Assembly (NCBI RefSeq): GCF_006345805.1
Contig: NC_043007.1
Span: 32,550,001 to 32,614,000 of the forward strand
Origin: Octopus sinensis
Taxonomy: Eukaryota
Direction of reading: 5' to 3'
Length of the DNA: 64,000 nt
Position numbers and translations under genes: made by a program
Shown: positions 1 to 64,000 of the stretch, in pieces
Layout: each line of letters begins with the position of its first letter
How positions within the stretch are numbered: the first letter of the stretch is position 1
Notes under the pieces: generated by a model
Seen by the model: the letters and a program-made list of their open reading frames with translations, nothing else
What the model was told of the DNA's origin: nothing
Database searches by the model: none

Positions 1-1329
1 TTAAAAGCCGTGCCAAAGTAAACATTGAGGCTTGACACTGTCCTTGGACACACTGGACCCTGTCAAATGGCCCAACCAATGCCAACATGAAACAGGGACG
101 TCAAATGATGGGGCTGGGAGGGAGGACACAAATATTGGCTAGAATGAGTTGTGGTATTTGTTTCAACATAGTGCTGTGTTGAAATCCTGCTGGAGTCATA
201 CTTATTGTTGATCATTTCAAGGTCAATAAACAAGCGTCAAAACAGGCTGGTGGGTTGGAAGTACTATTATAGCATCAGACAAAAAAAAACTTCTAACAAT
301 ATCTGTTCTGGCCCTTTGCAACCCTTGCAATAACACCAGTGCCAAGTAGCATAATCCCTGAAGTGACACCCTTTCCAGAGACAGACAGACAGACAGATTT
401 AAATGCACAGAAAGCTGCCAAGTCTTCCACAAAAGCACTGTGCCCTAGCTTGTACATATAGGTGACCCTAAGATAGAAATGTTCTGCCTAAATTGCACAA
501 TGATTTATCCAAGTTATTATTGTCTGTTTTAACCTATATGAAACTGATAGACAATTGATTTTATCTATAGATGAATTAAACAAGATGACTTGGTTTAGAA
601 TATATTTTTTAAGAAAAAAATATACATAGTATTATTTTATCTTTTTATCAGTTAATTAACCTATCATTATGTTATTTATATAAGGAGAAACCCAACAGTG
701 TGATTTGGAAAAACATAGCGTATCACACTCTATATTTATTTCATAGCTTATGTTATTTTTTTAACAGTTAAATTTAATAGACTGCTGCAAAATTTATAGC
801 CAAGCAATATAAAAGGTAGTTGGTTTAAAGTAATATCAAATTTTTTATGTAAAGCACAAGACCAATTTTTGTAAAAGTAAGCTGTACCTAATTCAGTTTA
901 ACAGGTTAAAAAAAACATTATTGGTACTCATTTCAATAATCCTGTGGATATGAAAGCCAAGTCAATTTCAAAACCAAATGGGCTTTTTAAGGATTTTTTT
1001 CAGTAAATTTTAACCAATATGATTAAATATTTAAATGCTAAGATGGATGAAACAATGTCAAATTATTTGTTTTTGTTTTTTTAAATACCTAATTAGTTGT
1101 TTTTTAAATTTTATAACACATTTTATAAATGATGATGTTTTTAGTTATACATTCCCAATGAAGTTTGTCTTGTAACGAAATCCGAGCAAATATCACAACA
1201 GAATTCTGTTTTAAAGCACCAGTTGAATGGTTTTCTTTTTGCTCTTTACATTTAAAGCTGGTAACTACAATATTTTGGTTAAAACAAGCACTAATAATTG
1301 CCATCTCTAATTCTACCTACTTCTCATAA

Positions 1330-3130
1330 ACATTCAGAGCTCTAATTCAAAGATGTTGTCTTACTTCTTTCACCTCCATCTATCTATCCATGAGCAATTG
1401 TCTTTCTCCTTTTGAAATCTTCAGTTCTAAGAACATAATGTTTTTCTGATGTCATCCACCATTGATTCAGACATGACCAAGGAATTTTAATCTTTGACAA
1501 TCACTGCTTCCTTCACTTTCAGTAGTATTGATCCGTTTGTTCTTTTTGTCCACGACATTCCCAGTAATCTTCAGCACCATATTTCAAATGCATTCATTTT
1601 CCATCTACCTTGCTTATTAATTCGTATCCAGAGACATCATTACAGAATATACCATTGATTTCGACAGTCTTCACATTGTTATTTAGGATATGCTTTTGTC
1701 TTTGATAATTTTCTCTAGTCCGATCAATGCAGCCTTCTCATGAGGCCATTCTACTTTCACTTTCATTCAAACATTCCCCACGTCTTTCAATCTTGCATCC
1801 AAGTAAAACAAATCAGCCACTGCTTCCCCCATCTAATCTCTAATCTTAAATTCTTTTAAATTTAAATCAGACTTTTTTTTTTTTTACTTTTAATTCCAAT
1901 CCACCTTTACACTTCTTCTATCAACAATGTTGTGTCATCCACTTATCTCAGGTTGTTGACTGCTATTTTTAACTCCCCACTTATCTCACCTGACCCTGCT
2001 TACCACATATTCTTCTCTATGCACATTAAAAAGTACAAGGAAAATACGCAAACTTGTCTCACTCCTTTCTTGACCATAAATCACATGTCATCCCAATCTT
2101 TGTCCTTACTCTAACTTCTTGTTCTCAATAAACGTTTCATACCTGAAAGACTATAATGCTTAGGCACACCCATTTCTTTCAGCCACTTTCATAGGGCTTA
2201 ATGATCATTCAACTAATTGCAAATTTTGTTCTATAAGCAATTTAAAGGTGTCTTCATCAACTGTTTTCCTATAGTTCAATGGTGCTTCTTTTCTTTCACT
2301 ACTTCAAAAACTGCCAAACTTAGTTCTGCTTCCATTATGTTTGGTACTTCTCAAGCTCTTTTAGTATATATGTTTTACAAACAACTAGCACATGCAAGTG
2401 CTACCAGTCAAGAACTCCACATACTGGAAGTCAACAAGTGTATGGGGTCATCAGGAGAGAATGCACACCATTTTGGGGCCTACTTCTCGACAGCATTGAT
2501 CGCACCAGCTCCTCTCACTTACATGAGGCCCTGATATGAAACCCTGCTTGCTAGATCAACTGGTTATCAAATAAAGCTTAACATTCTTCTAGCCATTGCT
2601 CATCGTCTCTTGTTAACCAAATCTATTCTATACAGAGTTTGTATATCTTACACACAAGTCGTCTTCTATATAAACTATCAGGCTTTTAATAGTACTTCTT
2701 TCATTGATATGTTGCCCATTTTTATCCTGTAGAAAACTGATTCTAGGCACTAACTTTCTAGAAATTTCTTATCATATTTGAAGATAAGTGCTTTTTTTCT
2801 GCTGGTTTTCTCCTGCACTTTTACATTCTTTCTTCAAATAATTGTCCGTCTTTTTTACGGCATGTTAGAACTCACTATTCACTTTTTTCAAATTCCTTAA
2901 TATCTTCCATTGCTTTTGTCCATTAGCATTCCTCAGCAATTTCTATTGTTTTTGTTCAAATTCATTTTCTCTTTCTTAATATTTATCTTCTTATAAGACG
3001 ATTACTTGGAACCTCTTGAAATAATGGCTTTCGTTTCTTGGCTTAGCTCTACAGAATATCTGTACATAGATTCTTGGCTTCCATAGCATCAACTTCTTCT
3101 TACTAATTTTTGAAAAAAATCATATCTCTC
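1330..3130 (-). mobile_element. Degraded RTE-clade LINE (ORF2 remnant), interrupted by another repeat at ~2390-2640
   Basis: Minus-strand translation gives NAFEIWC..LGMSWTKRTN..(RTE C-terminus) and an EAELSLAV..K..GxD-like segment, with many stops. Confidence 0.6.
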
Positions 3131-4404
3131 AAGGCACATAGCTGTCTCTGTTGTCTTGAATTTAAGCTCTATTTACTTACAATTCTTTCTACAACAGGTA
3201 CAAAGCCTGAAATTTTGGGAGAAGGGGTTAGTTGATTAAACTGACCCCAGTCCTCAACTGGTACTTATTTTACTGACCCCATAAAGATGAAAGACTAAGT
3301 TGACCTCAGAAAGTAAAACTACAAGAAAGGCTGCAAAACATTTTGTCCAGAGTGCTAACAATTCTGCCACCTTGTTCTTTATCTTTACAATAATTAAATA
3401 TCATCAAGAATTTAGAAAACTGAATTATTTATCAACTTATTGGTTACTTTCTGTTGTTTTTATATAAATGTTGTTTTTTATTGTGTATCAATGAAAAAGT
3501 TTAATGAAAACTTTCTGTAGCATTACTAAGCCACTGAAGAATCTTTTAACATAAGTTTTATAGAATTATAGAACACTGAATATCTAAGTCTTTTGAAAAG
3601 AATTTAGCGCATTTTTCACATGCAGCTGGTGTGAAGTGCATTTTTACAGAAGAATAAAACAAGATAACTTGCTTTTAGAACATATTTAGGAAACATATTT
3701 AAAACCATGGTATGTTATTTAGACCACATCGTAGTCCAACTATATTTATTGTTGAGATACAATAAGTTCAAATTATTTTATCTTTTCTTTAAAAAGCCAC
3801 AGGGAACAATAAATACAATTTTAAAATAAAAATGAGAAAAGAAAAAAATGAATTTTTAAAAAAATCTGATTTGTGTTCAGAAAATGATGTTTGTTTCAAA
3901 ACCGGAATAATACAAAATTAAAGGCAGAAAAATCCACCCATTTTCTTTTAAAATTCTAATTGAAAAACATTCGTTAATGCTAAATTTTAAAACCATGGGG
4001 ACACTTTAAATTAGTTAAATAACATCAATACAACTACAAAATGTCCTAATTATAGTAAATACATTTTAAACATTAACATTTTACTATGAGCATTCTCTAC
4101 TTAAATTCTAAATATTAATAATAATAATAATATAATAATAATAATAATAATCATAATAATGGGGGCAATAACAGTAGCATAATTTCTGTAAATACAGATT
4201 TCATAAGAGAAAGAGAGATAGAGAGAGATGAAATTATTGCCTATAAATGTTAAAGGAACTAAAATGAGAGAAATATGTGCACAGGTGCACACATGCTTGT
4301 GAGTAGCAAAAATAAGAGAAGCTGGTCTGCAGAATGTAAACGGAGAAAGAATTAAGAGTGTTACAGCTTTGAAGTTATAAATTTCTTGAAGTAAATGTTT
4401 TTAC

Positions 4405-4581
4405 CTGTTCCGATTCCTTGATCCAAAAGTGGCAGTTCATAACGGTTAATGGAACTGTGGGCTGAGGGCATGGTACTATTGTGGTTAATTCGGCTGTAGG
4501 GCTGATTGTAATTACTCCAGTGGTTTGGATCCATGGTGAGACAGTACCAGCCAACAGCAGCACCAGCAGGTCTTGCAATGC
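4405..4581 (-). CDS. Candidate exon, unidentified gene ((G)IARPAGAAVGWYCLTMDPNHWSNYNQPYSRINHNSTMPSAHSSINRYELPLLDQGIGT)
   Basis: atctttAG acceptor and CAG|GTAAAA donor. 177 nt symmetric, GC-richer island in very AT-rich flanks. A second frame is also open. Confidence 0.6.
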
Positions 4582-5837
4582 CTAAAGATGATACAGGCAG
4601 TAATGGAGAGGGATTCACGTTCTATTTTAAACTCATCTATACACGAACCAGCAGCATTTCAGAAATATTGCTTCCTATACAAAAAAATAAATAAATACAA
4701 AAATAATTTAATTGCTTGAAGCAAAACTGAAAACTAAAAAAATTCAAATAAAAAAAAGGGACACTCATTAATGGTGTAATTTTAAGCAAATTTTAGGAAG
4801 TTTACAAGTAAAAAATTCAAAAGCAGTTTTTGGGGTTTTTTTAAGGACACCATAATTTCATATATTTGAAATTTTGTTAATGCTAACTGATACTGGAGCC
4901 AAAACTGAAGATATTTTAACAGAACAGACTGGACATTATGAAATTATATTTTTGCCAAAATGCAATAAGTTTGATACGGTCGTCACCATCATCATCTCTT
5001 TTCCATGCTGGCAATGGTTGGATGGTTTGACAGGAGCAGGCAAGCCAGGGGACTGCAACAAACCCCCACTGTCAGTTTTGACATGGTTTCTATGGCTGGA
5101 TGTCCTTCCTAAACCCAACCACTTTACAGAGTATACTAAGTACTTTTTATGTGGTACAAGCACTGGCAAAGCCGCCAACATAGTTTGCAAGACAATAACT
5201 TCTCAAATGGGAGGGGACATGGTATTGAGGGAGGTGGCTTTGTGCCAGGTGATGGAAAGGACAGAAACAGGTGTCTTGCTCTAGAAGAAAAGATACATGG
5301 CTATTACAGTTGGAGAAAGAGCACCCAAGCACTTATTACACACTTGGAGTGGTTGGCATTAGGAAGGGCATTCATCATAGAAAACAGTGCCAAATCAGAC
5401 AGGAGTCTAGTGCAGCCTTCCAGCATACCAACCTGGTCAAATCGTCCAGCCCATGACAGTATGGTCAACAGACATTAAATGATGATGATGATGATGTAAA
5501 AACGTGCATGTGCAAATACATAAAAGTTTTTAGTTGGTTTTAAATCTGATGGAAACAAATTTGTGTGATTATACTTTTGACCAATACTAATTCAGCTAAT
5601 TATCAATCAAAAGAGGATTGGATGAAAATGATGGAATGACAGATGATTTCCAAGATCTGATCATAAACAATGATACAGTCTGATAAAGAAGAACCGGCTA
5701 GATATAATCATAAACAACTGTTAAAATTAAAAAACAAAACATGTAACTTCATTATTTGTGCTTTGAGCCCATGTTCAAGACAGGCAGAGCTCTCAGTTAA
5801 ATGCTCCTTATATATTTCAAAGTACTGGAATCCTTAA

Positions 5838-6057
5838 CCCTTTAGTATTTAAACCGGCCATATCCGGCCCAAATATTCTACATGTTTTATATTCAAACTG
5901 GCAATATCTAGCCTCTCACACCTAACCTACATTGGCGTTCTAAAAATAAACAATCACATCATTGAAACTCCAAAGCTATAAGATAATGCATGATTAATTC
6001 AAAACAATTTGAGTGAAAAAGTATTACATTTAACAGAGTAATCTGAATGCTAAAGAG
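5838..6057. mobile_element. piggyBac-type MITE
   Basis: TTAA on both sides, TIRs CCCTTTAG(T/C)ATT / AATGCTAAAGAG. A degenerate relative lies at ~14960-15160. Confidence 0.7.
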
Positions 6058-6472
6058 TTAAATAAATAAATAAATAAAGAGAGAGAGAGGGGGGGGACTG
6101 GTTATTTTTACCATTTTTAATGTTAGCTTCATTTAAAGTTTTACCACGTTCACAAATGACATTGACATTGAAATCTCCAGACACATTGGAGGGTCATGAT
6201 TCACCAATGTCACCCAAACAATTCCTTTTATTGAACTGCTAGACTTCTTGAGAGTACCAGTTCAATAAAAGTCCTGACCACATGCAAAAGGCATGTAACA
6301 ACAGAACGACATGAGCAAACAATTATACCACAGACTGACTTGAGTAGACAGGTGCAGAGTGCATATGTTGACTGGTTACACACTTACATATTAATAAGAG
6401 AACAGAAAAACTACTCAGAATACAAAGACAAAATATAACTATTAATCCAGCAAAGAAAGTTGTGCTATATTA

Positions 6473-6576
6473 TAAATTAGTAGTTTCCAAGTTTCTTTTG
6501 TGATTCTGTGGTGGTGTTTTGCTGTGCATGAAGTAGTCGTGAGGGTTAGCATGAGGGTTAACAACATGAGAGGAAC
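6473..6576 (-). CDS. Candidate terminal exon (SSHVVNPHANPHDYFMHSKTPPQNHKRNLETTNL*)
   Basis: ctcccAG acceptor, phase 2, stop followed by AT-rich UTR-like DNA. An upstream acceptor would instead give a Thr-rich exon. Confidence 0.3.
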
Positions 6577-6589
6577 TGGGAGTACCGAG

Positions 6590-6830
6590 TAGCAGTAGCA
6601 GCAGTAGTAGTAGTAGTAGTAGTAGCAGCAGTAGTAGTAGTCGTGGTCATAGTAGTAGTAGTGGTACCGGCGGCAGTGGCAGTAGTAGTGGTAGTGGTAT
6701 TGGTACTGGCGGCGGTGACAGTAGTAGTAGTAGTGGTAGTAGTAGTGGTGGTGGTGGTGCTGCTGCTGCTGCTGCTGGCGGTGGTGGCAGTAGTAGTGGT
6801 CGTGGTCATAGTAGTAGTAGTAGATTTGGA
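6590..6830 (-). repeat. Compound trinucleotide repeat (ACT/ACC/AGC)n, Thr/Ser-rich if translated
   Basis: Seen directly; lies within ORF 6558-6914. Confidence 0.9.
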
Positions 6831-7029
6831 CTTGTCAGAAGCATCACTGTGGAGGATCACATGATCAAACAGTGACTCTAGAGAGGATGGAGAAGTCAGT
6901 GATAACAGGCTCATTCAATGATATCATGATTAGCAGATGTGACTGGGGGGGGGGGGGAATATTTAGGAGCTAATTTATTCAATTAGTGTTAACTGAGTTT
7001 TTTTCATCTTCATGCTTAATCCAAGCTGT

Positions 7030-7340
7030 GCTTCTGCCAGCCAGCATGAATCAGATGATACGTATCTGTGAGATATCATTCCAACTTCTCTGAGTACCAG
7101 AAAATTTATGACTAACATATGTTATGGTCTTTCCATCTGGAGGCATCGTTCCTGCTACTACAAATTCAACAAGAGTTGCTTTGCATTTCAGTGGGGGATA
7201 TTGTCAAAAAAGTGGTATTGTGCAAGTTCTATTCTCCTCTTAAAGGCCTTTTCTTGCTGTGTTGCCCAAGTAAAGACTTTCCTTTTTGCTGCAAGCGACA
7301 GTGAGGTTTTGTCTGCAAATTTTGCTATAAATTGGTGATA
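7030..7340 (-). mobile_element. Gypsy LTR-retrotransposon RT/RNase H relic
   Basis: QFIAKFADKT...VFTWATQQEKAF and DGKTITYVSHKFSGTQRSW resemble RFIPNFA..FEWTEEQEKAF and RPIAYASRKLS.AE.NY. Confidence 0.6.
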
Positions 7341-7363
7341 ACAGTTTATCACTGATCTTATTC

Positions 7364-7844
7364 CACCCTGAGGGTGGAAGATATTAAGCGACTAGAATCC
7401 TTAGATCACCTCTGTCTGCGCCACATCTTTCGTGTCCAATGGCATCACTTTGTCTCCAACAATTCGGTGCGACACCAGTGCAAAATCACCTCCCTCCGAC
7501 AAGTCATCCTAACGAGACATCTGCGTTGGCTGGGTCATGCCCTCCGTCGTCAACCAGGAGAATTCATCTACGAAGCAATTGCTCCAGCTCCCCTTCAGGA
7601 TTGGCGAAAGCGATGTGGTGGACAACAAAAAACCTGGCTGATGGCAGTCAAGGCTGATCTGGAACCCAACCTAGGCCCCCTTATCTATGGCGTTCGCCGC
7701 TGGAATAAGGAGTGGTTGGAGATCACGCAGTCGTTAGCCTCAAATCGCCAGGCCTGGTCGGTGTTTGTGAGAGATGCAGCATTGAGGATGAATGAAGCCA
7801 GCTCAAACCACCCCAGGTGAATGCTGTCTCAAGTCAAGTCAAGT
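7364..7844 (+). mobile_element. 5'-truncated RTE LINE 3' end with intact reading frame
   Basis: RHLRWLGHALRR..RKRCGGQQKTW motif, (CAAGT)3 tail, and 13 bp TSD ACTGATCTTATTC at 7351-7363 and 7845-7857. Confidence 0.9.
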
Positions 7845-8394
7845 ACTGATCTTATTCACAATGTATTTTTACAGGAAGAAAAGAAAGAAAGAAAAACACT
7901 AATAGTATAAAAGGTCAAATTATCAAGGAAAGAAAAAACCCATAACTACCTCTTCAAGGAAACAAAAAAAGGGGTAGGGGTGGGGGAGTTATGGGTTGGG
8001 CACCACAGGACAAATGGCATATTTAGCCGCACCACACAGACATGATTGCAAAGGCGTTACCACAGAGAATGGGCAGCAACACTCGCTACAACAGCCACTC
8101 CACATCATGGGGTTCATTTCTCAGACAGGCGGCAGTTATCCAGATTTTGCAGACAGACTATATGGTGGTATAATCCTATGCTCTGAAATATTGATTCCTT
8201 AAAAAAATCTATGCAAGACACAGTTTCCACCAATGAAATTTCACTTACAAAGGTATTGGTTATTCTGAGACTAAAATAGAAGACACTTGCCTAAGGTGTC
8301 ACACAGATCAAACTCCAAATTCTGTGGTTGTGAAATGAAATTCTTAACCACAGGGTCTTGCTAATAATATTGAGATAATATATTACATATAGAT

Positions 8395-8741
8395 GCCAGT
8401 GCCACCTGACTGGCTTCCCGTGCTGGTGGCACGTAAAAAGCACCGTCCGAAGATGGTCGATGCCAGTCCCCCACCAACAGGTTCCTGTGCTGGTGGCATG
8501 TAAAAAGCACCATCCAGAGGAGTCAATGCCAGTGCCGCCTGATGGCTCCCGTGCCGGTGACACATAAAAAGCACCCACTACATTCTCGGAGTGGTTGGTG
8601 TTAGGAAGGGCATCCAGCTGTAGAAATATTGCCAGATAAGATTGGAGCCTGGCGCAGCCTCCTGGCTTGCCAGTCCCCAGTCAAACCATCCAACCCATGC
8701 CAGCATGGAAAACGGATGTTAAACAATGATGATGATGATGA
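8395..8741 (-). mobile_element. SINE family C (GGATGCCCTTCCTAACGCCAACC core, Meta-domain-like, (CAT)n end)
   Basis: Same core also at ~5140-5480, 12330-12680, 15740-15990, 23100-23270, 23335-23502, 34171-34810, 47540-47978, 49200-49440, 63835-63940. Orientation is given relative to the (CAT)n end. Confidence 0.8.
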
Positions 8742-8748
8742 TAGTTAC

Positions 8749-8968
8749 AAGGCGGTGAGCAGACAGAATTGTTAGTATGCTAGGCAAAATGTTTAACAGC
8801 ATTTTGTCTGTCTTTACACTCTGAGTTCAAATTCTGCTGAGGTCAACTTTGCCCTTCATCCTTTCGGGACCAATAAAGTAAGTACCAGCTAAGCACTGGG
8901 GATGATGTAATCAACCTGGCTCCTCTCCCGAAATTGTTGGCCTTGTGTCAAAATTTGTAATCATTATA
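8749..8968 (+). mobile_element. SINE family A (tRNA-like head, TTTCATCCTTTCGGGGTCGATAAA core)
   Basis: GAGTTCAAATT B-box-like motif plus shared core. Other copies at ~3197-3372(-), 13622-13840, 14212-14440, 24740-24900(-), 46030-46230(-), 47255-47450, 47980-48170, 51687-51900, 53450-53700, 57760-57930(-). Confidence 0.85.
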
Positions 8969-9778
8969 TTACATATATTCTGAATGATAAATCTTCTGAT
9001 ATATAAGTTTTGAACACACATACATGACAGTAAGAAGAAGAATTAAGCGTTTCTTGGAAATAACTTAAAAGCCAAAAAATGGTATTCAAATGAAATCAAT
9101 ATAGCAGAATACTGTACCAAACTTCATACTATATAATTTAACAAATACATACAAATGTGTACAGGAAGTGTCTTAATGGCAAATGGACATAATAAGCTGA
9201 TTGGGTATGAAGGGGTTTGGTCTGGGGCTTAAAAGGAAACGGCAGTTATTGAAAAAAATCAAAAGAGACAGACAGTATATTATGCAAAATGAACGTGAAT
9301 TTGCCTATCATGGTTAGAAATATAGGAAGGCAAATGTAACATTACTGAATTCTAAAAGTGTTCTGCAATGTGATCAGAGCAATGGTAGAGATTATGGAAT
9401 TGTTTTTAGAAATGGTAATTTCATGTAATGAAGAGAAGAGGAACAGAACACTTCTTGTTCTTGGTGACACTCATATAGGCTTTGTGGTAAAAAAAAAAAG
9501 AAATAGGAGTCAGGATTTTTAGATAATATGAAGCCAAATAAGGACAAGTATCACTACAACACTAACGAAAACAAAAAAATTGCCGATGAGGGATAAGGGG
9601 GGGCTCACAAAGGGATTTAAAACAATGAAGGAATGTCTGGTTTAACAGTGTAGTTTAGATAAGACCTTCTCAACTAGGAAGGAGGATAGTTCTGATCAGA
9701 TGCTTTTTAGCTTAGTTCTTTAAGCAACACAAATTGATTCCTGGCCAGTATTGTAGTAAGACAGTAAACCCATTATAT

Positions 9779-10002
9779 ATTTCTTTACTACCCACAAGGG
9801 CTAAACATAGAGGGGACAAACAAGGACAGACAAAGGGATTAAGTCAATTACATCGACCCCAGTGCGAAACTGGTACTTTATTTATCGACCCAGAAAGGAT
9901 GAAAGGCAAAGTCGACCTCAGCGGAATTTGAACTCAGAACGTAACGACAGACGAAATACCACTAAGCATTTCGCCCGGCGCACTAACGTGTCTGCCAGTA
10001 AA
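9779..10002 (-). mobile_element. SINE family A, young copy
   Basis: Near-identical to copies at 27548-27780, 32401-32632 and 56312-56546. Confidence 0.9.
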
Positions 10003-10585
10003 CCCATTATAACACAGCAACACCTGTAGAAATTCAAGATTGTTGGAAGTTCTAAAGAGGACAAAAAAAAAATTACATAATTTTTTTTCTTTTTTTTCCT
10101 CACTATGAACAGTTGCATTGTCAAGAGTCTGCACTCGACACGGGTAGGACAGAAGGTGCAGTTTTCTGAAAATTATAGTCTGTTCTATATACTTATCCCT
10201 TTCAAATGAAAACTTGTCAATTATTTTTATCATTACGTCAAGAAATGAATGCAATCTAGAAAGAGTGATACAAAGCTGTCTCTGAGAAAACACTGATTCA
10301 TATCTCTTTGCCATTCCACTAAATGGCTATGTTATTAAAATTATTATTGAAAGACAGTGTCTCATGATGCCAATTTCATTATTTCCATATGCATAATACT
10401 AAATCGCATGTGTCTTTTTCTGTTTGTGACTACTGCAATTATAGCAAAAAAAAGTTTATTGTGGCACTGAAATGTTTTTACTAACGTAACTTTTGAAACA
10501 ACCCCTTTTGCCTAAAATAACTTCCAGTATTTCGTTTTGGGATTTGGTTTGCAAGATTCTTTATATGAGTTTGTGTGTTGAAGCA

Positions 10586-10867
10586 TATTCTGTTGTGTCT
10601 GGGGAGAGTAATTTTCTTTTTGTGCCTAATTATGTAACACACTCACCGGTAAAATTTCCATTTTACTTATTTTTATTGTCCTAAAATTTTCGTTGCATCT
10701 TGCAACCTTTTCAATAGTTTTGACTCTCAAAACCTATTGAAAAGGTTGCAAGACACAACGAAAATTTTAGGAAGATAAAAATAAGAAATAAGTGGAAATT
10801 TTACTGGTGAGTGTTTTATCTAATAAGGCGTAAAAAGAAAATGACTCTCCCCAGACACAACAGAATA
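10586..10867. repeat. Fold-back palindrome, ~138 bp arms with 3 nt loop
   Basis: TATTCTGTTGTGTCTGGGGAGAG...TTTTGA-CTC-TCAAAA...CTCTCCCCAGACACAACAGAATA, with scattered mismatches. Confidence 0.9.
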
Positions 10868-11189
10868 ACTTCCAGTACATTTCTGGGTTCTAGAACACTT
10901 AAAACAAGAATTTTGTTCCTTACTATACTAATGCTGTAAAATAACTTCTCTTTATCAATAGACACTGACAATACACAGACAAAACAGACACATCAAACAC
11001 ATGCGCATTAATAGCAAACACATATACATCAATTTGTAGATAAGTAACTAGCATTATGTGAACGAACACTATTATTTCATATGAAATTTCTCAAGAAAGA
11101 AACTGAAAAATTGTAAGCTTGAGAGGAGGGAGTGAACTAATTCTTCCAATGTGTGTGTGTGTGTGGGGGGGGTTATGAGGCCATGTTGC

Positions 11190-12000
11190 AAATCACATCA
11201 ATAACTAAATGAGAGCAACAGCATTATCATGGTTGGTGACTTCAATAAATTTGTGCAGCACCATAATGGCTACTTAGGAATAGATGGTTATGGTTCTTCT
11301 AGGAATGCAGCAAGGGTTAAGGCTTTTGGGAGTTCTGTGGAACAAATGAGCTAACCATTTGCAGACACAAACTGCTTGATCACCTTCCAATCAAGTGAAC
11401 AGGCAAGCCAGGTAGATTTCACTCTCACTAGGAAAAGGGAAAGACAGGTGGCCGTATATATGAATTCCTTCCTTGATAATGAATTTACCAGAATTCATTG
11501 GTTACTGATTAGAGATTAAAAACTACATGTAGAAACCACACCAAATCAGACTGGAACCTGGTGCAGCTCTCCAGCTCCAGTCAAACCTGCTAACCCATGC
11601 AAGCATGGAGCGCAGGTGATGATGATGATGATGGACTGAGAGTCAGTGGCCATTCTGAAACATCTTCCTGCCAGAGCTTCTCTAGATGATACATTATGAT
11701 GAAAAGGAGGCAGAAGCCCTATATAACATAGAAGAAAACTGGGAGGGTTTCTACAACAGAATCTATTGAAAGCTAGGGACCAGTTTTGTGGCAGGAGCAA
11801 TGTAGCAGCCAAACATAAGGTAACATGGTGCAAGAGGATGATTGCTACATAAGGAAGAGCTGTGCACTCAAAATTAGTGGAACTTGTGGAAGAGGAAGAC
11901 GAAGGAAGACATAGGACAAAGTGTTAGAGGTTGTCTAGAAGATGTTGTGGCTCACAGAGAAAGCAAAGGACAATAGTGATTGGGGGTATGCAGTGCTGCA
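11190..12000 (+). mobile_element. RTE LINE endonuclease relic
   Basis: IIMVGDFN...GYGSSRN..G and SQVDFTLTRK-like motifs, with frameshifts. Confidence 0.55.
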
Positions 12001-14501
12001 GAAGACCTGGTCACTTCTGGTTAAATGCACCCATGTAATAATAATATGATATATATGTGTGTGTGTGTGTGTTTGTATCCTGCCAAGCCTATTGTTGCAG
12101 ACACCCTTTTGTACCCCTGGCCTTCCCATCTCATCTACCTGTTGACCATTCTCCCCCTTTTACTCATCTCTCCATTCACTTCAATCATCTCCTTCCTCTA
12201 GCACTCATACCCCTCTCTCTCTCTCTATCTTCTCACCATCTATGAAGCTCAGACTACGAGTGGTCATCTCATCACCCCCACTTCACACCACCCTCATCCT
12301 TCACAAGATCTATGTATGAAAAACGAGCAGCCAACTTTTGCCAGAGCAGCCAACTGGCTTCCGTGCAGGTGGCACATAAAAGGGCACCATTTGAACGTGA
12401 TCATTACCAATGTCGCCTTACTGGCACCTGTGCCGGTGGCATGTGTAAAAAGATTCGAGCAAGGTCGTTGCCAGTACCGCCTGACTGGCCCCTGTGCCGG
12501 TGGCACGTAAAAAGCACCCACTACACTCTCGGAGTGGTTGGCATTAGGAAGGGCATCCAGCTGTAGAAACTCTGCCAAATTAAGATTGGAGCCTGGTGCA
12601 GCCATCTGGTTCACCAGCCCTCAGTCAAAATCGTCCAACCCATGCTAGCATGGAAAGCGAACGTTAAACGATGATGATGATATCAGCCATGACCAACAAC
12701 ATGCATTATTTTTCTTTTTCTTTTTCATACAATATATCTTAGACTGCAAAGACCAACGTACCCCTTTATTTAAGACAGAAATTTGGTTTAAAGGTGTAGA
12801 ATATTTTTCTATTATTATAACTGAATGAATTAACAAATACCTAATGATATAATCAAACCATATTAAACAACTAAAGATAATTACTTGTGTAATTTACTGT
12901 ATCATTTTAGTAGTTTGATCATCAATTAGTAATTCTATAATATTGTAATTTTCAAAGAATCTTCTATGCAATGTCATCCATTAGCTGATAAATGAATGTC
13001 TACCTTGACTTTAATGCTGTACATTAATGGTATTTTCAAATAACTACCTGAGATTTTATTTACACTTACATATTAGCAAGTCAACTATGCTAATAAGCAG
13101 TTTTAATTATACTTATTATCTAATAATAAAGCAACCAAATTGTAGTAGCAACCAATATAAAATATGGCTTGAGTTACTTATACACATCTCTCTCTCGTTT
13201 TTCTCTCCCCCTCTTCCACCACCCCCACTACAATTTCATTATAATTCACCAATGAAAATGAAAAGATTTAAATTATTTCATATTTCAGTTTGCAGAAATT
13301 ATTATTATAAGATATTGGAAAGAAACTAAAATGCTAGGAATTATGTAAATCAAATTAAAAATAAATATAATTAAAAATGAAAAATTTCGCTTCAAAAGGT
13401 AGCTGGAAATGTAAAAAATAACTATTCATAGTTCTTTCTTAGCATTTCACTAATTATATACAAATCTCAGCAGACAATCAGTTTGCTTTTAAAAGGTATG
13501 ATTAAAAACAACCCAGATTAAATCTTGAATATTAAAAAAATTAACATCATTATCATCAACATTATTATTATTATTTTTAAGGTGGCAAGCTTATATTGAG
13601 GTAATATTTTCCATATATTTACAAGGCAGTGAGCTGGCAGAATCGTTAGCATTCCAGGCAAAATGTTCAACAGCATTTTGTCTGTGGTTATATTCTGGGA
13701 TCAAACTCCACTGAGGTAGATTTTACCTTTCATCCTTTTGAATTCTACAAAATAAGTACCAGCTGATCACTGGGGTCGATGCAATCGACTTAGCCCTTCC
13801 CCAAAATTGCTGGCCTTGTGCCAAAATTTGAAACCATTATTACTATTATATTTAGCTACAGGCTGTGTAGTAAAGATGCTGGCTTCATGGCAAGTGTCTT
13901 CTATTGTAGCCCCAGGTCAACCAAGAGGCTTTCGTGTGTGTGTGTGGGGGGTCTTTGTCTTGTTATTACATGATGGTCGTAAAGAGGCAGCACTGTCACA
14001 CAAGCAATACCAATCTTCTGTAAAAGACATGTTTGGTCATGGGGAAAATAGTACCTTGCTTGGAAATAAGTGAGGGTTGGCAACAGGAAGGACATCTGGC
14101 TGTGAAAATTTGCCTCAACAAATTCTACTCCTGAGCCAAGCAAGTGTAAAAAAAAGTGAACAGTAAACAACAATTATTACTGTTGTTGTTGTTATTATTA
14201 TTATTATTATTAAGGTGGTGAGTTGGCAGAGTTGTTAGCACGTTGGACAAAACGCTTAGCAGCATTTTGTTCATTTTTACATTCTAAGTTCAAAGTCCAC
14301 CAAAGTCAGTTTTGCCTTACATTCTTTTGGTGTCAATGAAATGAGCACCATTTGAGCACAGGAACCAATGTAATTAACATTTTCCCTTCCACCAAAATTT
14401 CAGGCCTTGTGCCTATAGTAAAAAGTCTTCTTCTTATTATTATTATTATCATTACATAAGAACATGGAATAGATTATATAGAATAAAGAAAAACATCTCA
14501 C

Positions 14502-14597
14502 CTAGAAACAAGCTCACTTTGAAGAGGTTGAAAATCTATAAACGACTTCAACTGTCCATAATTTATAAACAATGATTTTTTTTTTTTTACTTCAGAT
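14502..14597 (-). CDS. Weak candidate exon (SEVKKKKSLFINYGQLKSFIDFQPLQSELVS)
   Basis: tttcAG acceptor, AG|GTGAGA donor, 96 nt phase 2-2 open. The frame depends on an A13 run. Confidence 0.2.
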
Positions 14598-15170
14598 CTG
14601 AAATATATGAAAATGAATTCCAATTAGAATCTTTGTATTTTCTTTTTTTCAATTCAAAATCTATTTCAAGGTTATTAAGAATTATTTAAAAACTGGAGTC
14701 ATCGAAAATACTATTCTAATTATGGTTTGTATTTGTATGTTATACTCCGAAAGGAAACAAAACATGTTTTCTTATGTTTTAATAAAAAAAAACATTTTCT
14801 AGAACAAAATTTTTTTTCTTTTAGTTTACTTTTTTTTATTTTTTTAATATTTTAGATGATAACAGATCTAATCCCATTCAATTAGCGTTCAAATCTATCG
14901 CTAGTAAAAGCAAATTTTTTACCTTGCAAATTTCATTCTCACTTCACATCTAATTGTTCAAAACGCCCATATTATAACCCAAATATTCTGTTTTATGTTC
15001 AAATTGGCTACATCCAGCTTCTCACACCTACCCCTACAATGTCATTCTAAAGCATACATCATCAGAATATTGAAGCAATGAGATTAATGCATAATTAACT
15101 GAAAACAATGTTAACGAACAAGCATTAATTTGACAGAGTGATCCCAATGCTAAAAGGTTAAAAACTTCAC

Positions 15171-15575
15171 TCTTTTACTTGTTTCAGTCATTTGACTGTG
15201 GCCATGCTGGAGCACCGTCTTTAGTCGAGCAAATCAACCCCAGGACTTATTCTTTGGAAGCCTAGTACTTATTCTATCGGTCTCTTTTTGCTTAACCGCT
15301 AAGTTACAGGGGTGTAAACACAACACCATCAGTTGTCAAACAATGTTGGGGGAACAAACACAGACACGCAAACATACTGGCACGCGCACACACACACACA
15401 CACACACACATTTACGACGGGCTTCTTTCAATTTCCGTCTATCAAATCCATTCACAAGGCTTTGGTCAGCCCGAGGCTATAGTAGAAGACACTTGCCCAA
15501 GGTGCCACGCAGTGGGGCTGAACCTGGAACCATGTGGTTGGTAAGCAAGCTACTTACCACACAGCCACTCCTACG
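15171..15575 (-). mobile_element. SINE family B (tRNA-like head, GCACCTTGGGCAAGTGTCTT CORE-like segment, internal microsatellite)
   Basis: Same family at 16411-16934(+), 30692-31060(-), 34975-35302(+), 54870-55075(-), 55084-55205(+), 56955-57335(+), 62700-62850(+), 63305-63445(-). Confidence 0.85.
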
Positions 15576-16410
15576 TCTATGGAACAAATCTGAAGACTTG
15601 AAATCCAACAAAAAAAAAAAGGAATTGAGTAAAAAAGGCAGAAGATGAGAGACAAAGAAAGAGAAGAAATAAAAGAGAAGGCCTAAGATAAACCCAACAG
15701 GAAAAGACCAAAATGACAGAGTACAAATGCCTAAGTATCATCATTATCATCATTGTTTAATGTCCGTCTTCCATGGATGCATGGGTAGGACGGCTGACAG
15801 GAGCTGGCCAGGCAGAAGTCTACTCCATGCAACTGTCCGTTTTGGCAGGGTTTTTACAGCTGGATGCCTTTCCTAACACCAACCACTCTGCAGAGTGGAC
15901 TTAGTGCTTTTTACGTGGCACTAGCAGAGGCAAGCTTAGTTTTGGCATGATTTTCACAGCTGGATGCCCTTCCAAATGCCAACCACTTTACAGTGGTATT
16001 AATGCCAGTAAAGAAAAGAAGTGTGGTGAATTGTTCGAATGCGGAACAGTGAGCAAAATATCAAGAAACTCGAGGAACAAACTCAAAGATGGCGAAAAAA
16101 ATATGAAATGAGAAACAGTTGTGTAATTTGATAAATATTCAAAGAAGAAGGTCACATCAGAGACAATTTGGTGCTCAAATGAAACAAGAGAACAAAACAA
16201 GTTGCAGACTTAAGAGAAATGGACAGATCCTATCCTCACTGACATTCTCTGAAATTTAGAAATGAGCACCAAAACTGTCACCAGGTCAATAGTAAAATAC
16301 AATTTCCTCTTCTGCAACCTGACCTTCATGGAATGAAACTACTTTTTTTGATACAAAGAATGAGGATGTTAATAATTTTAGGAAAAAAGATATTAAAAAT
16401 TGTAATCATA

Positions 16411-16576
16411 GGCACAGGAGTGGCCTGTGTGGTAGGTAGCTTGCTTACCAACCACATCATTCCAGGTTCAGTCCCACTGTGTGACACCTTGGGCAAGTGT
16501 CTTCTACTATAGCCTTGGGCTGACCAAAGCCTTGTGAGTGGATTTGGTAGACGGAAACTGAAAGAAGCCCGTCATA

Positions 16577-16647
<71 letters not shown>

Positions 16648-16666
16648 GTATATATATATATACACA

Positions 16667-16717
<51 letters not shown>

Positions 16718-16934
16718 TTACATGTCTGTGTTTGTCCCCACCCCAACATTGCTTGACAACCGATGCTGGTGTGTTTACGTCCCCATGACTTAGCAGTTCG
16801 GCAAAAGACACCAATAGAATAAGTACTAGGCTTCCAAAGAATAAGTCCTGGGGCCGATTTGCTCGACTAAAGATGGTGCTCCAGCATAGCCGCAGTCAAA
16901 TGACTGAAACAAGTAAAAGAGTAAGAGTAAAAAG
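16411..16934 (+). mobile_element. SINE family B with expanded (TA)n/(TG)n insert
   Basis: Full head-core-microsatellite-tail structure ending GACTGAAACAAGTAAAAGAG. Confidence 0.9.
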
Positions 16935-19900
16935 TATACTTCTTTTTTTTTTTTTTCATTTGGTACAAAAGTTACTAAACCAGAAGGGTGTTTTAAGAAT
17001 TCATAGACAGACATAGTATTCTATTTTGGCAATTATTCCTTTTAGCAGAAAATTTTTAAACTTTTCTGTTTTTAATGGTTCTTATATTTTTGTTTTGAAC
17101 ATTAGATTCAAAATGTGTAAAAAAAATTTTTTTAATTAATTCCTTTTTTTTAATCAAAAACTGAACAAGGGTTAGAGGATTTACAGCTGAAGTATTTTTT
17201 CCCCTTTTAATAACTATTTCATTTGCATTTGAATTAATTACACTGTCATCCTTAATAAATTGAAACTGAAACACTTGAAATTTTCAGAAAGTGAAACAAC
17301 AAATGCTTTCAAATGCAAAAACATTTACACTTTTCTAAAAATGAAACAAAATATTTTTGTGAAAAAGACCAAAAAAGAAAGAAAAAAAAACAATACTGCA
17401 GCTTTACACCATTTAACTCTTATCAGTTTCTGTCACTTTTTTAAAAATAAATTCTGAATCTGACATTCAAAACATAAAAATCTAAAGACTAATTTTAAAA
17501 AAATAAAGAGCATCATAAAAAAAAATTAGGAGATGGGGTAAAAATATTCAACATTAAGCCTAATGAGTGCATCTATTTTGACTCTGTACCCAGCAATATG
17601 GTCAGCTAAGTTGAAAATCATTGGTAACAGTACTTCCAAATTGAAAATGTTTACCTTAGTATGGACACAAAACAAGAAATGATTTTCATACCACATACAC
17701 TGAACTATATAAAAAATATATAAATGAACAGACACATGCACTTATAGAAAACACAGTGCCCCATAAATGTCAACAGAACTACAAGACAAGGCCTCCAACA
17801 TCAGTCAATGTAATTTTCCTACAAGAAATGAACTCGCTGGTGAACATAGAACTCCATGAGAAAATAGAGACATCATAATTCATCTAAGAAATGTGTCACC
17901 AACAACGATCTCATATTTGTCGTCATGACCTGATTTTGTGAAATAAGAGTTACGCTCTTATTTCACAATAACAAAACTGGATGGTACAATAATGTAGACC
18001 ATGTTGAAGAACAATGAACCCAGCTTTGAAGTAAAGAATCTATGCAAATAGTTTTACTGTCTTGCACAGAGAGGTGGTTTCAAATGTCTTTTACAAATCA
18101 GGAACACTTGTTTCTCAACAATATTTAATTGACACATATGTCAAGGTTGGATAATGTCATTAACAATCTGCAAGGAACCCGGAATCTCAACTGCATACTG
18201 AACAACATAATGCACACTTGTAATTAACACCTTACAGGTAGAGAAGGCCAGAATCTATTATATTGTTACTAACACTATAAGTTGTGTAAATCTTAATTTT
18301 TCAATAACCTCAATACATTGTCTGGCTTATTATCATCATAAAACTCACCTACATTTTGAAACAAATGTTATCAAGATGAATAAATTTATACATCAAACTA
18401 ACAAAAAATACGTAAAACATGGAATTTCGAAGTCTTTATTTTCAAAGATATTTATTAGTCAAATTTAACTATGAATTTGTTTTCAAATATTACGTGGCCT
18501 ACTAACCTCCTTCAATATTAAGTTTCAATGATAAAAAATATGAACTGCAAAAGTCAATAAAATGTGAAATAATCAAAGTCCTGCCACCAGAGCCGTACTA
18601 TTCATTTCTCTAACATCAACAATTACTCCAGGCAGCCTTATCTGTTTAGCTGTCACAAGTTAACAACACTGTCAATTCGACAAATGCTCTAAGCAAGTGT
18701 GGAGTTCATACAAACCAGTGATTCACAACCAGAGTCCATATGGTCTTTGGGGGGGGGGGGCCCACGTAAGATTCTGTGGCTAAAATTTATTGGCAACAAA
18801 ATTGCTTATACCTCTACAATACACAAAATATTTAACAATTTTTTTAATACAATCCCTATATAATGTTTAATTAGTAAAATATAATAGGATTTTTTAAACG
18901 TCAAATGGTCAGGAGTAACCTCAATAAAATAGGAATCAAAGGGATCTATAGGTAAAAATATTGTTGGAACCCCTAGAAAAGCATTGTGTGAAATTCCTCC
19001 TCCATCCATCTAAAAACCAAATGTTTCAATGACTACCTGTTTTCCGAAAATAAATTTAAAAATTCAAATTATTATCTTCCTTTATGTATAAAATATTTTT
19101 TCTAAATGAAAATCAACAAGTTATATTATGATTATTTAAAGAACTTGTAATCGAAAAGGCACTTTTGTATTTATTTTGTGTGTGTTTTTAATTGAAGTTG
19201 GGATATTATTTTACTTTTTATTTAAAAAGCAAAACATTTTTATGATACACTAATCATCATCATCATCCTTTAATGTCTGTTATCCATGCTGGCATAGGTT
19301 GGACAGTTAAAAGTGATGTGGGCAATATTTGAACTCAGAATGTACAGAGCCGGAAGAAATGCTCAAAGAATCTCTTTCAATGCTTCCGTCAGCTCATCGC
19401 CAGAGTTTGCAATATTTACACACTAGTGCTAGGCTCTTGTCTCTCTTTTCCCTCTTACTTCTAAGATTGTATGACCATATGTTGGCAGTTTCAGAGTTTT
19501 ATATCACAACATATCAAAAAAGCTACACACAAATAAGATTATTACCAACATTGAGAACAAGCTGACTCCATGTCTTTTAAGGCAAGATATGTATAAACTA
19601 TGTGGAGTCAGAGTCGGAAACAATTAAGGGGTAGCAGGAGACGGGGGTCAGTAAAATAGACCACAATCACTTAATTACATAGAGGAGTTGGAGGTGCCAA
19701 TAGAAGAGGAGTCAGAATCAAAGTTTTTTGTTTCGACTCCACAGCCTGGAATGAACCATTACCAATTAAATATTATTAAAAAAGAAATTATAAACATCAT
19801 CATTGTTTAATGTTCATCTTCCAGGCTGGCATGGCTTGGATGGTTCTATAGGAAATGATGAGCCAAGAAGACTGTGCCAAGCTCCAGTGTCTGCCTTGGT

Positions 19901-21052
19901 ATGATTTCAACAATAAATATATGCTGGGGTACCTTAGAAGCGACAAGCGTCTATGAAAGGAAGATGGTTACAAATAACCTTTAATAGGATTATAATAGCT
20001 GTGCACATTCATTTCAAACTAAGGAATGAATAGCAGAAATGCTTGGAAAAATACATGCCTTTACCAAGCTAGGAAATACTTTTAATTTAGATGCACAGAT
20101 ATCAACTAGAAATGGAAGACAAGCACTTCTGCTTCTTTTGTATACTGAAATTCTAGCAGCAAAATTATGGGTAGTGTGTCTCTGAGATATGTAAAAAAAA
20201 AAAATTTTCGACTTGAAATATTTTGCATAAAAAAGGTCCAGAAAGTAATCACTGTTACAACTAAAGAAAATTTGTTTTACCAACACTCTAGTAGTGACAA
20301 TCCTATTTTTAATGCAAACATACCGTTCTAATGTTTTAAGAATTTGAATATGCGGTCCTCATTTTAAACATATATTTAAGTAGCTTTGTTGAAGAAGATT
20401 TGAATAAGTCTGTTTGAAGTTTATCAAGGACAAAGAAGACTTACCACATACAATAATGATTATAATTTCTATATAACAACTGTAAGATTTTAATAAGTAA
20501 ACAAAGCTACAAAGGAATTTCACACAAATTCTCAACAAAGAAATATGGTTGGAGCCTTAAAAATGGTAGCAATGTTTGCAGAAAGTCAAGACTAACAAAG
20601 GAATGGATTTGAAAAGTTGCAGCAACTAGTGTGTCTTGTAGTTGTGTACAAATAATATAATTGTATTGCTCACATTTAAAATAAAATTTTGTCCTACTTA
20701 ACAAAAAACTAGGCAATAAAGACAAAAACAGCATTTTTTTTTTATTAGTTACAAGGGTTCAGAGACAATGAGACAGTACAAAGGACACCATACAACATGA
20801 GTGGGTCACGTAAAAATTTATAAAAAGAAAATGAGATAAGAACAATACCCATCCTTAAGGGTGACAGCTACCTAAAGTCACACAAGAAACTCACAGATTC
20901 TGAATCATGTTGACCACTCAGGTGTCATCTCCCAGCATTTGGGTGCATGTTAAGTTCAAGTCCATTCACTTAGGCCATATTCACTACTCTCATTCAGCTT
21001 TCAATAAATTCACTGATACACAAACCAACAAACTACTAAAACAACACCTTAC

Positions 21053-21202
21053 AACATATATGCAATGATCGCCGTCTCTCCCTGTCTTTCACTCAGACTG
21101 CTACTATTTATAGTCATTCGGTCAAGTCTATTCTTGCAGGGGGGTGTCGTGGCTCTCACCACAACAGTACCATATTCTCCATCTTCACTAACTCTAACCA
21201 AA
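21053..21202 (-). CDS. Candidate exon, unidentified gene (LVRVSEDGEYGTVVVRATTPPCKNRLDRMTINSSSLSERQGETAIIAYM)
   Basis: ccatttcAG acceptor and GTAAGG donor. 150 nt, symmetric phase 2-2, with only one open frame in unique DNA. Confidence 0.5.
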
Positions 21203-21439
21203 CTGAAATGGAATAATCTACGATAGCCAGACCAGACAGTTCCACAAGAATGGCTTTGAACTAACTTGCAAGACATGCTTACTGCTACAGATTTGAACCA
21301 AGTTAACAACAGCAGCAAGACACAGCTATTCCCTTTCTTTTCAAAGCTGCCTTGAAATCACTGCAAGTCCCTCATAAATGTAGCAAGACATGCATGCTGT
21401 TAGAAATTTGAACTAGTTAACAACAGCTGCAAGACACAC

Positions 21440-21812
21440 CTATTTCCTATCTTCAGCAAAATAATCCTTATAAAAAAGCAAAATCTTCCTTCTGTAATCA
21501 GAAAAAAAATGGTTTTTCTCATGCCTTTATATCACTCTCCAATGTTCTGTTCAGAACAAAACTTTTTTCTTTTTAATAAAGCTCTCTCTACAGCTACCTT
21601 TAAACAACCATGTTGTTCTATAGAACATTCCATGGCTTGATGCAATTCCACCCAGCAAACTGAAACAGCAGCAGTCCAGTTTTGATTCAGCTCTTCTAAG
21701 AGCTTTTCTCCGCTTAAGGTGTGTGACAATATCCATCAAGCATTCTATATAGTTTGAGCAACATTCAGAAATTCAATTTCAACCAACAGTCAAGAGTTTA
21801 CAAACTTTGCCT
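21440..21812 (-). CDS. Candidate exon of unidentified minus-strand gene (5' UTR plus possible start MRKTIFFLITEGRFCFFIRIILLKIGN at 21522)
   Basis: Long poly-T tract plus AG acceptor, and an AG|GTGTGT donor. The ATG frame splices in phase 2 to the next candidate exon. Confidence 0.4.
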
Positions 21813-21875
21813 CTAAAAAAAAAAAAAACAATCACGTCTTCAAGAACCAACTATAACTCAGCAAGCCTTCTTTAT

Positions 21876-22095
21876 CCCTTTCGCTACTGTATTTATTTTG
21901 AGATGCTCTGTGTTTCTTTCAATTATTTTAAACATAAAAAAGAATGTAGTAAAATAACTTCGTTATCATTAAGCTAGTGTTAGGAACGTAAATTGTGACT
22001 AAGGTTTGGTGGAATATTTTCATTCAAAACTTATGAAAACAAGACATTTTACCACAGAGCCAGAGCCGGTTTTGGCCAGGTTAGTAACAAAAGGG
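21876..22095. mobile_element. piggyBac-type MITE with TTAT flanks
   Basis: TIRs CCCTTTCGCTAC / GTAACAAAAGGG, TTAT on both sides. Same family as 29403-29614, in inverse orientation. Confidence 0.75.
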
Positions 22096-22319
22096 TTATA
22101 CTACTATTCTCAGCAATCTGTTTATTTAGAAAATTTCTCTACCTATTTCACTAACAAAAACTATTAGACTTTTAACAAGCTCTGTCCCTCTGATATGAAT
22201 GAACGTTACTCATTGATGGAAAATAGTACCAGGATTAATTTTTACCATCTCTCAGCATTTGCATATCACTTCCCACAAAGCATCTACAACTTTGACAATA
22301 AGCTCATTTTATAATGTAT

Positions 22320-22810
22320 GAGCAAAACGCCTACCGTCCAATGGACGGTACTGAATCATATCTGCAATCAGTGTTTTCTTTTCATTAAAAAATAATTAAG
22401 CATGCCTTTATTTCAATAAAATTTTTGGTTTTGTTAAACAAAGTTAAGGCAAAAAAAAAAACTTCTTGAGAAACCAAATAGTCTTTCCTTCCTTCATGCC
22501 AGGTTTGGAGAAAATATCTCTTTTGCATCTTACATTTTTGGTATCTTCAATATACTGCATTTTGTGGCATTATTTCAAGCCAGTCGGCTTTTTTGGTGCA
22601 AAACTGCACATGCATTTTTCTTGCATACACATAGTATTGATCGCAACAGCTGATGTACTTGCGCATACAAATGCACGTTCCCACGGCTTTATTGATCGCA
22701 TTCTCACCTGGAATCGATTTTTGTAATTTTTTCAAGACTTATACACGCCCTGATACCATCGGTGTCAACATATCAAATTTAAGCACAATCGGACAGAATG
22801 GATTTTATAT
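22320..22810 (-). mobile_element. Probable degenerate Helitron-like non-autonomous element
   Basis: Subterminal hairpin TACCGTCCA-A-TGGACGGTA near 22332-22350 followed on minus by GCGTTTTGCTCA|T. TATATAAAA-type opposite end. Confidence 0.35.
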
Positions 22811-23599
22811 AATGTATTACTCTGACATATGACAATGTACAGGTAGTTTTCAAATGTAAACGAACAAGTGAACAGTTTCTCACCTGATGCTTAGTGTTTA
22901 TCACACACAAGTTTGCTTTTCTGTTTATTATCTTTTAACTGTATATTTTTCAATTTTCTATTTGTAAATGTAATAGAATATTTAATTTCATCTTCAAAAC
23001 CATATCAGATTCTTCTGAATTGTATATTTTTGTCTACTGAGTTTGCTAAAACTCATAGATTAGCTTTGTAGAATTGTTTTCCAAATAAGATATAACCACA
23101 TCATCATCATCGTTTAACGTCCACTTTCCATGCTAGCATGGGTTGGATGATTTTGACTGATGGCTGGCGAACCAGACGGCTGCACCAGGCTCCAATCTTG
23201 ATCTGGCAGCGTTTCTACAACCGGATGCCCTTCCTAACGCCAACAACTCCAAGATAAAAAAACCCACCTTGGTAAAAAAATTTTTAAAGTTGAAAATATT
23301 TTTTTCCAGTGCAGGCATGCCATCACCACATAAAAGCAACCAACACACTCTGTAAAGTGGTTGATGTTAGGAAGGACATCCAGCCACAGAAACCATGCCA
23401 AAACAAACAATTGGTGCTGGAGAGCAGCCCTCTGGCTTGCCAGTTCCTGTCATACCATCCAACTCATGCCAGCATAGAGAACAGCTGTTAAATGATGATA
23501 ATGAAAAGTCAGTATCAAATTTACTTGAATTCTTCCTTATTTATTAAGCATGCTACCTTACCACTGCAAATATTCTACACGTTCAGTACAAGGTGTAGG

Positions 23600-23900
23600 G
23601 ATTAATACTTATTGACAGTGGACATTGGAGTTTTGTGGAGAATACGACTTATTAGGGACGTGCAATAAGCCTTCAAGTATGATTCTATTCTACGAAGGGG
23701 AGGAAGACTGTGACTCAATGTGAGGGGTTTGAATCAAATAGGAATATGATAGTGTTTATAACAGAGTGATCACCATTGAAATCGGTTGGAGGGAGCAGAT
23801 TAGGGATCAGGCAGAAGTAATTAATTAAGAAGAGTTTGAGATACGACAGATAGAGGTGTCCATTAATAATATTGATTTTGCACCAATTTGTAAATAAAGA
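23600..23900 (-). mobile_element. CR1/L2-like endonuclease relic
   Basis: LFLIN..IPNLLPPTDFNGDHSVI resembles DL.LTN....LPPL..SDH.VI. Confidence 0.4.
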
Positions 23901-26206
23901 TCCAAACACCATTACATAGCCATCCCATTAATTAACACACACTATCAGATGTGCATATATGCATACACACACACACACACACACACACAAGAATATGTTC
24001 CTGGTCAAGCATGCATCCAATTAAAGAAAGTCATGCATGCATACACATAAACATATATATATAAAAAAAAACTCATACATACATTGAGTGTGTGTGTGTG
24101 TGTGTGTGAGTGTACATACGCAAACATATATAGGCACATAGATGCAAATACATATGCATGCATAAACAGAAATTATTTTCAAAAGAAATAATTTAATATC
24201 CCATTTAATTATTCAAACACACACATTTAGAAAAGTTTGTTACAGAAAGTTTCAAACGTAAAAAGCACATCTGATTGTTCACACGCTTCAATATTGTATG
24301 TCGTATATTTACGCAACTGCTGACATGTTATCGCAAAATGCAACTGATAACAACTGGAATCAGCACTTGAAGAAAAGATTAGCGAGGGAAAAATAGAAGG
24401 AAACCAATGTGAATGAAGGAAAAAAAAAACTATTAGATGCTAAATGGTAAGCAGATTGTGAGTGTTGGTTAACTAGAGCAGAAGAGCTCAAGCCAGAAGG
24501 AGTGGCCCAAAGATTTCAAAATGAAACCAACGGGCAAGTCAATGTTAGAAGAGATGCTATGAGGTGTAGAATGCAGGAAACTTCAATCAAAAGAATGAAA
24601 ATCAACACAAAAACAGAAAAAGATGATGTAAGGCTGGAAGAATGAGTAACAAAAAAAATCAAGAATATTCTGTTATTCTTTTACTTGTTTCAGGCATTTG
24701 ACCGTGGCCATGCTGGAGCACCACAAGAACAAAGTGGTTAAGTCAATTACATCGACTACAGTGCGTAACTGGTAATTTATCGACCTCGAAAGGATGAAAG
24801 GCAAAGTCAACCTCAGCAGAATTTGAACTCAGAACGCAACGGCAGACGAAATACCGCTAAGCATTTCGCCTGGCATGCTAACAATTCTGCCAGCTTGCCG
24901 CTGTGGTGAGCTTCTTACCACACAGCCTCTCCTGCGCCTGTATAACTGTTTCAGGAATGCTTCCAATTCAACATACAAATGAAGAAAACATGAAGCAACA
25001 TTACTGTGGAGATAGAAACAACTTCTATCACTACTGCATGGCCACGAATATCACATTTGAATGACTTACAAACAGATACTTTAATAACTGCAGCTATAAA
25101 GTCGAACTGCTGCCTTCTGCTTGACGAGAATTTCCATAGAACTCGAAATCCCTAACGTCAGATCCCAATAATCCCTATTATGATTATTACGATAGTGTAG
25201 GTGCAGCCAAAGGAGCATGATCAAGAAATTCACTCTGCACACATATGGATTTAGGTTCAATCTCATTGTACAGCACCTTCAGCAAATGTCCTTACTATAG
25301 CCCTGAGCTTTACAGTGGCTTAGCTGATCGTTTAAATAATGTTGTACCAAGACCCCAGAGTTCAAGTTGGGAGTGCAGTTATTCTCCCATCTTCATCTGA
25401 AGAATCTCCAAGAAACATGTGCAAATACTATTGTGATACATTGGCTAGGAGTAGAAAAACACAATACATCTGATGTTTCCCTTACTATGACATGCAATCC
25501 AAACTGGCCAGGAACTAAGGATAACTTATTTCAGGGACAAAATTCCTCACATAGACCAGACCCAACAGCAAGATGTTTTCAGTCAGAACTAAGAGAACTT
25601 TCAGATAGTATTACAAAAAGCAGGGTCTTTGTAAAGCACTGAATGATGATGATGATGAATTTCAGAAAAGGTTTCCCACATTCTCATATCTTAGTAATAG
25701 TGCATTCAGACAACAAGTTCAGAGACCTGTTGCAAATAAATAAAGTTGTCTATGCTGAAATTCTTGACACAGAAGCTGAATTTTGCTTCATGATATTATA
25801 AAAAAAAAGTACGATACATGGACTCAGTGATGAACAAAATGTGAGAGTATACTGCATGGAGAATGGACATAACCAAAAGAAGTTTCCAAAGTATTTCAAC
25901 AAGAAACAGGAACAAAAGAATGGTTATCTATTTTCTTACAAACAAGGTTCAAGGACACAGTAGTGTAAGAGACTACAAAAGAAAAGAAGGGGCCTACACA
26001 TTCAAGAGATGTTGATTAACTGAAAGCTTAAAGGGCTGAATAACACAGACCAGAGGAAAATAAGACAATGGTAGTAAGTTCCGGAGAGCAGCATTTGAAG
26101 GAAAAGAAGCTAATAGAATAAAAGGACTTGTGACTAACGAGAAGGTCAATAGAGAAACGATGCACCTGGGAAGAGAAGCAGGTGAAACATTAAACAACTT
26201 CATTAC

Positions 26207-26349
26207 TTACATTTGACGGATATTTGTCCTAATCTTGTTTGTTAACACATTTCAGCTGATATACCTTCCAGCCTCCATCAAGTGTCTTGGGGAAATTTCA
26301 AACCTGGGTTCTCATTCATAAGGTATTTTTCCATGTTATTACTGTTATC

Positions 26350-26380
<31 letters not shown>

Positions 26381-26640
26381 TCACTGCCTGGAGTTGAACT
26401 CAGAATCTTGGGGTTAGTAGCCCACACTCTTAATCACTATGCTATATGCCCAATAATAATAATAATAACATTGAAAAATACCTTAGGGATGAGAACCCAG
26501 ATTCAAAATTTCCCCAAGACACCTGATGAAGGCTGGAGGGTATATCAGCCGAAATGTGTTAACAACAAACAAGATAAGGACAAATATGCACCAAATGTAA
26601 ATAATGTACGTAATTCCTCATCTCTTAAATATAGAACTGT
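26207..26640 (-). mobile_element. tRNA-headed SINE with hammerhead-like body plus inverted second body copy
   Basis: Body (reverse) 26207-26335, (ATT)n, tRNA-like head (reverse) 26377-26451, (AAT)n, body (forward) from 26469 containing CTGATGA-A-GGCTGG..TCAGCC-GAAA. Confidence 0.7.
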
Positions 26641-26945
26641 ATTAAACATCTTGATTGACCAGAAAGTTCATCAGAGCAATGAGCATGGAAACACTCGTAG
26701 AAAAGACACAACGAATATATATTTCAGTAACTGCAACCTAGTATTATAGATATTATTACAGGCAACACTAGCTACAGCAATTCAAGTTAGTAACCATGCA
26801 GTTGATAATGGAAACGCAGTAGTTATGAAGTGGTCACATCGTAAATTCAATGCCTGTGTAAATGTAGAAAATTCAACTGTCAATGTAGTGAAGTACACAT
26901 CAGAATGTAAATATAAAGGATATATATATATATATATATGTACAT

Positions 26946-27232
26946 GGAGGCGCAATGGCCCAGTGGTTAGGGCAGCGGACTTGCGGTTTTGATTCCCAGA
27001 CCGAGCGTTGTGAGTGTTTATTGAGCAAAAACACCTAAAGCTCCACGAGGCTCCGGCAGGGGATGGTGGTGATCCCTGCTGCACTCTTTCGCCACAACCT
27101 TCTCTCACTCTTTCTTCTGTTGGCCTGCTCGCTTAGCCAGCGGGGTGGCATCATTTGAAGGCTAAAACAATGCGAAGCGCATTGTGACCAGCGATGTGTA
27201 GCAACATCTGATAGCCTTGTCGGTCACGGTGA
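26946..27232 (+). mobile_element. tRNA-derived SINE (separate family)
   Basis: GGAGGCGCAATGGCCCAGTGGTTAGGGCAGCGGAC A-box head with a partly deleted B box, flanked by (TA)n. Confidence 0.7.
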
Positions 27233-27242
27233 TATATATATA

Positions 27243-27280
<38 letters not shown>

Positions 27281-29402
27281 AAATATATCATTAATTTTGA
27301 TCTAAATGAAAGGCTAGCAAACAGGGAAGCAGTATGTGATGAGGTAAAATGCCATCTTTGATAGCAGGTAGAGGATCTGAAGTGATGTGGCAATTACATG
27401 AAAACAAAATGCTTGACATGTTGTTTGCTGATCAGTATATCTGCAACTGCAAGAACCTGCCTATTTCAAAGAAAGTGAAAAGGTACAAGCATTGGAAAGC
27501 TGCTCCCTACGACAATCTTCCACCGAATGGTTTGTCCTTAATAATATCTATTTCTTTATTGCCCACAAGGGGCTAAACATAGAGGGGACAAACAAGGACA
27601 GAAAAAGGGATTAAGTCGATTACATCGAACCCAGTGCGTAACTGGTACTTTATTTATCAACCCCCGAAAGGATGAAAGGCAAAGTCGACCTCAGCGGAAT
27701 TTGAACTCAGAACATAGCGACAGACGAAATACTGCTAAGCATTTCGCCTTGCGTGCTAACGTTTCTGCCAGCTCGCCTTAATAGTATAGAAATGCAAGAC
27801 ACTCGTTATATAGTGATATCATTTCATATTTGGCAAAAGAAGAGGGGAGTAGATTATTGTAAGACTCTTCTCTAAGACAAGAGAAGAAAGGCTTCTTAAG
27901 GGAGCTGGCAACTTCGACAATCTTAAGACAATTGATGGCATACTATTAAAGAAACTGCCAGTAAACTGATGATGACTATATACATGATACATGTGCACAT
28001 ATATTCATATAATCATCATGTGACATTCGATTTCCATGCTGGCATATATATACATGTGTGAGTGTGCTTGTGTGTATGCTTGTATCTCCTTGTCCTAACA
28101 TTGTCTGATTGTTGTAAATGAAGGTTATTCATTCCTAATATTCTGCAAAACCATGTCTGGTCATCAGGAAATATGACCTTGCTTGGAAACCAGTAAGAGT
28201 TGGCAACAGGAAAAAAGCATCCAGCCATAGAAAAATCTGGCCCAATAAACTCAGACCAACCCATGCTAACAGAAAAGTTGATGTTAAAATGATAATGATA
28301 AACACATACATTAATGTGTCTATTTATATTAGCAGGAAAACTGTACGTGCAATAGTAATAATATCTTTAAATAACTGAATGTGAAAAAGCTCAGGACAAG
28401 AAGAAATGGAAGCTTTGAATATAGTGCAGCTGAAGTTAGAATGTGAATTTAAAATGCTTTGAGTGAGCTTTGAATGGAACAAGAGAGAGAGATGATTAAA
28501 GGAAATATCAGGGTGTTTGTAATGCCGTTAAATTTGAAGGCCATTTCTTTCCCCTGTAGAACCATCTCTAATTGAGATCATACCACAATGGTTTATGCTG
28601 AGTCTGAGGTTCATAAATCTTGTGCACTTTGAGGAGAAGGGAGGTTTGCTGATCAAGCTTTGTAGAAGACATGAGTGTTGGAGCTGGAAGTTACGAGATA
28701 CCAAAAGCAAAGAGCAATGGATTTCCAGAGCTTTGTGAGCATACGTTCCCAGTCTTAAGTGGGGATAAATTTTTCATTTCTTAGCGAGGGAAGGTAGACC
28801 TCACAAAAACCACATCCCTACCCCCGTCTCTTATTTCTTAGCTGACATGACACTGTTGCCTAGTTGACTGTTACTAGACAAGTTAAAGTGCATCCTAGTC
28901 CCTCTCCCACCACCACCACTAAACGAGCTCAAATTTCTGTATGGATAAATGTCAACTCAGCAATTGTTGGCAAAAACATGAAGAAGGTAGCTAAGTAATT
29001 TTAAGTTTTGAAAGACAGGCTACATCTCCATTGCAAATCCCATCCCGTCATCCATTTTATTTTATAGGGAGTAAATCTAGAAAGTTCCATATAAAATTCT
29101 TCATAGACGGAGTTGCAACCAAAAGAAGGGTCTACTTCAACATTTAATTGGAACTAAAAACAACACTGTTTGCATGAGGCATCGTCTGATACAGATGCTT
29201 TTAAATATTTTTAAAACCAAAACAGTTACAAGAAATAACACAAGTCAGTGGTTTGTACTTTTATCTTGCATTCCAAAGTTAAGATCCCTAATTCAGGAAG
29301 TCTTCGATGGTTTGATATTGTGAGCTGACATTCTTGTTCTGTAGTGTTTCTATGTAGACAAACATAAACATGTAAAAATTTCAATTCCAACTTCAGCTTT
29401 AA

Positions 29403-29614
29403 CCCTTTCGTTACCAACCCAGCTGAAACCATCTCTGGCTCTGGGTACAAATACCTTGTTTTCATAAGTTTTGAAATAAAATCTTCCACCAAACCTTAGT
29501 CACAATTTATGTTCCTAACACAAAGATAACTAAGTTATTTTACTAAATTCTGTTATATTTAAAGTAATTGAAAGAAGCACAGAGCATCTCAACAGAAATA
29601 CAGTAACGAAAGGG
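29403..29614. mobile_element. piggyBac-type MITE
   Basis: TTAA TSD on both sides, TIRs CCCTTTCGTTAC / GTAACGAAAGGG. Confidence 0.85.
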
Positions 29615-31419
29615 TTAATATTTTTGAGCTGCCACTTCTTATCCTGAACTTTTGGTTCAATTAAGCAAGAATCCATCATTTCTAAGCCTGCTTTTTACTT
29701 TATTGTTCACTCTTTTTACAAGCAATGTTATTTATAAAACATGAAAACAATTTAATTTTTTTCAAAAATTTTGAACTATAATAAAAAAAAAAAAAAAATT
29801 AAAAAAAAAAAAAAGGAAATTTTACAAATTGACAAAAACTAATAAAATAAAACTGCCAAAGAGGAAACAAAAACAAAGGAAAACATTGGCAACAAAGCTG
29901 CAGTAGATGAATTAAATGATACCAACGAGAAAGAAGTTAACACGAATTTACCAGTTTGAGATAAAAGGGGTCCAATTACATTCATATTCCCAAGAAAACA
30001 CCTTGAGCACACCACAAAATCCCCTTGTCAATACAGTGTTGGGACAACTTTTTAAGTTGGAAATGATTCAAATGCTTCACTTGGTTTAAAACATGGCAAT
30101 TTGCCTGGGTCTTATTCCACGGTGTGTGGGGACTGGCATGTCAAAGAATACACCCAACATTTCCTCTGTGTGCCACAGAAAGCAAATAAGAGGATGTGGC
30201 AGAAGTTGCACTTTGACCTCATAAAACCCTCATCAGTAACAAGTACCCAAACAGACATTGGGTTGGAGGGTTGTCAACTGAGGGGTGCAAAGATATCATA
30301 TCGGCAAGGAGTAAGGGATCACCAACAGAAGGTGGATGTAGCAACAGGCTGTTACAGCGCATGCCCTCATACTACTATTTTTCTATCCCCATAACAGCCC
30401 AGGAAACTCGTTTTGCCCCATGAAAACCAGTTATAGTGCCTCCTAGATGAGAATAGAATTATAAGTGATGCCTAAGAAATGAGCCAAATGGTAGGTAGGA
30501 AACATTTTTAGTTGGTAGTAGGAAGTCACAAGCATGGTAAATTACAGTTTTGGGTTGACGCTTTGGAAGCTGTTTAGATGTTGGTTTTAGAGAAGTTCTG
30601 AAACAGTTAAAGCTTGTGCAACACTACAACGAAAGAAGCAAACTCCATTTTGTCTTTTCATTGATAAAGAGATGTGGAGCAAAACATTTCATCTTTTATC
30701 TTTTACATGTTTCAGTCATTAGGCTGTGACCATGCTGGGGCACTGCCTTGAAGAATATTACAGTCAAATGAATCAATTCCAGTACTTATTCTTTATAAGC
30801 CTGGTACTTATATCAGTCCCTTTTAATTGAACCGCTAAGTTACAGGGACGTAAACACACCAACATCAGTTGTCAAGTGGTGGTGGAGGACAAACAGACAC
30901 CAAAACACACAAACAGACTTCTTTCAGTTTCCATCTACCAAATCCAAATACAAGGCTTTGGTCATCCTGAGGCCATAGCAGAAGACACTTGCCCACGGTG
31001 CCATGCAGTGGGATTGAATCCAGAACCATGTGGTTGAGAAGCAAGCTTCTTACCACCCACCCACAAATATCAAATATTTCAGTATAGTTTAGTTGAGGAT
31101 GAGGGCATCAACTGTGCTGATGCACTCCATACTTCCATGGGAGGTGAGTCATTATTATGAAAACAAGGAGTCATATAAAAAAAGTGAAGTTTTGGAAAAA
31201 ACACTTTTACAAAGTCATGGTTGTTACTTCTAGCATGTTCAATGACCACATGAAGGCCTCCTATATTTTGTCTGCTGGGTTAACAAGAGTCAAAGTAAAC
31301 AAAGTATGCATCATTAAGGGTTGAGCTAATAAGTAAGAATTTTGAAAAACCTTATTTTCAGAGATTTTGTAGTTATTCCAAGCATGTTGGTGACAGAATT
31401 TGAAATTTTGAGAGTTTTG

Positions 31420-31890
31420 TTATTTAAGAGATGTAATTAGCAAAGGAGGTGGTTGCATCTGGAAGTACAGTAGAACAGCTTTTAAAAAAGGAAAAAAAAA
31501 GGGCAGGGACCTGCTACCACTGCTGCAGCTTAGTGAGGACTTGGGAAGATTTAAAAGAAATAAAGCAAGAATGCTCTGCTGGATGTATAATATAAGTATG
31601 TGTGAATGACAAATGCACTGAGAGAGAAATTGGGCATAAAAGGAATTAGATAAAGTATACAAGAAAGACTGCTCTGTTATTCACATGTGGTGCATATGGA
31701 TGAGGACAGCTGTATAAAGAAGTGCCACTTTATGGAGATGAAGCTTACAGAAGAGGGAGACTCGGGAGGACATGGGATGAAGTGGTGAAGGCTGAACTCA
31801 AGACCTTGAAACACATAGGGCAGATGACAAAGGACCAGGAATGACTGGTGATATGTGGTATGACAGAAGACTCGCCCACTTCAGAAAGAG
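31420..31890 (+). mobile_element. RTE LINE 3' relic
   Basis: Degenerate LREKLGIKGI..WCIWMR.D..KK and TWDEVVK.EL.DL motifs. Confidence 0.6.
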
Positions 31891-32400
31891 ATTCTGTAGG
31901 CACAATGTGCAAAGCCTCTCATTCCCCAACCAAATTTCTCCCCTCAATACATTCCCACCACCCATCATCTCTCCAACATCCCCATCCTGTTGCTGTAATT
32001 AAATGCAAAGCAGAACAACATGTTTCAGGATTTTCCTAAAACCATTTCACTGTGGTTCACCCTTCATTCTTAATACTGCCCTCTCCACACATATTTTCCA
32101 CTGATCATACCCCTGAGCCACCATATTCTCTCTCCCTATCTCCCATTCATTACATCTGTCCTACAATCTTATAAACCTACCCAACCCATCATCTCACTCT
32201 CTACCTTTCACCTATTCTTTTTTGTTCTCCCTCGTCTATTGTATCATCATTATTGCTATTATTAAGGCTGCGAGCTGGCAGAATCATTAGCATGCTGGAT
32301 GAAATACTTAGCAGTATTTTGCCTGTTGCTAAGTTCTGAGTTCAAATTCTGCCATGGTTGACTTTACCTTTTATCCTTTCAGGGTCAATAAATTAAATAC

Positions 32401-32632
32401 CTATTTCTTTATTACCCACAAGGGGCTAAACATAGAGGGGACAAACAAGGACAGACATAGGTATTAAGTCGATTACATCGACCCCAGTGCGTAACTGGTA
32501 TTTATTTAATCGACCCCGAAAGGATGAAAGGCAAAGTCAACCTCGGTGGAATTTGAACTCAACATAACAGCAGACGAAATACCGCTAAGCATTTCGCCCG
32601 GTGTGCTAACATTTCTGCCAGCTCCCCGCCTT
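32401..32632 (-). mobile_element. SINE A nested in inverse orientation inside an older SINE A (32266-32730, +)
   Basis: 14 bp TSD AATAAATTAAATAC at 32387-32400 and 32633-32646. Confidence 0.9.
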
Positions 32633-32859
32633 AATAAATTAAATACCAGTTGCGTACTGGAATCAATCTACTTGACTGGCCTCCTTGCCCAAATTTCAGG
32701 CTTTATGCCTATACTAGAAAGGATTAGTACAACTACTACTACTACTTCTCCCAACTCATGTATCCCTAGTCAGCCAATTTCCATGGTTGTCACCTACACT
32801 TCCCTCTTCCCTTCTCATCATCCTTCAACACTTGTTCATAATATTCTCTGCCTCACCTA

Positions 32860-33300
32860 AGCATCCAGTCATGATGTTGCTACCAGAGCCTATTATGATT
32901 GGGTACTTAAAACAACAGCTTAACCATTCAAATATGGATGTGATGTATCATCCAGACTTTGCTAAGGCTTTCTTCATCAAAGCCAATCATGGGATGAGGC
33001 CACAAACTGCATGACCTTGGTGTCAGAGAATTAAGGTAGTGGCTGCATTTAAAAGGCAGCAGTCAGACACTGCCAGTGGTGCTCTGACTGAAGAGACATC
33101 AATGCCAAGTGGAGTCTTTCAGGGAACTGTGCTGGGGTCAGGTGACTCTCTCAGACATACAGTCAATGCCACTCTCACCAGCCATGCTGACACAAAAGTA
33201 TCCCAGGCTGTCCAGGCCCCTGGAAGCACAAAGTGAGGGATATCATATGTGCAAAGTCTGATCAGAAGTGATTACAGCAGTCAAGTAGTACCATGGACAG
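32860..33300 (+). mobile_element. CR1-like RT relic
   Basis: DVMYHPDFAKAF and SGVFQGTVLG correspond to D..YLDFAKAFD and SGVPQG.VLGP. Confidence 0.65.
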
Positions 33301-33534
33301 AGGAATGGTGGGTATTAGGGGATGAGATGTGAGAAATGCTTGATAAGACAAAAAGGGTGGGGGAGCAGAGCCCCACATATACAAGTATGGTGGTTTTTAG
33401 GACATCACTTTTGCTGTGATGGATGGGTCTTTTCAAGCACAGCAAATTACCCAGCATCATGTCATCTTCTCTATAGATCAGTTTTCACTATTTCATCCCA
33501 TGTTTGCCTGGGTTTCCCTCTTCCAGAACTTCCA

Positions 33535-33890
33535 TTCCAAGTTCCAGGTGTGGAAGCAAGGATTAGAATCGAAGGGCCTTAGAGTCAACCTAGCTAAAAC
33601 CAAAGTCCTAAGTAGGAAGGTAGACAAATCACAAACGCCTTCAGGTAGATGGCCCTGCTCGATCTGTAGAAAAGGCGTGGGTAGAAACTCTATACGATGC
33701 ACCAAGTGTAAGCTATGGACACATAAGGGGTGCAGCAATATCAAAGGAAGGCTAACTAGGAAGATAGTTTGTGTATGTGGCAGATGCTCGGGAGCAATAA
33801 ACACTGAAAATGCACAGAGACCAACTTCCGCCACATTCCAGGGAGAAAAACTAGAAGTAGTTGATAGCTTCTGTTACCTAGGTGACCAAG
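33535..33890 (+). mobile_element. RTE LINE ORF2 fragment with Cys/His finger
   Basis: WKQGLESKGLRVNLAKTKV..PCSICRKGVGRNSIRCTKCKLWTHKGCS..CGRC..LEVVDSFCYLGD. Confidence 0.85.
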
Positions 33891-34347
33891 CAAGATATTT
33901 CCCCCATGGACCTGGGAAACGAATGACACTGCTTATATGACAGTGACATGCATTTGCAACTATTACATGATGTCGAGATACAAACACACACATATACACT
34001 CCCACGTATACATGATGAGATTCTTTCAGTTTCCATCTATAAAAATTCACAAGTATGGCTTTTGTTGGCCCAGGGCTATAGCAGGAAACACAGCGAAACT
34101 GAAACCAGAACTATGTGGTTGGGAAGCAAACTTCTTGCAACACAACTATATAGACATCATATATATAGATGTCATCATCATCATCATCATCATTTAACGT
34201 CCGCTTTCCATGCTAGCATGGGTTGGACGGTTCAACTGGGGTCTGGGGAGCCCGAAAGCTGCACCAGTCCAGTCAGATCTGGCAGTGTTTCTACAGCTGG
34301 ATGCCCTTCCTAACGCCAACCACTCCGAGAGTGTAGTGGGTGATTTT

Positions 34348-34790
34348 ATGTGCCACCGACACAGGTGCCAGACGAGGCTGGCAAACGGCCACGCTCGGAT
34401 GGTGTTTTTTATGTGCCACCGACACAGGTGCCAGACGAGGCTGGCAGACGGCCACGCTCGGATGGTGTTTTTATGTGCCACCGACACAGGTGCCAGACGA
34501 GGCTGGCAGACGGCCACGCTCGGATGGTGTTTTTATGTGCCACCGACACAGGTGCCAGACGAGGCTGGCAGACGGCCACGCTCGGATGGTGTTTTTATGT
34601 GCCACCGACACAGGTGCCAGACGAGGCTGGCAGACGGCCACGCTCGGATGGTGTTTTTATGTGCCACCGACACAGGTGCCAGATGAGGCTGGCAAACGGC
34701 CACGATCGGATGGTGCTTGTTACGTGCCCACAGCACGGAGGCCAGTCGATGCGGTACTGGCTACGGCCACGTTCGGATGGTTTTCTTATG
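34348..34790 (+). repeat. Tandem array of 62 bp unit (6 near-identical + 1 diverged) inside SINE C
   Basis: Unit starts at 34348, 34411, 34473, 34535, 34597, 34659 and 34722. Confidence 0.95.
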
Positions 34791-35727
34791 TGCCACGTGC
34801 CACCGGTACCACAAAGATACAAATTCCATTGATGTTCATCTATTTTGATTTGTTTTGATTTATATATATATATACACACACACACACAAGCATAAAAAAC
34901 AAATATATATATATATATATATATATTCAAATATACGTGTGTATATAAATATTTACACACCACATATACATGTGTCTACCAACCACATAGTTCCGGGTTC
35001 AATCCCACTGCGTGGCACCTTGGCCAAAGCTCTTCTACTCTAGCCTAACGTCGACCAAAGCCTTGAATGGATTTGGTAGATGGAAACTGAAAGAAGCCTG
35101 TCGTGTGTGTGTGTGTTTATCCTCCCACCATTGTATGACAACCGTTGTTGGTGTGGTTATGTCTCCGTAACTTAATGGTCCGGCAAAAGTGACCAACAGA
35201 ATAAGTACTAGGCTTACAAAGAATAAGTCTTAGGGTCGATTTGTTCAACTAAATGTGGTGCTCCAGCATGGCCGCAATCAAATGACTGAAACAAATAAAA
35301 GAATTTGAAAAAAAAGAATATATAGATGCACACACACAATGTCAGATCACTCTTCAGTGTTACTGGTAAATACAACACTCCAACCTGTTGCATCACTGGA
35401 GTGCCTGGTTCACATGATGGAGAGGGTGATTTTTGTACAGAGAGGGGTGAAATACAGGAACATTTGAAAAGTGAATGAACTTAAAGAGAGCCAATGGCCA
35501 TCCAATAACACACACAAATATGTTTCTTCTGAAAACCTGGCTGACTTCGAGGTACCCTTTGATGTGAAAAGTCTTAGAGAAAGCACTGAAGTTTATGTAG
35601 CTACCACTCATCTTGCTATGCCAATTATTAGATTCCAGTCACAGAGATACACAGACAGGGGGATATTACTGATCACAGAACACTGACGTAATGAAGATTA
35701 TAATATTATATATATATATATATATAT

Positions 35728-35899
35728 TTATTTTATTTTATCTAGTTTCAGCTCACGAGCTGTGGCCATACTGGGGCACCGCCATTTAGCTTAGCGTGGA
35801 CACCCGATTGCCATAGAAGACCGACTACCAGGGCTCCCATCCTCAAACCGGTCAACCAACCAAGCCTCCGAGTAGCTGGATTACAGGAGCACGCCACTA
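35728..35899 (-). pseudogene. 7SL (SRP RNA) 5'-half retrocopy fused to SINE/LINE-type 3' tail
   Basis: The minus strand GTGGCGTGCTCCTGTAATCCAGCTACTCGGAGGC...ATCGGGTGTCCACGCTAAGCT aligns by eye to about nt 12-120 of metazoan 7SL. It continues into GGCGGTGCCCCAGTATGGCCACAGC..CTGAAACTAGATAAAATAAAATAAA. Confidence 0.8.
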
Positions 35900-36178
35900 G
35901 AAATATGTATAACATATACAAGTATACATAACTACAAATGTATGGGTATACATATATTCTTATATGTATATACATAATACATATACCTTATTTAAATGTA
36001 TTTATACATAATACATACACACACATATATATATACACACACTCGTGTATACTTATACATATATACACACACACATAGATATACCTGAATATAATTCCAT
36101 ATACACACATGCAAGCATAGTCAAATATATCCAATTACATAATTATGTGCACACAGACACATCTATCTATACAATTAA

Positions 36179-36233
<55 letters not shown>

Positions 36234-37545
36234 AATTTCATTTATACATGCATATGTATATCTGCATTTACACAAGTATATACATATATACCCATATATT
36301 TATGCATGCACATTCATACACACACACAAACAAATATATACACGACCACGCATTCACATATGCATATCTATCTATCTATCTGTCTCTATACACATGTGAC
36401 ATACACGTGTATACACAGATTGTACAAACAGAGGCCTAATTACACAATTATAAATCATGTACACGTATGTGCATAGGCATACACGAGAGCAATATACACA
36501 AACACGCATATGGCGAGCTTTCTACATACATGAATATGCGATAGATTTACGATATTTGCTTCTTTATCTGTCATGCCCCCCCCCTCACCTGCTTTGAATG
36601 GCCACAGCTCATGTGGGGTAGGTGCAAAATATTAACAACGTTCCAGAGAAAACATAAAGGCTAAGGAATTCATGTTTTTTTTTTTCTTCCTTTTCTTTTA
36701 ATCATAATTCAGTCTCATGTCAGCGAAGACTTTCTATGTATTTACTTGTCCTACATTCCTCGCAATATTGGCCACTGCTTACCCTGCAGTCATCATCCCC
36801 TTGTGCTCGCTGAATAATATAAAGGTGTCGCCTATGTCAACCAGTTTCACGTGTACGTATTGTGCGCGCACACACACACACACACGTCAATAGGGGTTGA
36901 GGAAGAAATACATCAGAGAACGTTCTTCATATCTCTGTGTGTGTGTTAATTGTTCCTAAAAAACTCATATGCAACTTGTGAAAAATTATCAATGCTGTGC
37001 TATGGGTCAGGCTTTACTTATACACACACCTAAGCTTATAAATTCATTTATTAGATACTTAGCAAATATAATTTTGCACGTAAATTCTCACTTTGTCCCT
37101 TATGTGTATGAGTGTGTGTGTAGTGTCATAGTGTAATTTCTCTGTCTTTATTTTACAAAGTTAAAAAACACGCTGGTACATAGGGAATTTTATCATAATC
37201 TATAATTTGAATAAATACAACGTATTCTAAATATTAACTGCTTGACATTGAAAATTACAGTTAGAGCAATTTAATCAGAGTCAGTTTTAAACCTTTAGAC
37301 AGTAACAAGTCTTCACTTTTGATAAGGTTTATTGTGGATGATGAATGAAGGAGGCTAAATTTTGACTTGACACAAACTAATATCATTTTCGGTTTTTTTT
37401 TTAAGAATATTATGTTGCTACAAATTAATGCAACAATTCTCATCGCCTAAAACTAATTGAAAATATTCTCAATCTTCGAAATATTACATCGTCTGAAAAT
37501 CTTTGAATTAATAACAAAAGCAGAAAAAAATTCACTTTAAAGTGA

Positions 37546-37770
37546 TGTATGAAAATAGAACTCTCTTAAATCATTATAATATATGTGTGTGTGTATAATA
37601 TATACACACACAGGCATACACATGCATATATATATATATATACACATGTATATATACATGTATGAAAATAGAATTCTCTTAAATCATAAATATGTATGCG
37701 TGTGTGTGTATATATATATATATACAGACAGGCATACACATGCATATATATACACACATGTATACATACA
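37546..37770. repeat. Tandem duplication, ~112 bp period
   Basis: ATGTATGAAAATAGAA(C/T)TCTCTTAAATCAT occurs twice with microsatellite spacers. Confidence 0.85.
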
Positions 37771-38177
37771 TGTACACACTATGTTATATGTTTTTAAAGT
37801 GTTGAAAGAGAACTTCTGTTGGTATGAAGCAAGAATTTAAAATGTTGGTTTTTCGACAAGGAAACCACTTTGTGTTCGACCTCTACTTTTAAACTCGTAT
37901 TTAAAATATGAAAGATTTTTTTTTTCTCCACTCAACAACTGACGTCGGTTAAAATAACAAAATAAAAACACTAGTGAACCTTGGATCTCCTACATTTAGT
38001 TATCTGGGTCATGCAAGGTCTAAAACAGTGAAAAGGGAGTGAGTAAAAGAAAACTTGTCAAGAGAGAGAAAGAAATTGAGGTTACTACTAAGAGAAGAAG
38101 AAAAAAAAACTGTTGGGAAGAACTGAAGTTAAGAGAAATAAAAGACAAAATAAGAAGAAAAAACTCTTTTGACTCAC

Positions 38178-39960
38178 CTTACAGCAAGTCAAATAAATAA
38201 TTTATAGTTTAGTAAACAAAACAATTATTTACACAAGTAAGGTTAGTGCGAGATTAGTGAAAAATCTTTATAATAAAATAAAACCAATTCGTTTTTCAAC
38301 CAAGATTACTATTTTTAACTATGAAAAAATTGACATTCATAGAAGCAAAAATCTTTAAAACTCCACAGAGAGTTGGCTTGAAATATAATTGAAATCAGAA
38401 TTTGATTGTTATTTTATTTATTTAACGGACAAAAAAAAATAAATTGGGTTTGAATCTAGTTTTTCCAAAGTGTTGTTAGTTTTTATGAACCATGATGTTC
38501 GCTGCCGACTATTTTAGCATTAATTCTTGCTTTGCCGACTGCAATATGTCAGGCAGCCACCACAAGCCAGCTCCTCCTTTGCCAAAATTTTATTGTTGGC
38601 TGGTTTCGAAGAGAGAGAGGTTTGTTGTTGCCTGAGTTTTAAAGTGTGGAGTATGTATGTAGCTCGGTTGCAACAAGTAAAAACGAACGGTGGTCAGCAA
38701 GTGTTGAGAAGAAGGTAAGCAACTATTCTCAAGTTTGCAGTGACCCACTTTAGAAAATGTTGTGGCAGAATAAACACCACTTCCAACCATGTGAACTTTT
38801 CATCGTTTGTCACATCACTGCGCAACCACCGACATCATTTCACATCAGTCTGTGCCCATTTAATTAATATTTAGTCAGTGTGCTCATTTCATAAGTACAC
38901 TAAACTATTTTTCATTATATATTTATTTATTTATAAAAAAACTCTCCCTGTCAGCTTTCTTCTTCTCGACCCACACCGAACTGACAACAACAATATATTC
39001 AACAAGTTCGCCACCAACTTTTAAGTCTCTCTCTCTCCCTAATAACTTACAAAAACCAAAATCAAATTTCCATTTTCTTCACTTTCCCAACATTTCTCCA
39101 ACATCATTTTAACATTTGACAAAAAAAAACCTCAACTTTTTTTATATAATAATTAAAAAAATTAAACTGAAATCGTATTAAATTTTTACGACTAAATTTT
39201 TCCAAAAAAAAACAAAACAAAAGTAAAAATCCTTCCCCTATTTCTCACTGAAGGTTAATCAGATGTCAATGATAAACGGGGAAATATATAAAATATACGC
39301 AAATATATTAAAGAAAAAGCTTGTCAGAACTAGATGAGTGGAAACACGATGAAACCACCATTTTATTTGAAAAAAAAAACATAGGTTTTAGTGATGGAGT
39401 CGTCCGTTAATTCGTTGAACTGAGATGAAAATAGTGCCACCACTACACACACCAGTATCTACAAGTAGTAACTAACAACCAACTAAAACGGGAATAGACC
39501 CGACGTAGATGAAGAAATAAATCAAAAGTCCCCTCCCTCGTTTTTTTATTACCCGAAAAAAAATCATGGAACAACTCAATTAAGAGAGGCAAGTGCCCCT
39601 CGCTGCAGACTTCGAAGGCTAATAAACAAAAAACAACAATAATAGTAATAAATCTAGACTAGAAACGAAGGAATATTTGGTGTGGAAGAGTGAAGAGAGG
39701 TATTATGGGGTTTGTTGTTTTGATATAGAGCAAGTGGAATGAGAGAGAGAGAGAGGAGTATGTGTTTGTGTGAGACAGGCTGTTTGGAGAGAGAAAAGTT
39801 AAAATGGAGCAGAGGTTGTTGCTGACAGTAGTGGTAGTGGTGATAGTTATAGTGGTGATGGTAGTAGTAAAGGCTAGTAGTAGTAGTAGTCGTCGTCGTC
39901 GTGGTGATGGTGGTGGTAGTAGTAGTAGTAAAACACCTGATGTTTACGAGATAGGAAGAT
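38178..39960 (-). promoter_or_regulatory. Candidate long non-coding first exon / promoter of minus-strand gene
   Basis: Consensus donor AAG|GTGAGT at 38178. CpG-containing unique sequence with no long ORF. CT-rich minisatellite upstream. Confidence 0.45.
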
Positions 39961-40004
39961 ATTAAAGTCGCTTCTCCCTCCGCCTTTCTCAGTTATTCTA
40001 TCTC

Positions 40005-40275
40005 TTTCTCAACCTACCCCTCCCTCTACATATATATCTCTCTCTTCATCTCTTTCTTTCTCAAACTCCTCTCCCTCTATATATATCTCTCTCTTCATCT
40101 CTTTCTTTCTCAAACTCCTCTCCCTCTATATATATATCTCTCTCTTCACCTCTCTTTCTTTCAACAACATACCCCTCCATCTATATCTTTCACATCCCCC
40201 TCCCTCTATATCTATATCTCTCTTCACCTCTCTTTCTTTCACAACATCCCCCTCCCTCTATCTCTCTCTCTCTCT
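40005..40275. repeat. CT-rich minisatellite, ~45 bp units
   Basis: Repeated CCCTCTATATATATCTCTCTCTTCA(T/C)CTCT. Confidence 0.85.
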
Positions 40276-42149
40276 CTTTCTGTGCCTCGTCGAAAGTGAA
40301 TTTTGACAATCAGCCCAGTTCAACTTTCCTCATCAACAATAATAATAATAATAGCAGCAGTAATAAACAGTAATAATAATAACAATACTAATAAATTCCC
40401 ACCAAATTAATGTAATAATCGTCGTGAAAACGTGCAAGCTTCGGCTTCGAAACTGGTCTACATGTTGTGCACAAGTTTACAACAAGCGACATTCAATATC
40501 TCTTTATCGAATAACATCACATTTATCGTCAATAAAAACATTACACACACACACACACACAGACATCTCCATCAATGGGACAAGTATCGAAGTCTTTACT
40601 GTTTATTCTAAGATTTTGAGATGTTGCACGATGCCAACATCGAGCGAAAGGAACTTGACAATTAAAGTGAAACAATAGAGTGCGCGAAAACTAGGAACAA
40701 TATTTAATTAGTGTTTCGTCAGTGAAATTATTAATTGGTCGAGGTGTTTTTCTTTCGAGAAAAGAAGCGTAAATCTTACAAGTTTGACCTGAATAATAAA
40801 TCTCTTCTTAAATGATTTATTAGTAGAGTAACGGGGTAATATTTTCAGGAATACAAGTGGAATAGCTGTTCTAACGATGCCAAGAGAGGTGGCAACATAT
40901 ATTTTATTTTAAACCCCTGCGAAAACTACATTTATGGTGTTCAGTTCTTGTGGAAATCTTTGAAAGCATCGCTCTATTCTTGAGAAATGTTCAAGAAAAA
41001 CTATTTCGAAAAGCATCTTCAACGCTTCACTGATGTTTCTTCAATACAAACAGAAAATTTTAAAAGGATGGCACCAGCTAAAAAGAAACAACACACCGAC
41101 GTGGAGGGTTGGTTGGTTGCAGTGAAGGATTTTTTTTATAAATAAAAATATATATATATATATATAGATCTTGTAAGACAATGAAGCCCCGTAATATTTT
41201 CTCATCAAAATCTTCGCTGTGAGTAGGATGATTGTAGAAAAATAGTCAAACAGTGAAATAAAACAGTTTTTCGGCTTCCATATCTAGAGATAACAGTTCT
41301 TGCGAAACAGTTTTAATTAAGGATTAGGAGAAGGAAATTTAACGATTCAACAAGAATGAAGATTTTATAAAAGTAATTACTATCATAACTTTGTTGTTCA
41401 TTGGTGGGAAGAAGAGCTTTGTAAAATGATTTTGTTAAAACATAAAACTGAAAGTTATAAGAAACAAATTAGCTCTGATTGTAAACCAGATGTCAAGAAA
41501 TGGCCGCATCATGGAAATTTTCTAACCTTTCTGAGTTTCTTCTCTCACATCAGCATCGAGAAGTTGAAATTCGATAGGAAAGAGGATATAATAAGTCAGT
41601 TTGAAGAAGGGAACGGGTCGAACGTATTTTATTCTGTTAGTAAATTAGGAAACTTTGGAAGATTTCGGTTTCGTTTTAAAATGGAAAGAGAAATTCTGGC
41701 AAATGTTGATGTTGAAAAACAGCAGGCTGCGACACGTAGGAAGTGAGTGGGAGATACGTGACAGAAAGTCGAGGATAAAAGCAGTTGGTTTTAGGTCTAC
41801 AAACGAAAAATTAGACAGCGCAAGAAGAAATATAGTCATGTAGGAGAGCAGGAATGAAATTACTAACGATGCCATGATCCAGAGTCGACGAAACAAGTTA
41901 CAACTACAAGAGGAGGGATGCCTCTTAATGCCATACAAGACATCGATCTTAGATGCTTAAATGGTGTTTCAGGGAGGGAAAAAAAGCCGTTTGTGTACAT
42001 ATATATAAGTGTGTATTTACATATGTGATTAGATACACATCTGGAGATGAGAGAAAATTACGATTAAGGAAGACAATTAATTAAAAGAAAAAAAATTAAA
42101 GATAGACGTGAGGGTGTGCATAAGTAGCCACATGTATATATATATATGT

Positions 42150-42473
42150 GTGTATATATGTTAGAAGTATTTTGGGGGTGATGGACAGATTTAATATTTA
42201 TGAAAGAAAAAGGTGTTCAGAATGCTGGATGGTTGGAAAAATACATATTTATTTACCTATCACATATTATTTCTTCATATTAGCGCTCTCAACTCCTCCT
42301 GTAGTTATAGATGTGTATATATATATATGTGTATATATGTTGGAAGTATTGAGGGTGATGGACAGATTTCAGACATATGAAAGAAAAAGGTGCTCAGAAT
42401 GCTGGATGGTTGAAAAATATGTATTTATTTACCTATCACATATTATTTCTTCATATTAGCGCTCTCAACTCCT
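42150..42473. repeat. Tandem duplication, 179 bp period
   Basis: Two copies of GAAGTATT..GGTGATGGACAGATTT..GCGCTCTCAACTCCT. Confidence 0.9.
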
Positions 42474-42702
42474 GTATATATACATATATGTGTGTGTGTC
42501 TGTGTGTGTTGGTGCAGCAAAGCAACATCAGAATGGAACAAACAACATCTTTAGGCTAACAGTCAATATTAGTGAATAAGACGAATCGAAGTGAGAAAGC
42601 TATGTGGTTAGCACGATTCTAGAATGCAATGTGTTAATTGAGAAAGAGAAGGCTGGAGCTAAGAAAAAGGCTGAGAAAAGTAGAAGAAACAAATAACATT
42701 AC

Positions 42703-43050
42703 CTCCCATCTGGTCAGCGCCATATTAGACAAGTAACGATTACCCAGCATGCATTGCGCCTCGAAGACGACGACCAAGAAAGAGCGACTTGGCTTTTTCG
42801 GCTGGCTTTGGCCAAACTTCATCACTGAAAAACGCACCGTCTCCTCGTCAAGCGCAAACCCACAGCTAGTAGATTACGATTGCTAAATAAAAATCCAACT
42901 CACCATTTTACAAAGTCATCTCTGATTTTAAAGCGAGGGGATTTTTTTTTCTTCTTAACTCTCTCTCTGCTACTGTGTGGATTCCGGAAGTACGGCTTTT
43001 AATGTCGTGTAATTCGGGAAGGTGGAATGAAAGACACTGTTCGCGCAGAA
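42703..43050 (-). promoter_or_regulatory. CpG-rich promoter-like island with candidate first exon
   Basis: ETS/GABP-type CCGGAAGT near 42985, locally high CpG, and donor GAG|GTAATG at 42703 after ATGGCGCTGACCAGATGGGAG. Confidence 0.45.
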
Positions 43051-45184
43051 AATAAAACTTTTTTTTTCATTATTATTATTACCATTAGTGTTGCAAACAA
43101 TTTCTCACAGTATATTAAAAGAACGTTTCTAACTAACAGCATTTCTGTGTTAATTTTTTTTTAATTCTGCCATTGAATTTCCAAATAAAGAAAAGCCACA
43201 TTTCAATACACATGCGAACGGGCTGACTATATAAACAGACATTTCTCCAGACCACCACTAAATAGATGAATACACACATACACACTACATATACTATATA
43301 TATATATGTATATATAAATATGTAGGATTAGTTATAAAATCAGGGTCCACATGATGATTTTTATGTGTTAAATATTGATGAAACACCTAAAAATAAATAT
43401 ACAGATATTAAAAACTGAATAAATTACAATTATTAGTGTTAGCTCTTAGCCATGAAGAGTTAAGTTTAAGACTCGAAAATGCCTCGTATGGCTAGAATTT
43501 TTAGAATTGGTCCCCTCCCCTACTCGCCTCACCATATCAAACACATACGACGTGTATTGGCATGCCTTACATGCATGGATATTTACATACACTCACACTG
43601 AGCGAAAATTTATGCATAAAATATCTGTAGTTTGGTGTATGTGTGTGTCTGGAATAAATGTCTCTCTCTATATTGTGTCTTGGGAAAACATCTATCTCTC
43701 TCTCTGTCTACATACACACATACATGTACACACGCACAGCACAATAACAAATTGAGCAGAGCTTCAATCTAAATTAGGTTTTGGTTATTCATTTCTCAAA
43801 CAAATCTTGGGAAGTGTTAGTTTGAAATTTAACCCGAACATAAGACATTATAATATATATGCACACACGTTATATATATGTGTATATATAATGTAGAAGG
43901 TTATATATATAATGTAGAAGGTTTTATATATATATAATGGACTGTGATTCTAGCTTTTATTTTCTGACTTGTTGCCGACCTCAACAGAAAGATTTCGAAT
44001 GTTGCCTGCAGGAAATCATGAAATGGTTGTAGTTCAACCAAAGATTAGATTACTGCCATGTTTACTTTTCAAATTGTAACTATAATTAGTGTTATGATGA
44101 TAGGAACTGTAAGAATACAAATAATGATTTTTTTTATATCTATGATCAAAGCCAACATTTATAAAGAAGTTGTATAGACGAATCCATTTATTTAGTGATG
44201 TTAATGATACATGCTTCATCGACCGCGGAATGATGAAATTCAAAATCTGCTCCGGTGGGATTTGAACTCGAAACATCGAGAGCACTAAATTGATACCATG
44301 AAGCCTCTTGGCTGACTTCGTCTGTTCTTACATTGGCATAAAAGTTTATATGTTCAATTCAATTGGGAGTTAGTGGATGAAGGAATGCCCGTGCATTTTC
44401 CCAAGCAATTAAATGGTTAGGTGAATCAAAATGATTAACTGCTATTTGTGACAAGAAGATGATTTTTTTGATTGTCGAGAAGCTTGCTTTAACATGTAGG
44501 CCACTCGTTAGTGATGCTGCTTAATGGAAGGACCGAATCGTTGCAGTATATCACTGATACTTTCATTGACCTTCGAAGGCTGAAAGAATTGGTAGTTGAA
44601 AGAAAGGAGACAGGTATTTATTTAAGACGTTAAGTGAGGCCACTACAAAACAGGAATCACGAATGGAAGTTAATTCCGTTCTACTATGAACAGAAGACTA
44701 CAACTAGTTTGCCACAATAATGATAACGATGAGTTCAGCTAGAAAGCCGCCTCCCAAGGTCCTTGAAGCATACAAAATGCAGAAAGGAGACTGCATAATT
44801 GAACAACGTACATAATATTGAAAGTATTGACGTATCTAGTCATTAAGCTTTACTGTGGTACCTGCAGATAGAGTCTTGTTCAGACGAACATCAATTCACC
44901 AGAATTAATAAGAAAATATTGATAATCAGTAAAAAAGAAGGTAGAATAAAAGAAATGAACAATAGCAACATTAATGATTTCTGTTGTGCAAGGCCACACG
45001 TTTCTAAGAAGGTGGAGAGATTTCCAACTAATTGATCTCAAGATGTGCCAGGTATTATTTATTGGCTTGAGAATGTTGAAAGGCAATGTCAGTTAACTGT
45101 ATGATTTTTAACCCTGCATAGAGAGTGGTGGAATTAAATTCTGCAAAGCATTCCACCATTTCTGCTTTAAGAAAGCCTCTGCGC

Positions 45185-45700
45185 GTTCGTTCGACTTACT
45201 AGAAATAACAGCCAGTCTCCCTCAAATCATACCTTGTTGTCTCAAGTAAGAAAAAGAAGCATTAGATAATGTAATTTTACTCACCACAGATAAAATGGGG
45301 AGGTCAAGGCCGAAATGTCTTTCATTTTAGTGGATACTGCAGCAAACGTGGAAGCTTCGATGTGGTCGTTCGACCTGCTAGAAATGACAATCAAATCTCC
45401 CTCAAATCATACTTTATTTTTGAAAAATGGAAGGCACAATGGAGAACGTAGTCTTTGACATAATACATCATAAACTAAGACGTGATGGTCATGCGTGGCA
45501 AGCTTTTGATCAGAGTTGACCTGGAGCTAAATAACGTCAAAGTGGAAGCCTCTTCTATATGGTTGATCTGCAGAAATAACAACCAAATTCCCTCAAATTA
45601 CACTGTACTGCCTTAAGAAAAATTTATTAGAAAAAGCAATCCTAGATACATAGAACAAAAGGGACAGCTACTTTTGGATTGACCTGGAGGTAAACAAGAG
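45185..45700. repeat. Three diverged tandem copies of a ~185 bp repeat
   Basis: CTAGAAATAACA.CCA..TCTCCCTCAAAT recurs at ~45200, 45375 and 45570. Confidence 0.6.
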
Positions 45701-46309
45701 AAATCGGCCAAATCCCCAGCCACAAGCTCCCAAATGACTTAAAAGAATAGAATGAAATTCGCATCCAGCAATGAAGTCATAAATATTATTTCAATTCCAA
45801 GATGGAGTGCACACTCCATTTCTGGAAGGTTCCAATAGCTATTTTAAGTTTTTCTATGACAAAAAGGTTGGGTCCAACGTTTCTGTATTTTTGAGAAAGG
45901 GATGCTGTCTATAGTACCTCATAACTGTTTTTTCAAAGCACCACCTTGCACATAAAAAACACCATTTGAGCATGGCCATTGCCAGTACCACCTGACTAGC
46001 CCTCATGCTGGTGGCACGTAAAAGCACCCACTACTTCTGAAAGAGAAAGTGAGAGACAATGTTTGAGTAGTATTTTATCAACCCTGGAAGAATGAAATAC
46101 AACATTGATCTCAGTGGAATCTGAACCCAGAAAGTAGAGAACCAGAACAAATAATCTTTTCTGCTGCAGGCACAAGGCCTGAAATTTTGGGAGAGAGGAC
46201 TATTTGCTTACATTGACCCCAGTACACAGCTGGTATTTGCGCCAATTGTAGGATCTTGACAAATGGTATAAGAAGATTAAGCAAAGCGATTAACTACTAA
46301 AGGTAATTG

Positions 46310-46630
46310 GCACTGGCTCGCCATTGGTTATAACGATGAGCATTGCAGTTGATCCGACCAATGGAACAGCCTGCTTATGAAATTTACATGCAAGTGACTG
46401 AGTACTCCACAGATATGGATACTCTTAACTTAGTTCTGAGGGAGATTCAGCATGACACAGAATATGTCAAGGCTGGCCCTTTGAAATACAAGTACTACTT
46501 AATTTTGCTAGCCGAGTTGACTGGAGCAACGTGAAATAAAGTGTCTTGCTCAAGGGCATAATGCACCACAGGTTATTGAACTCATGACCTTATGATTATG
46601 AGCCGAGAGCCTTGACCACTAAGCCATGCA
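46310..46630 (-). mobile_element. SINE family E (GCTGGCCCTTTGAAATACA / GTGTCTTGCTCAAGG)
   Basis: Homologous to 53030-53355 and partly to 62400-62480. A related element lies at 46690-47010. Confidence 0.7.
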
Positions 46631-47039
46631 CCTTCACACCCCTACAGATAGTTTAATCAGAAAAGAAGAAAATTCCCATTTAACCAGCCTGTTATGGACA
46701 GTGAGAATGCTGAAAAGTGCAGTAGAGATCTCGTATAAATATCAGATAAAGGGTAAAGACTCCCTTCGGTCAAGAATGACCATGGGATCACACCTAGAAA
46801 GTTCCCCTCTGAGGCACAAGTCCGGGCAAGGTTGTTTATGGAAGAACAGCAGTTGCCCATGCATATCAGCCTCCCCTCTCATTACCGCCAATGTTATCCA
46901 AGGGAAACGCAAGGGCCGATACAGCTTGGCACCAGTGATGTCACAACTCATTTCTACAGCCAAGTGAATTGGAGTGACATGAAAATAAAGTATCTTGCTC
47001 AAGAACACAACACATAGCCTTCCCCTTTTTTGCCTTACC

Positions 47040-47245
47040 TGTTTTGTCCACTACCTTTTCCAATGTATGTTGGTACCAAGTATCCGTAACCTCATATCCA
47101 TACTTACAGCATAGTAGCCAGTGGAGGTTTGGGGCTTCTTTGTTGTGTCTACACTTGTACTCTTTCTGTGCAAGACTTTCACAAGCACTAACAATGTGAG
47201 TCACACTTTCATCTCTCTTCCCACACATTCTGCAGAGATCTGATG
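47040..47245 (-). mobile_element. R4/Dong-type (RLE-clade) non-LTR retrotransposon C-terminal relic
   Basis: CRMCGKRDESVTHIVSAC..LAQKEYKCRHN...LHWLLCCKYG....WYQH: CCHC knuckle plus RHN motif. Confidence 0.75.
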
Positions 47246-48180
47246 CATTATTATAGGGTGGTGAGCTGCTAGAATCATTAACACACTGGACAAAATTCTT
47301 AGTGACATTTTGCCCATTTCTACATTCTGAGTTCAAATTCTACCAAGGTCGATAAATTAAGTACCAGTGAAACACCGGGGATCAATGTAACCAACTCATC
47401 CCCTCCTCCAAAATTTCAAGCCTTGTACCTATTAAGTAGAAAGGATTGTTATTATTATTTTCTTTCGTTGGACACTAAACTCTGCTTGTGAAGATCTGTT
47501 GAGGCAAGTGAAATCGAAATCGAAATCAGACTCGATGACTGGTATCTGTGCTAGTGGAGCACTAAGAGCACCATCCCAGCGTGATCGTTGCCAGAGCAGC
47601 TAACTGGCTTCCATGCCGGTGGCACGTAAAAAGCACCATTCGAGCGTGATTGTTACCAGCATCGCCTTGCTGGCGCATGAAAAGACATTCGAGCGAGGTC
47701 GTTGCCAGTGCCACTGGACTGGCTCCTGTGCAGGCGGCACGTAAAAAACACCATTTGAGCATGCCAGTACCGCATGACTGGCCCTTGTGCCGGTGGCATG
47801 TAAAAGTACCCACTACACTCCGGAGCAGTTGGCATTAGGAGGGGCATCCAGCTGTAGAAACATTGCTAGATCAGATTGGAGTCTGTTGCAGCCACCTGGT
47901 TCGCCAATCCTCAGTCAAATCGTCCAACCCATGCCAGCATGGAAAGCGGATGTTAAACAATGATGATGATGATGATGATTAAGGTAGCAAGCTGGCATAA
48001 TTGGCACACTTGGCAAAATGTTCATTAGCATTTCACCTGTCTTTATGTTCCAAATTCTAATTCCACTGAAATAAACTTTGCTCTTCATCCTTTCAGGAGT
48101 CCATAAAATAAGTACCAGTTGCACACTGGGGTCAATGTAATCAACTAGTCCCCTCCCCACAAATTTTAGGCCTTGTGCCC

Positions 48181-48329
48181 CTAGCGTAGATAGAGTGTGT
48201 GCCGTCTAGGGCAGCCCTTCTGTTTACTGCCCCTGGATCCCACAAAAAATACATATTGTCTACAGCAGACCCAAACATGCCACCCGGGGTGGACCATCCC
48301 TAGAGCCCCCTCCACCCCAGCTACACTAG
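48181..48329. mobile_element. MITE inserted in SINE A tail
   Basis: TIRs CTAGCGTAG / CTACACTAG. Confidence 0.55.
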
Positions 48330-48399
48330 TACCTTGAGCCTATAGTAGAAAGGATTATCATTATTTTGGCTGGGAGGGGCAGGCAATTTTTATTTGTCT

Positions 48400-49199
<800 letters not shown>

Positions 49200-49742
49200 G
49201 GCACGTACAAAGCACCATCTGATCGTGGCCGTTTGCCAGCCTCATCTGGCACCTGTGCCGGTGGCACGTAAAAAGCACCCACTACACTCACAGAGTGGTT
49301 GGCGTTAGGAAGGGCATCCAGCCGTAGAAACACTGCCAGATCAGACTGGAGCCTGGCGCAGCCTCCTGGCTTCCCAGACCCCGGTTGAACCCTCCAACCC
49401 ATGCCAGCATGGAAAGCGGACGCTAAACGATGATGATGATTATTATTATTATTATTATTATTATATTATTATTTTATCACCATCATCATCATCATCATCA
49501 TCACCACCACCACCATCATCATCATCATTATTATTTCGACAACTTGTTACTAAACGTTGAAATGCTGGGTTTTGAGGATTTTCTTGAACCAATATTCCAG
49601 ACAAAAAATTTTTTTTTTCAATTCTTTTCAAGTTCCTTTAATTACATTTGTGTGTTTGTTTCATTTTTCCACCCAAAAAATTCTAAAAGCGACATCTTTC
49701 TATCTGGTGGCCAGTCAACTGTTCTGAATCACACACAAATAC

Positions 49743-50045
49743 CTTGTCTCAACGACTCAAACAGGTGAACAACAAGCAAACAGAAAAATCTTCAAAAATT
49801 AACTTTTTGTAGACAAAAGCATTAATATAGCGTGTAGAGATGACAACATGTCTGTGCTCTTAAACTATTTCCAAAACCAATTTTTTTTAATTTCCTTAGC
49901 ATCATTGACAGTTGAAATTCTCAGTATAACTGCTACTACTATTAAATTCTTCCTCAAAGTTTTCTCTCTCTCTCCATCTTTCACTCATTCTCTTTTGCTC
50001 TCTCTCTCTCTCTCTCTCTTTTACTCTCTCTCTCTCTTTCCATAT
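49743..50045 (-). promoter_or_regulatory. Candidate alternative non-coding first exon
   Basis: Donor AAG|GTATTT at 49743, GA-repeat at the putative 5' end, no ORF. Confidence 0.3.
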
Positions 50046-50590
50046 GCACGTAAATCTGTCTAGTTCTACTTCTCCAACATAAATTACATACATATATCTT
50101 CAAGCTCTTAGTTATCTATCTCTAAGGAAACCACGAAATATGACAACTGTACTCAAAGATTAAACATGGTTACAAATAATTCAACATCATTGAAGTTGTA
50201 GTGACAACTCTATGAAGAATATGTAAAAGTTCAAAAGCTGAATCTTATTCAGAATTCACAAACATAATGCCTTTCATGGACAACTGATTTTAGAAATTCT
50301 CTCCAGGCAAAATAATATGTGTAAAGCAAATCTAACAATGAACATAAAAAACAAATTTCTTCTATATTTGGTATAAACATCAGTCAGTGTTATTTTCTTA
50401 GTGCTACATTTTAGCATTGTTGTTTGGAAAAGAGAAAAGAATAAACAAAAAGAGAATGGGGGAAAAAAAAAGAAGAAAAGATGAGAAATTTAACGTCATA
50501 ATCTTTAGCAGACATACTAACAGAACATGTTAGATGTCCAAGTGATAGGAATATTGTATGTATTTATATACACACAGATATATGTATATC

Positions 50591-50667
<77 letters not shown>

Positions 50668-50703
50668 GTATATATATATGTATATACATATATGCATACA
50701 TAC

Positions 50704-50839
50704 ACACACACACACTTGTATATATAGGTGCATATGTACGTATATATTTGTGTGTGTGTGTATATATATATATGTATATATACACACACACACAAATATA
50801 TACGTACATATGCACCTATATATACAAGTGTGTGTGTGT
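50704..50839. repeat. Near-perfect palindrome inside (CA/TA)n microsatellite field 50560-51050
   Basis: CTTGTATATATAGGTGCATATGTACGTATATATTTG and its exact reverse complement. Confidence 0.9.
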
Positions 50840-51085
50840 ATGTATATATATGTATATATACACATACACACATATATATATAGATAGATAGATACATACA
50901 TTCATATACATGTGTGTGTATGTATGCATATATAAACATATATACACATACACACACACACATATATACACACATATTTATACATACATATACACAAACA
51001 TGTACACATACATACATACATACATATATATATATATACACACACAAACACATTTTTTAATCTTATTTTTTCTTTTATATATATA

Positions 51086-51478
51086 TCTCTCTATATATAA
51101 AACTGAAGTTGTCAGTGTATGGCAGGTTTGGTAGCCTTCAACAAACACTATCTCCTCCGAGACCCTGCGGCGCAAGTTGACCAAAATTGAGAGTATGATA
51201 GAAGAAGGCTTGCTCTTCCTTCCGCAGAAGAAAAAATTCAAATCAGATCATGTTAACACCAAAAATTATTTACATCAAAAAGGTGCTTTTTTTTTCTAAG
51301 AAAATCCCTAATTTTTACAATTTTTTACTGCAGTGTCGCCATTTCTCGGTGTATTTCAACCAGAAAAATGTTCACTTAAAGAGAATAACAAGCTACAGCA
51401 TGCAAAATTTTTACTTTTCAAAAATTCCAATTCAAAAGGGTCGAAACAAACCCGAGCAATGCCGGGTGATACTGCTAC
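51086..51478 (+). mobile_element. Non-autonomous Helitron
   Basis: A|TCTCTCTATATATAAAA start, subterminal hairpin ACCCGAGCAATGCCGGGT at 51450-51467, CTAC|T end (CTRR variant), no TSD. Confidence 0.75.
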
Positions 51479-51657
51479 TATATATATACTGAAATCAGTC
51501 TGTGAAGTTAACAATGTCAGTTAATTATAAATACACCTGTTCAAAGGCATCTTTTTTAAACAACATTTATTCAAATTATCTTTTAGACAATTTTTTGTTC
51601 TTTAAAAGAAATCATCCTCCTCCTCATCATCATCATCACCACCATTATTATTATTAC

Positions 51658-51689
<32 letters not shown>

Positions 51690-51899
51690 CGGCGAGCTGG
51701 CAGAATTGTTAGCATGCTGGATGAAAAGCTGAGCGGTATTTCGTCTGTCACTAGGTTCTGAGTTCAAATTCCGCTGGGGTCAACTTTGCCTTTCATCCTT
51801 TCGAGGTCGATTAAATAAGTACCAGTTATGCACCGGGGTCGATGTAATTGATTTAATCTCTTACCCCGAATTTGAGGCCTTGTGCTTCCAGTAGAAAGG

Positions 51900-51949
<50 letters not shown>

Positions 51950-52033
51950 GGCAGTGAGCTGGCAGAATTGTTAGCATGCTGCAAGAAGTACTTAGTGGAG
52001 TTTCGCCCATCACTCCGTTCTGAGTTCAAATTC

Positions 52034-52363
52034 CATCGCTTCTTTCCTCATCATGAATTTCAGTACGACCAACTGCAAACGCCCTACACCATTTGTGGAC
52101 ATTTCTGACAAGTATGCACGACTCACCATACACTTCTGTTAATTGGCAATGAACTTCAATCGGTTTAATGCCTTTTGTGTTAAAAAACTGAATAACTGCG
52201 AGAGCTCCATCAGAGACGACTGCCAAACCGAGACTGAGAGTGGCAGCAAGGTGCACGCAGGGGCAGGTGCAGGCGTATGCACAACAGTGTTGCCAATAGC
52301 CATATGCACAGTTTCCTTGTGTCCCCAGCGCTTTGGAGACCTTACTTTTGGGATTACCCTTGT
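52034..52363 (-). mobile_element. Truncated mariner (left TIR plus HTH region)
   Basis: TA-CAAGGGTAATCCCAAAAGTAAGGTCTCC TIR; FFNTKGIKPIEVHCQLTEVYGESC..VHKWCRAF..GRTEIHDEERS. Confidence 0.85.
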
Positions 52364-52388
52364 ATTTACATCATAAGATGACAATGAC

Positions 52389-52446
<58 letters not shown>

Positions 52447-53702
52447 TGGTGGTGGTGGTGGTCACTTATTTGAGACAGAAAAGTGAAGCAACTTATCAGT
52501 GGAAATCTTTCTCCTTTCCATCTCAAAAATAGTGATTATCAGGACTTATTTCGTGATGTTACGATATTTTCTGTTTTCAAAGTCAGAAGAAAAATACAAA
52601 ATGAAAATTTAAAAAAAAAAAAAATTCCAGCAGCATAAAATTCATAATTGTAATTCTTTTACGAGTCATGCAAGTCGTTAGGTTCATAACGAACAACGAA
52701 TGCGGAAGAATCAACTACAAAGCAATTCCAAAGTTCCAGCAGTGTCATCATCACCATTATCATCATCGTTGTAGCTATTATTCTTGTCATTGGCCTCCCC
52801 TTCCTTCCCCTCCTCCTCATCATTATCTTTTTACAACTATTTTCCATGCTGACATGAGAAGAAGAGTTTTACAGGAACCAACAAATGTGAAGACTGCACC
52901 AGGATCCAAGGTCTGCTTTGGCATGGTGTCTATGCCAAGATGCTTTTCCTTATGTCAATCACTTCATGAAGCCTACTTGATGTTTTGCTTTATGGCACCA
53001 ACACTAGTGGGGTTGCCTTGTTGCTTGCAAGAATGTGGCTCTCTGTTGATTATGATGACAAAGATTCCAGTTGATTTGGTCAATGGAACAGCTTGCTCAT
53101 GAAATTAATGTGCAAGTGGCTGAGCACTCCACAGACATGCGTAACTTCTAGATAGTTCCCAGGGAGATTCAACATGACGCAGAACATGACAAGGCTGGCC
53201 CTTTGAAATACAAGCAAGACTAATTTTTGCCTGTTGGATGGGCTGGAGCAATGTGAAATAAAGTATCTTGCTCCATGGCACAACACACTGCAGGGAATTG
53301 AACTCACGGCCTGACAATCATGAGCCAAATACTCTAACCACTTAGCCAAGTGCTTTCTTAACATTAACAACAAACATTTACACTGAAGCTAGCAACAAGG
53401 CTTCAAGTCCATAAATATTTGTTAATTTACTATTATTATTATTACTATTAAGGCAGCAAGCTGGCAGAATCATTTGCATGCCAGGCGAAATGCGTAGTGG
53501 TATTTCAACTGCCGCTATGTTCTGAGTTCAAATTCTGCTGAGGTCGACTTTGCCTTTCATCCTTTGGAGTTGATTAAATATGTACCAGTTACGCACTGGG
53601 GTCGATATAATTGACTTAATCCGTTTGCCTGTCCTTATTTGTCCTGTTTGTGTTTAGCCCCTTGTGGGTAGTAAAGAAATAGGTATTTTATCTGCCGTTA
53701 CG

Positions 53703-53910
53703 TTCAGTCTTTGAACCTACGCTAGGTTCATCCATCCTTTTGACAGGTCTTGTTTTCAGTCCTGCAGGGTTTCTAACAACCCTCCTCACCAGGCCAACCT
53801 GGTGAGGATGCTGGTTTAGTTAGTGACGACCTGACCATACAACAGGTTGTACTGAATTCCATTTCACCAGTAGCACCCATAAGGGACCTCACGAGTGCCC
53901 TGACACAACA
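53703..53910 (-). mobile_element. Highly structured repeat fragment, possibly LINE (RTE) 5' UTR
   Basis: Perfect hairpins at 53712-53730 (8 bp) and 53783-53808 (11 bp). Family assignment is inference. Confidence 0.4.
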
Positions 53911-53984
53911 TGACATATATATACTTACATACAAACATGCATACACACATATAAACATACACACACATACAGACATACATCTAT

Positions 53985-54490
53985 GTGTATGTGTTTGTGT
54001 GTGTTCTTGTTTTCACATTTTGTGATATAAACATGCATACACATATACACACATACAGACACACATATACATGCATATATACACACACATACATACACAC
54101 ATGCATACATACATCTTAGTGTATGTGTGCGTGTTTGTGTTCTTGTTTTCACATTGTGTGATACAAACATGCATACACACATACAAACATGCATACACAC
54201 ACACACACACATACATACATATATACATACATACATATTTGTGTGTGTGTGTTCCTGTTTTCACATTGTGTGATAGTTGTAAATGCACTTGACTATGATA
54301 CACGTGATGTCCTTTGGTTCCAATCTTCTGTGAGAAAGAAAATGGCCTGGCACTGGAGAAATATTATGCTATTTGGAAACAGGTAACAGTCAAAGACAGG
54401 AAGGCTATACAGCCATTGATAATTTTCTTCAACAAATTCCGTTTGACTCATGCCGCCATGGCAAAGTACATGTCAAAGCAATGATGATGA
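53985..54490 (+). repeat. Triplicated TGTTCTTGTTTTCACATT(T/G)TGTGATA block in microsatellite, leading into SINE family D
   Basis: Copies near 54000, 54135 and 54250. Family D (ATATTACCTTGCTTGGAAACAGG) also at ~13940-14160, 28080-28290, 62860-63060 and 63090-63230(-). Confidence 0.7.
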
Positions 54491-55264
54491 TGATGATCAT
54501 CATGAAGATATACATACTTACACACATACATATACACATACATACATACACACATACATACATTCATACATACATACATACACACATACATACATACATA
54601 CACACATACATACACACATACATACATACATACATACATGTGTGTGTTGTGTAATCCATATTTAGAACTTCATTCTTTATACCTGAAAAGAGAAAATTGC
54701 AAAGAGAACTTGCAAGATTCGGTTCAGTGATCTCGTTAGTTAGAAAGGTCACAGAGTACAGAGAGAAGAACCAGACCAAATGTCTTTCTTTATGAATTCT
54801 TTAACAACGAAAAATAATCTACAAAGTCTCTTGATTTCTTTCTCCCCACCCTACCACCCTATATATACTCTCTTTTACTTGTTTCAGTCATTTGACTGTG
54901 GCCATGCCGGAGCATCACCTTTAGTCGAGCAAATTGACCCCAGGACTTATTCTTTGTAAGCCTAGTACTTATTCTATCGGTCTCTTTTGTTGAACTGCTA
55001 AGTTACAGGGACGTAAACACACCAGCAACGATTATCAAGCGATGGTGAGGGGACAAACAGAGATACACAAACAATATATATACATGGTTCTGGGTTCAGT
55101 CCCACTGCATGGCACCTTGGGCAAGTGTCTTCTATTATAGCCTTGGACCGACCAAAGCCTTGTGAGTGGATTTGGTAGATGGAAACTGACAGAAGCCTGT
55201 CGTGTATGTATGTATATATATATATATTGTTTGTGTTCCTAAGGTAATTTTCGATGTAATTATT

Positions 55265-55412
55265 CTTGTTGTTGTTGTTGTTCAGGTCACTGCTTGGAAT
55301 CGAACTCGGAATCTTGGGGTTAGTAGCCCGCGCTCTTAACCACTACACCATATGTCCGTGGCATTAACAACAAACAAGACGAGGACAAATATCCGTCGAA
55401 TGTAAATAATAT
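55265..55412 (-). mobile_element. Second copy of same tRNA-headed SINE with inverted body fragment at its 5' end
   Basis: Head with A box TGGTGTAGTGG and B box GAGTTCGATTCC on minus, abutting plus-strand TTAACAACAAACAAGACGAGGACAAATATCCGTC. Confidence 0.7.
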
Positions 55413-56169
55413 AAATAAGGTGATAGAGGTTGAAACATTTTCCAGAAGTAATGTTTGCTGCCACTTCAACATGGCTGTTCTGTACAGAACTATGTTGCTA
55501 CCAGCTGGAGCAGATATTCTCCTGGGGTTACAAAAATGGTAGTTATGTAGTTCCGTGTGAAACAGCCATGTTGAAGTGACAACAAACATTATTTTTTTTT
55601 AATCGTTATTATTTAAATCTGTTGTAGAGATTTTAGAAATAGCTACCTTGCTTGTTACAAAATCAGCACTGAATGTTACTTATTTTTCTATATATTGTGA
55701 GGTAGGATGAACGACTGCCATACCTAGCAGACAGGTGACCAGTACTGATAAAGTTATAGATGGTCGTGGTCACCATTATAGATAGTGGTCTGTGGTGCAT
55801 GTAGCAGAAAACAGCACAGCTCCTTCCATGACTTCAGGAAACATTTTTTCACGCTGAGAGTTGCTGAAGCGTAGAAACTGCCGGCATCAGTTGTTAGTTG
55901 TCGGAGCACTGCATCCTTCAAAACTTCCATGCTTTCTGAGATTCGCCAACACTACACCTGATTTTCTCCCCTCCATACACACACAAGCATGTATCTGACT
56001 CATACATTGTTCGCTTTCCAGACATTTTTACATTACTGCATGTACTTTATATGCACTTTCTGACAGTTGTGGTGCACCTGAGCACTGTATACAATAATTG
56101 CATTATCATTAGCATGACCATCTAATAATGACTCATATCAGAAGGCTGAAATAATACATATAAAGTACC

Positions 56170-56956
56170 AGTTGGAAAAGAGACAGAGACACAGCCAAGT
56201 AGAAGGCTTATGAAAGATTTATTGATATAATTACATGCATCTGTGTGGGTCATATGTTTGCTGTTAACCATGGTGAAGCAGTTCATGAACAGCAGTATGT
56301 TAGAATCTGTGAAGGTGGTGAGCTGGCAGAATCATTAGCACGCCGGGCGAAACGCTTAGCAGTATTTCATCTGCCGCTACGTTCTGAGTTCAAATTCTGC
56401 CGAGGTTGACTTTGCCTTTCATCCTTTCGGGGTCGATAAATTAAGTACCACTTACGCACTGGGGTCGATGTAATCGACTTAATCCGTTTGTTTGTTCCTG
56501 TTTGTCCTCTCTGTGTTTAGCCCCTTGTGGTTAATAAAGAAATAGGTGTTAGAATCTGTGCAATGTGGCTGGTGCTGTGTACATAGAGATGTTGTTGACG
56601 ACGTTAGTGAGAGACATGATGGTGGCGACAAAGATGGGGGTCACTGTAATGCTGTTGGACGGGTGTTGTCTTGCGTCGTTGCTGGAACTGGCTGTGTTGT
56701 GCGGTCAGTTGCTAGACCTTTATAGGTCTGGAACCAACAGGCCCCCAAAACGTGGAGAAGTTGAGTAATAGTAGTCTAAAATTGGGGTTGTGAATAGACT
56801 GTCTCACGTGATTTTATTTGGAGTCTTCGATTGGTTAGGTTGCATATTGGCATGATAGAGTAAGAGACAAATTGTGCCAATACTAACCAATCAGAGTAGT
56901 GGACACAACAGGGTCCAAATAACATCCAAAGGCTAGCTGTTATCTGCTGTGTTCAC
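56170..56956 (-). mobile_element. Putative solo LTR (interrupted by SINE A)
   Basis: On minus: TGTGAACA start, ATTGG/CCAAT boxes, CACGTG, TATAAA, then AATAAA and TTTCCA-AC-TGGT end. No TSD confirmed. Confidence 0.35.
56312..56546 (+). mobile_element. Full-length young SINE A
   Basis: 14 bp TSD TGTTAGAATCTGTG at 56298-56311 and 56547-56560. Confidence 0.92.
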
Positions 56957-58299
56957 AGGAGTGGCTGTGTGGTAAGTAGCTTGCTAACCATGCACATGGT
57001 TCCGGGTTCAGTCCCACTGCGTGGCATCTTGGGCAAGTGTCTTCTATAGCCCCGGGTCGGCCAATGCCTTGTGAGTGGATTTGGTAGACGGAAACTGAAA
57101 GAAGCCTGTCGTATATATGTATTTATATATATATGTGTGTGTGTTTGTCCCCCTAGCATTGCTTGACAACCGATGCTGGTGTGTTTACGTCCCCGTCACT
57201 TAGCGGTTCGGCAAAAAAGAGACCAATAGAATAAGTACTGGGCTTACAAAGAATAAGTCCCGGGGTCGATTTGCTCGACTAAAGGCGGTGCTCCAGCATG
57301 GCCGCAGTCAAATGACTGAAACAAGTAAAAGAGAGAAAGAAAGAGAGAGGAATTTCACTAGAGCGTACGCTACAAAGGGAAATACCAGGAAACCCTTTCT
57401 AATTACAAACCCCTTTACAGGAGTGTAGCAGGTGCTCTTTATGTGGTGCCAGTACAGATGATATTTTTATGTGATGCTGGCACAGGTGCTATTTATGTGG
57501 CACCAGCCCAGGTGCTTTTTATGTGGTGCCAGCACAGGTGCTTTTTACATTGCACCAGCATGGGCGCTTTTAATGGGTTACTGGGCTTGGGTTGATCATA
57601 TCAGTTATGGTAGGCTGTATAGAAATTTTGAGTGAAAAGCATTTATTTATTTTACCTTTTTTTTTTGAGCCCTAGGTCTTACAAGGCCAGTTACCTGTTT
57701 TCCATGGCTTATAAGTGACTGAAATCACAACATTCTCAGTGTATAGGTTTGCAGGGTCCAAGGCAAGGGAAAGGGACAAGTTGATTATATCAATCTCAGT
57801 ACTTGACTCTAAAGAGATGAAAGGTCAAGTTGACTTTGACAGGATTTGAACTTAGAACAATCAGAGGTAGAAGAAATGCTGTTAAGCATTTTGTCCAACA
57901 TGATAACGATTCTGCCAGCTTGCTGCCTTAGTTATTTATTCGGCAACTTAAAATAAAGTCTTTAGAAAATTTCCTAGGAATAGCTTTACTCAAGGAAAAA
58001 AATTTGGAGTGTGGTTGTTCATTTTAGTGAATATTCTTTTTTGCAGAAGGCGTTCTTCGGAAATTTACGTGTGATTATGATAAGTTGTTAAATCATTGAG
58101 GGTTTTCAGTCAAAAGTCTTTATTCCTTCAGTCACTGTACTTGACTAACATCAAACTACCTTCCACATCACCAATAATGTTTTCAGTCAACGTTTAGATT
58201 TCGGAGTTGCCTCCCTTATTTTCCTGATCTGAATTTATCTTTAATTATATTTTCCCTCATTATATTTATAATTAAAATTTATTATTTTTTTTTTGGTCA

Positions 58300-58753
58300 G
58301 CGCCATCATAGCTACATGAACAAATTTACCATGTCGTTATACTACAACTATTTTGTTTTTTTTTGTCAATCAGGAACAGATCAAAGCTTAAATTTCTATA
58401 CATTTTAATTTTCCATTTCCTTCAACACATCAAATTACTTAGACATAAACTTTCTCATTTTAACACAACTACACAAATTCAAGGATAATAGTGAAGTTAG
58501 CTTAACCAACACACAACAACAACTGTGAATAATTTTATCCAATTCCATATGGATAAAAGAATAAAGTTGCCTGAAGATTTTTTTTTTCTGTAGAGAAATG
58601 GGAAGCAACCCTTAATTGTCCACCAGATGTCGCTACTTCTTGCCAGGCGGTGTAGCGGGAAAGGCCTTTCATTCTTCCCCAAACGTCTCCAAGACATTAA
58701 AACCAATTCGTAAATGTTTCCTCTTTTCATTTCTCTCTGACCGTTTGCTAACA
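58300..58753. promoter_or_regulatory. Probable bidirectional promoter / AP4M1 5' region
   Basis: CpG-containing unique DNA. CTCF-like TCCACCAGATGTCGCTA at 58619-58635, E2F-type GCGGGAAA at 58655-58662, and a minus-strand ATG|GTAAAT at 58332-58324. Confidence 0.5.
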
Positions 58754-58814
58754 ATGTATATTTCCGAAATATTTATTACGACTACTCGAGGAGATATCCT
58801 TATTCACAAAAAAT
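58754..58814 (+). CDS. AP4M1: AP-4 complex subunit mu, coding exon 1 (MYISEIFITTTRGDILIHKK, phase 1)
   Basis: Resembles the AP4M1 N-terminus ([20 protein letters not shown]). The 61 nt exon is followed by GTATCCTTT. Phases fit exons 2 and 3. Confidence 0.88.
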
Positions 58815-58937
58815 GTATCCTTTTTGCAAAACTGCTTCCGATTCTTCACCAAGATTCTGTCCATAACTTTGTAACTGTTTGTAATTAAACGGACATTTAA
58901 TTAATATTTAATTAGTATTATTCTGAAAAAGAAAAAG

Positions 58938-59340
58938 ATGCGTGAATGTAGCAAGGATGGCACGTATGAATGACGAAGCCACCTTCAGCATGATCCGATG
59001 AACCCGGAAAAATTTAAAACAGGGTTACCTACATGTAAACAAATGTGGTAACAGGTAACGTTATTGACCGAGGTTACCGTGGTCTTTTTCGTAGGCTTTT
59101 CTTTCCACGGATAAACCTTATCTGATTCCCCCTTTACACCATGACATTACTGTGACCCACGATCCCTATTGATCCTTTTTTTCCCTTTTATTTTCTTTCC
59201 TTTTTCTTTTTTTCTTCCCCTTTTACGATCCCTTTTGATCGAAAACCTACCCCGCCTTTTTTTTTCACCCCAAGAAGAAAATCTCTACTTTGTAATCTGT
59301 CCCGTCTGTGTGCAGCCCTGTGTGGCTAATAAAGAAACAT
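58938..59340 (+). mobile_element. L1/Tx1-like LINE 3' end in AP4M1 intron 1
   Basis: RCVNVARMARMNDEATFSMIR* parallels RWVNVRRMASMKGPVLSVHL* at 48560-48622. UTR ends GTGGCTAATAAAGAAAC. Confidence 0.6.
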
Positions 59341-59773
59341 TATTAGTTCTAAACAAGTCGAACTTTATAATTTAGGATTTATTTAAACATTGCTCCAGAT
59401 CTATTTAACAAAGATGCGTTTTAATGACACCTAGTTTCCTTAATTATCGTTTAACAGAATTAATTTTCGCTTATGAATAATTTTGTATCCACACAAATGG
59501 CAATTGTTATTAAATAATCCGATGGCATTTTCCCAAACTTCTCCACCCGTATCGAAAAAAGTTGTCAGTATTTTCTGTATTTGTTTTTGCTTCTTCATCC
59601 CGTTCAAGATGCTTCGTCTTTTGTTTTTCTTTTCTCTTATAATGTTGATTTAGAGTTCAGATCTCATGTGTACAAACAACACTCGTCTACCAAGCAGTGA
59701 TGTGTGTGTAATAAACATTGAAGTCCGTTGATTTCGTCTGCTGTATCTCAATACATTATGAGAAATCCATCAC

Positions 59774-60060
59774 TCGAAACGGCATTCCTTCGATTTGACT
59801 CGACAAAACCAAAACATTTCACTTGGGGTATTTCCGTGGGTCTTGGAGTAATAGATCTAACGAAATTATGCCAGCAATGTCTCATTTTAAACTTGAAGAG
59901 AAAAAGCCTTGAATATTTGTTCTTACCTGTATCATGTGTGTAGGTAAAATCTGCAAATTTCCAAGCAGAAAACAGAATCGAACTGTCATTTGCTTCCACG
60001 GAAATACCCGGAGTGAAGTGTTTTGATTTCTGTCGAGTTATATCGAAAGAATGCCATCGA
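59774..60060. repeat. Diverged inverted repeat (~65 bp arms), MITE-like
   Basis: GGCATTCCTTCGA..CATTTCACTTGGGGTATTTCCGTGG versus CCACGGAAATACCCGGAGTGAAGTG..TCGAAAGAATGCC. Confidence 0.75.
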
Positions 60061-61096
60061 AACAGTTTTCACTTGGATCTGTGAATGTATGCGCAACGAA
60101 ATGTTTTGATTCTTAATTTTACGATCAAAGCAACAATATCTCTCTACATTCTTTCGAAAGAAGTGCAAGGAAACGTTAGATTCTTGCGCTCCTCATCGCA
60201 AATCAACTCACTGGAAAATTTACGGACTCTAAATTTATAATATGAATAGAAAATAAAAATAAGATAAAGTGAATATAGCTGTGTATGTGTTCTTTTGATG
60301 GCCAGGACTACTCTAAGATCTAAGTTACCAATATTTTATTATGAAAATAACTAATTGGAATTTCTTACTGAAACTTGCTTTCATGTTGATATCAGTTTCG
60401 AAGACTTGGGAATATACGATAGATTAATTATAATTAAGCTTAGCCACTCCCAATAATAACAGATAATGTAGTCTGAGATACTCTAGTTTTCTTTTTCTTT
60501 CTTTCTTTTTTTTTTTAAGTGGGGATAGTCCATGGTTGGAACGCGTTTGTTCATAGATCCGCTCGATTATGGGTGACACGAGGCTAAATAATATTTTATG
60601 GGATGTAATTTATTGTAGAAATTAGCATAAAAATTAAATTTGGTGGTAGAATCAGCATTGTACTTTGCAGTATTTAGTTAGAGTTCTTTACGTCTGGGTT
60701 CAAATCCTGCTAGGATGAAGTCATGATTTTTTTGCAGGGAACAATAAGATAAATACATTTTAAGTAACGAATTTCATTTAAGCAACTATTCCATGGTAAT
60801 AAAATTAGAAATCTATTATTGTTAATGATAGCTGTTTATCTTTAGGAAGAAACTCTGGTGCATTTCTCTGAGTGATCATCAAACTATGAAACTGCCATAC
60901 ATCACTCTATTGTTATACTTCACAATGTGGTCCTACATCTCATTTCTGTCACATATCACACCTTGGTCATACATCATATTGTTGCTATAATTCGTACCGT
61001 GGTCATGCATCACACTGCTATCACATATAACACTATCGACCTGTCACACATCATCACAACACCCATCACATTTTGTTATTGACTCACATAATAATA

Positions 61097-61652
61097 TTGG
61101 GTTGTCCGGAGAGTTTGTGCTGATTTTTAAAGGAAAGATAAATACTTGCCACTACATTTTTAATCAACCAAATATGAACCATTTTATTGCACAATGTGTC
61201 TCCATCTTTCCTTTAACTTGAAAATACCCTCTTCCCAGAACTGAGGGGGTTTCATGGCAAAGAATTCATCCAGGTATCTTTTTATGTCATCCAAGGAATT
61301 GAAATTTTTACCATTAAGACTATTCTGTAGAGACCTGAATATGTGGAAATCCGAAGGAGCAATATCTGGTGAATATGGAGGGTGGGGTAACACATCCCAG
61401 CCAAGCTGCAGCAATTTTTGTCTGGTTCCCAAAGCATCAAGTGCCGAAAATGAACTTTCTTATCTTCCATTTTAAAGGGTTGCAGAATTAACACAGGTTA
61501 TAGGAGCATAAACATTCTTCCACGGAAAGATAGCTTAAACTGTGCTCTAAATGGAAGTGTAGTCAAATCCTATTTTATGGACTCAACCATGTTCTAAAAT
61601 AAGTTGAAAAGCAAGCTACTATAAATCGGCACGAACTTTCCGGACAACCCAA
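61097..61652 (-). mobile_element. Internally deleted mariner with both TIRs
   Basis: TA TSD and ~30 bp TIRs TTGGGTTGTCCGGA.AGTT.GTGC.GATTT. N-terminal MEDKKVHFRHLML is fused to LGWDVLPHPPYSPDIAPSDFHIF. Confidence 0.95.
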
Positions 61653-61829
61653 TACAATCTCTCTTAATACCTCCCACTATCTTGTATGCTCACATAAAAA
61701 AACAATTCTCTTGTGTACTTCTCTTCCCATTACCCTCTTAACTGGACCCTTTAATCACTGTCTTTCTTCACACCCCAGTTTAGACAAAATCTCACCCGAA
61801 CCAAGAAAGAACCCCTTTTCTCTCTCCTA

Positions 61830-62010
61830 TGAGGGTAGGCTGGAAAGTTCATAGGCCGACTATGAAAAAGTGATATTAGGGCTGTGAAATCTTGTTTGCA
61901 TGGAAGAAGTGTGGGGACTGCAAGGGGGGCTATGTTGATTAATTAACCTCATTTGGTCAAATTCCATCAGAGTATCTAGGTCAGTCTATGAACGTTTTAG
62001 CCAACCCTTG
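61830..62010. mobile_element. Mariner-type MITE
   Basis: TA flanks; TIRs TGAGGGTAGGCTGGAAAGTTCATAGGCCGAC / GTCAGTCTATGAACGTTTTAGCCAACCCTTG. Confidence 0.8.
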
Positions 62011-62078
62011 TATGGTAGGATGTTTCATTCATTAGTCTGCTAAATGTCCATATTGTTGTTATACTTAACACATGTCAG

Positions 62079-62164
62079 ACAGATTTGATCTGGATTTTGA
62101 CCCTAAAGTCATCTTCCTCAAGAAACTTCGTGCAGTTGGAAATGAACATTTGTTACCCCATTTT
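62079..62164 (+). CDS. AP4M1: AP-4 mu coding exon 2 ((Y)RFDLDFDPKVIFLKKLRAVGNEHLLPIF)
   Basis: gtcAG acceptor and GTGAGT donor. 86 nt, phase 1 to 0, open frame. Aligns to the longin-domain segment FRGD..ELFYRKL..PV. Confidence 0.85.
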
Positions 62165-63607
62165 GTGAGTATATTCCTCTCTCCTGTCATCACTTTAATT
62201 AATAATCTGTGTCATCATTTAGTTTAAGAAACCTATTTTGTGGTCAGTATATTCACTTGTAAATCACTGTGCAAAATGCCTTCATCTGTCGTCGTGTTCT
62301 GAGCTCCAATTCCACTGAGGTCAGCTTGCTTTTCATCCTTGTGCCTGGGGTAGAAAAGGACATATGTATATTGTGTCATTTGATGATGTGGATTCAGTTG
62401 TTTAATCAACTGAATTACCTGCTCCTGAAATTAGTGGCTGAGCTTCCCACAGACGTGTGTACCCTTAAGGTAGGTCTCAGGTAGAATTAACGTGGCACTG
62501 TGTTTGACCATTTTGAATCACAGGAATAATCCATTTGCCAGGCTTCCATTCAGTTTCTATCTACACAGTTTTACTCACAAGGTCTGGATTAAGCCAAGGC
62601 TATAAAAAATGATATTTACCCAAGATGCCGGGCAGTGGGATTGAACTGTGGAGCAAATGGTTAACGAAACATAGTTTTGAAGACAAGCAATACATTTCTT
62701 GGAACAAGTGTGGCTGTGTGGTTAAAAAGTTTGCTTCCTAACCATGCAGTCTTAGGTTCAATTCCACTGTACAGCACCTTCTTTTACATACCTGGGCTGA
62801 CCAATGCCTTATCAGTGGATTTTGTTGATGGGAATTGAAAAAAAGCCTGTCCCGCGTGTGTGTTCCTTGTCTTGACATTAATGATAGTTGTAAATGAGTT
62901 TCACTGTTATACAAGCGGTGTCATTCCTTTCCTACATTCTGCAAAAATATGTCTGGCCATGGGAAAATATTACCTTGCTAGGAACAGGTGAGGACTGATG
63001 ACATGAAGGGCATCTGGTTGTAGAAAATCTACCCCCACAGATCCCCTCAGACTCCTGCTTACAGGGGCAAGACAGAGTTTATTGAGGCAGATTTTCTATG
63101 GCTGGATGTGCTTCCTGTTGTCATCCCATATCTGTTTCCAAATAAGGTCATATTTTCTCATGGCCAGACATGTGTTTGCAGAGTATTGGAAATAATGACA
63201 CTGCTTCTGTGACAGTGGTACTCGTTTACATGATATCACATGCTGTCAAGAAAAGGAATACCCAAACACACACACACACATATATCCACACCACGTGTGT
63301 GTGTGATGGACTTGTTTCAGTTTCCATCCTCCAAATTCACTCACAAAGCTTTGGTCAGCTTGAGGCCATCATAGTGGAAGACACTTGACCAAGATGTCAA
63401 GTGGGACTGAACCTGAAACATTGTGGTTGGGAAGCAAATATTTTAACTATGTAACCACACCAGTGTCTTACAGATTGTAATTTAGATAATTTTCCTATTT
63501 TTATTATTTTCTGAAATAAAAAGATAAAATCTTGAATCGTCTTGAATCTGTTTGAAATGTTCATATAATTTGTTAATTTTTTTTCATTGAAATTTCTCTC
63601 ATTTTAG

Positions 63608-63714
63608 AAAGAAGACGATGTCACATTTTGCCACATCAAGCGAAACGGACTTTTTATCATGGCTGTAACGACCTGTAACATGTCTCCTATCTTTCTTGTG
63701 GAGTTCCTTACCAG
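63608..63714 (+). CDS. AP4M1: AP-4 mu coding exon 3 (KEDDVTFCHIKRNGLFIMAVTTCNMSPIFLVEFLT(R))
   Basis: ttttAG acceptor and AG|GTTAGA donor. 107 nt, phase 0 to 2. Matches AP4M1 [31 protein letters not shown]; the N-x-SP motif favours mu4 over mu1/2/3. The gene continues past the window. Confidence 0.9.
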
Positions 63715-64000
63715 GTTAGAATCATTAAATACTGTTTTTGAATTCAGAGTAGAGTCATACAGTGGTTGTGGAAATAATTAAACACATGGATTAGATTAAA
63801 TTATGTGGGGCCAGAACCCTATGTCTGCTTCTTGTGCCAGTGGCATGTAAAAAGCACCAACAGAACGTGGCCAATGCCAGTACCCCCAAACTGGCTTCTG
63901 TGCTGCTGGCACGTAAAAAGCACCAACCGATCATGGCCAGGTGAAATGCTTAGCAGTATTTTGTCTGTCTTTATGTTCTGAGTTCAAATTCCACCGAGGT

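Follow-up and report, generated by a model that had tools for sequence, protein, structure and literature searches.

A single locus on the minus strand of the 64-kb window, meaning the whole stretch of 64,000 nucleotides of Octopus sinensis DNA that we analysed, joins the 5' part of a 7SL (SRP) RNA directly to a LINE/SINE-type tail. This chimeric anatomy is real and lies far beyond chance. Read from the sequence, the minus-strand layout is ...ATACATATTTC / TA GTGGCGTGCTCCTGTAATCCAGCTACTCGGAGGC...GGGTGTCCACGCTAAGCT / AAATGGCGGTGCCCCAGTATGGCCACAGCTCGTGAGCTGAAAC TAG (ATAAA)3 (TA)n, and its features are collected in Table 1. We give about even chances to the reading that template switching produced the element as a chimeric retrocopy, now dead and either alone or present in very few copies. 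A first-pass annotation of this DNA had described the locus as either a one-off chimera or a member of an Alu-convergent family. That choice stands, with the lone-chimera branch somewhat favoured and the chimeric anatomy borne out, but convergence on Alu is unsupported, as the element has no 3' 7SL sequence and no central deletion.

Table 1. Features of the focal element and related features of the window (positions are those of the window).
Feature	Position	Strand	Basis or remark
7SL (SRP) RNA-derived head	35788..35897	-	7SL nt 11-120, contiguous and ungapped; cmscan RF00017, BLASTN, alignment
Box B equivalent (AGCCCTGGTAG, 7SL nt 73-83)	35825..35835	-	Position from alignment; box assignment putative
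Junction	35788..35789	-	CT from either parent (7SL nt 119-120 or SINE-B ..GACTAAAGG..), a 2-nt microhomology; alignments
LINE-recognition-type tail module (AAATGGCGGTGCCCCAGTATGGCCACAGCTCGTGAGCTGAAAC)	35745..35787	-	~45 nt, two hairpins; BLASTN, fuzzy pattern search
Tail hairpin 1 (UGGC.GGUGC/CCCA/GUAU.GCCA)	35763..35784	-	RNA fold; 91.5% of cells paired
Tail hairpin 2 (CAGCUC-GU-GAGCUG)	35749..35762	-	RNA fold, pair counts
3' terminal tandem repeat (ATAAA)3	35727..35741	-	Read from sequence
(TA)n microsatellite abutting 3' end	35707..35726	.	Possibly target or tail-derived; masks any TSD
SINE-B, nearest copy	34978..35302	+	Opposite orientation, ~430 bp from focal element
SINE-B, other copies	15166-15572, 16413-16921, 54868-55237, 56940-57345	-, +, -, +	
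SINE-B body variant (B30)	30692-31064	-	Tail module at same start base
Different SINE family (SINE-C) with matching tail	~24677-24900	-	Same start base
Microsatellite Rfam artefacts	50500-51050, 37570-37775, 53930-54650, 36000-36320, 16600-16720	both	

The head was compared with full-length 7SL genes from three contigs, belonging to Potamilus streckersoni (GCA_016746295.1), a mollusc-like ENA contig and Sepia pharaonis (GCA_903632075.3), which scored 211-270 bits on RF00017. In BLASTN searches, each gene gave one ungapped match to the window, with 7SL nt 11-120 corresponding to positions 35897-35788. Identity was 81.8% for P. streckersoni (E = 2e-26), 80.0% for the ENA contig (E = 1e-23), and 73.6% for S. 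pharaonis (E = 6e-14). The first-pass annotation had placed a minus-strand match of about 110 nt to the 5' half of 7SL here, in agreement with these alignments. The ENA-contig gene is 91% identical to that of the mussel P. streckersoni, and real 7SL genes of different lineages are 78-81% identical to one another. Since the focal identities are in a similar range, the head is a copy of a genuine 7SL RNA that has decayed to a moderate degree. Helix 4, the 5' strand of helix 5, and the conserved UGUAAU motif all fall within it, and no other 7SL-like locus occurs in the 64-kb window.

Rfam searches led to the same region. The Metazoa_SRP model (RF00017), which the first-pass annotation had named as the check on the 7SL identity, matched positions 35901..35790 of the minus strand over model positions 1 to ~121 (29.3 bits, E = 5.8e-6, in a 401-nt search), with nothing convincing past model position ~121. 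When the whole window was compared with all 4227 Rfam families, RF00017 scored 24.8 bits (E = 0.019). Both scores are below the gathering score of 70, such that the signal appears in E-value mode only and a default gathering-threshold scan of the whole window was empty. In E-value mode, Metazoa_SRP on the minus strand was the sole structured-RNA signal at the locus other than microsatellites. Sub-threshold matches to mir-5014 (87 bits), mir-297, mir-466, mir-3149, and others were rejected as artefacts of (TA)n/(TG)n microsatellites occurring on both strands. Neither BLASTN with the three real 7SL genes nor Rfam gave any match to 7SL nt 121-299 anywhere in the 64-kb window. The S domain and the 3' end are thus absent and, together with the missing 5' end and bit scores of 29.3 and 24.8 against the gathering score of 70, this led us to reject a functional SRP RNA gene.

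At the other end of the head, alignment to real 7SL begins at nt 11, so the first ~10 nt are missing, as had been noticed earlier. The two bases at 35898-35899 (TA) may be 7SL nt 9-10. In 7SL, the Pol III promoter consists of box A at nt ~6-15 and box B at nt ~76-86 (PMC7245038). Loss of nt 1-10 deprives helix 3 of its 5' strand and box A of half its length, leaving the focal copy with half of box A and the box-B position rather than the intact internal promoter of a SINE1. With these parts of box A and helix 3 missing, the focal copy would not be expected to be transcribed, and it is probably dead. The head has CpA at two sites where all three mollusc 7SL genes have CpG (GCGATC to GCAATC and CCGCGC to CCACGC), which suggests neutral decay. 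The whole element folds no better than shuffled sequences (z = -0.10).

The antisense frame of the element was compared with a representative library of 1.84 billion proteins, and the 26 matches were antisense translations of full 7SL genes plus chance matches to WD40-repeat proteins and a few other repetitive proteins. The closest 7SL translation in the library was P0002 (UniParc UPI0006959755), with 82% amino-acid identity over the head. None of the 26 matches spans the junction. Three of the 7SL translations were placed on contigs, which supplied the genes used for BLASTN, and the identities of the assemblies were taken from papers. Among the matches listed, 14 are spurious 7SL-antisense ORFs from many animals. 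A related case is found in S. pharaonis (CAHIKZ030005499.1, GCA_903632075.3; L003, 829-6654), where four full-length 7SL genes, repeated in tandem every ~1.84 kb, are together annotated as one protein-coding gene of 283 amino acids (P0001) whose product is an antisense 7SL translation. The conserved 7SL CpG at window positions 35806-35811 reads GCGATC in mussel and cuttlefish, GCAATC in the focal element, and GTGATC as implied by P0002, meaning that the decay versions of both strands are seen between the focal copy and P0002. Because of the GTGATC implied at this site, P0002 may itself be a 7SL pseudogene rather than a functional gene.

Homology to 7SL ends after nt 120, exactly where the first-pass annotation had put the junction, which can be written as CTAAGCT-AAATGGCGGTGCCCC or CTAAGCT-AAATGGCGG. 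From there on the sequence, AAATGG, follows that of SINE-B (..GACTAAA(T)GG..). The junction is direct, with an overlap of 2 nt only and neither poly(A) nor filler. Here, a sense small RNA lies 5' of a retroelement 3' end, with minimal microhomology and no poly(A) or TSD between them. This is the structure of a small-RNA/retroelement template-switch chimera, and its unusual point is that 7SL was entered internally and not at its 3' end.

The tail module is homologous to the tail of SINE family B in this window, as first proposed from the letters alone, and BLASTN and pattern searches found it in seven other copies. In total the window holds eight tail modules, at 15215-, 16876+, 24721-, 30743-, 35258+, 35779- (focal), 54915-, and 57288+, where the sign gives the strand. 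The seven non-focal tails belong to an abundant tRNA-type SINE (SINE-B), its body variant, and one different family. Across these seven copies, which represent at least three body types, the module starts at the identical base (GGYGGTGC) and the sequence upstream differs by type. The element therefore has the LINE-recognisable 3' part general to SINEs, insofar as the module is common to seven SINE copies of three body types. A 25-mer from the focal tail (GGCGGTGCCCCAGTATGGCCACAGC) had one other match in the window at three or fewer mismatches and none in 100 shuffles. Overall identity between the focal tail and SINE-B tails was ~78-80%, rising to ~89% against the SINE-B consensus outside hairpin 2.

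RNA folding predicted two hairpins in the module of the focal element and of the best SINE-B copies. Across the alignment, 91.9% of cells were paired in the two-hairpin arrangement, versus 17-47% when the partners were slid. Hairpin 2 reads CAGUC-AAAU-GACUG, or single-base variants of it, in the seven other tails. In the focal tail, the top of this hairpin is replaced as a block (TCAAATGA to CTCGTGAG) with the stem preserved, and two adjacent pairs carry compensatory double changes, U-A to C-G and C-G to U-A (columns 76/83 and 77/82). The focal variant of hairpin 2 (CAGCTCGTGAGCTGAAAC) has no second copy in the window. Given the replaced block and a terminal repeat that differs, (ATAAA)3 as opposed to the GTAAAAGA of SINE-B, which is sometimes repeated, the focal tail was evidently not copied from a typical SINE-B. 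It comes from a relative of SINE-B whose tail structure is intact, be it a different SINE or the LINE itself.

SINE-B is a tRNA-type SINE of ~350 bp with about eight copies in the window, or roughly one per 8 kb. ARAGORN found no tRNA in the window, indicating that the tRNA-like heads of these SINEs are too diverged for calling. SINE-B, its variant, and SINE-C form a modular 'jigsaw' in which different heads and bodies sit on one tail, and a fragment of a SINE-B head lies directly upstream of SINE-C at ~24905-24940. Three or four heads meet the tail at the same base, which suggests the base of hairpin 1 as a recurrent recombination or switch point.

Several other repeats and open reading frames occur in the window. 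A minisatellite with a 62-bp unit (34339-34796, 7.3 copies, 92% matches) is the source of long repetitive ORFs at 34210-34858 and has a LINE-like ORF on one side and, on the other, the SINE-B copy adjoining the focal element. At 7374-7848 (+), an ORF of 148 amino acids corresponds to the C-terminal part of a LINE reverse transcriptase and precedes a (CAAGT)3 terminal repeat. It had no Pfam match and no homologue in the protein collection, and we rejected this LINE as the partner LINE because its 3' end is without the SINE tail module. Another retroelement-like ORF, at 33416-33940 (+), has a weak match to a PHD/C1-type zinc finger (E = 7.6e-4, below the Pfam cut-off), and a third, at 46941-47336 (-), has a CxxC...H motif typical of LINE C-termini, judged by eye only.

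The first-pass annotation had the element ending in an A-rich run. An A-rich repeat is indeed present, but it is not poly(A) and instead consists of (ATAAA)3 followed by the (TA)n microsatellite. No TSD was found, as had been reported, with the k-mers of at least 6 nt shared by the two flanks being AT-repeat words only and both flanks being TA-rich and of low complexity. Searches with the flanks revealed neither a second copy nor a paralogous empty site in the window.

Template switching during target-primed reverse transcription is the accepted origin of new SINEs, and 5' truncation is common in LINE-mediated insertions. Under the chimeric-retrocopy reading, a LINE reverse transcriptase would have started target-primed reverse transcription on an RNA with the two-hairpin tail module, presumably a SINE or LINE akin to SINE-B but of a separate lineage. 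After copying the (ATAAA)n end and the ~45-nt module, the enzyme would have left its template at the base of hairpin 1 and resumed inside 7SL (nt 120, with the 2-nt CT overlap), an abundant cellular RNA, which would then have been copied towards its 5' end until the insertion stopped at nt 11. Both the template switch and the lack of amplification of the focal element are what we infer from the anatomy. This reading is favoured by the ungapped head of 7SL nt 11-120 at a single 7SL-like locus in 64 kb, by the direct junction with its 2-nt overlap and no poly(A) or filler, and by the loss of nt 1-10, which resembles a LINE-type 5' truncation.

We also considered whether related elements are on record. 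A curated 2026 repeat table for Octopus vulgaris, the most detailed one, has tRNA (tRNA-Deu and tRNA-CORE), 5S, U, and U-L1 classes of SINE and no 7SL/Alu class, with 76 kb in total under 'Other SINE' and 1279 SINE families left unclassified (PMC13282606 supplement). Our literature search returned no paper that connects 7SL SINEs with cephalopods or molluscs, and none that prints the SINE sequences. A 21-mer across the junction had no match in JGI metagenome contigs. This result carries no weight because the SINE-tail control, a 28-mer of the SINE-B tail that is exact in four window copies, likewise had no match in the metagenome, GTDB, or IMG/VR, implying that no host DNA is present there. 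Similarly, the two open frames of the element had no homologue candidates in a protein collection that lacks the ORFs of the host window, making this weak evidence: as a control, 0 of 10 window ORFs were on record, and an ORF 1.8 kb away and the 75-amino-acid ORF across the element were also absent.

The main rival to a lone retrocopy is an as yet undescribed SINE family with many copies, to which the locus would belong as a 5'-truncated member. Such a family would have a head made of the 5' ~120 nt of 7SL (box A and box B) and a hairpin tail of the stringent LINE type. We regard this as possible but less likely. The modules run from small-RNA promoter head to LINE-recognition tail to short 3' tandem repeat, which is exactly the order of a SINE, and the tail starts at the base used by three other SINE body types, forming the minimal functional module expected of a selected element. 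The two compensatory double changes of hairpin 2, unique among the eight window tails, suggest a separate functional tail lineage, and a tail that is intact and compensated, and not a decayed SINE-B, could equally be the family's own. There is a similar origin in the hagfish SINE1, in which 7SL was fused to an older tRNA-SINE with an RTE tail (PMC7245038). A priori, one 64-kb window is much likelier to hold a family member than a unique chimera, and the unclassified O. vulgaris SINE families could hide a 7SL-headed one. However, a large family is disfavoured by the ratio of one head to eight tails in the window, where about eight copies of SINE-B accompany the one focal copy. It is further disfavoured by the lack of the 3' Alu-domain strand that all known 7SL SINEs keep, without which an Alu domain cannot be built. 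No 7SL class is given in the O. vulgaris table, and no paper found ties 7SL SINEs to cephalopods or molluscs, both of which argue in the same direction, as does the lack of a junction-spanning ORF in protein libraries, although this last point is weak evidence. The focal copy is also without 7SL nt 1-10, even if a full-length master could exist. Worded more widely, to include an element standing at the origin of such a family, the proposal that the locus belongs to an undescribed cephalopod family of 7SL-headed SINEs, as a 5'-truncated member or at its start, is in our estimation rather unlikely.

A fusion at the level of DNA strikes us as improbable. Here a 7SL retropseudogene or gene fragment and a SINE in the same orientation would have been joined by deletion or non-homologous repair, removing 7SL nt 121-299 along with the SINE head and body. 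The 2-nt microhomology suits end joining as well as it does template switching, a SINE density of about one per 8 kb makes adjacency plausible, and no TSD brackets the unit. Yet such a fusion needs two independent insertions in the same orientation and a deletion that ends within a few bases of the module boundary, the tail variant is without another copy in the window, and the sequence nearby shows neither a SINE body nor the 3' half of 7SL. The absence of the 7SL 3' half downstream also led us to reject a SINE inserted into a 7SL pseudogene. Finally, we see hardly any chance that the locus is an artefact, whether by chance similarity, contamination with human Alu or 7SL, or a chimeric assembly, even though the Rfam score is below the gathering threshold. 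The BLASTN match to mollusc 7SL (E = 2e-26) stands against chance similarity, and the head is nearer to bivalve 7SL (82%) and to P0002 (82% at the amino-acid level) than to other animal 7SL genes in the library. The head carries nt 64-75 and 84-120, which are absent from Alu, and both flanks belong to the host genome, as does the tail, the nearest SINE-B copy lying at a distance of 430 bp. Human contamination is rejected on these grounds, in line with the first-pass annotation, which had pointed to the segment GGGTGTCC..CTAAG. This segment corresponds to 7SL nt ~103-118, within the part lost from Euarchontoglires SINE1 (PMC7245038).

What a lone chimera or a family would mean follows from the history of these elements. 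The mobile element that has done best in the human genome is a 7SL-derived SINE, and both known 7SL SINE lineages are thought to have begun as a chimera of 7SL RNA and an existing retroelement tail. The locus shows that a 7SL head joined to a LINE-recognition module also arises where tailed SINEs saturate the genome of an invertebrate. Should it have remained a single copy, its truncated promoter and missing 3' Alu-domain strand illustrate the reasons for which most chimeras of this sort fail. If instead it belongs to a family, it would be the first SINE1 outside vertebrates, in an invertebrate, and a third independent origin of 7SL SINEs. The build of that family would be unlike Alu or the hagfish element, combining an undeleted 5' ~120 nt and a stringent-LINE hairpin tail with no 3' Alu-domain strand. 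It would then be a natural experiment on which parts of 7SL are needed, testing whether the success of a 7SL SINE requires a foldable Alu domain.

When placed in the context of known systems, the element shares features with several and coincides with none. It has in common with the SINEs of its own window (SINE-B, the B30 variant, and SINE-C) the ~45-nt two-hairpin tail, the start base of that tail, and a similar AAA-rich terminal repeat. Those SINEs have tRNA-like heads, bodies of ~350 nt, and many copies, whereas the focal element is headed by 7SL, lacks a body, and carries a compensated hairpin 2. Mammalian U6/L1 chimeras resemble it in having a sense Pol III small RNA at the 5' side joined directly to a retroelement 3' end with minimal microhomology. 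The classical U6/L1 switch is to the 3' end of the small RNA, with the whole RNA copied, and small-RNA/LINE template-switch events are typically unique. In contrast, the focal switch point is internal, at 7SL nt 120, and the tail donor is a hairpin-dependent LINE/SINE. The U-L1 repeat class of O. vulgaris is an example of the small-RNA/LINE kind of chimera. Retropseudogenes of 7SL, such as P7SL_MD of marsupials and the guinea pig expansion, are also retroposed 7SL copies, but they consist of full-length 7SL with poly(A), whereas the focal head is an internal 5' piece of 110 nt to which a foreign tail is joined (PMC7245038).

No 7SL-derived SINEs are known outside Euarchontoglires and hagfish (PMC7245038; PMC13023118, 2026), as the first-pass annotation had correctly stated. 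Every known amplifying 7SL SINE keeps the 3' Alu-domain strand (PMC7245038; PMC13023118), and folding of the Alu domain has been described by Kojima as a constraint on 7SL SINEs (PMC7245038). Euarchontoglires SINE1 elements retain 7SL nt 1-63, 76-83, and 267-299 (PMC7245038). The focal element has the 7SL-derived 5' part of a SINE1 (RF00017, E = 5.8e-6; BLASTN to three genes, with E-values down to 2e-26). However, it lacks the arrangement of 7SL ends around a central deletion of ~150-180 nt, having a contiguous nt 11-120 and no nt 121-299. With Alu, B1, and FLAM it has a 7SL-descended head, the UGUAAU motif, and the CCAGCUACUCGG core in common. Alu and B1 are made of 7SL parts only plus poly(A) and are mobilised by the relaxed L1, whereas the focal element has nt 64-75 and 84-120, a hairpin tail, and no 3' 7SL sequence. 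Its likeness to the hagfish SINE1-1_EBu extends further, since that element, which arose by fusing 7SL to an older tRNA-SINE with an RTE tail, also joins a 7SL 5' part to older-SINE material with the tail of a non-L1 stringent LINE, and, in place of poly(A), has a short tandem repeat at its 3' end (Kojima 2020, PMC7245038). SINE1-1_EBu differs in having the 5' ~96 nt plus ~44 nt of the 3' end of 7SL, which can fold into an Alu domain, and in having an intact box A and 2363 full-length copies, compared with the contiguous nt 11-120, truncated box A, and one copy in the window of the focal element (PMC7245038). Because the focal copy departs from SINE1 in its Alu-domain architecture and in its box A, we do not file it as a member of that group; what it resembles is the founding chimera of a SINE1.
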